Counted from the first letter of the stretch, positions 1-64,000 are shown. The stretch: 64,000 bases of DNA from Scenedesmus sp. PABB004 (GCA_014905635.1 JABVCE010000010.1:434001-498000); one strand, 5' to 3'. The notes: a model not told the origin generated them from the letters alone. Program-made: numbers and translations.

Positions 1-57
1 CCCCGGCGCGCGCGCAGCGCACGACCCGCCGCGGCTGCGCCGCGGCCGTGGCGCCAG

Positions 58-379
58 GCATCATCCGCCGCGCCGCGGAGCACATCCTCGCGCTTGCCGC
101 CGCGGCGCGGTCCAAGGCCAAGCCCGGCGAGAGCGTGGCGGTGCGGGCGTATGCGCTTGAGCTCTACAACGAGGAGCTGCGCGACCTCAGCAGCCGCGTG
201 CCCGCGGGCGCGCCCGCAGCGGGCGACCGCGAGCCCGGCGGCGGCGGCGCCGCCGAGCCCGCCGTGCGCATCGCGGAGCGCCCGGTCGGCAAGGACGGGC
301 GCTGCGTGCCCGAGGTGCGGCGCGGGCGCGGGCGCGGGCGCGGGCGCAGCCACCCCGTCCTAGGGTGCGCGCGCGGGTC

Positions 380-412
<33 letters not shown>

Positions 413-3400
413 CCGTCGGCGCTGCGCCAGCGCAGGTCGTGGGCGTGAACACGGTGGAGGTGGGCGACGCCGAGTCGCTCGTCTCGTTCTTTGCCGGCGC
501 GTTTGAGAACCGCGCGGTCGCGGCGACCAAGATGAACGGCAGCAGCAGCCGCAGCCACGCGATCTACACCGTGCTGCTCAGCCGCACGCTGCCCGACGTC
601 AGCGAGGGCGGCGACAAGGCGCGCGCACGGCGCGGCGCGCGCCCCGCGCGCCCACCGGCGCCTCGGGCCTCGCGCGCGCGCGCGTGGTGGCCTTGCCCCG
701 GCGGCCAGCGCCCTCTGCTCGCTCCCTCGGTCTCTTGGCCCCACACTCACATGCACGCGCACGCGCACACGCGCACACAACACCCGTGTGCCTGCAGGTG
801 CGCACGGTGCGCGTGGAGAGCCGGTTCAACCTGGTCGACCTCGCCGGCAGCGAGCGCGTCAAGCGCAGCGGCGTGACCGGCGCGGCGTTCAAGGAGGCCG
901 TCCACATCAACGGCGGCCTGCTCGCCCTTGGCAACGTCATCGTCGCGCTCTCGGGCGGAGCACACGACCCCGCGCCGCCGCCGCCGGCGCCGCCCGGCGA
1001 GCGCGGCGCGGCGCCGCCGCCGCAGGGCGAGCCGCCCGGCGGCGGCGGCGCCAAGAAGCACATCCCCTACCGGTGGGCCGGGGCCCGGGGCGGCGGCCGC
1101 TCCGCCGCGCCTGCCGCCGCGGCCGCCCGCCGCTGACCGACCGCGCCTGGGACCGCACCCGACGCTCGCGCCAGGGACTCCAAGCTCACGCGCCTGCTGC
1201 AGGACAGCCTCGGCGGCTCCGCGCTGACGGTGCTCGTGTCGTGCGTGTCGTGCTGCGAGGCCGACTTTGAGGAGACGAGCTCGACGCTCAAGTACGCCAA
1301 CCGCGCGTGCCGCATCAAGAACTCGCCCCTGCCCAACGCGCAGCTGCTGCTGGAGGAGGACCTGCTGCCGCTGCTGCCGGGCGGCGCCGGCGGCGGCGGC
1401 GGCGGGGGCGGCGGGGGCATGTCTATGATGCAGATGCAGGTGGGCGCTTGGCCGGCGGGCAGCCGGGCAGCTCGCCGGCGATCCATCCAGCGGCGCGAGC
1501 TGGCGGGAAGCCGCGCCGGGGGCGAGGTTCAGCGCGCCGCGCGGCGCCCGAGCCGAGCCCCCGCGGCCCGCCGCGCCGCCGCCGCCGCCGCAGCTGCTGC
1601 TGGCGGAGCACGCGCGCATGAAGGAATCGCGCGACCGGCTGGAGGCGGAGCGGAAAGAAAAGGAGGAGAAGCGCGCGGCGGACCTCAGGCGCGGCGCGCG
1701 CTGGGCGTGCTGGGCGGTGTGGGCGGCGGGCGGCGGCGGCGCGGCGCGGCGCGGCGGAGGGTGGCAGCGTGCGTGCGTCAACACGGCGCTGCGCGCGCGC
1801 AGGGCGATGCGCGAGGCGGAGACCAAGGCGCCGGGCTTCCAGCGCCTGCGCATGGCGGCGTATGACGAGCTGCGCAAGAAGGCGGCCAGCAGCCACGGCG
1901 GCCGCCTCGGCAAGGGCGAGGTGCGACGCGCGCGCGCGCGCGGGCGGCGGGGGACCCACGCTGCCGCGGCAGCCCGCGCCGCGCCGCGCAGCGTGCGCGC
2001 TGAGCGGCGCGGCCTGGTCTCCCCCGCGCGGCTCCCCCCGCAGGTCATCGGCGACGACTCGCTCGCGGGCTTCAAGAAGCGGGGGCCGTCGGCGTCGGAG
2101 GGCGAGGGCGCCGACGCGGCGGGCGACGGGCGGCCGTCGTACATGCGGCCCACCAGCCGCGTCGGCAGCAGCCCGCCGCCAAGCAGCCGCGGGCGGCCCA
2201 GCAGCGCGCGCCTGTACAGCAACGCGCGGCCGCGCGCGGGCAGCGCTGTCGCGAGCTCCTGGGACGGCGGACAGCTGCCCCGCGCGCCCGGGCCCACCGC
2301 GCCGCCCGACGTCCTGGCGGTGGACGCGGTGGACGCCGAGGCGGAGGCGGCGGCCGAAGCGGACGACGAGGACGCCGCGGTGCTGGCGGGCGCGGGGGCC
2401 AGCTGCAGCGACGACGGCGCGGCGCCGGCCGCGCCGGCCGGCGGCGCGCCGAACTGCGCGGGCGCGGGCGAGCTGGGCGCCGGCGGCCGCGGCCTGGCCG
2501 TGGCGCTGAAGCAGGCCTCGGCCAAGGCCGCGGTGCTCGCTGGTGAGGCCGGCCGCAGCGCGGGGGCGCGGGGCCCGCCGTGCCGTTCGCGCCGCAGCCC
2601 AGCGGGGCTGATGCGTCGTCCGCCGGCACTGCCGCCGCCGCCCCGCTCCCTGCAGTGGACGAGGGGACCTGCATGTCGCCGCGCGGCGGAGATGCCAGCG
2701 ACACCATCAAGGCGGTCTACGACCCCTGCGGCGACACCGACGCGGCCGCGACGGCAGCGCCCGAGCCGAGCACAGGCGCCGGCGCCGCGGCGGCGGCCGC
2801 AGCCGCAGCCGTGGCGCCGGCGGGCGCCGCGCCGGGCGCGGCCGGCGGCGGCGGCGGCGGCAGGGCCGGCGCGGGCCCCGTGTTCTCGGTGCTCTCGTTC
2901 GCGCCGCCCGAGCCCACCGCGCCCGCGCCCGCGGCGGCGGCGGCGCCCGAGCCCGCCGCCGCGCGCGCAGAGCCGCCGCCGCCGCCGCCGCCGCCGGAGC
3001 TTCTGGCGCGCTTCAGAGTCAACACGCGCGACACGCTGTCGGTGTTCCGCGTGGTGAGCGCCGAGGACCTCGCCGACGTCGCGGGCCTGCTGCCGCCCAA
3101 CACGTCGCTGCCCGCGGCGGACCGCATGACCTACCTCATCGCGCGCCTCGAGGTGGGTTTCGGGCCTAGCGCCCGCGGCGGCCGGGGCGCGCAGGGCCCG
3201 GGGTCCGGGCCCGCCCGAGGGAGGCGCCGCGGCAAGGAGGGCGCTGACCCGCGCGCACCGCGCGCCGGCCCGCCGCCCGCAGCTGCAGGCCTTCACGAGC
3301 GAGGCCCTCGCCGCCGCGCTCGCGGCCGTCGCGGCGGGGCGGCCCGGTGCGAGCATGGCGGGCTGCGTGGGGCCCGCGGTCGGGTGCCTCATGGCCACGT

Positions 3401-4319
3401 TTGGCACGAGCCTCATCTCGGACTGCATCTACGAATTCGACGACCCCGAGGCCCTCGCCGGCACGGGCCTGCACCAGCGCCTCGAGCTCTGGGGCCTGCA
3501 GGCGCGCGGGGCTGGGCGCGGCCGGCTGCGCGAGCAGGCGGCGGCGCGCGCGCGGGCGGCGGGCGCGGCACGCGCGCTGACAACGCTGCCGCCGCGCGGC
3601 CGCCGCCGCCGCAGATCCCGCACACGCCCATCCGGCCGACGCTCGCGCCGCCGGAGGGCGACGCCGGGGCGGCGGCGGGCTCGCCGCCGCCAACGCAGCA
3701 GCACCAGCAGCAGCACCAGCACCAGCAGCAGCAGCACCAGCAGCAGGCGCGGCCGAGGTCGCCGGGGCCCGGCGAGCCCGGCGCGCGGCGCGCCAGCGGC
3801 GCCGCGCCCGCCGGCGGCCGCGCGGGCCCGGCGCTGGCCGCCGGCGGCGCGGCGGGCGCCGACGCGCCCGCGGCGGCGCCGCCGGGCGACGACGGCGGCG
3901 GCGGCAGCGGCGCGTGCTGGAGCTCCACCGACCGGCTCAACGTGTCGGTCGGCCTGCTCTACGCCCTCTGCGCGCTCGCGCGCGACGTCGGCGCGGTCGC
4001 CGGCTTCTGCGTGCCGCGCCCGCAGCTGCTGCGCCGCTGGCTGCAGGTGCGGCGGGGGCGCGCGGGCGCCGCGCGGCTCGCCGCCCGCGCGCCGCGCGCC
4101 GCCCACCGCCCCTGCCTCCGCGCGGCGCGGCGCGGCGCGCAGGCGGGCGTGCGCATGCGCCAGGTGTGCGGCCCCGCGCGGCTCATCTACCCGCCCGCGG
4201 CGCACGACCACGCCTACTACAAGGCCAGCACCGTGGCATACTTCATGGTCGACGAGGTCGCCGACTCGCTCAACCGCGTGCTCTCCACCTGCGCCGCGCG
4301 CGGCGGCGGCGGCGCGTAG
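58..4319 (+). CDS. Kinesin motor protein (kinesin-4-like), 5' end outside window, long C-terminal tail
   Basis: Spliced motifs [10 protein letters not shown], switch [13 protein letters not shown], switch [43 protein letters not shown]. Downstream exons continue to TAG 4317-4319; the tail assignment is less certain. Confidence 0.9.
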
Positions 4320-4504
4320 TGCGGCTGCAGCGCGCGGCGCCGGGGCGGGACTCCGGGGGCCGTGTGACGGCCGCGGTTTGCCGGGCCGCCGCGCCGCGCC
4401 CGGCCACCGCCAGGCCGCCGCCAGGCCGCCGCCGCGCGCCCATCGCCCCAGCTCCCGCAGCACGGCGCCGCCCGCCCCGCGCGCGCGCCGCCCGCGACCA
4501 GGCG

Positions 4505-7500
4505 ATGCTCCTGCTGCGCCGCTGCAGCGGCGCACCGACCCGCCTCGCGGCGGGCAGCTGGCGGCGCGCGGCGCCCGCGTCCGGCAGGCCGGGTCTCGTT
4601 AGGGCGCTCCGGCACGCGCGCTTGCTGTCGTGCGGCGCCTCGGCAACGGGCGGCGCCGAAAACGACGGGATGGCGCCGTCGACGGCGCCTAAGCACACCA
4701 ACCGGCTGGCGCAGGAGCAGAGGCGAGTGTTCAAACGCATCTTCGCGACGATCGGGGCACGATGCGCCGCGCAGAGCCGCCTGGATCGCGCGGCGCGGCG
4801 CGCCGCGCGCGGCGCCGCAGCGGCCGCTGACGCCGCCGCGCCGCGACCGCTGCCGCGCGCCACATGCCGCGCCCCCGCAGCCCCTACCTGCTGCAGCACG
4901 CCCACAACCCGGTGGACTGGTGGCCCTGGTGCGAGGAGGCGTTCGAGGCGGCGCGGGCGCAGGGAAAGCCCATCTTCCTCAGCGTGGGTTACGCGACCTG
5001 CCATTGGTGGTGCGGGCCGCGCGGCGGGGCGGTCAGCGCGCCGGAACGCGCGGCGTCGCAGCCGGCGCGCCGCCGCCGCGCCCGCCGCCGCGCGCGCCGC
5101 CCCACCTCGCGCCGCGGCGCGCCCCCCGGCCCCGGCCGCCGCGCAGCCACGTGATGGAGGGCGAGTCGTTTGAGAGCGAGGGCACCGCGGGCGTGATGAA
5201 CGCGCACTTCATAAACGTGAAGGTCGACCGCGAGGAGCGGCCAGACGTGGACCGCGTCTACGTGCGCGCGCGCCGGGGGCGGGGCGGCGGCGGAGGGGGC
5301 CGGGGCCGCGCGGCGCGGCGCAGCGGGGCGGCGGCTGGGGCAGCGCCGCGCGCACGCTCTCGAGAGCCGCCGCCGCCGCCGGGGCCGCCGCTGCGCGCGC
5401 GTGCGCGCCGCGACCAACTGAGAGCCGCCGCCGCCGCCGCGCCGCGGCGCGGTCGTGCGCGTCAGATGACGTTTGTTCAGGCCATGACGGGCCGGGGCGG
5501 CTGGCCGATGAGCGTGTGGCTCACGCCGGAGCTGGAGCCCTTCTACGGTGGCACCTACTACCCGGGTGGGCGGGGCGCGGATCGCTGCGGCGTGGCTGCG
5601 CTGCTGCGGCGCTGCTGGTTGGGCATTGCTTGTTGCTGGAGGGGCGCGGAGAAGCGGGCGCGCGCGCCGCCCGCTCAGCCCTTGCCCGCGCACGCGCCGC
5701 CGCCGCCACGCCGGCGCGTCTCTGCAGCCAAGGACGCGCACGGCATGCCCAGCTTCACCACCGTGCTGAAGCGCATCGCCTCGCTCTGGGACTCGGACCG
5801 CGACGCGCTCACCAAGCAGGCGCGACGGGGGGATCTCTCGCCGCCCCACGCACCGCGCCGCCGCCGCCGCTGACGCCGCCGCGCGCCGCGCCCGGGGCGA
5901 ACTCAGGCGTCCGACATCATGGCCCAGCTGCAGGAGCTCACCGCGCCGGCGTCGCCGCGCGGCGCCGGCGCCGGCGGCCCGCCCGACGCGGCGGCGCTCG
6001 TCGCGTGCGTGCACGCGTGCGCGCGCGCGCTGCTCAAGACGCACGACGCCAAGCTCGGCGGTGCGCGCCCGCGCCGGCCGGCGCGCGCGGCGGCGGCGGC
6101 GCACCCGCCCTCGGCAGGGCAGCACCGCCAGCGGCTCGCGCCCACCGACCCGTCGCCGACTCGCGCTGCGCCGCCCGCGCGTGCACGCAAGGCTTTGGCG
6201 GCGCGCCCAAGTTCCCGCGGCCCGCTGAGATCAACATCCTGCTGCGCGCCGCACTGCTGGAGCAGCAGGCACGCCCCCGCGGCCGGCCGGCCGTCGCCGC
6301 GTCCCGCGCGCGCCGCGCCATGCCGCCGGCGCGCCGCTCCGCATGCTCACCGCGCCCGCGCCGCTCACCGCGCCCGCGCCGCTCACCGCGCCGCGCCACC
6401 GCGCCGCGCAGGGCGCCGACGCGCCCGGCGCGCCGCCCGCGGGCGCGTGCCTCGGCGCCGCGCTGCGCACGCTGGGCGCGATGGCGGCCGGCGGGCTGTA
6501 CGACCACCTGGGCGGCGGCTTCCACCGCTACTCCGTGGACGAGCTCTGGCACGTCCCGCACTTTGAAAAGGCGCGACAGCTGCGGCGGCGCCGGCAGCGG
6601 CGGCGGCGGCGGCGGCGCGGCGGGGCGCGCGGCGGCGGCCCTGCGCGCCCGCCCGCCCGCCCGCCCGCGCGCCGCTGACGCGCGCGCGCCCCCCGCGCCG
6701 TCCCTCGCGTTGCCTCGCCGCGTCTGGCGGCCGCCGCGCGCGCCAGATGCTGTATGACAACCCCCAGCTCGCGCTGACCTACCTGGAGGCCTTCCGCGCG
6801 ACGCTCGCCGTGCAGTGCGGCGCCGGCGGCGACGCCGCGGGCGCGCCCGCGCCCGGCGGCGAGCACGGCGGCGGCGCCGACGGCGCCGGCGCCGGCGACG
6901 CGGCCGCACCGCGCCTGCACGGCAGCGTGGTGCGTGGCGTGCTGGACTACCTGCGCCGCGACATGACGCACCCGGAGGGCGGCCTCTTCTCCGCCGAGGT
7001 GAGCCACACCGCGCCGGCCGGGCGCCGGCCGGGCCGGGGCCGCCGCGCCGCCGCGCCGTGTCTGCGCGGCTGCCCGCGCGGCGTGCGCGGCGGCCGCGCG
7101 CGGCCGCCCCTCCGAACCGCCCCTCTGCCTCTGAGCCGCCCCGCCGCGCCCGCAGGACGCCGACTCGCTCGACCCGGCGGACGGCAAGAAGAAGGAGGGC
7201 GCCTTCTACGTGTGGACGGCCGACCAGGTCGCGTCCGCGCTCGCCGGCGACGCGGCGGGGGCGGCGCTGGTGGCCGAGGTCTACGGCGTGGCGCCCGACG
7301 GCAACGCGGGGCGCTCGCCGCGCAGCGACCCGCACGGCGAGTTCGGGGGCAAGAACGTGCTCGCCCAGGTGATGCCGCCGCGCGGCGCCCGCGCGGCGCG
7401 CCCGCGCCCGCCGTGCCGCTGGCGCATCTGCCGCCGCTGACGTCTCTGCCATCGCCCCCGCCGCCGCCTGCGGCGCGACAGATGAAGCGCCTGCAGGACG

Positions 7501-9327
7501 CCGCGCCGGTGGCCGGGGGCGAGCTGAGCGTCGACGCGGCAGAGGCGGCGCTCGGCGGCGCACGCGCAAAGCTGTTTGCGGTGCGCGCCACGCGCCCGCG
7601 GCCGTCCCTGGACGACAAGGTGGGGCGGCGCGCAGGGGGCGCGCGGGGGGCGGGGCCGTGCTGCGCCCGCGGTGGTGGCGCGCGCCTCCCGCCCGCCGGC
7701 GCCCCCACTCACACGCGGCGCCCCCGCGCCGCGTCGCAGATCGTGACCGCCTGGAACGGCCAGGCGATCAGCGCGTTTGCGCAGGCGGCGCGCACGCTGC
7801 CCGCGGAGCGCCCGCCGCCGCCGGCGTGCCACCCCGTCGCGGGCACGCCGCCGGGGGACTACCTGGCGGCCGCGCTTGCGGCCGCGCGCTTCGTGCGCGC
7901 GCAGCTCTGGGACGAGGCGGCCGGCCGGCTGCGCCGCGCGTACTGCAAGGCGCCGGGCGCGGTCGAGGGTGCGCGCGCGCCGGCCGCGGCCCGCTCGGCC
8001 TCTGACCGTCACAGCGCGCCCGCTCGGTGACGCCGCCGCTCATTAACCCTTGTTGCCCGCACACGCCCTTCAAACCACAACCACTTCAAACCCACGCAGG
8101 CTTTGCCGACGACTATGCGCTGCTCATCGCCGGCCTGCTGGACCTGTTTGAGGCCGGCGGCGGCGCCGAGTGGCTGGCCTGGGCGGCCACGCTGCAGGAC
8201 ACGCTCGACGCGACGTTCTGGGACGACGAGGGTGCGCCCTGCGCCCTGCACTGCTGCGCTGTGTGCTGCTACACTGCGCTGCTTACGCGCTGCTGACGCG
8301 CTGCTGCGCTGCGCGGCGCGCTCTGCCGCCGCCGACGACGCCGACGCCCCGCGCCGCGCACGCCACTGCAGGCGGCTACTTCCAGGGCAGCGGGTGCGAC
8401 GCGAGCATCAAGCTGCGGCTGAAGGAGGACTATGACGGCGCGGAGCCCGCCGCGTCGAGCGTCGCGGCGGCCAACCTCATCCGCCTCGCCGCGCTGCTCC
8501 CGCACGGCGGTGCGGCGCGCTGCGCTGCCGCTGCCGCCGCTGCTGCGGCGCGGCGCGGCGTGGCGCTGACGACGGCACGGCGCGGCGCGGCGCGGCGCGG
8601 CGCGGCGCTGACGGCGCCCGCCCGCACGCCCCGCGCGCGCGCCGCGCGCCGGCGCGCAGCGAGCCCGAGCGCCGCGGGCGGCGCGCCGCAGCTGCCGTAC
8701 GGGGAGCGCGCCGACATGCTGCTCGCTGGCTTCGCCGACCGCCTAGCCAAGGCGCCGATCGCCCTGCCGCAGATGGCGGTCGCGGGCTGGCTGCGAGCGC
8801 GCGCGCCGCTGCGCCAGGTGCGCGCCGCGGCGCAGCCGCCTGCCGGGCCAGCGCGCTGGCCGCGCCCCGGGGCACGGCGGTGAAGCGCGCCGCGCCGCCG
8901 CCGCCGGCAGGTGATCATTGCGGGCGACCCGGAGCACCCCGGCACCGTGGCGCTGATCGAGGCGGCGCACGCGGCGTGGGCGCCCGACAAGGCGCTGCTG
9001 CTGCTCGACCCCTGCGACGCCGGCAGCGCCGCGTTCTGGCGGCAGCACAACCCCGAGGCCTGGGCCATGGTGCTCGCACACTTTGCTCGCGCACGCCCCG
9101 AGGCGGCCGCACCCGCGCCGGCGGGCGCCGACGCGTCCGCGGCGCCTGGGGGCGCGGCGGCCGACGGCGTGCTGCCGGCGGGCTCGGCCGAGCCGACCGC
9201 GTTTGTGTGCCAGAACTTCACCTGCCAGGCGCCCACGACCAGCCCGGAGCGGCTCTACGAGCTGCTGTCGGCACGAAGCGGCGGCGGCGCCGGCGGCGCC
9301 CCAACGCTCACGCCCGTGCAGCTGTGA
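4505..9327 (+). CDS. SPATA20: SPATA20/YyaL-like thioredoxin-domain (DUF255) protein, multi-exon
   Basis: [120 protein letters not shown]. Confidence 0.93.
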
Positions 9328-9633
9328 GCCCGGCGGCGGGCGGGGCGGCGGCGGCGCAGGAGTGGTGGTCGCGCAGGAGCGGCGAGTTTTGGCGTTGCTG
9401 CCGCCGCCGTGCGCGGCCGGCAGGGAAGATTGATCGTGGCAGGCAGGACGGTGTTGGTTCGCGCGCGCGCGTTGGTGCAACGGTCGGTCGTGTCGCTTGC
9501 ATCCCGAGCCGCCTGCGTGTCAGTGCGCCCCCCGCCCCCAGCGCAGCTGCGTGCTGTACAGCCGGGCGCGCGCCACGCTGCCTCTCCGGCGGCTGCGGCG
9601 CGCACGTGCGCGCGCATGCGCGGCCGCCCTGCG

Positions 9634-12600
9634 TCACCGCAGGGGCCCGCCGCCGCCGGCGCCGGCGCCGCCGCTCCCCGCGCCGAGCGCGGACAGCAGG
9701 GCCTCGCTGTTGAGCACGTCGCTGCCGCCGAGCAGCACGCGCATGCCGCCGCCGCGCGCGTTCCACTCGGCCACCGCCTTGGCCTCTTCGTACGTCGAGC
9801 CGCCGAGGATGACCACGATGGCCTCCGCCGGCGGCCGCGCCCGGTACGCCGACTGCCAGGCCAGCGCCTCGTCCTGCGGCGCGGCGGGCGCGGGCCGATG
9901 ACGCGGCGCGTGGGCGGGTGCGGCGCGGCGACACTGTGGCCGCGCGGGGTGGCGGGCGGGGCGGGGCACGGCGCGGCGTGCGCGCCTGCGTGCCGGCGGC
10001 GTAGGGGTAGGCCGCGGCGCTGAGGTCGTTGGCCGCCAGCAGGCGCAGCGTGTCGGCGAGCAGCGGCACGTGCTGCGTGTACACGTTGTCCACGCCCTGG
10101 GGCGGGGCGGGAGGCGGGGCGGCGCGTGACGAGGGCGCGTGACGAGGCGGGGTCGGGGCCCCGCGGCGCTGCAGCCGCGCTTGGCGGCGCCTGCGCGGCG
10201 CGCCGCGGCCGCCGCGCCTGCAGGCCCTTGAAGACGTTCTTCGCCTTCAGCAGGATGTTGCCGCCGCCCCAGAGGTCGCCCGCGCGCCTGGCGGCAGGCA
10301 GAACGGGCGTGCGGCGGTCGCGAGAGGAGCCCGTCCACCGCGGCCGGCGCGGCGCGCCCTGCCGCCGCGGCGCGAGACGCGGGCGGGCGCGCGGGCCGCA
10401 CCGCTCGCGCCCCGCGTAGGCCAGCACGGCCGCCGCCGCGGCGTAGAGCCCCGGCGCCGCGTCGCGCACGCCGGCGTCGGCGAGGCCGGCGAGCAGCGCC
10501 TGGGTGCGCTGCGCGTCCGACTCGAAGCGCAGGCTGTACAGCATCACCAGGCGCGCGCGGTCCTTGTGGCTGCACGGCCGGGCAGACAGGCGGGGCGCGG
10601 CGGCGCGCGGCGCGGCGTGGGCGGGGCCGCAGCGCGGCGCGACGCGGCGCGAGACGGCCCCCACTCCCGGAGCCGCGGGCGCTGCCGGCACGCGCCTGGT
10701 GTTGGCGTTGCGTATGAGCGCAGCGACCTCGTCGTACGCCGCCGCCGCGCCCAGCGCCGCCGCGGGGTTGGCCAGCTCCTGCTCCAGCTGCGCGGCGGCG
10801 GCGGCGGCGGCGGCGGCGGGGGCGCGTGCTCGAGCGGGGCCGCGGCGACGCAGCGCTGCCGCGGCAGCCTCGAGCCCCCCCCCCCCCTCCCTCCCTCCCT
10901 CTCTCCGTTCCCTCCCTCGCCGTCCCACCCCCCTCAGGCAGCGGCGCGGCGCGCTCACCGTCGACACGTCCATGAGCCCCCGCCGCGCGACCTCCTCGCT
11001 GAGCTGCGTCACGATGTTGACGTGCTTTGTGATCGCGCCCTGCGCGCGGCTGAAGTCCGAGTGCTCCAGGATGAAGCGCCGCATGTCCTCCAGGCTCGAC
11101 ACCTGCCGGCGCACACGGGGGCGGCGGCGGCCCGCAAGGCGGCGGGGCGCTGAGCAGCGCGGGCGCTGGCACGCCGTGGCCGGACCTCGCGGCCCAGCCG
11201 CGCCCCGCGGCCGCGCCGCGCTGCGCCGCCATGCCGCCGCCGCGCCTGCTTGTGCGCGGCGCTGGCGCTCGCGAACGCGTCGACCGCCGCCTTCACGCTC
11301 AGCCCGACCTCGCCGTAGTTGGAGTACTGGTGCCGCGCGTAAAACTCGTCGCTCGCCGCGTCGACGACCACCTCGCTGCGCGCGCACAGCGCACGCGCGC
11401 AGACGGCGCGGGTGGGCCGAGGGGCCAAGAGCCCCGCTCTCGACGGCGGGCCAGGGGGCGGGCCGGAGCGCCCAGCGTGCGCGGCGCGCGGCGCGCGGCG
11501 CACCGCTGGTCGGGCGGGACCTTGGCGCTCGTGAGGACCGCGGTGCCGTCGCGGATGCCGATGGCCTCGTGGATCATCGCCTCGTACGTCCACTGCGTCA
11601 GCAGCGGCGTCACCGGGTCGTCGCAGCGGTCGAGCAGCAGCACCACCGGCGCGGCGCGCGACCCAAAGTCAAACACGGCCGGCTGCGGCGGGCGGTGAGG
11701 CGACGAGGCGGTCGGCGGGCGCACCGCGGGGCGCCACGGGGCGCCGCTGCTGCCAGCAGCACGCCAGAGGCCTGCCAGGGGTGGGGGGGCCTGCCAGGCG
11801 CTGCGCTGCGCGCCCGGCGCGCGCGCCTGCTGGCGGTAGGTCAGCCCGTACAGCCCCTCCGCGACGCGCCGCGCCGGCTCGCTGCCGCGCTGGTAGCGGA
11901 TGACCGGCCGCCGCCGCAGCGCCAGGAAGAGCGCCGACAGCCCCGCCACGAGCCGGTCCACCGCCTCAAACCTGCGCGGCGCGGCGCGGACGGGCGCGCG
12001 TGCGGGCGTGGGCGTGGGCGTGGGCGTGGGCGCGGGCGGGCGCGGGCGTGCGCGGCGCGCGTGCGTGCGCCGCCGCGTGCGCGGGCGCGTGTGCTCACTC
12101 GGACGCGCCGAGCGCCTGCGCGGCGCGTGGGTTTATGAGCACCGCGTTGGCGGGCACAGGGACGACAAAGTGGTGCGGCGCGAGGGCGATGAAGTCGGCA
12201 TAAAACTCCTGGGACAGCGGGGCACGGCGGGGCACAGCGGAACATGGTGGGGCAGGGGGGCAGGGGGGCAGTGAGCGCGGCGCGGCGGCGGAGCGAGGCC
12301 GCCGCGCGCCGCCGTGCTGCGCGCCGCCGCCCGCTCGCCGCCGCCGCCGTGCTGCTCGCGGCCGTAGCTGCGGGCGCGGCGCCGCGGCGGCGTGGCCCAC
12401 CTGCACTTGCTGCACCTGCTCCTTGACCGCGTCCGCCTCGGCGACGTCCTGCAGGTGCATCTGGCTCACCAGGTTGGTGAAGTCTGCGGCGGAGGCGCGG
12501 CCGGGCCGCCGGGGGCGCGTGGGCGCGCGGGCCCAGCGCTGCCGGGCGGCCGGACGCCGCGCGGCGCGTCGCGCGGGGCAGCGAGGGCGGCGCGCTGCTC

Positions 12601-13158
12601 ACAGAGGTGATACGACTGGAAGCGCGGCGCGCGCAGCTCGCGCTTGAGCGCCGTGACGTTCTCCCGCGTCGGCCGCACGAACACCAGCGCCTGCGGCGGC
12701 GCCGGGGCGGCGGTTGGGCGGCGGCGCCAACCGCCGCTGCTCGCGCCGCGCCCGCTGCTGTGCCACCGCCGTGCGCGCCCGCCGCGCGCGCCGGGCCGGC
12801 CCGGCGCTGCCGCCGGCGCTGCCGGCGGCGCTGCCGGGCCGTGGCGAGGCTGCAGGGCAGCCCGGTGCCGGCGCGGCGGCGGGCGCGGCGGCGCGCGGAC
12901 CTTGAGCTCGAGGTGCTGCGCTGTCTCGCCGGCGTCCATGCGCTCGATGGCCACCACGCTGTGCTCCGCCAGCTCGGTGCGGCCGAACTGCGTGCTCACT
13001 ATGCGCAGCGTGTCGCGGTCGAGCAGCAGCGCCTTGTAGCCGGGGACCTCGCCCACCATGGCGAGGATGTAGGCCCGCACAATGCGCGTGAGGTGCATGC
13101 CCGCCAGCGCCTCGCTGCGCTCCTTGTCCAGCGCCACGGCGCCCGCGCGGGAGCCCAT
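9634..13158 (-). CDS. VPS45: Sec1/Munc18-family vacuolar protein sorting 45
   Basis: GYKALLLDRDT, FVRPTRENV, LLLDRCDDPVTPLLTQWTYEAMIHE, ITKHVNIVTQLS, NVYTQHVPLL, ILGGSTYEEA. Confidence 0.93.
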
Positions 13159-13612
13159 GGCGGAGGGCCCTGCTGCTGCGGCGGCGCGGCGCGGCGCTCA
13201 CATCGGCGGCGCGCGCTGACTGCCCGCCGCGGGGGCTGTGGGGGCCGAATTGAGGCCGGGCGCGGGCTGGGAGCTGTGCAGTCGTGCCGGGCGCGGCCGT
13301 CGGGGCCCACCCTGCGCTGCGGCGGCTCGGGCAGCCGCGCGGGCGGGCGGTCGTTGGGGTGCAACGGCGCGGCGCAGCGCTGGCACGCGCCGGCCACCCC
13401 CGCAGCGCCGACAGCGCGCGCGCTCACACACATTCACCGGAGCTGTCAACGCGTCGCGTCACCAGCGCCCCCAGCAGCTCGCAGCCGCGCAGCCGCGGCG
13501 CGCACGACAACGGCGTTTGAGCGAGCGCCAACCGCCGCCGCGCCCGGCGCCTGCTGCGGTCGGGAGCGCGACTCAGCGTGAGACCTGGTCAGGTTGATCG
13601 GCCTGGGCCACC

Positions 13613-15369
13613 ATGGCGGACGCCGCCGCCGCGGCCACGTGCGCGGCGGGCGCAGTGGTGCCGCCCCCGGCGGCGGCGCGAACGAGTTTGAGGCGGCGCG
13701 CAGCGCGCGCATCCAGCGCAACCGCGAGCTGCTGGCCGAGCTGGGCGTGGAGCAGGCGGCGGCGGCGGTCAAGGCGGCCATGGGCGGCGGCAAGCGCGCG
13801 CGGTCCAAGCCCAAGGACGCGCCGCCGCCCGAGGCGCTCGAGCCGAGCCGGCGCTCCAAGCGCCTCGCGTCGGCGCCCGAGCCGGCGGCCGCCGCCGCGG
13901 CGGCCGCGGAGCCGCCGTCGGACAAGCCGGGTGCGCACGGCGACCGGCGGGCGGGCGAGCGGCGGCGGGGCTCTTTGGGCTCCGGACGAGCCGCCGCGCC
14001 AGCGCCACGCACGACGCCCGCCTACGCTGCCGCCGCTGCTGCCGCTGCCGGCGCAGACCCCGCGTCGTTGCTGACCCAAGCAGAGTACTTCAAGCTGATC
14101 GGCGAGGAGCTGGCGGGCTTCCAGTCGGACGGCGCGTTCAAGGGGTGCGCCGCAGGCGCGCGCCGCAGGCGCAGCAGGCGCAGCAGGCGCAGCAGGCGCA
14201 GCAGGCGCAGCAGGCGCAGCAGGCGCAGCAGGCGCAGCAGGCGCAGCAGGCGCAGCAGGCGCAGCGGCCGGGCGCCGCGGCCGCGCGGCCCTGCGCCCGG
14301 CTGGACGCAAGGGCGCGCGGCGCGCCGCCGCCGCCGCCGCCGCCCACGCCCGCAGTTGGGTGAGCCCCGCGATGTGCGAGCTCTACGGCATCGCCGCGAG
14401 CGCCGCCGACGCGTGGGCGGCGGGCGGCGGCGGCGCGTTCACCCGCAAGCCCGACATGGCGGCCGTGCCGGCGGCGCTCAAGGCGCAGGGCTGGAGCGAC
14501 GCAAAGGCGCGGCGCGGCGCGGCGCGGCGGCGGGGGGCGGTCGCCGGCGCGCCTGGCGCACACACACCGCCGCGAGCACACGACGCCCGGGCGCGCCGCA
14601 GGCCTTCGCGGCGACCCAACTCCGCAAGAACCCGAACGCTTACTTCTACCGCCACGTGGCGCCGCACTGCACCCAGGCGCGGCGCCCCGCGGCCGGCCGG
14701 CCGGCCGGCGGGCTCGCCGCGCGACGTGCGCGCGCGCGCCGCCCGCCGACCTGCGCCGCGGCCGCCACGGCGCTGCCACGCAGGCGCAGGGCGAGTGGAC
14801 CGAGGAGGAGCACGAGCTGTTCCTGGACACGGCGCGCAAGGTGGGCGCGCCACGGGCCCAGCGGCGCGGCGCGGCGCAGCACGGCGCGGCGCAGCGCGCC
14901 AGCTCACGCGCCCCCGCCGCCGCCCGCCGCCGCGCCGCGCCGCCAGCACGGCGTGGGCGACAAGTGGTGCGCGCGCGGCAGCGGGGCCGGCGGCTCGCGC
15001 GCTGCCCGCGCCCCGCCTCACGGCGGCGCGCCCGCCGCCGCCGCAGGGGCCTGTTCGCGAGCCACATCGGCACGCGCGTGGGCTACCAGTGCAGCGCCTT
15101 CTACAGGCGCGCGACCCGGCCGGCGCCCGCTGCGCCGCGGCGGCTGCAGCGACGCGGCGCGGCGCGGCTCGGCGCGGCGCGGCGCGGCGGCCGGGCCGGG
15201 GCGCCCGCCTGAGCCCCCCGACCCCCCGGAGCCCCCGCCGCTGGCGCGCAGGGACGTGATGATCGCCAAGGGCCTCATCATCGACGCGCGCTACAAGATG
15301 ACGCCGAGCGGGCACGTCGTCTGGGTCGGCGGCGGCGGCGCGGGCGGCGGCGGCGGCGGCGGCGGCTGA
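13613..15369 (+). CDS. Myb/SANT-like domain protein (apparent -1 frameshift near 13665)
   Basis: Spliced C-terminus LRKNPNAYFYRH..GEWTEEEHELFLDTARKHGVGDKWGLFASHIGTRVGYQCSAFYR. N-terminal motif NEFEAARSARIQRNRELLAELG. Confidence 0.75.
14165..14265. repeat. 9-bp tandem repeat (GCAGGCGCA)~11 in an intron
   Basis: Directly visible; lies between donor GTGCG at ~14145 and acceptor at ~14355. Confidence 0.9.
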
Positions 15370-15530
15370 GGCGCGCGCGGGGCCGCCGAGCGGCCGGGGG
15401 CGTAAAGAACCCCGCTGCGCCAGCTGTACCCGCGCGCTCGGCTCTCTCCGACTCGCGCTGGGCGCAACCAGGCGGCATAAGGGGCGGGCAGGCCTGGGCA
15501 GCGCTGCGCGCCGCCATCCGCTCCGCGCGG

Positions 15531-15604
15531 CCCGCTGCTGCTGCCATGTGCGAGCTTGCCCGGGGCGTGCGCCCTGCGGGCACGGCCATGGCAGCAGCAG
15601 CGGG
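15531..15604 (+). ncRNA. Hairpin 1 (putative small-RNA precursor)
   Basis: Perfect 18-bp arms CCCGCTGCTGCTGCCATG / CATGGCAGCAGCAGCGGG plus an inner stem. Confidence 0.45.
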
Positions 15605-15929
15605 TAGGACTCTGCCACGCGGCGCCACGAGGCGGCTGGGCGGCCGCGTGGGCTGTGTGGCGGCCGCGATCGCAGAGAGAGCAGCGGCGCCGCCGACCCC
15701 CGCGCGGCGAGCGGCCTCGGCGTCCGGGCGGTGCGGGCGTGGGCGCTCGCACCGCGCTCTCCCGTGGAGGCCGCGCCGCGTGTGCGCGGTCTCACACGCC
15801 GCCCGCCGCGCGCGCGCGCACGCAGGCAGGCGCGACCGCCGCGCGCCGCAGCGCCCCACGGTCCAGGTGCGCGCGCCGGGGAGCGGCGGTGGGCTGCGCT
15901 GGCCCCGCGCCTGGCCGGCGCGCGCGCGG

Positions 15930-16005
15930 CGGCGCCGCCCGACCGGCGCGCGCGCGGCGGCGCCGCCCGACCGGCGCGCGCGCGGCGGCGCCGCCCGACC
16001 GGCGC
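15930..16005. repeat. Short GC-rich tandem repeat (~28-bp unit GGCGCCGCCCGACCGGCGCGCGCGCGGC, ~3x)
   Basis: Directly visible. Confidence 0.7.
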
Positions 16006-16241
16006 CGCGCGCCGCGCGTCCGGGCGCAGCGGACCGGCAGCGCCACCGCTGCCCCTGCTGCTGCCGCCGCTGCAGCTCCGCCGCCCCAGGCGCGCCGCCG
16101 TCGCCGCCGCCGTCGCCGCCTGGGCGCGAGCGCGCTGCGACGCGTGCTGGGGGCTCTCGCAGGTAGGGCGCAGGCCCCGTCCGGCCCCGAGCACGCGTCG
16201 CAGCGCGGCCGCGCCCAGGCGGTCGTGGTGGTGGGCCGGCA

Positions 16242-16311
16242 GTGGCCGAGCGCCTTCAGGTCCGCGACGGCGATCAGACGGCGCCACCGCGTCCTGAAGG
16301 CGCTCGGCCAC
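16242..16311 (+). ncRNA. Hairpin 2
   Basis: Perfect 19-bp arms GTGGCCGAGCGCCTTCAGG / CCTGAAGGCGCTCGGCCAC. Confidence 0.5.
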
Positions 16312-16399
16312 CCCTGCGAGCGACGGCCCCGCCCGCGCGCAACCCGCCAAGCGCCCGCGCCGCGACGACGCCGCGGCGCCATCCCCACCGCCGCCCCGC

Positions 16400-16508
16400 C
16401 GCCGGCGGCCGTGCACAGCCGGGGGCTGCCCATCACTGAGCATGAACCTTTGGCCTGTGGTTCATGCTCAGTGATGAGCAGCCCCCCGGCTGTGCACGGC
16501 CGCCGGCG
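16400..16508 (+). ncRNA. Hairpin 3 (pre-miRNA-like)
   Basis: ~49-bp stem with one mismatch and one bulge; 10-nt loop TTTGGCCTGT. Confidence 0.6.
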
Positions 16509-16565
16509 TCGCCGCCGGCGGCCGGCCCGCGCGCGCGCGCTGTTGCCGCGGCCACGGGAGTGCTG

Positions 16566-16626
16566 GCGCGGGCTGTTTTTACCCTGTCGCCAGTGTCACT
16601 GGCGACAGTGTAATAACAGCCGCGCG
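16566..16626 (+). ncRNA. Hairpin 4
   Basis: CTGTCGCCAGTG-T-CACTGGCGACAG core, extended by GGCTGTT/AACAGCC. Confidence 0.45.
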
Positions 16627-17044
16627 GAAGCGTACGTCCTCAAAGATGCTCAGCGGCGCGTCAAAGCCGCCCACGCGCCGCAGGTCGAGGGGGCGCCGCA
16701 GCTGCGGCGGCGATGGCGGCACCGAACAGGCAGCTGCGTCGGGGGGGGGGGGGGTGGGGGGGTCTGCCAGCTCGCGGTGCATGCGCAGGGCCGGCCGCGG
16801 CGCGGGGGGCGGTCGCTGCTGCGCGGGCGCGCATGCCGCCGCAGCTCGGCGGCCGCGAGCCGGCGCCCACGCGCCCGCGCGCCGCGCGCCCGCGCGCCCG
16901 CGCGCGCGCGCGCGCAGAGGGCCCGTGCGGACCTGGTGCCGCTGCGCCAGCGCTGAGCTTCGCGCCCCGCCGCCGCCACCGCCGCCGCGCCCTGCACAAT
17001 GCCGCGTCACTGCCTGCTGACGCCACCCAGCGCTGTTGGCCCCC

Positions 17045-17186
17045 TCCCAGGCCGCGCGCGCCTGCTGCAGGGTGTCACGCGCGGCGAGGGCCGCAGGTGT
17101 CGCAGATCGCGTGCTGGCTTGCGCGGTGTCTGACGCACCTGCGGCCCTCGGCGCGACATCCTGCAGCAGGCGCGCGCGGCCTGGGA
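17045..17186 (+). ncRNA. Hairpin 5 (~140 nt, pre-miRNA-like)
   Basis: TCCCAGGCCGCGCGCGCCTGCTGCAGGGTGTC / GACATCCTGCAGCAGGCGCGCGCGGCCTGGGA (one G:U); inner stem GAGGGCCGCAGGTG / CACCTGCGGCCCTC. Confidence 0.6.
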
Positions 17187-17233
17187 TGCGACGACGACGG
17201 GCCGGCGGCAGCCGGGGGAGGCGCACATGCGGG

Positions 17234-17286
17234 GCAGCCGGGGTTGGTGCACGGTGCCCGATCTGGCTGGATCCAACCCCGGCTGC
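17234..17286 (+). ncRNA. Hairpin 6
   Basis: Perfect 14-bp arms GCAGCCGGGGTTGG / CCAACCCCGGCTGC. Confidence 0.4.
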
Positions 17287-17470
17287 GCGCTCCGGTGCCC
17301 GCCTCGGACGGCGGCGCCGTGATGGTCAGGCTGCCGTTCTTGCGAGAACGCCAGCTTGGCCGTCGCGGCGTCGCCGCCAAGGTTTCGGTGCGCGGGGGAG
17401 GCGGAGCTCGGACGACACGCCCTGCGGCAGCTCTGCGCGAGCGGAGCTGCGGCACCGCGTGCGCCGCGCA

Positions 17471-17534
17471 GGATCAAAGACAGTGACCTTGCCCTCGCGG
17501 GACCTCACCAGATCAAGGTCACTGTCTTTGACCC
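17471..17534 (+). ncRNA. Hairpin 7
   Basis: Perfect 18-bp AT-richer arms TCAAAGACAGTGACCTTG / CAAGGTCACTGTCTTTGA. Confidence 0.55.
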
Positions 17535-17544
17535 CGCTCCCCAT

Positions 17545-17601
17545 CCGCTGCATCCCGGTGCTGGCGCGCACGCGCGAGCGGGCCCTGGCTGGATGCAGCG
17601 G
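17545..17601 (+). ncRNA. Hairpin 8
   Basis: 11-bp arms CCGCTGCATCC / GGATGCAGCGG. Confidence 0.3.
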
Positions 17602-17716
17602 GAGAGGCTGCCAAGGCCCGCCGTGTGACTGGTGCGCCGCTCGTGGTGCGGGCGGCGTCCAGCCACATGACGCCTGCCCGCCCGCCCGGCCGCGCTGGTG
17701 GCGCCATCGCGCAGAG

Positions 17717-17860
17717 CCGCACCGCAAAGCTGACTGTCCCGCGCCACGCGCCGTTGCTGGTGAGCTCGTTCACCGTCCCGCTCTCAATCAGAACAGAGCG
17801 GTGGTCAACGAGCTCACCGGCAACGGCGCGTGGCGGGGGACGGTCAGCTTTGCGGCGCGG
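17717..17860 (+). ncRNA. Hairpin 9 (~144 nt, pre-miRNA-like)
   Basis: ~55-bp near-perfect stem (CCGCAAAGCTGACTGTCCC..GAGCTCGTT / AACGAGCTC..GGGACGGTCAGCTTTGCGG) with two U:G wobbles on +. Confidence 0.62.
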
Positions 17861-17948
17861 GCGGTGAGGGCGGCAGCCACACGCGAGCGCGCGCGCGCGC
17901 ACGCGGCCGCTGCCCTGCGCTGGTGTCGTGCTGCTGCACGGAGACGTG

Positions 17949-18017
17949 CGCAGGCCAACCTGGATCTTGACGCGGAAGCCACATGACCTGCCGGTCAAAA
18001 TTCCAGGTTGGCCTGCG
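17949..18017 (+). ncRNA. Hairpin 10
   Basis: Perfect 16-bp CGCAGGCCAACCTGGA / TCCAGGTTGGCCTGCG, extended by TTGAC/GTCAA. Confidence 0.5.
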
Positions 18018-18242
18018 GTGCTGCTCCCACAGGCAGCATCAAGTGCAGGTGCGCGCGCGCGCGCGCGCGCGGCCGCGCGGTCCGCTGGGGGCCGGGGCCG
18101 CCACCGGTGGCGCGAGGCAGCATCGCGTTGTGCGGCCCACCTCGCGCAGCGCGGCGGGCGCCTCGGGGCCGAGCTCGGCCGCGCGCGGCCCACGCGGCGC
18201 CGCCGCTGCCTGTGCTGCGCCGCGTGATCGAGGCGCAGGAGG

Positions 18243-18337
18243 GGCTGGGCGAGGCCTGCTCGTATGACAGGTAGGGCGTCGTTAGCACAACGTGCGCAAC
18301 GTGCGCTCACCCTGTCGTGCAAGCAGGCCGACCAGCC
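18243..18337 (+). ncRNA. Hairpin 11
   Basis: GGCCTGCTCGTATGACAGG / CCTGTCGTGCAAGCAGGCC with two U:G pairs on +. Confidence 0.5.
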
Positions 18338-18467
18338 TGCACGCACAGCTCAGCCCACCAGCCCTGCCACCGCACGAGCGTGCGCGCAAAGCTTACAGCC
18401 TCGTGCGTGGCTTTTGCGCGCACGCTCGCGCGCTGGCAGGGCTGGGCGACTGGGCTGTGCCTGCAGG
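18336..18467 (+). ncRNA. Hairpin 12
   Basis: CCAGCCCTGCCA..CGAGCGTGCGCGCAAA / TTTGCGCGCACGCTCG..TGGCAGGGCTGG plus outer GCACAGCTCAG / CTGGGCTGTGC. Confidence 0.55.
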
Positions 18468-18539
18468 TGGGCGGGCGCTGGCGGCGCCGGCGCTGCCCAC
18501 GCCGCCCCCACCGCGCAGTGTTACGCCCACACCGTCGCT

Positions 18540-18621
18540 CACGCCGGTGCCCAGGCATGTGACGGTCATGTGGCCGCTGTCACGTGGTGACCTCGCCGTC
18601 ACGTGCCTGGGCACCGGCGTG
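18540..18621 (+). ncRNA. Hairpin 13
   Basis: 26-bp arms CACGCCGGTGCCCAGGCATGTGACGG / CCGTCACGTGCCTGGGCACCGGCGTG with one U:G. Confidence 0.55.
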
Positions 18622-18824
18622 GCCGAGGGCGTGCACGTGCGCCGCTGCTGCGAGTGCCGCTGCTGCGCTCTGCGCGCGCGCCCCCCGGCGGCCTGCGTGT
18701 CGCCGCCACCCGCGCGCCGCCGCCCGCGCGCGCCGCGCCACTTGACCATGGGCCGGTCATGCAGCACACAAGCTGCGGCGCTGCCCTTGAGCGGGTGGCT
18801 GCCCCTCACGCCGCACCCGGCCAG

Positions 18825-18898
18825 GCCGCGCCCGACCCTGATCATGTTGTCTGGTGCTGACCAACGCTCCGAACAACCTGCTCAGGGTCGGGCGCGGC
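18825..18898 (+). ncRNA. Hairpin 14
   Basis: Perfect 17-bp GCCGCGCCCGACCCTGA / TCAGGGTCGGGCGCGGC. Confidence 0.5.
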
Positions 18899-19215
18899 AC
18901 GGCCGACAGTTGCGGCGGCGTGGACGGCCTGGCCCCGCGCGCGCAGGCGCGGCCGGGAGACCTCGCTGGCTCGGGCTGAACCGCGCGGCGCGCGGCGCGC
19001 GGCCGGGCTGGGCGCCGAGCGTCCGCCGTGCGCCCGCGCCCGCGTCGGCCCTCGCCTCCTGCCGCCGCGTGCTGCCCCGCGCAGGCACGGCACCGGCCCT
19101 CGCCTCGTGCGCCGCGCGCTGCCCCGCGCCGGCCGCGGCGGCGGCGGCCGGCAGCGGCGGCGGTGTTCTTGCGGAGGTCAGCCGCCGGTGGTCAGCCGCC
19201 TGGTGGGTCCCTCAT

Positions 19216-19263
19216 CAGCCTGACCCCCGCGGGACGCCGGCGCGTTGGCCGACGGTCAGGCTG
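19216..19263 (+). ncRNA. Hairpin 15
   Basis: 10-bp CAGCCTGACC / GGTCAGGCTG. Confidence 0.3.
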
Positions 19264-19299
19264 CAGCCTCGCCGTTGGGGATGTTTGGGGGGGGGGGTC

Positions 19300-19370
19300 T
19301 TGGCGTTGCAGAGGTCAAAGTTGGAGCCAGCCTCACCAGCTGGTTTGACTTCTGACCTCTGCGGCGCCAA
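19300..19370 (+). ncRNA. Hairpin 16
   Basis: TTGGCGTTGCAGAGGTCA / TGACCTCTGCGGCGCCAA with two U:G; inner GCCAGC / GCTGGT. Confidence 0.55.
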
Positions 19371-19889
19371 CACCTTCCACGCCAAGACCCCAAGGACGGC
19401 GAGAGCGCGGCCTCGGTGAGGCAGCAACCCGCGGCCCCCACGCGCCTGCGCGCGCGCGGCCCCATCGCCCGCGTCGCGGGCCACGTTGCAGAGACCTCGC
19501 CCGCGCGGCGCAACGCCTCGTTGAGTTTTTTGAAGGCGCCCACGCGCCGCTCAATCAACCTCAGCGCGGCGCTGCGCCGCGCGGGCACAGCAGCCTCATG
19601 TGTTGGCCTCGGCGCGCCGGTGCGCCCGCCTCCTGGCCCAGCGCGCCGGATCGAGTCCCGGCTCCGCTCGGCAACGAGGTGGGCGCACCGGCGCCCGCGC
19701 CCGACCCGCGTGCGGCTGCCTCGCTGCGGCGGCGCTGGCAGCGGCTGAGCGGCGCGCGCCTGGGTCGGCCGAGCGGGCGCGGCGTCTGCGGCGGCTGAGC
19801 GGCGGCTGGCTGCGGCCCGCGCGGCGCGCGCGCGGCTGGACCGGCGGCGCGCGACGTGCAGAAGCACCCGGTGCAAACGGTCAGGGGCG

Positions 19890-19894
19890 TTACA
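19890..19894 (-). terminator. Putative green-algal polyadenylation signal TGTAA for the PsbP-domain gene
   Basis: TTACA on +, ~140 nt past the stop at 20035. Confidence 0.45.
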
Positions 19895-20034
19895 CGACGG
19901 ATCGGCCCCGAGCACGCGCAGCATGCTGCTGCTGGTGCAGCTACATGAAAAACAAGCAGCACACTGCGATGGCAGAGCGCTGCGCGCTGGGTCCGGCGGC
20001 AGCACGCGCTCGCTCGCCGCCGGCCGGCGCTCGT

Positions 20035-21663
20035 TCAGAAGAACAGCCTGCGCGCGGCGGCGGCGGCGGCGGCGGCGGCCGCTGCAGCGTCAGGGAGCCG
20101 TCGCGCGCGCTGCAGCGCGCGGCCGCGCGCGGGCAGGCCGCCCAGCCAGAGGTCGCGGGCAGGGGGCTGCGACAGACAAAAACGCCCCCCAGCGGCGGCG
20201 CGGCGCGCACCAGGGGTTCTGGTCGGGCGGGATGTACGCGTCAGTCGTGGGCAGCAGGCGGAAGCTGTCGACCGCGGCCTTGAAGCCGCCGGCCATGTCG
20301 GCCCACAGCGCCTGCGGCGCGGCGCGCGCGGCCGCGGGGGTCCGCGGCGCACGCCGCCGCACGCCCCCGCCGCCGCCGCGCGCGACTCCACCCCGCGCCC
20401 CCGCCGCCGCGCCCCCGCCGCCGCGCCGCCGCCGCCGCGCCGCCGCCGCCGCCGCCGCGCCTGGGGGCAGGAGAGGTTGAGAGTGTAGAGGTAGGGCTTG
20501 CCGTCGAGCCCCGGGCGCGTCGTCGTGACGGCGAGCGCGTGGCGGTAGGTCTCGGCCTTGATGCTCGACACCGTGGGCGAGCCCTGCGTGGTGTGCTCAT
20601 ACACGTAGTATGTCTGCCCGCCCCGCTCCTCCGCGTGCGCCTCCTCGATGTCGTTCAGCGCCGTGCGCTGCCCGCTCGACAGCCGCGCGGTCGACCTGCG
20701 CGCGGCCGGGGCGCCGCGCTCGCGCCGCGCTCGCGCCGCTGCGTCCGGCCCAGCCGAGCGCGCCGCGTGCCGCGCTGCGCGGCGCGCCTGTCGATGAGCA
20801 CGGTCAGCGCGACGTCGCGCGGCTTCCACGCCTCCTGCGGCGCGTCGCGCAGCACGCCGCTCGCGGGGCCGACCGTCATTGACACCGTCACGAAGCGGCG
20901 CAGGTCAAAGACCTCGCTCACGATGCGCTGCCGCGCGTCGGCCGACAGCGGCGCGGCGCTCGAGTACTGCGAAGCGGCGCGGCGCGGCGTGCGGCGCGCG
21001 TCGGCCCGCTGCCGCCGCGCCAGCTTGCCGCGCCGTGCCAGCTTGCCGCAGCGCCGTGTCGCGGCACCTTCTCGGGCGGGTGCGTGAGCGTCATCTGCAG
21101 CGCCTCGCCGCCGGCGGTCGCGACCGGGTAGATGAAGCTATAGGCGAGGATGGGGTCTGCCAGCTCAGCAAAACCCTGCGGCCGGGGTGTGGGGGCGCGG
21201 CGTCAGCCGGGCGCGCGGCGGCAGGGGGCCGCGGCGGGCGGCGCTGGGCGCGCGCGCGGCGCCGCCGCTCACCGCCGGCGCGGCGTCGGCCGCGGCCGCC
21301 GCGGCGCGCGGCGCGAGCTGCGCCGCGCCGAGCGCGGCCGGCGCGAGCAGCGCGCCCAGCAGCGCCTGCCGTCTGCTGGCCGCCGCCGCCTGCTCGCGCG
21401 CCTCCTCGCCTGCGCGGCGCGGCGGGCGGCGGTGGCGGGCGTGGGCGGCGGGCGGCGAGCGCCGCGCGCCCCGGTGGTGGCAATTCCGGCGTCGCCGCCG
21501 CAGCACACCGCGCCGCCGCCCCCGAACCTGGCTGCCGGCCGGCGGCCGCGCGGCAGCAGCCGCGGCGCGCGGCGGGCGGCGGCGCGGCCGGACCGCCGCT
21601 GAACGGCCGCCGCGCCGCCCGGGCGCCCGCCGCCTGCTGCTGCGTGTGAGCGGCGATCCTCAT
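20035..21663 (-). CDS. PPD5: PsbP domain-containing thylakoid lumen protein (PPD5-like)
   Basis: Transit/RR-type signal; PEKYSSAAPLSADARQRIVSE, YYVYEH..GSP, YRH..YLYTLN, VDSFRLLPTTDAYIPPDQNPW|LFF*. Confidence 0.82.
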
Positions 21664-22215
21664 GATGACGGTGCTGCTGCTGCGGAGCTGGGTGGAGGCG
21701 CCTGCTGCTGGTGCGAGGGCAGATCGGCTGCTGCTGCTGCAATTGCGCGCCGGTTGGTCGGTGAACGCACACAGTCGCGCTCCTGACGGCCAGAGCCGCG
21801 GGTAGAAGGCTGTGCGGAGACCGTGGGCGACCAGACACGCCCGCTGCTGCTGGGCACATTGATCGTCGCCTGCCGCGCTGCCGCGACCGGGTTCAGGCCG
21901 CCCCTGCCAGCCCAGCTCCTCCTCGCGCACCCGACACGCCCGGCGCCTTGTCGTCCGCCCGGTCCCGCGCACCCCGCCGCCGGGGCGGCCTGCATCAGCC
22001 CGTGCCCGCCCGCCCCACGCCTGCGCGCGCCCGCAGAGCGCGGCGCGTCGGCCGGGCTGACCCGGTGACCCTGATCTCACCGCAGCGCTAGCGGCGGGGC
22101 GCCTGCACGCCGCCAGCGGCCGCGGCGGCAGCGCGAGCAGCGGCGGTCGCCCAGCGGAGCGCAGGCGGCGGCACCGCGCGGCACCGCGCCCGGCAGCCCC
22201 AGCAGCGGCGGCGCC

Positions 22216-24574
22216 ATGGCGTACAACGCCGAGACCATGAGCTTCGAGGTCCCCGAGACCGACACCGTGTACGTGAGCGGCCTGCCGCCGGGGTGCACGG
22301 AGCGCGACGTCGAGGAGTACTTTGGCAGCATCGGCATCATCAAGCTCGACAAGAAGACCAAGGCCAAGAAGATCTGGCTCTACCGGTGCGCACCGCACAC
22401 ACGCGCGCGCGCACGGCTGCCGCGGCGGCGGGGCCGCCGCCGCGCGGGCGGGTTCCGCCGCGTGCGTGCGGCGCCCGATCGTCGCCGCCGCCGCGCGCCG
22501 CGTGCAGCGACAAGGCGACCGGCGGGCTCAAGGGCGACGGCACGGTGAGCTACGAGGACGCGTTCTCCGCGGCGTCGGCGGTTGAGTGGTTCAACAACAA
22601 GGACTGGAAGGGTGCGGCGCCGCGGCGCGGCGCGGCGGCGGCGGCGCCGCGGCTCGGCTGGGCGGGGCGGCTCGGCCGGCGGGGCGTGGGTGTGAGCGAG
22701 GGAGACAGCGCTGCAGCGGCCGACCCGGCGCCGCGCCGCGCGGCCCCGCCGCGCAGGGTCCACGCTCAAGGTCACGCTGGCGGAGCGCAAGGGCGGCGGC
22801 GACCGCGGCGGCGGCGGCGGCGGCTACGGCGGTGGCGGCGGTGGCTATGGCGGCGGCGGCTATGGCGGAGGCGGCGGCGGCGGCGGCTACGGCGGTGGCG
22901 GCGGCGGCGGCTACGCCGGCGGCGGCGGCGGCTACGGCGGCGGCGGCGGCGGCGGTGGCCCGCCCCAGGGCGACTGGGACTGCCCGTCGTGCGGCAACAT
23001 GAACTTTGCGCGGCGCAGCCACTGCAACCGGTGCGCGGGGCGGCGGGCGCCGCGCAGGCGCTGCTGCGCGTGCGGCGGCGGGCAGGTCTGCCCCGAGCGC
23101 GGCGGCCGCGCGTGCTCACACGCCGCTGCCGCCGCGCGCGCAGGTGCCAGACGCCGCGCGACGGCGGCGGCCCCGGCGGCGGCGGCGGCCCGGGCGGCGG
23201 CGGCGGCGGCATGGGCGCGCTCGTCACGCCGCCGGGCGGCAAGCCAGGCGACTGGGCGTGCCCGCGCTGCGCCAACCACAACTACGCGTGGCGCGACGCC
23301 TGCCAGAAATGCAACATGAGCAAAGCAGAGGCGGCCGGCGGCGGCGGCGGCGGCGGCGGGCCGCCCGGCGGCGGCTTTGGTGGCCCGCCCGGGGCGGCCC
23401 GCCCGGCGGCTACGGCGGCCCGCCGGGCCCGCCGGGCGGCGGCGGCTACCCGCCCCTGCGCAGGACGGCGGCTACGGCGGTGCGCCTGGCGGCGGGCCGC
23501 CGCCGGGCGCCGGCGGCGGCGACGCGGGCGGCGCGCCGCGGCAGCGCGTCGTCGCGGCGCCGCAGGGCCCGCCCGGCAAGTTTGCGCCGGGCGACTGGGC
23601 GTGCACGAGCTGCGGCAACACCAACTGGCAGCGCCGCAACAGCTGCAACCTCTGCGGCGCGCCCAAGCCCGGCGTCGTTGACACGAAGCGCGAGGGCCAG
23701 GTGCGGCCGCGGGCCCTGGGGCGAGCTTGGCCCTCGGGCGCCGCTGGGCGTGCCACATGCTGCGCGCTGCGTGCTGCGCGCGCTCACGCGCGCGCGCGCG
23801 CCCCGCAGGGCGGCGGCTTCAAGGAGCTGGACGAGGCGGAGCTGGAGGAGAGCCGGCGGCGGCGCCAGCAGTACCGCGCGGGCGACGCGGACAACGAGGA
23901 GTGAGCGGCGCCGCCGGCGCCGCGCGCCCGCGCGGCACACCAGGCGCGCCGCGCACGCGCAGCAGCGCCCCGCGCGCTCTGAGCGCCGCGCGCCGCGCGG
24001 CGCCGCAGGTACGACGAGTGGGGCCGCCCCAAGCGCAGCAAGGAGGAGGACCGGCGCTCGCGCGAGGCGGCGGCGCTGGCGCGCCTCTACGGCAGCGGTG
24101 GCGGCCTCGCGCCGTCAGAGCAGGTGCGCCGCGTTGCGCGCGCCGGCCTGTCGCTTGGCAGGCCGCGTCCGCCCCCGCCGCCGCGCGGCGGGCCCTGCAC
24201 CCCGCTCACCGCGCGCGCCGCGCCCTGGGGCCTCCTCGCAGGAGCTCTTGGGCGCGCCCGGCGGCGAGCCGGAGCGCGGCAGCGGCCGCGACCGCGAGCC
24301 AGACGGCCGCGGCGGCGGCCGCGAGCGCGAGCGCAGCCGCAGCCCGCACGGCCGGGGCGGCGGCGACCGCGGCGGCCGCGGCGGCGACTACGGCCGCGGC
24401 GGCGGTGACTATGGGCGCGGCGGGGGTGACTACGGCCGCGGCGGCGGCGACTACGGCCGCGGCGACGACCGCGACCGCGGCGGTCGGGACTCGGGGCGCG
24501 ACCGCGAGCCGCGCGACTACCGGGGCCGGGACCGCGACCGCGACTACGACCGCCGCGACCGGGGGCGCTACTGA
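22216..24574 (+). CDS. TAF15: FET-family (TAF15/EWS/FUS-like) RNA-binding protein: RRM, 3 RanBP2 zinc fingers, RGG tail
   Basis: TVYVSGLP..FGSIGIIK..IWLY..KGDGTVSYED..AVEWFNNKDW; GDWDCPSCGNMNFARR, GDWACPRCANHNY, GDWACTSCGNTNWQRRNSC. Two apparent -1 indels at ~23392 and ~23455. Confidence 0.85.
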
Positions 24575-24831
24575 CCGGGGGCTGGCGGGACGGGCGGGCT
24601 GGCGGGGCGGGGCGTGATGGGCGGCGGCGGGCGCGGGAGCGGAGCGCTCGAGCGGGCGCCGCGGGGTCTGCTGAGCCGCTGCGGCGTGTGACGCCTCATC
24701 TGGCACTCCCGCTCCCCCGCCTGTCCACGATCCACGACGCCCCGCCGCGCTGTGCAGCAGCTCCCACTCCGCACGCAGCGCCGCTGCCGCCAGCCGCTGC
24801 TGCCGCGCGGCGGGCCGCCGCAGCGCCCTGC

Positions 24832-25755
24832 ATGCTCGCCGCCCGCGCCCGTGCATTGCGAGCAGCTGCGCCTTGCTTCTCGCGTGCCTGCCGCGCGCGT
24901 GTGGCCACACGCGCGATGGCCGAGCCGGCGAGCCCCGGCGTGGTGCGGCGACCGCGCCGCGCCGCCGGGTGCCGCTGCCGCTGCCGCACCGCGCAGCCCA
25001 GGCGCTGGCAGGTCGCCCTGATCACGCAACGCGCTGCGGCGCAGGTCAAGGCGGCGCTGTGCCAGCTGAGCGTGACCGCCGACAAGCAGCAGAACATCGC
25101 GACCGCGCGCGCCGCGATCGAGGCGCGCCGGGGGAGCCTGCGCCGCCGCCGCCACGGCCGCCGCCGCTGTCGCCGCTGTCGCCGCCGTCGCCGCCCGCAC
25201 CGGGCCGCTCGCTCATGCGCCCGCCCGCGCGCGCCCGCTGGGGGCTCCGCCACCCCGCAGGAGGCGGCGGCCGCGGGCGCCAAGCTCGTCGTGCTGCCTG
25301 AGATGTGGAACTGCCCCTACAGCAACGACAGCTTCCCCACCTACGCCGGTGCGCCGCGCCCTGGCCTGCGCCGCGGCGCGCTGCGGGTGGCGGCCGCCGC
25401 GCTGCGGGTGCCAGCGGCGCCGCGCGGCAGCCAGCCAGGGCGCGCCCGCACGCCGCACCGTCGCGTGCGCCCACACCGCGCCGCGGCAGAGGACCTGGAG
25501 GCGGGGCCGAGCCCCTCGGCGGCGATGATGGCCGACGCGGCGCGCGCGTGCGGCGTGACGCTCGTGGGCGGCTCGGTGCCCGAGGCGTCCGGCGGGCGCC
25601 TGTACAACACGTGCTGCGTGTACGGCCCCGGCGGCGAGCTGCTCGCCAAGCACCGGTGCGGCGCGCCCGCGCTGCGCGGCCGGGCGCGGTCACGCGCACG
25701 CACACACCCTGCCGCCCCTGCCTGCGCCCAACCCTGCCCACGCACACAACCACAA

Positions 25756-25837
<82 letters not shown>

Positions 25838-26597
25838 CAAGGTCCACCTCTTTGACATTGACATCCCTGGCAAGATGACGTTCCGCGAGTCCGCCACGCT
25901 CAGCCCCGGCGCCGCGCCGACGGTCGTCGACACGCCCGCGGGGCGGCTCGGCGTCGGCATCTGCTACGACATCCGCTTCCCCGAGCTCGCCATGCTCTGC
26001 GCGGCGCGCGGCGCGCAGGCGCTCGTGTACCCAGGCGCGCGCCGCGGCGCGGCCCGGCCGCGCCGCGCGCCGCGTGCCGCGCGCCGCGGCTCGGCGGCGC
26101 GGCGGCCGCCGCGCGCGCGCCCGGAACGCGCCCGCGCCCGCCGCCGCCCGCCGCATCGTCAGGCGCGTTCAACACCGTGACCGGCCCGCTGCACTGGGAG
26201 CTGCTCGCGCGCGCGCGCGCCGTGGACAACCAGTGCTTTGTGCTGACCTGCAGCCCCGCGCGCAGCCCGGGCGCGTCGTACCAGGCCTGGGGGCACTCGG
26301 CCGCGGTCGGGCCGTTTGCCGAGGTGCTCGCGAGCTGCGGGGCCGAGCCCGCGACCGTGTACGCCGACCTGGACTTTGCCCAGGCGCGCGCGCGCGCGCG
26401 CGCGGCGGGGCGGGGCGGCGGGAGCCTGCGCTGCCGGGCGGCGCGCGTTTGGCGGGACGGCGGCGGCACGGCGCGACGCCGCCCGCCCGGCGCCGCCGCA
26501 GGTCGCGGAGCGGCGCGCCAACCTGCCGCTGCGGCAGCAGAAGCGGCTAGATCTGTACGAGCTGCTGGACAAGGCGCGCCTCCCGGCCAGCGGTTGA
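24832..26597 (+). CDS. NIT2: Omega-amidase (nitrilase family) with N-terminal targeting peptide
   Basis: Catalytic triad contexts [59 protein letters not shown]. Confidence 0.92.
25757..25835. repeat. (CA)~40 microsatellite at the 3' end of a NIT2 intron
   Basis: Directly visible; runs into the acceptor AG at 25836-25837. Confidence 0.95.
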
Positions 26598-27115
26598 GCG
26601 CCGCCGGCGGTGGTTGCGGAGCGGCGCGCGGGCGGTCGGGAGACCCCCGTGCGGCGTTGCGGCGCCCGTCATTCGTGCCCGGGACGCTCCTGCGCGCTGC
26701 CGGCGTCGCGCCGCGCCCTGCGGCCACCGCTCGGGACGCCGGGACGCGAGCTGGCCGAGCGCCCCGCGGGCCTGCGCGGCCCGCCAGCGGGCACGGCCCC
26801 GCCGCCAGCGTGGTAACTCTGCACTTCAAACTTCGCCTTTTGTGAGTGTCGGGGCAAGTTTTGGGGGGCGCGCGAGCGCGTGGCGGGTCCTGCAAATGCG
26901 CGAGACCTAGCCGTCCAAAATTTTCAAGCTGCCGGCGATCGGGGGGTTGGCGGGCCGCCCTCCGACTCCGCCGCAGCCAGCCGAGCGACCCCGCGCGCCG
27001 CGCGGATCGAGGCTCGCCGCCAGCGGGAGAGGAGAGGCCCGTCCCGCCATGCTCTGACGTTGCGCCCTCTAGCGGCGCGGCGCGCACGCGGGCGGGCGCA
27101 GCGGCGCGGGAGGCG

Positions 27116-29268
27116 ATGGACTGCGGCGGTGACGTGCTGATGGGCGGCCAGGGGCTGAGCCCGAGCAAGGGCAGCGCGTGGAGCACCCAAGATGGCTTCG
27201 CCGCGTGCTGCGACGCCCATCCAGAGGCCCAGGCGCTCAAGGTGTGAGGGTCGCGGCACGCGCGGTCAGGGGCGCGCGGCAGCGCGGCCCGCCGGCGCCG
27301 CGCCGCGCCGGGAGGGGGCCCCGAGCGGCAGCTGTCGCGCCCTCCTCCCGCGCACGCGCCCTCCCGGCGCACCGGCGCGCCAGCAGCGGCCCCGGCGCGG
27401 CCCACGGGCGGCAAACGCGCCGCCCCAGCGCCCCGGGGCGCCGCTGCGGGCGCCCGACGCCGCTGACCGGCCGCCCGCGCCATCGGGCATGCGCCGCCCG
27501 CAGTTCCTGCACTGGGGCGCCCCCGGCCCCGCGCCGGCCGGGCAGCACGCCGGCGAGCTGGCGGACTGCGACGCGACGTGCACCAGCCGCAGCAGCGACC
27601 TGGTTGCGCGCAAGGGCGCCGCCGCCAAGGACGCGGCGGCGGCGGCGCTCTCGCACGCCGGGTCGGGCGCGAGCTGCGGCACCGCGTTCGCGCCGCCCGA
27701 CTGGCGCGTCAGCGACCAGGACAGCAAGCCGGCGGCGCAGGCGGAGCAGCAGCAGCTGCAGCAGCGGCAGCAGGAGCAGGCGGGCTGGGCGGCGCGGCTG
27801 CACGCGGACGACCGCGAGCGCGCGGCGGCGGCGCGCACCGCGGCGCAGCAGGAGGAGCTCATGACCATGATCTGGTGCGCCGGCCCCAGGGGCGGCGGCC
27901 CCCGCGGCGCGGCCGGACGGCGGCGTCGAAGCAGGGCAAGAGCTGAGCGCGAGTGCCGACCGCAACCACCAACCGCAACCGCCGACCGCAACCGCCGCCG
28001 CAACCGCCGCCACGCAGGCATGAGCGCGCGCTCGAGGCGGAGCTCGCGCCCGCGCCGGGCTACCTGGACCAGCACCAGCCCGGCGGCGGCGCTGGCGGCG
28101 GCGGCGGCGGCGAGCACATCACGCCGCAGATGCGCTCAATCGTGGTCAGCTGGCTCAGCGAGGTCGCGGCCGAGTTCAACATGCAGCAGGAGACCCTCTT
28201 CCTCGCGGTCGCGCTCATGGACCGCTTCATGGCCGGAACCAAGGCGCGCCGCGCGGACGGCGGCGGGGCTGCTGCGCGGACGGCGGCGGGGCTGCCGCGC
28301 GGACGGCGCCCCCGCACCGCTGGCGGAGCTCGCACCCGCGGCTGCGTGACGCCCGCGTCCGCGCCGCGCCGCCGCCGCGCAGGGCGTGCCGCGCAGCGTG
28401 CTGCAGCTCGTCGCGGTCGCGTGCGTGCTGCTCGCGAGCAAGCAGGACGAGGTGGTGCACCCGAGCGTGGAGGAGCTGACAGACATTGCCGCCAACTGCT
28501 TCCAGGCGCGCGGCCGCGCGGCGCGGGGCCGCACGCCGCCGGCAGCGCGCCGGTGCCGGCGGCAGCCGCCTGGCGGCGGCCGCCGCTCACGCGTCGCCCC
28601 CGCGCCGCGCCGCTGCGCAGGCGCACGACCTGCTGCGCATGGAGCGCGTGCTGCTGGACGGCCTCGCCTGGCGCATCAAGACGCCGACCGCGTACACCTT
28701 CCTGCACCTCTTCACGCAGGCGACCGCGGTGCAGCGCGCGGCGGCGGCCGCTGCTGGGACCGGCGCGGCGCCGGGTGGGGGCCCGCGGAGCCGATGGCGG
28801 GCGGCGTGGTGGCGATGGCTGCCTACCTCACGGAGCTGTCGCTGCTGGACTATGCGAGCCTGCCGCACCGGCCGAGCGAGGTCGCGGCGGCGGCGCTGCT
28901 GCTGGCGCAGAGCTGGTCGCCGCAGGGCGCGGCGGCGGAGGAGATGCGGCTCGTGTCCGGTGAGGCGGCGGCGCCCGCGCCGCGCCAGCGCCGGCGCCGC
29001 GCCGGCGCCGCGCCGCGCCGCGCCGTTCACCTGTGCCCGCCGCCGCCGCCGCCGCCGCCGCCGCGCAGGCTACGCGCCGTCCGAGCTGCGCGAGTGCATG
29101 GCCCGCCTGCTGCACCTGCACGGCGCGGCGGCCGCGTGCGGGTCGTGCGACGCGCTGGCGCCGTTTGCGTTTGTGCGCGAGAAGTACAGCCAGGACTGCT
29201 GGCTGCATGCCGCGCTGGCGCGCGTGCCCGCGGCCCCGGCGCAGCCCCACCACCACCAGCAGCAGTAG
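27116..29268 (+). CDS. Cyclin (A/B-type cyclin box)
   Basis: ITPQMRSIVVSWLSEVAAEFNMQQETLFLAVALMDRFM, LQLVAVACVLLASK, RMERVLLDGL..PTAYTFL, YLTELSLLDY..PSEVAAAAL. Apparent -1 indel at ~28783. Confidence 0.9.
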
Positions 29269-30599
29269 CAGCACGCGCTCGCGCCGGCGCCGCCGCGCGA
29301 CGCGGCGCCCTGGGCGCCCGGCAGCTGAGACAGCGCTGCCGCGGACGCCGGCACTTGGCGGGGGCGCCGTTTCATTGCCCGGGCGCGCCGCCGCGGGGCG
29401 CGCGCCCGCAGGCGGCCGGACCAGGCTGGGGGCGGACGGGGCGGGGCAGGGACGTGCGTGCGGGCGGACCGGCGGGGGCGCGCAGCGTGTCTCACTCTCA
29501 CATGGGCGCTGCACGCGCCAGCTGCAAGAGCTGGCCACCAGCCGCAGGCGAGGGGTGCGTGCGTGTGTGCACGCTGCGTGTGTGTGTGTTTGCGGGGGAC
29601 AGCGTACTCACACTGTGTGTGCGCTCGCGGGGTCGCGCGTGCGCGCGTGTGCTTGCTGCGACCTAGCTCGAGCGTCCAGGGCTGCGCAGCAGCCCCCGCT
29701 GCCATCGCTCGCCCACAACAACAACACCTGGTGCCAACAACAACAGCAACTCCTTTGTCTGCGTTCTTCTCTAGCCACGCTTAACTCCCACGCTAGTCCC
29801 AGCGTGGGACGCCGGTGCGCGCGCCCGCCACTGGATCTGGCGTGGCGCGTTGTGGGCGCTTCGGCACGAGCGCGTGCGCTGCGCTGATCGGAGCCCCGGC
29901 TGGTAGTGTCAGGCGCAGGTCAGGGGCGGCGGGGGCGACGACGAGGCAGAGGGCGGCGCCCAGTGTGGGCGCGCCCAGCGTGGGAAGCTTTTGTTTTTGG
30001 AGGCAGCAGCAGCTGCAGAGGCTAGGCAGTTCAGTCAGGCGACACGCACGGACACCACCTCTGATGCTGCGGGGCGCGGGGCGAGCCGCGGCGGCGCTGA
30101 GGGCGCCCGGCACGATTTCGTTCCGTGCGCGCGACGCATCATGGCGCGCACCCAACGCGCACAAGGGTCGAGCCCTTGCTGTGCCGCTGCCAGCAGCGAC
30201 GTGCGTGCACCCCCCACACACACTCACACGCACACACACACTCACTCGCTCACGCGCGCGGCCGCGGCTGGCGGCGCGGCTCGACCGCCCCTGGCGCGCG
30301 GCCGGGCGGCGTGCGTGCTCCCAGGTACAGAGCTGTGCAGCGTCTGTGCAGACACCCCGCCACGCGCGCGGCGCATTCCTTGTGGGCGCGAGGCGCGCGC
30401 CGTGCATGCGCATCCTGTGCTCCCCGCGGGCGCGTTGGTCAAACTGCGGGGCGAACCCTCTCCTGAGCTTGTGGCCGTCGGTTGGGGGGCGCGAGCTGGG
30501 CCGCGAGCTGTGCTGAGGGCTGGGCTGCGGCTCGAGCGGCCGGGCGGCGGCGCGGCGCGGCGCGGCGGCGGGGGGCGGGGGACGGGGGTGCCTCGTGTT

Positions 30600-31184
30600 G
30601 ATGCTGTTGCCGCCAGTGCCGCGCCTCGCTGTAACGTGGAGCCGGAGCAGCCTGGGGCGCGCGCTCGCGCTCCGCGCGGGGCCGCCGGCGTCCGCCGCGG
30701 CGGCGGGCGCCACGTGCAGCGCATACACGGCCGCCGCCGCGCCGCCCGGCGGTAGGCCCAGCGCAAAGTGGTTGACCAGCAGGTTGACCTCACGCCCCGC
30801 ACACCAGGGCGCGGGCCGCGGCGCCACCTGCATGCCCACCTGCGGCGGCCGCGTGAGCGGCGGCGCGGGTCGGCCGCGGCCAGGCGGCGCGCGGGGGCGC
30901 TCCCCTGGCGGCCGCCGGAGCAGCGGCCGCCGCCCCGGCGCCCGCGCCGCGCGCGCGCCGCCACGTTTGCGCCCGCGCGCCCGCACCGCCTTGTGCTGCG
31001 CCGCGTCCCACGTGCGGGGCCCGCCGAGCGTGAGCAGGCGCAGCACGTTGATCATCGCCAGCACACCGTCGGCGTAGCGCACCTCGCGGTGGTCCGGCCC
31101 CGCGCCGCGCCCCCCGGCCGCCGACGCGCCGGCGCCCCCGCCCGCGCCGCCGGCGAGCGCGGCGCCGAGCGCGCCGCCGGCCAT
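30600..31184 (-). pseudogene. Possible Argonaute N-terminal fragment (no PAZ/PIWI in window)
   Basis: Exon reading VAPRPAPWCAGREVNLLVNHFALGL..VYALHV resembles the AGO N-terminal RP-G-GR-I-L-ANHF..Y-Y-V motif; the sequence then becomes non-coding-like. Confidence 0.4.
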
Positions 31185-31439
31185 GCCCGCCAGGCCGCCG
31201 CTGCTGCTGCGCAGGGGCAGGCTGCCCAGGGCTGCGGCGGCGGCGTGCGGGCGGGCGGGCGGCGTCTGCCGGCCACACGCGGCCGCCTCAAAGCCGCCGC
31301 CGCCGCGCCGCAGCCCTCCAGTCGTCCCTCCGGTCGCGCTAGGGTCGCCCACGCGGCGCTCAGCCCTCGAACTGCCCGCCCAGGGCCGCGGCCGCCGCTG
31401 ACGTCGCCCGGCGCCGGCGCGCCCTCTCGCAGCGCCGCC

Positions 31440-33275
31440 ATGCTCGCCCGCGCGCCACCCACGGCACGTCTCTGCCCGTCCCGGCCGCCCGCGCTGCGGC
31501 TGGCGCCGCGGTGCGCGGCCGCGAGCCGTGCGCCGCCGGAGCGCGCCGCGGACGCGCTGCTCAGCGCGCCGCTCGATCCGGCTGCCGCGGACGCGCTGCT
31601 GCGGGGCGCGGGCGGCTACGCGGAGCCGGACGAGATGTCGATCTGGGAGAGCCTCGACGGCGGCCACGCGCGCTACAGCTCCCACAGCCGCGCGCTCGCG
31701 GGCACGTACCGAGCCGCCGACGAGCGACGCGCCCGGCCTCGCCCCCGCGGCGGTCATCCTCGCGTGCTGGTGAGGATGTGGGGGGTGCTCGCTCGCCGGC
31801 CCGCGCGCCCCGGCGCCTGCGAGCACAGCGCGGCCGCCGCCTGCGCGCGGCGCGCAGGTGCGCGCTGTTCCGGCACGGCGTGTTCGAGTTTGACCTCGGC
31901 GCGCCGCTGACGGCCGGCGACGCGCTCGACGGCCTCGCCACGTTTGCGTCGCTCGAGGTGCGCCGGTCGTGAACGCCGCGCCGCGCCGCGCGGGCGGGGG
32001 CGGGGCCCGACGCAGCCCCCCGCCACGCCGCCGGCGCCGCGCCCTGCCCCGCCGCGGCCGCAGTTCCTCTCCACGGCGCTCTTCATCACCACGCGTGAGC
32101 CGCGCGCGGCTTGGGGCGCCGCGCCGTTGCCGCCGCGCCACGCGCCGCGCGCGCCACGCCGCGCCGCGCGGGCGAGCCGCCGCCGCCGCGCCGCCGCGCG
32201 GTCCGCTGCGCCGCGCGCAGACGACTCCATGCACGGCGCCATCGCTCCCAACAACCGGTGCGCCCGCCACCGCGCCGCCGGGGCTCGGCCGCCGCCACGC
32301 CGCTCGCCGCGCCGCACGCCGCTCACCGCCGCGCCCTGCCGCGCCGCGCCTGCGACGCCGCCGCGCGTGGCACACAGTTTCCTGAACGACGTGATCGGCG
32401 CGCTCTGCGTGAGCCTCTACGCCTGGTTTGACTTCGAGTGAGCACGGCCCGCGCGCCGCGCGCCGCCCGCCCGCGCGCCCAGGCGCCGCGCGCCGCGCGC
32501 CGCGGACGCGGGCGCGCGCGTCGCGCCCGCCGCCGGCGCGCCGACGCCGGCCGCCGCCGGCCGCGGCGCGCCGCAGCCTGATGTGGGACAAGCATTGGGC
32601 CCACCACAACGCAACTGGGAGGCCTGGGGTCGACCCGGACTGCCCTGGTTTGCGAGCTTCATGCGCGGCTACGTCTCGCCGCTGCAGCTCCTCAAGCTTC
32701 AGGCGACCGTGGGGCTGCTCGTGTGGCGCGGCGCGGCGCTGCCCAACCTGCTGCTCTTCTGGGCCGCCACGGGGCTGCTCTCGGCGGGCCGGCTCTTCTA
32801 TTTCGGCACCTACCTGCCCCACCGCCCCCGCAAGGCGCGACGCGCCCGCTCTGCGACGCGCCTGCCCGCCGCCCTGTGCGCTGCCGCCGCCGGGCCACCG
32901 CGCCGCGCCGCCGCGAGCGCCCTCGGGGGCAGGGAGCTCCCTGCCACCCCCTGCCTGCCTCACTCGCCCCGCCCCGCGCTCACACTCGCGCGCGCGCGCA
33001 GGGCGCGAGCGAGGAGATGGCCTGGGTCAAGGCCCGCTCCGCGCGCGCGCCGCTCCCGCTGAGCTTCCTCCGCTGCCTGTTCTTTGAGCTCCACTGGGAG
33101 CACCACAGGCGCGTGCGCCGCGGCGGCCAAGGCCGCGCGCGCGCGGCGCGGTGTCGCGCCCCGCGACCCGTCGCCGCCGCCGCCGCCGCCCCGCAGGTGG
33201 CCGCAGTGCCCCTGGTGGGACCTGCCCCGCGCGCGCGCCGCGCGTCGCGCCGCGATCGGCAGCCTGGACGACTGA
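31440..33275 (+). pseudogene. BKT: Beta-carotene ketolase (CrtW/BKT type), disrupted by two frameshifts
   Basis: His boxes FITTH|DSMHG, KHWAHH, FYFGTYLPHR, LHWEHHR|WP.CPWWDLP. Extra C at 31710 and a deletion at 32640/32641. Confidence 0.8.
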
Positions 33276-33907
33276 GGTGTGCGACGCGCGCCGCGATGCG
33301 CTGCGTGCTGTGTCCCCTTCCCCATGGGGAATACAGTGCTGGCCAGCACTGTATGTGCTCGCTGCCCCGCGCTGCCTGCGCGCAGCAGCGGCGGCGCCCA
33401 ATCCGTTCCGCGTGACTGCCAGCCGTTGACTTGACTTGCTGCCAGAACTTGCCTTGCTGCCGAACCCCCCTGCTGCGTTGCTGCCGCGCGTGTCCGTGAG
33501 CGGGTTGAGGGTAACCTGCCCGTGCCGCGAAGCCTGCACTCTGCTGCCAGGGGCGTGGGCGGTGGGGGCGCTCGCGCTCGCGGACGGCCGGCCGCGGCGC
33601 CGCGGCCGGCAGGGTTGCCAGGCCCGACGGCAACGCGCCTGCTGCCACCTGCGGCAGTCAATCACCCGAGCGCGTTCAACGTTGCTGGGCCGAGGCAGAG
33701 GCAGCAGGCGGCATGCAGACTGCGGTCCCCACACACAAGGCCCCACGCGTGACATGCGGCCAGCGCGGCGCGGTCGCCACCGCGCACGGCAGGCCGCGCC
33801 GCAGCCGGCGGCCAAGGCGCGCGCCGCCGCTCGGCGACGCGCGCACTGCTGCAGAGCGCCGCACGCGCGCGCCGGTCCCCGCCAGCGCCTCACTCAGCGC
33901 GCCTCAC

Positions 33908-34704
33908 TCACTGCAGCGCCCCGAGGCCCGAGCCGACGCCGGCCTCCCCGGGCTTGGTGTACTGCTGCGGGCGCATGCGGTTGTCAAACAGCACGCCGAT
34001 GTTGGGGCCGTCGCGGTCAACCTTGACCTGCCGCCACGCCAGGTCGGTCGGTGCGCGCGCGCGGCGGCGGCGGCGCGCGGATGTGAGAGCGCGGCGCGCC
34101 GCCGTGGCGCGCCCCTGTCGGCCAGGCCTGGTGCTGCGCGGGGGCCGGCCGCGGCGCCGCGTCGCCGCGGCGCGTCGCCGCCGCGCCTGCGCCAGGTGCC
34201 AGAAGACCGAGTGCTTGCCGCGGGCCGCGTCCTCCCAGCCGCCGCGGCCGGTCTCGACCTGCTTCTCGATGTCGCCGCGCATGTTGATGTCCCAGCTGCA
34301 CGCGCGGGCGGGCGGGCGGGCGGGCAGGCGGGCGGCGATCGCGCGGCGCGGGCCCGGCCGGCGCGGGCCGCGCGCGGGCCAGCGCCGCCGCTCACTAGGC
34401 GCCCGCCGTGTTGTTCAGCAGCACGCGCTTGGCCGCGTACGCGCCGCCGCCAACGGCGAGGACGACCCACGCATAGAGCAGCCCGACCTGCGCGCGCGGC
34501 GGGCGGCGGGCGGCGGCGGTGCGCGGCAGCGGCGCTCGGCGGCGGCGAGCGCGTGCGGCGGCGGCGCCTGGCGGGTGGCGAGCACGTGCGGCGGCGGTGG
34601 GGCGGCGCACGGACCTCGGGGGCGTCCCGCGTGCGCGCCCACAGCTTCGCCAGGCGCCCCGCGCGCTGCGCCGTGGTCAGGCCGACGCCACCGGGTGCTG
34701 CCAT
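33908..34704 (-). CDS. Small single-TM protein, weakly NDUFA4/B12D-like
   Basis: Spliced MAAPGG..RDAPE|VGLLYAWVVLAVGGGAYAAKRVLLNN..WDINMRGDIEKQ..|WRQVKVDRDGPNIGVLFDNRMRPQQY. The family call is weak. Confidence 0.55.
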
Positions 34705-35308
34705 CGCGACTGTGCGTGTGCGGAGGGTGGGGAGGGCGTGTGTGTGTGCGCGGTGTGTGCGCGGCCCGCGGCGGTGCCGCGCCGCTCGCGTGACGTCGGC
34801 ACCGCGGTTTTTCCCGAGACGCGCGGTCTTGCGTGCGCTGTCCGCTTGCGCTCTGAGCTCACGCCCTGACCGCGCCCGCGCTCGCCCTGCCTCGCCGTCG
34901 ACCGCCGCTGCCGGCCGCCGCTGCCCGCCGCCGCCGCTCGTCCGGCCGCCGCTGCAGCCGCGGGCCGCCCGCCCTCCACCCACCGGTCGACCCACGCCGT
35001 TCAGCGCGCCGGGCGCAGGGCAGCGGCACCAGCAGGTCGGCGGGCCCGGCGGCGCCGCTGCCGCTCGCTGCTGCTGTCGCCCAGCGGCGGCTGCGCGGCC
35101 CGCGGCGGTCCGCGACCGCTGGCGCTGCTGAAGGCAGACGGACCAGGCGCAGACGGCCGCCGCAGCAGCACAGCGCCTGAGAGCCGCCAGCGCGCGGGCC
35201 GGCGGCGCCGCTGCCGCGCACTGCACAGCAACTCGCACCGCGCCTGCTGCGCGCAGGCCGTCCCCCCATGCGCACCTGACCCCTCCCCGCCCCAGCGGCG
35301 CCGCCGGC

Positions 35309-36680
35309 ATGGCGGCACGCGGGCGGGGCGGGCGGGGCAGCTGGCGCGGCGGCCGCGGCGGCGGCCGCGGCGGCGCCGGCCCGCCCGGCCTCAAGGACGA
35401 CGACGGCAACGTGGTGGCGGTGGAGCAGCAGACGGGGCCGCCGCCGCTCTTCCCGGTGGGCGCAGCGGGCAGGGCGCCGGGGCGCGCGCGGGGCTGCCGC
35501 GCTGCAGCGCCGCCCGCCCACGCACGAGCCGCGCCCGCGCCCGCGGCGCGCAGGCCATCGAGCTGCACTGCGAGCCGCCGGAGCCGACGCCGCACGACCG
35601 GCTGCTGCTGCTGCGCCGCGCCGACCTGCTGCGCAGCTACCGTGCGTCGCCCTACCACCTCGCGGCCGCGGAGCGCGCAGCGGCGCGCAGCGGCGGCGGC
35701 GGCGGCGGCGGGGACGTCGAAAGATACTCTGACCGGTGTGCGCGGCGCGCCGCAGGGGCGGTGGCGGGCCCGGCAGCTGCGCCGCGCGAGCGGCGGCGCC
35801 GTGCGGGCCCGGCGCGAGCCCCCGCCGCCCGCGCGGCGCAGGTTTGTCAAGCGCTCGGGCGGCAAGGCGCCGCCGAAGCCGCCGCTGGCCAGCCTGCTCA
35901 CGCTGCACCCGCACCACTTCCCGGAGGAGCTCTACAGCGACCACGACCGCCGGTGCGCATGCCGGCCGCGCGCGCCGGCGCGCGCCCGGCGGGCCGGCCG
36001 GCGCCCAGGCGGCGCGGGGCGCGTGGCGCGGCGGGGCGCGCTCGCCCGCCGGCCGACGCCCGCTGCCGCCGGCGCGCCGCGCGCGGCGCAGGCTGGCGGC
36101 GAGGGGCCTCGGCGGCGAGCTGTTCAAGCGCGCGCCGGCGGAGGAGGGCAGCGCGCTCGCAAAGCGCCTGGACACCTTTACCCAGCAGGCGCGCGCGCCC
36201 GCGCCAAGCCGGCCCCGCGCGCCCGCGCCGCGCCGGGCGGCGCCCCCCCCCCCCCCCCCGCCCACGCCCGCCCGCCCGCCCTCCCGCCGCGCAGGAGGCG
36301 CAGCAGGGCCGCGCCGGCGCGCCGGGCGGCCGCCCCGCCGGCGGCGCGGCCGAGCCGGCCGCCGCCGACGACGACGACGCGCCGGCGGGCGGCAGCTACG
36401 ACGAGGACGATGATGATGTGATGGAAGAAGATGACTACTACCAGGCGCGCGCCTTGGGTGGCAGTGGCGCGGCTGCGCGCTCGCGGCTGCGTTCTCACGG
36501 CCGCGCCGGCAGCGCGCGCACCGGCGGCCGCGGCCCGGCAGCGCGCGCGCGGCGTCGGCGCCCCGCCGCCGACACGCGCGCCGCGCCTGGCATGGTCCCC
36601 CCCAGGGCGAGCAGTTTGACGATGACGAGGGCTACGACGACGCCTGCGACGACGGCGGCGACGAGGGCCCCACCTACTGA
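35309..36680 (+). CDS. RPC7: RNA polymerase III subunit C31/RPC7
   Basis: RG-rich N-terminus, GPPPLFP, SPYHL, DVERYSDR, FPEEL, acidic tail EEDDYYQ|GEQFDDDEGYDD..EGPTY*. Confidence 0.88.
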
Positions 36681-37440
36681 CCCACTCGGCCCCCTCGGGC
36701 ACCCGCCCCGCGCGCCGCATCCGCGGCGGGCGGGCGTGGGCGTGGCGCCGCGTCCGCGCTCGGCGCCGCGTGCGCTCGGCGCCGAGCGCGGGGAGCCTGC
36801 CGGTGGCGGCCGCACGCGTGGGCCGGCGCGGCGGCGTCGCGGCGGCGGCGCGGCGCGGTGCGCCCGAGCGCTGCAGATGGCGGGCTCGTACCGGCGCGGT
36901 GCGCCTGCGCGCTTCGGCGAAGCCCACGGCGGCGGGGGACAGCGGGAAACGGCAGGCCGAGAGTGGCAGGCACCTGACCTTCCGCGCGCGGCCGTGCGCG
37001 GCGCCCGCGGCGCGCCGGGCGGTGCTTGGGTCCACGCGCACGGCGCGTGGGGCCGGGTGGCGCGCCGCCGACGGCCCCGCGCGGGCAGGACTGGCCCCGG
37101 GCGGACGGCCAGGGTAATGTTGTCAGTGCCCGCGCGCGCCCGCGCGCCCGCCGCCTGCCGCCGCCGCCCGGGGCGCACTCCGAGGCCTGTCACCGTGCCC
37201 GCACGCCCCGCGACGGTCGGCAGGGCACTTGCGCGCAGGGCGCGCGCGCGCCCGCGCCCGCACACGGCGCCCGCTGCACGGTGACCGCTGCACGGCGCCC
37301 CATGGCCGCCACCGCTCGTTGGCTGGTGAAGTCATCGCCCACGGCGCGGCATGAAGCGCGGGCCCGACGGCGCGCCCGGGGGCGAGGATGGGACGGCCAA
37401 GGCCGCCCGCGCGGGGCGTGGCACCGAACCGCCGCAACTG

Positions 37441-38343
37441 CCGCCGCCGCCGCCGCCGCCGCCCCGCAGGTGGCCGCAGTGCCCCTGGTGGGACCTGCCC
37501 CGCGCGCGCGCCGCGCGCCGCGCCGCGATCGGCAGCCTGGACGACTGAGGTGTGCGACGCGCGCCGCGATGCGCTGCGTGCTGTGTCCCCTTCCCCATGG
37601 GGAATACAGTGCTGGCCAGCACTGTATGTGCTCGCTGTCGGCCGTGCCCCGCGCTGCCTGCGCGCAGCAGCGGCGGCGCCCAATCCGTTCCGCGTGACTG
37701 CCAGCCGTTGACTTGACTTGCTGCCAGAACTTGCCTCGCTGCCGCATCCCCCTGCTGCGTTGCTGCCGCGCGTGTCCGTGAGCGAGCGGGTTGAGGGTAA
37801 CCTGCCCGTTCCGCGAAGTCTGCACTCTGCTGCCAGGGGCGTGGGTGGGGGCGCTCGCGCTCGCGGGCGGCCGGCAGGGTTGCCAGGCCCGACGGCAACG
37901 CGCCCGCTGCCACCTGCGGCAGTCAATCACCCGAGCGCGTTCAACGTTGCTGGGCCGAGGCAGAGGCAGCAGGCGGCATGCAGACTGCGGTCCCCACACA
38001 CAAGGCCCCACGCGTGACATGCGGCCAGCGCGGCGCGGTCGCCACCGCGCACGGCAGGCCGCGCCGCAGCCCGGCGGCCAAGGCGCGCGCCGCCGCTCGG
38101 CGACGCGCGCACTGCTGCAGAGCGCCGCACGCGCGCGCCGGTCCCCGCCAGCGCCTCACTCAGCGCGCCTCACTCACTGCAGCGCCCCGAGGCCCGAGCC
38201 GACGCCGGCCTCCCCGGGCTTGGTGTACTGCTGCGGGCGCATGCGGTTGTCAAACAGCACGCCGATGTTGGGGCCGTCGCGGTCAACCTTGACCTGCCGC
38301 CACGCCAGGTCGGTCGGTGCGCGCGCGCGGCGCGGCGGCGGCG
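37441..38343 (+). repeat. Diverged direct duplicate of ~33175-34075 (BKT last exon/3'UTR plus last exon of the minus-strand gene)
   Basis: Near-identical sequence with small indels and substitutions. Confidence 0.93.
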
Positions 38344-38790
38344 GCGGCGAGCGAAGGTGAGCGCAGCGCACCGCCGTGGCAGCAGGCGGCATGCAGACTG
38401 CGGTCCCCACACACAAGGCCCCACGCGTGACATGCGGCCAGCGCGGCGCGGTCGCCACCGCGCACGGCAGGCCGCGCCGCAGCCCGGCGGCCAAGGCGCG
38501 CGCCGCCGCTCGGCGACGCGCGCACTGCTGCAGAGCGCCGCACGCGCGCGCCGGTCCCCGCCAGCGCCTCACTCAGCGCGCCTCACTCACTGCAGCGCCC
38601 CGAGGCCCGAGCCGACGCCGGCCTCCCCGGGCTTGGTGTACTGCTGCGGGCGCATGCGGTTGTCAAACAGCACGCCGATGTTGGGGCCGTCGCGGTCAAC
38701 CTTGACCTGCCGCCACGCCAGGTCGGTCGGTGCGCGCGCGCCGCGCGGCGGCGGCGGCGGCGAGCGAAGGTGAGCGCAGCGCACCGCCGT
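37965..38790 (+). repeat. 413-bp tandem duplication (37965-38377 / 38378-38790)
   Basis: Both units start GGCAGCAGGCGGCATGCAGACTG and end GCACCGCCGT. Confidence 0.93.
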
Positions 38791-38869
38791 GGCCGCACCC
38801 AGGCCTGGTGTTGCGCGGGGGGCGGCCGCCACCGCGACCGCGGTCGCCGAGCGCGGCCGTGCAGGCCGC

Positions 38870-39755
38870 CGCGCGCGCGGGTGTCGGCGCCCCGCCGCGA
38901 CCTGCGCGCCGCGCGCCGCGCGCCGCCTGGCATGCCCCCCCCCCCCAGGGCGAGCAGTTTGACGATGACGAGGGCTACGACGACGCCTGCGACGACGGCG
39001 GCGACGAGGGCCCCACCTACTGACCCACTCGGCCCCCCTCGGGCACCCGCCCCGCGCGCCGCATCCGCGGCGGGCGGGCGTGGGCGTGGCGCCGCGTCCG
39101 CGCTCGGCGCCGCGTGCGCTCGGCGCCGAGCGCGGGGAGCCTGCCGGTGGCGGCCGCACGCGTGGGCCGGCGCGGCGGCGTCGCGGCGGCGGCGCGGCGC
39201 GGTGCGCCCGAGCGCTGCAGATGGCGGGCTCGTACCGGCGCGGTGCGCCTGCGCGCTTCGGCGAAGCCCACGGCGGCGGGGGACAGCGGGAAACGGCAGG
39301 CCGAGAGTGGCAGGCACCTGACCTTCCGCGCGCGGCCGTGCGCGGCGCCCGCGGCGCGCCGGGCGGTGCTTGGGTCCACGCGCACGGCGCGTGGGGCCGG
39401 GTGGCGCGCCGCCGACGGCCCCGCGCGGGCAGGACTGGCCCCGGGCGGACGGCCAGGGTAATGTTGTCAGTGCCCGCGCGCGCCCGCGCGCCCGCCGCCT
39501 GCCGCCGCCGCCCGGGGCGCACTCCGAGGCCTGTCACCGTGCCCGCACGCCCCGCGACGGTCGGCAGGGCACTTGCGCGCAGGGCGCGCGCGCGCCCGCG
39601 CCCGCACACGGCGCCCGCTGCACGGTGACCGCTGCACGGCGCCCCATGGCCGCCACCGCTCGTTGACTGGTGAAGTCATCGCCCGCGGCGCGGCATGAAG
39701 CGCGGGCCCGACGGCGCGCCCGGGGGCGAGGATGGGACGGCCAAGGCCGCCCGCG
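38870..39755 (+). repeat. Direct duplicate of ~36540-37411 (RPC7 last exon, intergenic DNA, start of the E2F-like gene)
   Basis: Near-identical at an offset of ~2343 bp. Confidence 0.93.
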
Positions 39756-41440
39756 GCGGCGAGCAGGGTGCGTCCGCTCCCGCCCGGCGCGATCGGCCGG
39801 CGCGGCGCGCGCGCGGCGCGCGGCGCAGGCGGGGCCGCCCGGCCGGCGCGGGGTCGCCCTCCAGGCGCCCCGGCCCGCCCGCGCGCGCGCCGGCCCGCAG
39901 GCGCCAAGTCTGAGCTCACGCAGCTGGCGGAGCGTTTCAGGGACCAGTTCTGCGCGCCGCTGGGCGGCCTGACGCCCCTGGCGGGCCCGGGAGGCGCCGC
40001 GGCGCGCGACATCCACCTCGACGCCGCCGCGCACGCGCTCCAGGTCTCGCGGCGGCGCCTGTATGACATCGTCAACGTCCTAGAGGCCCTGCAGGTGGAG
40101 GCGGCGGCGGCGGGGCCCGCCGGGCGGGCACAGCGCAGCAAGCGCCTGCGTCACCACGACAGCAGCGGCGCCCGCCCACGACCGCCCGCGTGGGCGCCGC
40201 CGCCCGCTCCGTGCGCGGCGCCGCAGATGGTCAGCCGCTCCAGCAAGCTCACCTACCGCTGGGAGGGCGCGACGCGCCTGCCGCGCCTGCTGGCGGCGCT
40301 GCACGCGGGCGCGCTGCGCGGCGATGCGCTGCCGGGCGGCGGCAGCGCCGTGCTCGAGGGCCACATGCCCGGCTCGTGCTGGGCGCTCACGCGGCGCATC
40401 GTGCAGCAGCTGCTGCTCGACCGGGGGCAGGTGCCGCTGACGCAGCTGGTGCAGCGCCTCGACGCGTCGCTGCCGGGCGGCGAGGCCGCCGCGGCCGCCG
40501 CGAGCCGCGCGTCGCTCGCGACCGTCGAGCGCCGCATCTATGACATCGGCAGCGTGCTCAGCACGTTTGGCCTGGTGGAGAAGACGCTGCAGGGCGGCAG
40601 GTGCGCGGCGCAGGCGCTGCAGGCAGCCGGGCCGCGCCGGCGGGCGGCGCGCGCGCCCGCGGCGCCGCCGCCCGCGCGCGCCCACCCGTGCCCCGCCCGC
40701 CCGCGCCCGCAGCGGCCCGCGCCACCGCCAGCCCGTCTATCAGTGGGCGTTCGCGTGGCAGCCGCCGGCGGGCGCGACGGAGCAGCAGCTGGCGGGCGCG
40801 CCGCCGGCCGCCGCCAGCGTGGGCAGCTTGCACGACCCTGCGGCGGCGGCGGCGGCGGCGGCGGCGGCCGCGGCCGCGGCGGCCGCAGACGGCGGCCTGC
40901 TTGCCCGCGCCGCGCAGCTGCAGCTGCAGGGCCTGGCGCCAGAGGCGGTGGCACGCGTGCAGCAGCTGCTCGCGCGCGCGAGCGCGGCCGCCGTGGGGCC
41001 GGTGCCGGCGGCTGCCAGCGAGGCGGGCAAGCTCGCGGCGCTGCGCCAGGTGCTGACGGCGGCGCTGCAGGCCAACCAGCTTCGCGCGGCCGGCCTGCTG
41101 TCGCAGCATGAGCCGCACATGCGCGCGGTGGCGGCGCTGGCCGCGGCGCAGTCGCAGGCGCAGGCGCCCGCAGCAGCTGCGCAGGCGCAGGCGGCGGCAG
41201 CGCCGTGCGCGGCGGGGCAGGCGCCCCCCGGCGACGACGTCGTGCAGCGGCGCCTCGTGCTGGTGGAGCGGGTGGTTGGCGCGGTCCTGGCGCAGCACGG
41301 GCCGAAGACCTGCGTCTCGCTCTCGCAGCTGCAGGCGCTGCTGCAGACGATCAAGCGCGGGGCCGGCGACGTGGCGGCCGTGGAGCAGCAGCGGGAGCAG
41401 GAGGAGATGGACGCGGCCGCGAGCCTGCAGCAGCTCAAGA

Positions 41441-41472
<32 letters not shown>

Positions 41473-42182
41473 ACGGACCGCAGCGCCGACGCTGAGGCCG
41501 GCTCCGTCTGCGACCAGCTCTGCCCGAGCGGCGCGCGCTGCCTGGACCTGGTGGCCTTTCTGCAGTCACTGCCGTCGGGCGGCCCGGTGGAGCTGGCTTG
41601 CTGCTCCCTGCCCGCTTGCGGCGAGGCGGCCGAGGCGGGCGAGACGCCCGGCCAGCCTTGCTGCGCGGCGCCGGTCGCGTGCGAAGCCGCGCCGGTCGCG
41701 CGCGGGGCCGTGCCGGTCGGCGCGGGCGCCGCTCTGGGCAGCTTGCGGTGCGGCAGCACGACGGGACGCATGCAGGGCCTGGCGGCGCTGCGCGCGCAGT
41801 TTGGGTGCGCGTGCGAGGACGGCGAGGCCGGCGACGGCGAGCCGCAGCACGGCGAAGACAGCGACGCAGAGGGCTGGGCGTCGGACGACGGCGAGCCCGT
41901 GCAGCGGCGGAGCAGCAACGACGCCGAGGCGGCGCCCGGCGCCGGACCCGAAGCCAGCGCGCCCTCCAACGACCAGCTCGCAGACGACGGCGCACTCGAG
42001 TCTCTCGCCGCGTTTCTGGCGGACGGCGAGGACGGCGGCAGCAAGCCGGACCTGCGCGTCGGCAGCAACCAGCTCAACAACAGCCAGCAGGAGGCGCTGC
42101 TCAAGCAGGTGGCCAACGCAGCGGTGGCGGCGCTGGAGCAGCAGGCGCGACCCAGCACGGCAGGCGCGGCAGCGCCGCCCGC

Positions 42183-42213
<31 letters not shown>

Positions 42214-42891
42214 GCGGCATCAGTGGCCGCGCCAGCTGTGCAGCCTGAGCCACGCGCCGGGCCCTCAGCTGGCACCGAGCAGCTTGCACAGTGCGCGGCC
42301 GGCGGCAGCGGCGCAGCAGTCGCGGCGGCGGATCCGCCGGCCAGCGTTGGTGCCGCTCAGCCGGCGCCGGAGCTCCAGGCTGTGCTCTGCCTGACGAAGC
42401 TGCTCGCGGCCGGCGGCCTTGCGCAGGGCCGGCTGGCCGAGGACGTCGCCGCTGGCGGCGGCGGCGGCGGCGGGCTGAGCGACGCGACTCTGCTGAGCGG
42501 GCTGGGCGCGCAGCGGCAGCACGCGCTCGAGGCGCTCGGGACGCTCGAGGTGCTCCAGCAGCAGCAGCTGCTGCAGCTCCAGGCGCAGCTGCAGCAAAAG
42601 CTGCGCAGCCTGCACGCGAGCATGCTGCCAGGCCTGGTCGCGGCGGGCCTGATCGGCGAGCCAGGCGGCGCAGCGGCGCGGCCCGGCAGCGGCATGGACG
42701 GCGGGACCGTCGCGCCCCCGCATGCGCCGCCGCCAGGGCCGGCCTCGGCCCCGGGCGGTGCGGCCGCGGGTGACGGCGGCGCGCCCGTGTCCAGCATGGT
42801 GCCGCCGCGGGGCGCCAGCAGCGCGGCGGCCATCCTCCGCAAGCTGCCACCTGACGTGGTGATGCAGCTGCTGGCGGCGATGCGGCGCTGA
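39695..42891 (+). CDS. Atypical E2F (DEL / E2F7/8-like) with two winged-helix DNA-binding domains
   Basis: LDAAAHALQVSRRRLYDIVNVLEAL|..YRWEG and VERRIYDIGSVLSTFGLVEK..PVYQW. Confidence 0.85.
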
Positions 42892-44513
42892 CCGCGGCGT
42901 GGCGTGATGCGTGTCTCGGACAGACACATAAAGGAGCGGGCGCGCCGCGAGCAGGCTGCTGCGGCGCGCTGCGGCTGCCCGCGCGCGCACGCGTGCAGCA
43001 GCGCGCTGGCGCCTGCGTCGGGGCGCGAAAGCAGGCGCCTGCCTGGGCACCAGCGCTCCGCGATGTGCCTCGAGCACTGAATTTTGCCGGTGAGTCGGCG
43101 AATCACTAGGTCAAACACGCTGCAGGGCGGACGGGCTGCGCGCGCGCGCGGCTGCACCGCCCCCTGCACTCTCGCAAGAAGGCTGCCGGCGGGCGCGCCG
43201 CCGCCCGGTCCCCCGGCTGCTGGCAGCACCCAGGACGCTGCGGCGGCGGCGGCGCTGAGCAGTTGGCGGTGGCTGAAAAGAGCCCACTTCACTGCGTGCC
43301 CGCCGTTGACGGGCGCACTCGTGTTATATTTTTTGCGTGTGCGTGTGCGTGTGTGTGTGTGTGCGCGTGCGTGTGTGTGTGGTCACGAGCCCGCCGCCGC
43401 CGCGCGGCTCGGCCCGGGGCAAGCGTTCAGTCACGCGGCGACCAACAACAACAAATGTGGAAACTGCCGGCTGTGTGGTCGGCGCTGGCGTGGACGGCTC
43501 GCGTTTCTTTCTCTCGCCTGGCACGCACTTTTCTCAACCTTCGTGCGCAGTGTGCGCGGGACCGGCGAGCCGCCGCTGCAAGCGCAAGTGCCGCTCCAGT
43601 CGCACGGTTTGCGGCAAAGCTGAGCGGCGCGCGTGCGCGCGCGCGCCCCTGAGCGCACGCGCGGCGCCGCCGCGTGGCGGGCGGGCGGGCCCCCGGGGGG
43701 CCGGGGGCGGGAGGCAGGGCCTGGGGCGTGCATGTTTCCCGCCCGCTTGCATTGCAGCACACTCCACAGGGGAGCGGAGCGCCGGCAGAATGACGAATTG
43801 TTGGTACGTGCGCGGACGCGCTCCCCGCGCTGGTGCGTGGGAATGACGACGAGCCTCGCCGGCGCGGGCGGGCGCGGGGACACGCTGCCGGGGCTTTGAT
43901 AGTTCTTTTCTCCCCCGTTCTTGCGCGCGTCACTGCGCATTGGGTGTGCGACGGACGGCGCAGATAAGCCCAGCAGCAGGCCGATGGCGACGGTGACTGC
44001 CGCGCGTTTCGCAGCTCGGGGCGGCAGGCGCCGCAGGCGTGCGTAGACGGCGAGACGGACCTGCACTGGAGCAGACTGGAGTGGAGACGAGTTGCACGTC
44101 GGCCCAGCGCATAAAGGCGAGCGCCGGAGCGCAGCCGCGGCGCGTGGAGCGGCGCGTGGGCGCGCGCGCGCGTGCTGCTGCTCGCGCCCGAGGGTGTCGT
44201 GGCCGTGGCGGCCACGCGGCTGGTAACGCCCTCGAACGCAGCGCGGGTTAACGGGCGACCGAACCGCAGTGCTCACACGCGCAGCCAGCTTTTTCCGATC
44301 GCACGCAGCAGCGGCGGAGCGGTCGTTGAACTGCCGCATTTCAAAAAAGTCTGCCGTGCGCCCCCCGCGCGCAGAAGCCGCAGGCGGCATCGCGAACGCA
44401 GCGGGACGACGACCGCGCCGCGGCTCGCCCCGGGCGCCCGGTGGGCAGGCGGCGCGCCGCCGCATCTGCTCGCCCGCCGCCCCGGCGCGCTCCCTGCGCG
44501 CCACTGCTTGGCC

Positions 44514-45317
44514 ATGGCGGGGGCGGCCGGGGTGTTTGAGGACTGCGTCGTCCAGCTGCTGAGCTACCCGGACGTCGACGCCTCGCAGCGCAACGGGCTG
44601 GTGGCCAAGCTGCAGCAGCACGGCGCGCGCGTGGCGCCACGCTTCAGCCGCGAGGTCACCCACCTCGTGGTGCAGCGCAGCCATGCTCCCACCGCCGAGG
44701 CGGCGGCCGCGGGGGACGCCAGCCTGCGCGCCGCGTTCGACCGCATCGCGCAGGTGCGCGCCTGCGCAGGCGATGCAGGTGGCGCGCCGCCACCCGGCCG
44801 CGCGCCGACCGCACGCCCGCCCGCCCCCGCGCCGCGCAGGGAAAGGACGCGGTGTACGTCGTGCCGACCGCCTGGGTGACCAAATGCCTCGAGGCGGGGC
44901 GGCGCGTGATGGTGCGTGCAGCGGCCGGCCGCGCGCGCGGCCGGCCGCCGGCCCGCCCCGGCCGACCCCGCCGCCGCCGCCGCCGCGGCAGGAGCGCGCC
45001 TTCTGCCTGGCGCGGCCGCAGGAGCCGCTGCTGCAGCTGGGCAAGTCGCCCGCGACGGCAGGTGCGGGCCGGGGCGCGGCGCGCGCCGCGGTGCGCGGCG
45101 CCCCGCGCCGACGCGCCGCCCCGGCGCCGCGCCGCGCCCAGGCAAGTCTGCCAAGAAGCGGCGCGCGCGGGGCGCAGCAGCGGCCGCCGCCGGGACCAGC
45201 AGGAAGGTGGCTGAGGTCGCGGCGCTGGACCTGAACGAGCCCTGGTTCAACAGCAGCCAGCAGCTGCAGGAGCTTCGTGTCGACGCCCCCGCCGCCGGCG
45301 ACGCGGGGGGCGGGCCG

Positions 45318-45349
<32 letters not shown>

Positions 45350-48300
45350 GCAGCGCGCCGCGCCGGCGCAGCTGGGACGGCCGCAGGCGCGGCCGCCGCA
45401 GGCGCCGCGCGGCCTGACGGCGCACGAGGCGGCGGCCCGCGGCGGGCGGGGTGCGGTGCCGCCGCCGCCGCAGCAGCAGCAGGGCGCCGCCGTCGACGCG
45501 GGGCGCAGCTCGGGGCCTCGCACATTTGGCCCGGCCACGCAGATGGCGGCGGAGCTGCTGGAGGGGCTGGCCGACTCGGTCCTGCAGGGCTCGGCCTTCG
45601 ACTGCGGCCTGCCAGCGCTGGGCACGACGGCGCGCGGCGGCGTCGGGGGCGAGGCGGGCGCCGCCGCGCAGCCGGGCCTCGCGCCGCCAGGCTGCGCTGG
45701 CGGCCAGGCGCAGCAGGCACGGCCAGGGGAGGAGGAGGAGGCGGAGGAGATTGAGGACAGCGACGACGAGCTGCTCATGCTGCCGGGCCGGCGGGCGGCG
45801 GGCATGCCGGCCGCGGCCCGGCAGCGGGGCGGCGCGCAGCCCGCAGCGGCGCACGGCGGCGGCGACCGGGGGCTGCAGCCGCAGCCGCAGCCGCAGCCAC
45901 AGCCGCAGGTGCAGCCGCAGCCGCAGCCGCAGCCGCAGCCGCAGCCGCAGGTGCAGGCGCAGCAGTCGCAGCCCGTGGCGGTGCACGTCGCCGCGCCGCT
46001 GGCGACGCCCCGCCTGCACTGCGGCGCCGCGCCGACCTCCACGCCGCCGCCCGCGGTGGCGGGTGTGCCGCCGACCGTCGGCTGCGCCCGCCTGCCGCCG
46101 GCAGGCGGCGCTGGCACCGCGGCTGGCAGGTCCAGTGGGCTGTCGGCCAAGGCAGCGATGTCTCGCCTGCCCAAGGCCGGCTCGACTGGCGCCAAGCGCA
46201 CGCACAGCCTGCTCGCGCAGCGCCGGAGCGGGCCCTGGTCGCCGCCGGCGGGCGACGACGCGCAGCCGGGGGCCCTCGGGCGCGGCGGGCAGCAGCACGA
46301 CGCCAAGCGGCGCTGCGCGAGCGCGCCCGCGGCGCAGCCCAGCGACGAGGGCGGCGCGGCCGAGGGTGCCCAGCAGCAGCCGCGGCCGCAGGAGCCGCAG
46401 CAGCAGGAGGGCGAGCTCGGCCCCGGCGTCAGCGCGACGCCGCTGCAGCAGGTGCTGGGCGGCTTCAGCTTTGCTGCGCTCGGCGCGCCTGTATCGAAGC
46501 CCGGCACGCCGGGCCTCGCGCTGGGCGCCGGCGGGGGGACGCCTGTGCTCGCGGCGCGCAGCAGGGCGGCGCTTGCGCCAGGCGCGGCGGCGTCCAAGCC
46601 CGGCTCCGGCACGCCGCTGACGGGCACGAAGCGGCGGCAGCAGTCGGCGCCTGGCGCGGCAGCGGCGGAGCGGTCACAGAGGCCGGTCCGCGGCGGCAGC
46701 GCCACGCCCGCAAGCGCGCCCCGGAGCGGCCGGGCGCGGGCCGGCGCGGAGGCGTCGCCGGCCGCGGGCGCTGACAGCGCGGGCGGGGCCCGGCGCATCC
46801 CTGCGCGCCTGGTACCATGGGCCTGCCCGCGCTGCACCCTGGAGAACGCCTGCACGCTCGCGCGCTGCGACGCGTGTGGCGCGGCCAAGCCCAAGGCAGG
46901 CGTGGCGCCAGAGGCGGCAGAGGCGGCGGCGGCGGGCAGCCGCGGCGAGGCGCAGGCGCGGCAGGACGGCGAGCAGGAGCTGCCGGCGAAGCGCACGCGG
47001 CGCAGCGCGGCGGGCGACGCCGGCGCCTCCGTCGTGCCCGCCGCGGGCGGCGGCTCCGGCGGCTCGCCTCTCGCGTCCTGGCTGCAGGGCCAGCAGCGGG
47101 CGCAGGACCGCCAGCTGCTCCGCGGCAGTGCCAGCCCACTGCCACGCCTGCCGCCCCTGTCGCCGGCCGCTGGCGCGTCGCCGACGCCGCCACCGGCGGC
47201 GGCCAGGGCCACGCCGCGCTCGACGCGCCGGGGCGCGCGCGCCGCGGCTTCGTCCGCCGGCAGGGGCGCAGCAGCGGCCGGGAGCGGGGACGCCATGCCC
47301 GACAGCCAGCCGGCGCAGGACCAGGACGAGCCGCCCGGCCAGCCGCAGCAGCTGCAGGCGGAGGAGCTGCAGCAGCAGCCCGCGCGGCGGGGGCGCGGCG
47401 CCGCCAAGGCTGCGACGCCAAAGCAGCCGACCCCTGTGCAGGCGGCGCAGGGCCGGGCGGCTGGCGCGCAGCGCGCTGGCGCGGGGCCGCCGGGCAGCGC
47501 TGGCCCGGCCTCCACGAGGCGGGCCAGCAGGGGGCGCGCGAGCCTGGGCGTGGCGGCGGTCGCCGGCGCCGGCGCGGGCGCTGGCACGCCTGTGCTGCAG
47601 GGCCTGCCGCAGATGGCCCTGCTGCAGCGCCCCAAGCTCTCGGCAGCGGCGCTGGCGCGCACGCAGGCGCACGCGACGTCGCCGCCAGCGCACGCAGAGG
47701 CGGCGGTGGCGGGCGGCGGCACGGCCGCGCCCGCGCCGGCGAGCGCGGCCGGCGGCAGGGCGCCGCTGGGCAGCAGCAGCCGGGCCAACCAGCCGCCGGC
47801 GCCGCGGCCCGCCGGCGGGCAGGAGCAGGGCAAGTCGGGGGGCGCGCGCGGCGCCAGGGCGCCGGGCGCCGCCGGCGGCGCCGTCGCAGCCGCGGCCGCC
47901 GCCAGCGCCGGCGGGCGCGGCGCGGCCGGCTACCTCGCGTGGACGTCGGTGTCGTCCGCGGTCGCGGACCTGGCCCGGGCGGCGGCGAAGCGCCTCGGCG
48001 GCGGCATGCGGCTGTGCGTCGACGGGCACGAGGAGGGGCGGCTGAGCCACCTCGTGGTCGGCGCGGAGCGGCGCACGCTCAAGCTGCTGCTCGGCGTCGC
48101 CAACGGCGCGTGGCTGCTGCGCCCCGAGTGGCTCACCGACAGCCTGGACAGGGGCACCTGGCAGCCGCCCGAGGCGTACGCGGCCGACGTGCGCTTTGCC
48201 GCCGTCGCGGCCGCCGTGCGCGCGGGCAAGGCCGCCGCCGGCGGCTACCGCGGGCCCCTGGCGGGGAAGCTCGTGGCGGTGCAGAGCGGCGCCGGCGCCG

Positions 48301-48566
48301 GGGGGCTCTCCGGCGGCCACGCCGCCGCGGTGGAGCACCGGCAGTCGCTGCAGCGCCTCGTGCGCGCGCTGGGCGGGCGCGTGTGCGGCGCGCGCGCCGC
48401 GGACGTGTGCGTGGTGTGCGGCGCCGCGCCCGTGCCGCGCGAGCTGCCGCCCGGCGCCGCCGCTGTGCGCGAGGAGTGGCTGCTGCGGCTGGCGGAGACC
48501 CACGCCGGCGCGGACGACGTGCGCGGTTTTGAGGTGCAGCGCGCCGCCGGCGGCCAGCGAGCCTAG
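44514..48566 (+). CDS. Microcephalin (MCPH1)-like BRCT protein with an internal RanBP2-type zinc finger
   Basis: N-terminal BRCT (LQQHGARVAPRFSREVTHLVV..VPTAWVTKC); WACPRCTLEN...CDACG; C-terminal BRCT pair (SHLVVGAERRTLKLLLGVANGAWLLRPEWLTDS; VREEWLL). Confidence 0.8.
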
Positions 48567-48784
48567 CGAGTCGTCGTGGGCCGCGGAATCTGGCGGGCGC
48601 GGCGGCCGGGTGCGGGGCGCGCGTGCGTGAAAGGTTGGGACCACACAGCCGCTGCCGCAGCGGCACGACCCGCACCAGCGGAAGCGCGCTGGAGAGCGGC
48701 GCTCTGCGTGGCCGCGCCGCCAGCAGCAGCGCCGCCGACTGCGTGCGCCGGCGACCCGGGCATCTTCAAGCGTGCGGGAGCGGC

Positions 48785-50874
48785 ATGCTGCCGGCGCAGC
48801 GCCCGGCGGCGCGGCTGCGTGGCAGCGCGAGCAGCGGCGGCGCTCCGCTGCCGCGCCCGCGCCTTCTGCCGCGCCGCCGCTGGGCCGCGGCCGCGGGAGG
48901 CGAGCCGAATGGGCCGGAAGAGCCTGAGCAGCGCGCCAGCGGCGGCGCCAGTGGCGGCACCGGCGCCGGCAGCGGCGGCAGCGGCGATGCCGAGTCGATT
49001 GCCAAGCGTGTGCTGTCGGCGGGCGACGTGCGGCGCCTCCTGCCCACGGCGGAGCAGCAGGCCCGCCTCGTGGCCGCGATGGAGGAGAGCTCCTGGGACT
49101 CGGCGTACGCCGACCTGGGCGCCGCGATGCTGTCTGCCGGCGTGCAGGGCAGCCTCGCGCTGGGCGTGGGCTCGCTGCTCGGCGTCGACGTGCTGGCCAA
49201 CTGGCGGTGAGTAGTGCGCGCGGGCGCGCCAGCGCCGGCGCGGCGGCAGCCGGCCGGCGCGCTCACGCGCCCACGCGCTCACGCGCTCACGCGCCCACGC
49301 GCTCGCGCGCTCACGCGCTCACGCGCTCACGCGCCGCGCCGCGCGCCAGGTGGGATGCGGGCGACGTCGAAACCGGCGCGCTCTTCGCGCTCCCCGCCGT
49401 CGCGCTGGCGGCGGCGCTGACGGCGCTGCCGCTGCCCGGTACGCTTGCGGGCGGCGCGCTGACGGGCCCCGCCGGCAGCAGCGACAGCAGCAGCAGCGGC
49501 GGCGGCGACGGCGGCGGCGAGGCGCCCAACCCGGTGTATCGTAGCGTCAAGCGCATGGCGCGCAGCGCCCTGCTCTCCAGCCAGCTGCCCGTCAAGTGAG
49601 CGCGCTGCGCCAGGGCCGCGCCCCGCAGCGCGCTGCGCCCCGCACTCGCCGCCGCCGCGCACTCACCGCCGCGCCCCGCCCCTCTGCTGCTGTTGTCAGG
49701 ATCGAGGTGCCCCTGCGCCGCATCGCAGAGGGCTCGCCTAGCGCCGCGGTGCAGCCGCTCACGCAGCCGAGCTTGGGCGCAGCGCGGCGCGCGCTGGCCT
49801 GCCTGCAGGAGAGCTTGACGCAGCCGTGGAGCACCGACGTCACGCCGCAGGACGCAAAGGTGTGCCGGCCCTGCGCCCGGGCGCGCTGGGGCCCAGCGCC
49901 GCGCACCCGCCGCTCACCGCGCCGCCCCCGCCGCAGGTGCTGCGCGTGCTGCAGCACCTGCTGCAGCGGCTGACCACCGAAGTGGTCTGGCGGGGGCTCG
50001 TCGGCGCGTGCCTCGCGGGCGCCATCGCGGGCGGCTGGACGGCGGCGGGTGCGCCGCGCGTGCGCCGTGGGCAGGCCCCGCGTGAGGGGGGCCCGCCGCC
50101 ACCCCGCCCCGCTCACCGCGGCGCCGCGCGCGCGGGCGCGGCGCACGCGCGCAGCGGCGAGCCAGGGGTCGCCGTTCTTCTACGCGCGCCTCTTCGGCCT
50201 GCTGACCCCGCAGGCCGCGCTCGCGGCCGCGGCGGCGCTGCTGCTCGCCGGGCGGCTGCCGCTGCTGCTCGTCGCCGCGCGGCCGATGCAGCTCTTCACG
50301 CGCCTCAGCAGCATCGACGTCCGCATCGTCGGCCAGCTCACCGCGGACGACTGGCTCGTCAAGGTGCTGCCCGCGGGCGCGGAGGCGCCGCCGGCGGCGC
50401 GCGGCGGCGGCGGGGACGGCGGCGCCGGCGACGCGCGGCTGGGCGGCAAGTTTGGCGCGCTCGCGGCGGCCGCGGCGGCGGCGCGGCCCGACGGCGGCGG
50501 CGGGAGCGGCGGCGGGGCGGCGGGGCTGGAGCAGGCTGTGGAGCAGCCGGAGCGTGCGCTGCCGAGCCAGCAGGAGCTGGACCAGCAGCTGGCAGGGCTG
50601 CAGCTGTCGGCGGCGGCGTACTGCCGCCAGGGGGGCGGCGGCGAGTGGGACGCGGCGCGCGAGGCGCAAGGCGCCGAGCTGCTGGCGCAGCTGCTGGAGC
50701 TGGTGCGCGTGTCGGTCAGCGCCAGGGCCGCCGCCGGCGGCGGCGCTGCTCCCAAGCGCCGCGGCGAGCCGAGCGGACTGAGCGCCAAGGCGGCCGCCGT
50801 GCTGCAGCAGCTGCTGCGGCACCTCAACAGCCGCCGGGGGTCGCACTACATCTTGATCCACCTGGGCGAACGAC

Positions 50875-50927
<53 letters not shown>

Positions 50928-51655
50928 GACAGTGACGAGGAGGAGGGCGAGGACGCGGCGGAGGCAGAGGGGCAGGGGGCGGCGCGGCCCGCCGCCGACA
51001 AGGGCAAGCTGCCGGGCGCGGCGGTGGCAGCAGCCGCCGCCGCGCGCATCACGCGGCGCGAGCTGGCGGCCAAGGCCGCCGTCGCGGCGGCCAGCGGCGG
51101 CGGCGCCGGCGCGGGCGCCGCCACCGGCGGCGGCGGCGCGGACCTGCTGCTGGACGGCCTCACCGCGGAGGCGCTCGAGGGCATGTCCGACGGCGAGCGC
51201 CTGGTGCTGCTCAAGCGCCTGCTGGCGCGCCTCGCGCAGGTGCGGACGCGCTGCTGCGGGCGCCACCGGGCCGCCGGGTCATGTGCGCGCGCCGCGCTCA
51301 CGCCGACGCGCCCGCGCCGCCGGCGCGCTCACGCTGCCGCCGGCGCGCACAGGCCAACGTCTACGGTCGCGTCATGGGCGAGGCCTGGTGGGCGGCGGCG
51401 GAGGTGCCGACCGCGGAGGACGGCGTCGCGCGCGCGCTGCTGGTCGCCTACGCGCTGCTGAGCGAGCTCGCGCCCGCCGGCGCGTGGGTGTTCACCGGCG
51501 GGAACGTGGCGGCCGGCGCGGCTGCGAGCGGCGCGTTCTCCCTGCTCTCGCTCGCCCTCAGCGACGCGGCGAGCTCGCGCGCGCGGCGCTCCGTGCGCGC
51601 GGCGCTCGGGCCGGACTGGCTGCTGCAGCTGCTGCCGCTGCAGGGCGACAAGTGA
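48785..51655 (+). CDS. Hypothetical, probably plastid-targeted, membrane protein
   Basis: Consistent GT-AG exon chain, transit-peptide-like N-terminus, several hydrophobic segments; no recognised family. Confidence 0.6.
50876..50921. repeat. (AGC)n poly-Ser coding microsatellite
   Basis: Directly visible. Confidence 0.9.
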
Positions 51656-52167
51656 GCCGCTGCAGGGTGAAAAGTGAGCACCCATCTTGGCCGCGGCGTG
51701 ACGGCTGACTGACGGACGGCGGTGCGCACGCCAGAGCTGTGTGCAACTCCCGGCCCAGCTCACACGCCGCGGCATCCGCCCGTCGCGACGCCCCAGCCCG
51801 CTCGTGCTCTGCGCAGCAGGCGGAGAAGAGCAGCGCCCGCTGCTGCCGCCGCTCCTACTCTGGCGCCGCGCTGAGCGCAGCTGCCGCGGCGCGCGGGCGT
51901 GAAACTGCACCCACTCATTTCGGCGTCGCGCTTGAGACTGAGCGCGATCCCACCAGGCACGCGCGGACGGGCGACCAGCGCTGGGCGCATCTGCGTCCAG
52001 CTCCCTGCTGCGCTCAAGGCCCGACCACAGGCGCGCTGCTCCGTGGGTCGCGCTGGGCGCACACTGCATTGAGAAGACGCCACTCGCCGAGCAGCGCCGC
52101 GCCGCGCCGCGCCGCGCCGCGCCGCGCCGCGACGCACCACCGCGCACCGCCGCGCACCGCCGCAGGC

Positions 52168-53105
52168 ATGGGCATGATCGCGCTGGCAGCGTGCCTGCTG
52201 CTCGCGGGGGCGGCGCCAGCGCTGTCGCAGCAGCCGTGTGCCTGCCCCAGGACGTACGCGCCCGTGTGCGCGGGCGGGCGGACGCTGCCCAACGCCTGCG
52301 AGGCCACGTGCCGAGGCTACGCGGCGTTCGCGCGCGGCCCCTGCGGCGCGCCGGGCGCCACGCCCCCTGCGCTCGCGGCGACGACCGCGGCGCCGCAGCA
52401 GTCGGCGCCGCAGCAGGCGGCACCCTGCGCGTGCGCGCGGGCGTTTGACCCGGTCTGCGGCGCGAACGGCGCACTGTTCGCCAACCCTTGCCTCGCGGCG
52501 TGCGCCGGCGTGGCCGTATCCGCCGCGCGGCCCGTCGGCGGCACGTGCGGCTACCTGGTCCGCGCGCCCCCGGCGGGCCAGGCGACGGCCCCAGCGCGGG
52601 CACCGCCGGCGGCGGCGCCGGCGCGCGGCCAGCCGGCGGCGCAGGCGCTCGGCGCGCGCCCCGGCCCGGCCCCGCCGCGCTGCCGTCGTCGGCGGCGCTG
52701 CTGTGCCCGCGCTGCCGGCTGCTGCTCCCCGTCTGCAGCGACGGCGAGACGCTCGCCAGCGCGTGCGTGGCGCGCTGCCTCGGCCGGCGCATCACGCACC
52801 TGGGGCGCTGCCGGGGCGACACCGGCGCGGGCCTCGGCCTCGCGCTGCCGGGCGTCGGCGCGCCGGCGCCGCCGGCGGTGCTGCCGCCGCCGGCCCGGCT
52901 GCCGCCGCCTGCGCTGGTGCCGCCGCCGCGCGGCCCGGCGCCCGCGGAGAAGCTGCCGCCCCCGACCGGCGGCGGCGGCGGCGGCGAGGCGCGCGAGGGC
53001 TGCGCGTGCCCCATGGTCTACGCGCCCGTGTGCGCCGGCGGGCGCACGTTCTCCAACGCCTGCGTCGCGCGCTGCGCCGGCGTTGTGGGTGCGGGCTCGT
53101 GCTGA
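52168..53105 (+). CDS. Secreted Kazal-type protease inhibitor, 4 domains (apparent -1 indel at ~52672)
   Basis: Signal peptide; CACPRTYAPVCAGGRTLPNAC, CACARAFDPVCGANG.LFANPC, LPVCSDGETLASAC, CACPMVYAPVCAGGRTFSNAC. Confidence 0.85.
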
Positions 53106-53613
53106 GACCGGCGCCGCCCGCTGCGCCGGCGTGGCGGGGGCGGTCGGCTCGTGCTGAGACCCGGCGGCGCTGCGCCGCGGTTAAATCGCCGCTCGCCGTC
53201 CCGCGCGCAGCCTCCAGAGTTGCACGCCCGGGCTGTCAAGCACCGCCGCGGACGCGGAACAGCCGGGCCAGGCTCGGCGGACCGGAGCCCGCGCGACTGC
53301 ACTGGGCGCCGTCGCGTACAGCCTCCGTCGCCCGCGTGTCGCGCTTCGTGATCATTCCGCGCCGCAGCTGCAGCGAGCGACCGCGCAGGCGCGGTCGGGA
53401 GCCCTGCTGCCGCGCCTGGCTGTGCCCGCCTCTCACCGGCGAGCTGCGCACGGGCCGCTCGTCGCCGGAGCGGTCCCCGGCCCCGATCCCGCGCGGGGGC
53501 AGCAGCAGCAGCAGCAGCAGCAGCTGCAGCGGCAGCAGCAGCACATGCCCTCCCGGCGCGCGTGAGGCCCCCCGCTCCACAGGGCGCCGCGCAACTGCCG
53601 CCCCGGGCGGCGC

Positions 53614-55124
53614 ATGACCGTGTCGGCGGTGGAGCCGGGCGGCGGCGTGCGGCGCGGCGGCGGCGCGATGCAGCAGCTGGTGCCGCCGTCGCTCGCGGCC
53701 GCGGTGGCGGCGCACAAGGTCCCGCTGATCCTGCTGTACTACGGCCTCTGCTCCAGCTCGCTCATCGTGATCAACAAGGTCGCGGTGCACAGCCTGAAGG
53801 CCCCGGTGTTCATCCTGGTGGTGCAGCTGCTCTTCGCGGCGAGCGCGGTCAAGGGCCTCGCGACCGCGGGCGTGCTCGAGGCCGAGCCGCTGCAGTGGCG
53901 CCTCGTGCGGCCCTTCATGCTCATCGTGCTCGGCTTCCTAGGCACGCTCTTCGGTGCGTGCGTGCCGGCGGCAGTGGCGGCGCCGGGCGGCGCGCGCGCG
54001 CGGCGGCAGGCGAGAGTGGGCCCGCCGCCCTCCGCGCGCGCCCCCACTCCACGCGCCGCCCCGCTCGCCTCCCCTCCCCTCGTCCCACGTGCCGCCGCGC
54101 CCGCCCCGCCGCGCCCCGCGCGCCTCACATAGCCAACATCAAGGTCCTCGTCTTCTCCAACGTCGAGACGTTCATCACCTTTCGCAGCAGCACGCCGCTC
54201 GTGCTGAGCCTCTTTGACTGGCTCTTCCTCGGCCGCGAGCTCCCCGGCGGCCGCAGCGTCGCGAGCTGCGTGCTGCTCCTCGTCTCCTGCGCCGGGTATA
54301 CGTACTACGACCAGGCGCGCCGCGCCGCGCCGCGCGCGCGCCCCGCCGGCCGGCCGGGCGGCGCGCGGCGGGCGGCGGGTCGCGGGCGGGGCCCTGCGGC
54401 GGGCGGCGCAGCGCCGACGCGCCGCGCCGCCGCGCCGCCGCCGCCGCCGCTGCCGTGCAGGGCTTCCGGCTCGCCGCGTACACGTGGCTGTGCGTGTGGT
54501 ACTGCTTCTTCCTGTTTGAGGCGTGCTACGTGAAGCACGTGTGCGACACCGTGCCGATGACCAACTGGGGCCGCGTGTACTACACCAACCTGCTCTCCGC
54601 GGCCCTCCTCGCCGCCGTGTTCCCGCTCTGCGCCGCCGAGCACGCGGTGCTGCGCGCGTACAGCTTCAGCGCGGGCCAGACCGCGCTGCTCGCGCTCTCC
54701 TGCTGCGTCGGCATCTGCATGAGCCACGCGGGTGCGCCGCGGCGCGGCGCGGCGCGGCGCACGAGGCGGCCGGCGCGGCGCGCCGCTGAGCTCCGCCCGC
54801 GCGCCTGCCCGCGTGCCAGGCTACCTGATGCGCTCCAACGTGTCGGCGACCGCGGGCGTGGTCGTGGGCGTGGTGTGCAAGCTCGGCAGCGTGCTGCTCA
54901 ACCTGCTGATCTGGGACCAACACGCGTCGCCCATCCAGCTCTGCTTCCTCGGCCTCGGCCTCGCCGGCGGCAGCCTGTTCCAGCAGGCGCCGCTGCGCGC
55001 ACGCGCCGCGCCGCCCAAGCCGCCGTCGGCGGAGCTCGGCGGCCGCGGCGCGGGCCACGCGGAGGGAGAGGCGCTGCTGGCAAAGCGGGCGGGGAGCGCG
55101 GACCCGCTGAAGTCGGTGGTGTGA
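53614..55124 (+). CDS. Golgi GDP-sugar transporter (GONST3/4-like)
   Basis: YGLCSSSLIVINKVAV, SNVETFITFRSSTPL, WGRVYYTNLL, VSATAGVVVGVVCKLGSVLLNLLIWDQHAS. Confidence 0.88.
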
Positions 55125-55627
55125 GCGGGGGCGGGCGGGGCGGAGCGCGGCGGGGCGGACAAGCCGGCAGCAGCGCGCTGCGCGCCTCGATTGACTGACC
55201 CGAGCTGGCGAAGAACCGTGATCCCGGCGCGCCGCCGCGTGCGGCGGCGCGCGCCAATTCTGGAACGGAGCAAGCATGCCTGGGCGACGAGCGTGATCGG
55301 CGGCGGCGGCGGCGGCGGCACAGCCTGGGGGCAGGGCACTGCGAGGGGGCAAGGGTGCGCGCGGCGCTGGGTGGGTATCGGGGTGACGGCGTTCTCGAGG
55401 TGAAGCGCGCCGTCGGTGACGGGCGTCCCGCAACCCGCCTGGCCTGACCGCCCCTCGTCCCGACGCGCTGCGCCATCCCTCAGCCCGCCGCGCCCAGCGC
55501 CGCAGCCCTCTCGCACTCGCGCAGCTCGCCCAGCCGTGCAGCGCTGCTCTCCGTTCGACGACCGCCGCGACCAGTGCCGCGCCGCGCACCACCCACCCTC
55601 CTCACCCTCGCATCCTCGCACTGCAGC

Positions 55628-56977
55628 ATGCTCCTAGCATCCGCCCCGACGCGGCGGCCAGCGGCAGCGCCCTGCGGCCCGCGGCGCAGGGCAGCGGCCG
55701 GCGTGCACGCCGCGGCCGCCGCGCCTGCAGGCCGCCCGCACCTCGCCGAGCGCGCTGCGCAGCGCGGCAGGCTGCGCCTGTTTCTGGACAGTGCTGACGT
55801 GGTGAGCAACAGAGCCGGGACGCGCGAACCGCTGCGCTGTCGGCTGCGCGGCGTCTGAGCGCCCCTGACTCTGCGCGACCGACCAGGCGGCCTGGGAGCG
55901 GCTGCAAACGGGCCAGTTCCATGGCTTCACCACCAACCCCACGATCCTTGAGCGCGACGCCGTGCCCTGCACCTTGCCAGCGATCTCCGGCCTGGTGTCC
56001 GCGGTGATGCGCGCGCAGCGGCCCCGGCGCCCGCCGCGCCGCAGCGCGGCGGCGAGCGCCGCCGCCGACCCGACGACGCGCGCGCTGCGCAGGCGCGCGC
56101 GCTGCAGGCGCGCGAGCTGCAGGTCCAGGCGTGGGGCGGCTCGGCGCAGGCGCTGGAGGCGCAGGCGCGCCGCGTCCTCGACCTCGACCCGACGCTCATC
56201 ACGGTGCGGCTCCGCCGCGCACGCGCGCTGCCCCGCGCCGCGCTGCCGCCCGCGCGCTCCCGGCACGCACGCGCGCGCGCGCGCTGCACGCGCTGCACGC
56301 GCTGCACGCAGATCAAGCTGCCGTGCACGCCCGACGGGCTGGCCGCCGCGTCGGCGCTCGCCGCGCGCAGCGCGGGCGTGAGCCTCACCATGACGGGTGC
56401 GCGGCCGCGGCGCCGCGGCGCGGCGGCGCCTGCTGCGCCAGCCAGCCAACGGCCGCGCCTGCTGCGCGGGGCAGCCGACGGCCGCGCGCCCCCGCCGCGG
56501 CGCACAGGCGTTTACGCCCCAGCCCAGGTCCTGCAAGCCATCGCCGTCGGCGCCGATTATGCCGCGCCGTACCTTGGACGAATGTCCGACGCAAACGCGC
56601 CGCTACTGGCCGCGAGCAGCCGCCGCCTCGCGTTTGCCGCCGCGCCGCCCGCGCCCATGCAGGCGGTGGGTGCGCGGGCGCGGCCGGCGCGCCGGGCGGC
56701 CAGCGGCCGCGCGCGCGCGCGCGACGCGGGCGCGCTGCGACCCCGCCCGCAGGCGCTGGAGGCCGTCCTGGCGATGCAGGGAATGGTCGCCGCGTCCGGC
56801 TCGAGCCTGCGCATCCTCGTCGCCAGCATCCGCGCACCCGAGCAGATGGCGTTCCTGGCGGCGCACGGCTGCGACACGTTCACATTCTCGCCGGCCGTGG
56901 CCGGCGCGCTCACCCCGCCCGCGACCCTGGCGGCCGCGGAGGATTTTGAGGCGGCCGCGGCGCGCAACCAGGGCTGA
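55628..56977 (+). CDS. Transaldolase / fructose-6-phosphate aldolase (short FSA/TalC type) with transit peptide
   Basis: LFLDSAD, GFTTNPTIL, IKLPCT (Schiff-base Lys), GADYAAPYLGRM, ILVASIR, GCDTFT. Confidence 0.88.
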
Positions 56978-58218
56978 CGCGGCGGCGGGCCCGGGGCTGG
57001 CTGCGGGGCGGGGTGGGGGGCCAGAGCGCTGCGCCGCCGCAGTAACACACACCGCCAAAGGCCCGCCCTAGGGCCTGCGCACCACACGCGTCTGCCGCCC
57101 CCCCCCCCCCGCCCGCCCGCCCGCCGACAGTCCCCGGTCACCAGTCACCGCAGACTCCCACACTGCACCCACACAGACAGACAGACGCACAGACGCACAC
57201 AAACACACGAACACACAGACACATGTCTGTGACAGACAAACGCACGTGTGTCACGCCAGAAAACTCGCCTCCCACCACACGCCCGAGCGCATGCAGCGCA
57301 CACCACCGTGCTGGGTCGCCGCTTGCCAGGTCGTCGGCACGTCATTGCGGGCCGCCCCGCCCAGCCCGCCCAGCCCCACCACTCCCGACGACACACGCAT
57401 GCGATGCGACGACGCGCCCAGCAGTTTGTGTGTCTGTGCGGCCCTGAACAGTACTTTGGCGGCCAGCCATTGAAGGGCGGGGTGCGTTTGTATGCGGGTT
57501 GTTGGGGTGATATGGGGTGATGCGACGGCTGGCTGGAGTGCTTGTCAGACCTGACCATGCGCGCGCCGCGTCGCGCCGTGCACAAACCGGGCGGCCCGCC
57601 GAGGCCGCAGCACGTATACGCGATACGTACGTATCGCCGCTGAGCGCACTGGCCGCGCCCTGGAAAGAAAAAGACCATCGATGCCACTGCACAGGCGGCG
57701 GCGCAGTGAGGGAACGCGGCACACAGCAAAAGATGAAGAGGCGGTCAAAGGAATACAAACTAATAGGAAGGCGCTCGGCCTGACTCGCTGTGCACGCGCA
57801 CTCGCGCGCTGCGGCGGCGCCGCCACGCGCACGCGGGCGAGCAGCCGCGCGCCGGGGCGACCGGCGCCGCCGCGGAGGCCGACTGAAGGGCCGCCCACCC
57901 GCGGCCGCCGACGCGCGCCAGCAACGACGCGGGGCCGTGCACACACGCTGCCGCTCCTGCTAGTGTCAAGCGTGCCGCGCGTTGCCGGCGGTCAATGCGT
58001 GCATCCCTGCTGCCACCCCTCCGCACTCCCACCGCCAGGGGCTGATGTCGCTTCTATCGGGCGGCCAGCAGGCACGGCGCGCCCTGCCCGCACGCACACA
58101 GACGCACGAGCGCGCACGCGCGCGCGCGGCGACCTGCGGTGCGGTCAGGCAATGGTCTGTCGCGCGCGGGCGCGCCCAGCGCGCGGCACGCCCAGCGGGG
58201 ATCCGCTCCCCGGCCGCC

Positions 58219-58856
58219 CTAGCAGTCGCTCGGGAACGCGCCGTGGGCCGCGCCCCGGTCGCCCTCGCAGCTGCTCAGGCGGGACGAGGCGTGCCGCGGG
58301 CGCCCCTCGCGAGCGGCGCGCGCCGCCCACGTGTGCAGCGCCGCGCTCGGCTCTTCCCAGGGGGCCGCCGCGGGGGCGACGAGGCGCGCGCAGCCGGGGC
58401 TGCTGGAGGCGCAGCCGGCGCCGGCGCCGGCCGCCTCGCTGCGCGTGGCCACGGGCAGGACTCTCCACGCCACCGGCGCGTCCTCGGGGGGAAACAGCAC
58501 CTCGCCCATCGGCAGCTTGCCCTCCTTGAGCAGTGCATAATCGGCGCTGTCAAAGTACGCGTTCTGGGGAAGAAGCAGCGCGCGCGCGGCGTGGCGCAGC
58601 GGCGGTCAGCGGCTGGTGAAGAAGCCGCGCGCGCGCGGCGCGGCGCAGGCGGTCAGCGGCCGCGCGACTGGAGCTGACGGCGACCGGCGCATCGCGGGGC
58701 ACAGGCGGGGCCGCCTGCGGGCCGGTCGGCGCCGGCGCAGCGGCGCAGCTTCCGGTGGCGCACCCGCTTCGCCAGGCCCGTCCGCTTGACCAGGCCGCCG
58801 TAGCTGGGCGCCCGATCGATGGAGACGGACGTGGACATCGGCAGCAGGAAGGCCAT
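58219..58856 (-). CDS. Endosulfine/ARPP-19 (Igo1/2) family protein, 2 exons (58856-58764, 58563-58219)
   Basis: The spliced product reads YGGLVKRTGLAKR|NAYFDSADYAL, containing the FDSAD Greatwall phospho-site; canonical GT-AG phase-0 intron. Confidence 0.85.
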
Positions 58857-59674
58857 GGCCGCTCGTGCGCTCTTCAGGAAGGAAGGCGCTGCTTTGACCC
58901 GCCTCTAGGTGCTTCCGCCGTGCCTAACTGCCAGCTGCGCGCGCGGGGTCGTGCGTTTGTTGTGGAGTGGGAGCCGGCCGTGGCTGCGCGGGCAAGGCGG
59001 CTGTGCGTCTGGCATGTTCCGTCGTCGCTGAACCGCGGCGGCGGGGCGGGGTTTTGGTTCAAGGCGCCCGTCGCGCACACAGCGGGCGCTCCGCCCCAGG
59101 CGCGCGCACCGCGGGCGACGGCCCGCGCGCGCCGCCCCTTTTCGTCGTCGTCGTCGTCGTCGTCCGCCAGCGCGCCCCCACACACACGCGCATAATGTAC
59201 ACGCGCCGCGGGCGCCGGGCCACGGCGTGCACGCGCGCCCGCGGCGCAAGCAAAGTACAGACAGCAGCAGAGGGCGTGCGGCGCGCTCGTACTGGTACAC
59301 AGAGGCGGGTCGGTAGTACAGGGTGAGGGAGCACACGGCGACACTAAACACACAACAGCAAGGTACAGCCCCCCCGGCGGGCGTGGGGCGTCAAAGGCAG
59401 TGCCGCGCATGACAATGGAAGCGGCGCGCGCCGCTCGCTGGCGCGGCGCGGTGATGCGCTGCCGCCGCGGGACAAGTGCTGGTGAGGTGGGGCGTGCGTT
59501 GACGCACACGTCAGAGCCGGCCAGCCGCCGCGCGGGCGGCGTGGCACGGGCGTCGTCTCTTGCGCGCCGCGCGCGCGGCGCCAGGCGCGACAGGATCCCT
59601 CCCCCCGCCCCGCTCCCCGCCCCCCGCCCCCGGCCAGCCCGCCGGTCTCCCGCGCCGCCGCTCGGGGGCGCTGC

Positions 59675-61711
59675 TCACGGCAGGTCGGGGCGGTCGACCA
59701 TCTCAGGCGCCTCGCCGGCGATGGGCGCGGCGGCGGCCGCCTCGTCGGCCGCGTCGGCGGCGGCCAGCTGGCCCAGCAGGCCGTGCAGGGCGGCCCGGCT
59801 CGCGTACCAGCCGCGCCCGTAGCTCGCGGACGCGCCGCGCAGCGCGTCGGCGCCGCCGGGCAGCGCGCGCAGCGCGGCAAAGTGCGCGGCGCCGGCGTTC
59901 GCGAGGCTGTGCAGCGCGGTGATGGCCGCCTCCTTGGCGGGCGTGCGCGGCAGGGGGCTGCCGCAGGCGAGCTGCACCAGCACGGCGGCCGCGCCGGCGT
60001 CGGCCAGCTGCGCGCTGCACGCCTCGCTGCCGCCGAGCGCCGACACGACGGCGAGCAGGTGCAGCTGCTGCGCGGCGGAGCTCGGCTGGCACAGCAGCTC
60101 GACGACCGTCGCTACGCCGCCGCACTCGCTGCGGGCGCGCCGGACGGCGGCAGGCGGCGCGGGCACCGCGTGAGGCCGCCGCGGCGTCCGCCGCGCGAGG
60201 CCGCCGGCTGCGCTGGCCCCTCCTTGCTTTCTCCGCCCCTCCCGGCGCGCCGCCGCACCTGATGGCCGCCTGCGCCGCGGCGCTGGGCGCCAGGCGCGCG
60301 AGCATCTCGCCGCATGCGCCGCTCACGCCAGCGTCGGCGTGCCGCAGTCCGTGCACGAGCAGCGGCACGCCGCCGCCGCCGACGAGCGCGGCCTGGGCCT
60401 CCGTGTCGCGCAGCAGCTCCGCGAGCGCGCGCACGACGGCGCACAGCGCGCCGTCGTCGTCGAGCTGCTTGGCCAGCAGGCGCAGCAGCGCGTCGACGCC
60501 GCCGAGGCGCACAAACGCGCGCCGGAAGCGCGGGCTCGCCGCCGCGCGCTCGGCGACCCTCTCTGCCGCGCCCAGGCAGCCCGCGCCGAGCGCGAGCGCC
60601 GCCTCCTCGAGCTGCGCCAGCAGCACGGACGGGCGCAGGCCACGCAGCGCGAGCAGGCGCGCCGCGCCGCGGCCGGCCGCCCACGCGGCGCCCAGCAGCG
60701 CGGCGGGGCGGGCGAAGCGCCCGCACACCATGCGCGTCGCCAGCAGGGGCGCGTACGCGAGGCCTGGCGGCGGCGGCGGTGGCGGCGCGGGCGGGGGTCG
60801 CGCCGGGCCCTGCACGGCCGCGGCTGCGGCGCGGCGCGGGCGCCGCGCGCACCTGCCACCGTGCCGGCAAAGGAGGAGCTGACGGTTGTGGCCATGGCCT
60901 TGGCCAGGTGCTGGCTGGTCAGGCAGTAGTTGTGCTCAGACGCTGGCGAGGGGCGGAGCGGGCAGAGGGGCGCCGCGTCGGCGCGGGACGGCGCGGCACG
61001 GCGCAGCAGCGGCTCGCGCTGCGTGCCGCGCTGCGCCGCCGTGCCGCGCCGCCGCACCGCGCTTGAGCTCCACCACGGCCACGGCGATGCCCATCACGCC
61101 GCTGCTGGCCGCCGACAGTAGCAGCGCGAGCTCGCCCGCGCCGCGCAGCACGCCGGCGACGGCGTTGGGCGCGTCGGCGGGCCTGCGCGCGTCGGGCACG
61201 CGTCGGGCGCGCGCGTTGAGCCGGGCGCCCGAGCGCGGCGGCGGCGCGCGTTGAGCCGGGCGCCCGAGCGCGGCGGCGGCGCGTCGCTAGCAGCGACGGC
61301 GGGCGCGGCAGCAGCGGCCCCGGGCGCGCTCACTGCGCGGGCATCTCCCACAGGATGTTGCCGTCGGGCTTGACCACCAGCTTGCTCGGGTTCTGCGGTT
61401 CGGCGGCGTGGCGGCGTGGCGCTGGGCGCGGCGCGCACGCGCGCGGCCCGCCTGCCCCTCGCTGTCACACGCGGATGCAACCTGCGCGGCGCCAGCCCCA
61501 CCTTGCTGTCCATGACCAGCGGCCCGCCGGCCTCGCCCGTGCTGGCCTCGCTCGACGCGCCGCTGCTGCTGCGGCGCAGCAGCACGGCGGAGCGCGCGTG
61601 CGGCGGCGAGCCCGCCGCGTCGCCAGAGGCGCCGTGCTTTGCCTTGGGGGCGAGCGCCGCGTCGGGGCGCGCCGGCGCTGGCGGGCCGTGCAGTGGCGCG
61701 CGCGCGGCCAT
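59675..61711 (-). CDS. Armadillo-repeat protein
   Basis: FVRLGGVDALLRLL, LVGGGGVPLLVHGL, ECGGVATVVELL, LADAGAAAVLVQL; N-terminal exons uncertain. Confidence 0.75.
61209..61283. repeat. 36-bp tandem duplication, probably intronic
   Basis: GCGCGTTGAGCCGGGCGCCCGAGCGCGGCGGCGGC x2. Confidence 0.85.
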
Positions 61712-62517
61712 GTCGGCGGAGGGCGGGCGGGGGGCGCCTGCGGGCGCGGGCGGGCGCGGGCGGGTGAGCGGTGGAGGCGGCGGCGCGCCCGAGGCGGGCG
61801 GCGGTGCTGACGACGGCGGCGCCAGCGCGTCCGACCGCGCCGCCGGGCCGCCATGGCGCTGCGGGGGCGCGCATGCGTGGCCGGCGGCGCGATCCGGGGC
61901 GTCCCCGGCGCCCGCCGGGCACGCGGCGCCCGGTCTGGCTGGGCGGGCGCGGGCCCGCGCGCATCTGGTTGGGCAAATACGCGCCCGCCCCGCGCCCGCG
62001 GGCCGCCCGGGCAGGCCCCCGCGACCGATCGCCAGGCTGCCGGCTCAAGAACGTGCCGCGGCGAGGCCAGGGCTCGCCGTGCTCGCCGGGCGGGCTGCTC
62101 TGCGCCCGCGAGCTCAACAACCCCCCCCGATCGGCGCCCGCCGCCACGCCGGCCGCTGCCACGGCCCACCCGACAGCTCGGCCGGCCTCCCACGCCCGCG
62201 CCGCGCCCACCTGTGGCGGAAGCGGGCTCTCGTGCGCGCCGGGCGAGCGCGGGCTCTCGCGCTGCTCTGGCTGAGCGGGCAGGGCGGCAGGGGCTCGGGC
62301 AGGACTGGAGCGGGAGCGGGGGAGGGCGTGGGCAGCGCATGCGCGCCGCGTCCGCCGCCGCCGCGCAGAGCCCTGCCGAGGCGCCGCCAAGTGATTTAAT
62401 GCGGGCCCGCCCCTTTGTGCACACATCTCCCCGCCCCGCCCCCCCGTCAGAACCAGCCCTCCCCGGCGACCCAGGCCTCGAGCGCCGCCGGTCGCGCCGG
62501 CCGGGCGGCGGCGCGCG

Positions 62518-63858
62518 TCAAAAAAACTTGGACAGCGTCGTCTTGGCGCCCGCGCGCCCGCTCGCGCGCAGGTCCTCGTTCGTGTTGCGCAGGAGCCAGC
62601 TGAACTCGGCGTAGTCAATGAGGCCGTCGCCGTTGGTGTCGGCGGCCTCGAGCAGGGCCTTGGCGTCGTCGTAGATGCCAAAGCGACGCAGCGCGTCGCT
62701 CAGCTCCTCGCTCGTGATCGTGCCGCTGCCGTCGCGGTCGAGCTGCTTGAACGCCTGCGCGGCGGGGCAGGGCGGGCGGGCGGGGCAGACGCGGGGGGGG
62801 GGGTGCGTGTGAGTGAGTGTGCGTGCCGTGTCGGGTGGTGTGCTGCGGGGGGTGGGAGCGGAGAGCGGGGCCGGCGCGCCGCCTCCCACACAGAGCGCGC
62901 CGCGCAGCGCCGGCCGCGCCTCGCCTTTTGCAGCAGCTCCTCCTTCTCCAGCTTGCTGAGGTGCATCGTCGCGGCGACAAACTCGTTGTAGTCGATCAGG
63001 CCGTCCCCGTCGACGTCCGCGATCGCCATCACGCTCTGCAGCTCAACCTGCGGCGCGGCGTGTGTGCGCGGAGCGGGCGGCAGGTGCGGCGGCGGGGTGG
63101 GCGGCGTGGGCGCGGCGGCGCAGCGCCCCCCCCCCCCCCCCCCCCCCCCGCGGCGCGGCGTGTGGCGTGTGGCGGCGGCGCGCGTGCTTACGTCGCTGAT
63201 TTTGTGGCCCCAGTTGAGCAGCGCGCGCTTCATCTCCTCGACCGTGATGGTGCCGCTGCCGTCGGTGTCGATCGACTTGAACAGCGCCTGCATGCCTGCG
63301 CGCCGCGCCGCGCCGCGCCGCGGGCGGGGGCGGGGCGGGGGGCGGGGGCGCGGCGGCGGCGGGCGTGGGTGCCGCGCGGCGCGCGTGCCCTGCGCCGCCC
63401 CGCCGCCCCGCCCGACACACGCGCCCGCACCCACGCCACACCCACGCACCTGTGAGCTCGTCGGGCGAGAGGTTTTGGCCGACGACCATCATGGCCATCT
63501 TTTTGAGCCGCGTCATCCCCGCAAACGCGCGCATGCGGCGCAGCACGACGCTGTCCATCTCGGTGCCCGGCGCGGCGCCCTCCTTGACCAGCCAGTCGTG
63601 GCGCAGGATCTGGCAGGGCGCGGCGGGGCGTGTGCGCGTGGGGCGTGCGTGCGTGTGAGTGTGCGCGAGGGCGGGCGGGCGGGCGCGCGAGAGGCGAGGG
63701 GGTGCCGTGCAGCGGCGCGCGGCGGCGGTGCGGCGCGCCTGCTCCGCGGTCGCGCGCTTGGTGGGGTCCATCTCCAGCAGCCGCCGCACGCAGTCCTTGG
63801 CCGCGTCGCTGATGGAGGGCCACGGCTCGCTCTTGAAGTCGATCGCGCCCTTCAGCAC
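62518..63858 (-). CDS. Calcium-dependent protein kinase (CDPK), 3' part; 5' end outside window
   Basis: EPWPSISDAAKDCVRRLL, junction MRAFAGMTRLKKMA, four EF-hands (DTDGSGTIT, DVDGDGLIDYNEF, DRDGSGTIT, DTNGDGLIDYAEF). Confidence 0.93.
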
Positions 63859-64000
63859 CTGGCCGCGCGCGGGCACGGCGCGCGAGCGGCGTGCGCGCGT
63901 GGGCGCCGCCCCCGCGCGCCACACGCCCGTCGGCAGGCCCCCCGCGCCGCGCCGCGCGCCGCCCCTGCCCGCGGCGCCGGGGCCCGCCCTCGCGCGCGAT

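What the first reader, a model, noticed from the sequence alone, without database searches (positions are those of the whole stretch)
15531..19403. Dense array of ~16 unrelated long hairpins: candidate polycistronic miRNA/small-RNA cluster
Seen in sequence: between the Myb-like stop (15369) and the PPD5 poly(A) signal (19890) there is no credible gene. Instead there are ~16 fold-backs of 50-145 nt with stems of 10-55 bp, several AT-richer than the background. The arms do not resemble each other, so this is not a MITE or tandem-repeat family. Most stem imperfections are G:U-compatible on + (hairpins at 17045, 17717, 18243, 18336, 18540, 19300), which suggests selection on + strand RNA structure. 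I saw no comparable density elsewhere in the window. Established: chlorophytes such as Chlamydomonas make miRNAs from long hairpins. Inference: a single long precursor yields many different small RNAs.
Basis: partly seen in the sequence, partly recalled or inferred. Interest (0 to 1): 0.9.

Follow-up and report, generated by a model that had tools for sequence, protein, structure and literature searches.

The report
Dense array of unrelated DNA hairpins
A 4.3-kb gene-free gap in a very GC-rich, green-alga-like genome is packed with about twenty different long hairpin-forming sequences, which may be a multi-hairpin small-RNA gene, but nothing yet shows that it is transcribed or cut into small RNAs.

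Summary
The hairpin array is real and is the only one of its kind in the 64-kb window. I curated 23 fold-backs between 15530 and 19754. Nineteen fold far better than dinucleotide shuffles (z <= -4) and 16 reach z <= -6. Block-wise shuffles of the cluster give 0.05 comparable inverted repeats against 12 observed. The arms match nothing else in the window. The stretch shows no coding signal, Pfam domain or Rfam family.

Only 19 of 69 in-stem mismatches are G:U-compatible on +, against 13 on - and 37 on neither strand.

I could get no RNA data, genome or close relative. The microRNA reading is therefore untested.

- Best reading (0.4): a non-coding hairpin-RNA locus, born by local inverted duplication, whose transcripts would be Dicer substrates like Chlamydomonas long-hairpin precursors.
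- Main rival (about 0.27): a neutral hot spot of inverted repeats at the DNA level.
- Minor rivals: 3'UTR or read-through hairpins of the flanking genes, a MITE nest, and a non-B-DNA chromosomal element.

Interest is moderate.

The parts
15530..15606 (.). Hairpin H1, 77 nt, 32 pairs
   Evidence: z -7.0 on + and -6.0 on - against dinucleotide shuffles; inverted repeat I23
16097..16241 (.). Hairpin H2, 145 nt, 59 pairs; core arms 16116-16154 and 16184-16222 are 92% complementary
   Evidence: z -9.5/-6.8; I6
16242..16311 (.). Hairpin H3, 70 nt, with a 19-bp perfect basal helix
   Evidence: z -9.1/-9.2
16351..16562 (.). Hairpin H4; core 16400-16512 with 1 in-stem mismatch, outer extension to 85 pairs
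   Evidence: z -17.9/-16.6 for the core; 212-nt fold of -171 kcal/mol; I3
16567..16627 (.). Hairpin H5, 61 nt, 61% GC; contains one of the two + strand TGTAA sites of the window
   Evidence: z -9.5/-8.5
17045..17186 (.). Hairpin H6, 142 nt, 62 pairs, longest helix 32 bp
   Evidence: z -15.5/-14.5; I9 at 94%
17225..17292 (.). Hairpin H7, 68 nt (moderate)
   Evidence: z -4.4/-3.9
17286..17395 (.). Hairpin H8, 110 nt; 5 of its 6 stem mismatches are G:U on +
   Evidence: z -8.6/-5.1; + more stable by 18.8 kcal/mol
17406..17470 (.). Hairpin H9, 65 nt (moderate)
   Evidence: z -4.6/-1.3
17468..17537 (.). Hairpin H10, 70 nt, 59% GC, 18-bp perfect helix; - strand fold more stable by 13.7 kcal/mol
   Evidence: z -7.9/-8.8
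17537..17605 (.). Weak fold-back H11, not clearly above chance
   Evidence: z -2.3/-1.6
17622..17670 (.). Hairpin H12, 49 nt
   Evidence: z -5.7/-4.5
17691..17886 (.). Hairpin H13, 196 nt, 82 pairs; core arms 17717-17774 and 17803-17860 are 91% complementary
   Evidence: z -15.6/-18.4; I2
17940..18028 (.). Hairpin H14, 89 nt, 63% GC
   Evidence: z -6.2/-8.4
18243..18325 (.). Weak to moderate fold-back H15
   Evidence: z -3.9/-1.8
18326..18477 (.). Hairpin H16, 152 nt, 63 pairs
   Evidence: z -10.2/-9.3; I1
18523..18638 (.). Hairpin H17, 116 nt, longest helix 28 bp; extends to 18490-18676
   Evidence: z -8.8/-7.6; I7
18735..18803 (.). Weak fold-back H18, not above chance
   Evidence: z -2.4/-0.4
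18818..18905 (.). Hairpin H19, 88 nt
   Evidence: z -8.3/-9.9; I12
19263..19409 (.). Hairpin H21, 147 nt (up to 217 nt and 85 pairs with its outer extension 19235-19451); G11 run in the 5' arm
   Evidence: z -11.0/-6.1
19479..19609 (.).
   Evidence: z -7.1/-6.1
19610..19698 (.). Hairpin H23, 89 nt; larger fold 19546-19754
   Evidence: z -6.5/-7.1
15607..16096 (.). GC-rich spacer with a (CG)6 tract at 15807 and a 28-nt tandem repeat x3.9 at 15908-16016
   Evidence: spacers are 84.2% GC
16628..17044 (.). Largest hairpin-free spacer: G14 run at 16741 and (CG)8 at 16899. Its position would suit an internal promoter, but nothing shows one.
   Evidence: inference only for any promoter role
13582..15369 (+). 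Last coding stretch of the upstream + strand gene, stop at 15367-15369.
   Evidence: codon periodicity; no Pfam hit
20035..20829 (-). 3' exons of the downstream - strand PsbP-domain gene, convergent with the upstream gene
   Evidence: PsbP PF01789, E=3.7e-4, below the curated cut-off; 16 metagenome relatives of the exon

Best explanation
The 4.3-kb gap between two convergent genes is a non-coding locus. It consists of about 19 independent, non-homologous long inverted repeats separated by GC-rich simple-sequence spacers.

The hairpins most likely arose in place by local inverted duplication, that is, template switching during replication. This mechanism creates a perfect stem in one event and can extend existing inverted repeats. 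The arms have since picked up 2-15% stem mismatches.

If the locus is transcribed from either strand, the RNA folds into a chain of long near-perfect hairpins. In an alga with a Dicer-like enzyme these would be cut into hairpin-derived siRNAs or young miRNA-like small RNAs, as Chlamydomonas DCL3 cuts long hairpins in non-coding RNAs and 3'UTRs.

Shown: the array, its statistical excess, its uniqueness in the window, and the absence of coding signal. Inferred: the origin by inverted duplication, transcription, Dicer processing and any target. Undetermined: the strand, and whether there is one precursor or several.
For: - The array is far above chance and unique in the window.
- Stems are 20-85 bp, and 22 of 23 hairpins hold a 21-nt duplex with <=4 unpaired bases.
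- The arms are of ordinary sequence complexity, 59-83% GC and 71.7% overall, between 84% GC spacers.
- This is the largest stretch of the window without a periodic ORF: 4.7 kb against <=1.9 kb for the other gaps. Other convergent gaps are <=1.25 kb. In a compact genome that suggests something occupies it.
- No direct-repeat family and no target-site duplications were found.
- Passages read in three papers:
  - Chlamydomonas miRNAs and siRNAs come from stem-loops in non-coding RNAs, introns and UTRs, cut by DCL3 (PMC4817775).
  - Chlamydomonas miRNAs are young, not conserved, and often come from fairly long hairpins (PMC5511227).
  - Template switching creates perfect miRNA-type stems in one event (PMC10710096).
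Against: - No evidence of transcription or small RNAs could be obtained.
- It is unknown whether this organism has Dicer or Argonaute.
- There is no significant strand bias in stem mismatches: 19 G:T, 13 A:C, 37 other. The many transversion-type mismatches look like neutral decay rather than selection on RNA pairing.
- The strand energy trend is marginal (p=0.06) and conflicts with the AT skew of unpaired bases.
- The locus lies between two gene 3' ends, so it needs its own promoter or read-through. No promoter was identified.
- No target-like match exists in the window: 5 hits of 21-mers, all with 3 mismatches.
- No Rfam family reaches threshold; the best is 42 bits against a cut-off of 78.
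Confidence: 0.4

Rival explanations
1. Neutral hot spot of inverted repeats at the DNA level. Hairpin- and Z-DNA-prone sequence in an unconstrained gap stalls replication and provokes repeated template switching. This creates, homogenises and extends inverted repeats. The array is a mutational by-product with no RNA function.
For: - Mismatches are symmetric between strands and rich in transversion types.
- Arm complementarity ranges from 70% to 94% among the cluster's listed inverted repeats. That fits a birth-and-decay series.
- (CG)n>=6 tracts are enriched, with 5 of the window's 20 lying in 6.7% of its length, and they bracket hairpin groups.
- Hairpins abut each other with spacers of 0-20 nt from 17286 to 17886.
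- Template switching is reported to create stems and to expand inverted repeats (PMC10710096, passages; PMC13100816, abstract start in the search listing only).
Against: - About 9 kb of other non-coding gaps with similar GC (71-82%) carry no such repeat, so a purely neutral process would need a very local trigger.
- No hairpin is brand-new. None is perfect over more than about 32 bp. That argues against a currently very high birth rate.
- This account is compatible with the best explanation as an origin story. It differs only in denying RNA function.
Confidence: 0.27
2. The hairpins belong to extended 3'UTRs or read-through transcripts of the two convergent flanking genes. There they act in cis, either as Dicer-type cleavage sites that destabilise the mRNA (as with DCL3 and Chlamydomonas 3'UTR hairpins) or as a termination and collision buffer. 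They do not form an independent precursor.
For: - The AT skew of unpaired and spacer bases is +0.07 next to the + strand gene and -0.21 next to the - strand gene. In most genes of the window the sense strand shows this sign: 10 of 12 + genes and 5 of 8 - genes.
- One + strand TGTAA lies at 16609, 1.2 kb past the upstream stop.
- Valli et al. report 13 mRNAs with UTR miRNAs, 26 with UTR siRNA precursors and 9 with hairpins that give no small RNAs. They infer that at least 43 of these mRNAs may be cut directly by DCL3 (PMC4817775, passages).
Against: - The skew rests on 100-190 A/T bases per segment.
- TGTAA occurs at chance frequency.
- A - strand TGTAA at 19890 would end the PsbP-domain mRNA before the array.
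- UTRs of 1-3 kb would be unusual in a genome this compact.
- The G:T against A:C trend points to the opposite strands.
Confidence: 0.1
3. A nest of small palindromic transposons (MITE or foldback-like), each from a different family, inserted side by side.
For: - Fully palindromic MITEs of 60-200 bp exist in many eukaryotes and can give miRNA-like hairpins (recalled knowledge, not from a call).
- Copy number in the rest of the genome could not be checked.
Against: - No arm has a second copy in the other 59 kb. The 40 longest of 153 outside matches are all simple repeats of GC >=0.94.
- The hairpins share no terminal motif.
- Flanking direct repeats are no longer than at control positions: mean 3.65 against 3.85 nt.
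- About 20 different families landing within 4.3 kb and nowhere else in 64 kb is improbable.
Confidence: 0.07
4. A structural chromosomal element that works as DNA, such as a small unique centromere or a replication-fork barrier marked by cruciform-prone, non-B-form DNA.
For: - It is the largest gene-free gap in the window, slightly lower in GC than its flanks.
- It shows extreme dyad symmetry on both strands with no strand bias.
- Dyad symmetries are reported to be enriched at centromeres (PMC5889037, title and abstract start in the search listing only).
Against: - The published centromeric dyad symmetries are <10 bp (same abstract). These are 20-85 bp.
- Other parts of the window have equal or lower GC.
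- Without the genome I cannot test whether there is exactly one such array per chromosome.
Confidence: 0.06

Closest known systems
Chlamydomonas reinhardtii long-hairpin miRNA and siRNA precursors processed by DCL3 (Valli et al. 2016, PMC4817775; Voshall et al. 2017, PMC5511227; passages read)
   Same: - Green-alga-like nuclear context.
- Long near-perfect stem-loops of variable length in non-coding or UTR sequence.
- No conservation expected.
- Sequences unrelated to known miRNA families.
   Different: - Those precursors are defined by small-RNA reads and dependence on DCL3. Here there is no RNA evidence.
- The passages I read describe single hairpins in introns, UTRs or non-coding RNAs, not an array of about 20 different hairpins in 4.3 kb.
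- Two library searches listed no paper describing such an array in a green alga. That is not an exhaustive search.
Polycistronic miRNA clusters of animals such as mir-17~92 (recalled knowledge, not from a call)
   Same: Several different hairpins lie close together on what could be one primary transcript, at a density of about 5 hairpins per kb.
   Different: - Animal pre-miRNA stems have a uniform length of about 35 bp (PMC10710096, passage). Here stems range from 20 to 85 bp.
- Several neighbours here are 0-20 nt apart.
- Animal clusters are conserved and expressed. Neither property is known here.
Hairpins generated by template-switch mutation and expansion of inverted repeats (Monttinen et al. 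2023, PMC10710096, passages read; PMC13100816, abstract start in the search listing only)
   Same: Unique local inverted repeats with short loops arise without transposition. They can seed new miRNA genes.
   Different: Published cases are isolated events identified by ancestral reconstruction. Here about 20 lie side by side, and no outgroup is available to infer the events.

Membership tests
miRNA / hairpin-siRNA precursor locus (plant and algal criteria) | A single-stranded transcript that folds into a hairpin holding a ~21-nt duplex with few mismatches | tested here: met
   Twenty-two of 23 hairpins have a 21-nt window with <=4 unpaired bases and <=2 nt of asymmetry. Nineteen of 23 have z <= -4. 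This is a prerequisite only, and it is easily met in 80% GC DNA.
miRNA / hairpin-siRNA precursor locus (plant and algal criteria) | The locus is transcribed | not testable with these tools
miRNA / hairpin-siRNA precursor locus (plant and algal criteria) | Discrete 20-24-nt small-RNA duplexes from the stem with 2-nt 3' overhangs, dependent on Dicer | not testable with these tools
   No small-RNA data are reachable.
miRNA / hairpin-siRNA precursor locus (plant and algal criteria) | Strand-specific conservation of RNA pairing (G:U tolerated, compensatory changes) | tested here: not met
   In-stem mismatches are 19 G:T, 13 A:C and 37 other (p=0.38). The energy difference between strands gives p=0.06. 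No relatives are available for a covariation test.
Known RNA families (Rfam 15) | A covariance-model score at or above the family's gathering threshold | tested here: not met
   There are no hits at gathering score in the whole window. In 14500-20500 there are 21 sub-threshold hits, all generic miRNA hairpin models. The best is 42.2 bits against a threshold of 78.
MITE / foldback transposon | Multiple copies with shared terminal inverted repeats | tested here: inconclusive
   There are no second copies in the 64-kb window and no similarity among the hairpins. The rest of the genome could not be searched.
MITE / foldback transposon | Target-site duplications flanking each element | tested here: not met
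   The best flanking direct repeat averages 3.65 nt at the hairpins and 3.85 nt at 920 control positions. The fraction reaching >=5 nt is 17% against 28%.
Inverted duplication of a target gene (model for young plant miRNAs and hairpin RNAs) | Arms derived from coding sequence of another gene | tested here: not met
   - The codon-usage score of the arms (0.34) is below that of non-coding gaps (0.46), cluster spacers (0.47) and held-out exons (0.60).
- Three-base periodicity exceeds shuffles (p=0.011), but that is not specific to coding sequence.
- One ORF frame across H11-H15 has no protein relative at E<=1 among proteins of 151-482 aa.
- Only one of the six frames and one length class were tested.
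Tandem repeat / satellite | Head-to-tail copies of one unit | tested here: not met
   Only short GC-rich arrays lie in the spacers, for example a 28-nt unit x3.9 at 15908-16016. The hairpins themselves are not repeats of each other.

The most novel reading that the evidence does not exclude
This is a dedicated multi-hairpin gene. One compact non-coding locus in a very GC-rich green alga encodes about 20 different Dicer-substrate hairpins. Outside animals I know of no polycistronic small-RNA locus this dense (recalled, not from a call). It would act as a library of silencing triggers, for gene regulation or for defence against mobile elements and viruses, and new hairpins would keep being added in place by template switching.
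Probability: 0.15. Interest if true: 0.8.

Novelty: new variant of a known kind. Interest (0 to 1): 0.5.

Why it matters
If the array is transcribed and diced, it would be an unusually large cluster of unrelated small-RNA hairpins in a unicellular alga. The Chlamydomonas papers I read describe algal miRNAs as young, single-hairpin and of little measurable function. Such a locus could also show many small-RNA genes being born side by side from local inverted duplications. If it is only a DNA-level hot spot, it would still be a striking natural case of clustered palindrome formation in an 80% GC genome. Either outcome can be settled with one small-RNA library, one stranded RNA library and the full genome.

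Tried and rejected
- **Whole genome:** none is held for this window. Copy number, Dicer/Argonaute content and other arrays could not be checked.
- **Sequencing runs:** no RNA holder is listed. Only two freshwater-metagenome DNA runs hold 6% of the sampled words.
- **Read laying:** I then left it, as the tool instructs.
- **Metagenome contigs, DNA pattern:** a 22-nt pattern from both arms of H4 gave 0 matches.
- **Metagenome contigs, protein scan:** a scan with the neighbouring PsbP-domain exon gave 16 loci at 55-76% amino-acid identity.
  - Fifteen of the 16 are from genomes of about 46-51% GC. One (L003) has 74% GC, but only 100 nt lie downstream of the match.
  - None shows a hairpin array, so no comparative test was possible.
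- **Earlier notes of this scan:** there are none for this genome or for look-alike sequence. Word searches gave only leads from other genomes.
- **Arms copied from elsewhere in the window, or targets in cis:** rejected.
- **Arms derived from coding sequence:** not supported.
- **Transposon target-site duplications:** none beyond chance.
- **Shared short motif:** GGTCA/TGACC is about 3-fold denser in the cluster (19 in 4.3 kb against 84 in 59 kb). That is explained by the lower GC and by the double counting inherent in palindromes, so I did not pursue it.
- **TGTAA as a poly(A) signal to delimit transcripts:** it occurs at chance frequency.
- **Strand inference:** three weak measures disagree, so the strand is left unresolved.
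  - G:T against A:C mismatches by position: 1:9 left of 16990 and 24:9 right of it, from a post hoc split that includes chance GC-rich folds.
  - Energy difference between strands.
  - AT skew of unpaired bases.
- **Organism:** Mychonastes homosphaera (72.4% GC, miRNA number given as 0 in the genome-statistics table; PMC7354681, passages) was considered. The window is about 80% GC, so the organism is left unnamed.
- **Supplementary tables:** none of the cited papers' supplements were opened.

Full report
**Setting.** The window is about 80% GC throughout. It carries ordinary eukaryotic nuclear genes with introns. Pfam finds kinesin, Sec1, CN-hydrolase, cyclin, E2F/DP, BRCT, transaldolase and an EF-hand kinase-type gene, and a PsbP-domain exon just right of the finding. 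Together these point to a green-alga-like organism. No whole genome is held for the window, and I leave the organism unnamed.

The finding lies between the stop of a + strand gene (15367-15369) and the 3' end of the - strand PsbP-domain gene (stop near 20035). The flanking genes are therefore convergent.

**Is the array real?** Yes.
- Ten of the 25 longest inverted repeats of the window lie here, including all six with >=83% complementarity.
- I regressed the folding energy of 150-nt windows on GC content. Twenty-eight of the 40 strongest outliers on + and 24 of 40 on - start within 15.5-19.65 kb, which is 6.6% of the window.
- A DNA-level scan found 89 inverted repeats with alignment score >=60. 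The 74 outside the cluster all have GC >=0.80 and are simple-sequence-like. Fifteen lie in the cluster. All 11 of ordinary composition (GC <=0.79) lie in the cluster, as do the four highest scores in the window, 142-189.
- Sixty dinucleotide shuffles within 500-nt blocks of the cluster gave on average 1.7 repeats at score >=60, 0.05 with GC <0.8 and 0.55 at score >=80. The observed numbers are 17, 12 and 10.
- I curated 23 fold-backs. Nineteen have z <= -4 and 16 have z <= -6 on +. Four are weak or at chance: 17537, 18243, 18735 and 19197.
- Stems reach about 85 pairs over about 215 nt when outer extensions are included.

**What it is not.**
- It is not coding. There is no codon periodicity, and no periodic ORF lies between 15366 and 20038. 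At 4.7 kb this is the largest such gap in the window. The others are <=1.9 kb.
- Six ORFs across the region have no Pfam hit.
- No Rfam family reaches threshold, either here or anywhere in the window.
- It is not a repeat family. The arms match nothing else in the window except GGC/GC simple repeats, and they do not match each other.
- Tandem repeats are confined to the spacers.
- Flanking direct repeats are no longer than at control positions, so the hairpins show no transposon footprints.
- The arms do not look like copies of coding sequence.
  - Three-base periodicity exceeds shuffles (p=0.011). A codon-usage score nevertheless places the arms (0.34) below non-coding gaps (0.46), spacers (0.47) and exons (0.60).
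  - One long ORF frame across five hairpins has no protein relative. This covers one frame and one length class only.
- No 21-mer from the arms has a near-complement elsewhere in the window beyond five 3-mismatch hits.

**Anatomy.**
- Hairpin sequence totals 2254 nt at 71.7% GC. It alternates with 1915 nt of spacers at 84.2% GC.
- Five of the window's 20 (CG)n>=6 tracts lie in the cluster and bracket groups of hairpins.
- From 17286 to 17886, six hairpins follow each other with 0-20 nt between them.
- Isolated in-stem mismatches number between 0 and 8 per hairpin. Arm complementarity of the cluster's listed inverted repeats ranges from 70% to 94%. No helix is perfect beyond 32 bp. The hairpins therefore appear to differ in age, and none is brand-new.

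**Strand.** This does not hold.
- Among isolated in-stem mismatches, 19 are G:T, 13 are A:C and 37 are of neither type.
- Over all aligned arm columns the counts are 51, 35 and 100.
- The + strand folds are on average 3.2 kcal/mol more stable (p=0.06; 14 of 23 favour +).
- A post hoc split suggests A:C excess left of 16990 (1:9) and G:T excess right of it (24:9).
- The AT skew of unpaired bases has the opposite implication. It is +0.07 on the left and -0.21 on the right, matching the sense strand of the nearer flanking gene.
- I regard the strand as unresolved.

**External evidence.** None could be obtained.
- Only two metagenome DNA runs hold a small share of the stretch, and no RNA holder is listed.
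- A 22-nt arm pattern has no match in metagenome contigs.
- Relatives of the neighbouring PsbP-domain exon are distant, sit on short or unrelated contigs, and show no such array.

**Interpretation.** A transcribed long near-perfect hairpin is a Dicer substrate wherever RNAi exists.
- In Chlamydomonas, DCL3 cuts stem-loops in non-coding RNAs, introns and 3'UTRs. It yields miRNAs or siRNAs and sometimes only destabilises the host mRNA (PMC4817775, passages).
- Chlamydomonas miRNAs are young, not conserved and often come from fairly long hairpins (PMC5511227, passages).
- Template switching during replication creates perfect stems in one event and has seeded human miRNA genes (PMC10710096, passages).

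The most economical account is a non-coding locus where local inverted duplications have accumulated and whose transcripts, if any, feed the small-RNA machinery (confidence 0.4).

The same origin without any RNA role is the main rival (0.27). It fits the strand-symmetric, transversion-rich mismatches. It does not explain why about 9 kb of other non-coding gaps of similar GC have none.

The lesser rivals are:
- cis-acting hairpins in extended 3'UTRs or read-through of the two neighbours (0.10);
- a nest of unrelated palindromic transposons (0.07);
- a non-B-DNA chromosomal element such as a small centromere (0.06). Published centromeric dyad symmetries are <10 bp (PMC5889037, abstract start only).

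**Novelty and score.** Two library searches listed no description of such an array in a green alga. That is not exhaustive. If the array is expressed and diced, it would be a new variant of clustered small-RNA genes. As it stands it is a robust and unusual structural observation with an untested function, and I score interest at 0.5.

Noticed in passing
window 34000-39700: There are 99-100% identical direct duplications here. 36597-36989 recurs at 38940-39333 (spacing 2343-2344). 37960-38259 recurs at 38373-38672 (spacing 413, 99% identical). 34000-34066 recurs at 38266 (100%) and 38679 (99%). This is either a recent segmental or tandem duplication or an assembly duplication.
   Followed up: partly
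window 10875, 16741, 19287, 36243, 38935, 57098, 62793, 63126: Long homopolymer C or G runs of 11-24 nt are scattered through the window. Two G runs lie inside the hairpin cluster.
   Followed up: no
window 15807, 16528, 16899, 17888, 18052: Five of the window's 20 (CG)n>=6 tracts lie inside the 4.3-kb cluster, where about 1.3 are expected. They bracket groups of hairpins. They could be Z-DNA or fork-stalling elements.
   Followed up: partly
window 48325-48404 (+): ARAGORN calls a tRNA-Thr(CGU) inside a long BRCT-domain ORF. Rfam finds no tRNA at gathering score, so the call is probably false.
   Followed up: partly
window 15908-16016: A 28-nt GC-rich tandem repeat of 3.9 copies at 95% identity lies in the first spacer of the cluster.
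   Followed up: no
L006 5141-5412 and L011 5257-5418: Two long contigs of about 50% GC from the PsbP-exon scan each carry one very strong inverted repeat (scores 394 and 254) about 4.6-4.9 kb upstream of the PsbP-like exon. These genomes are unrelated to the window's organism.
   Followed up: no
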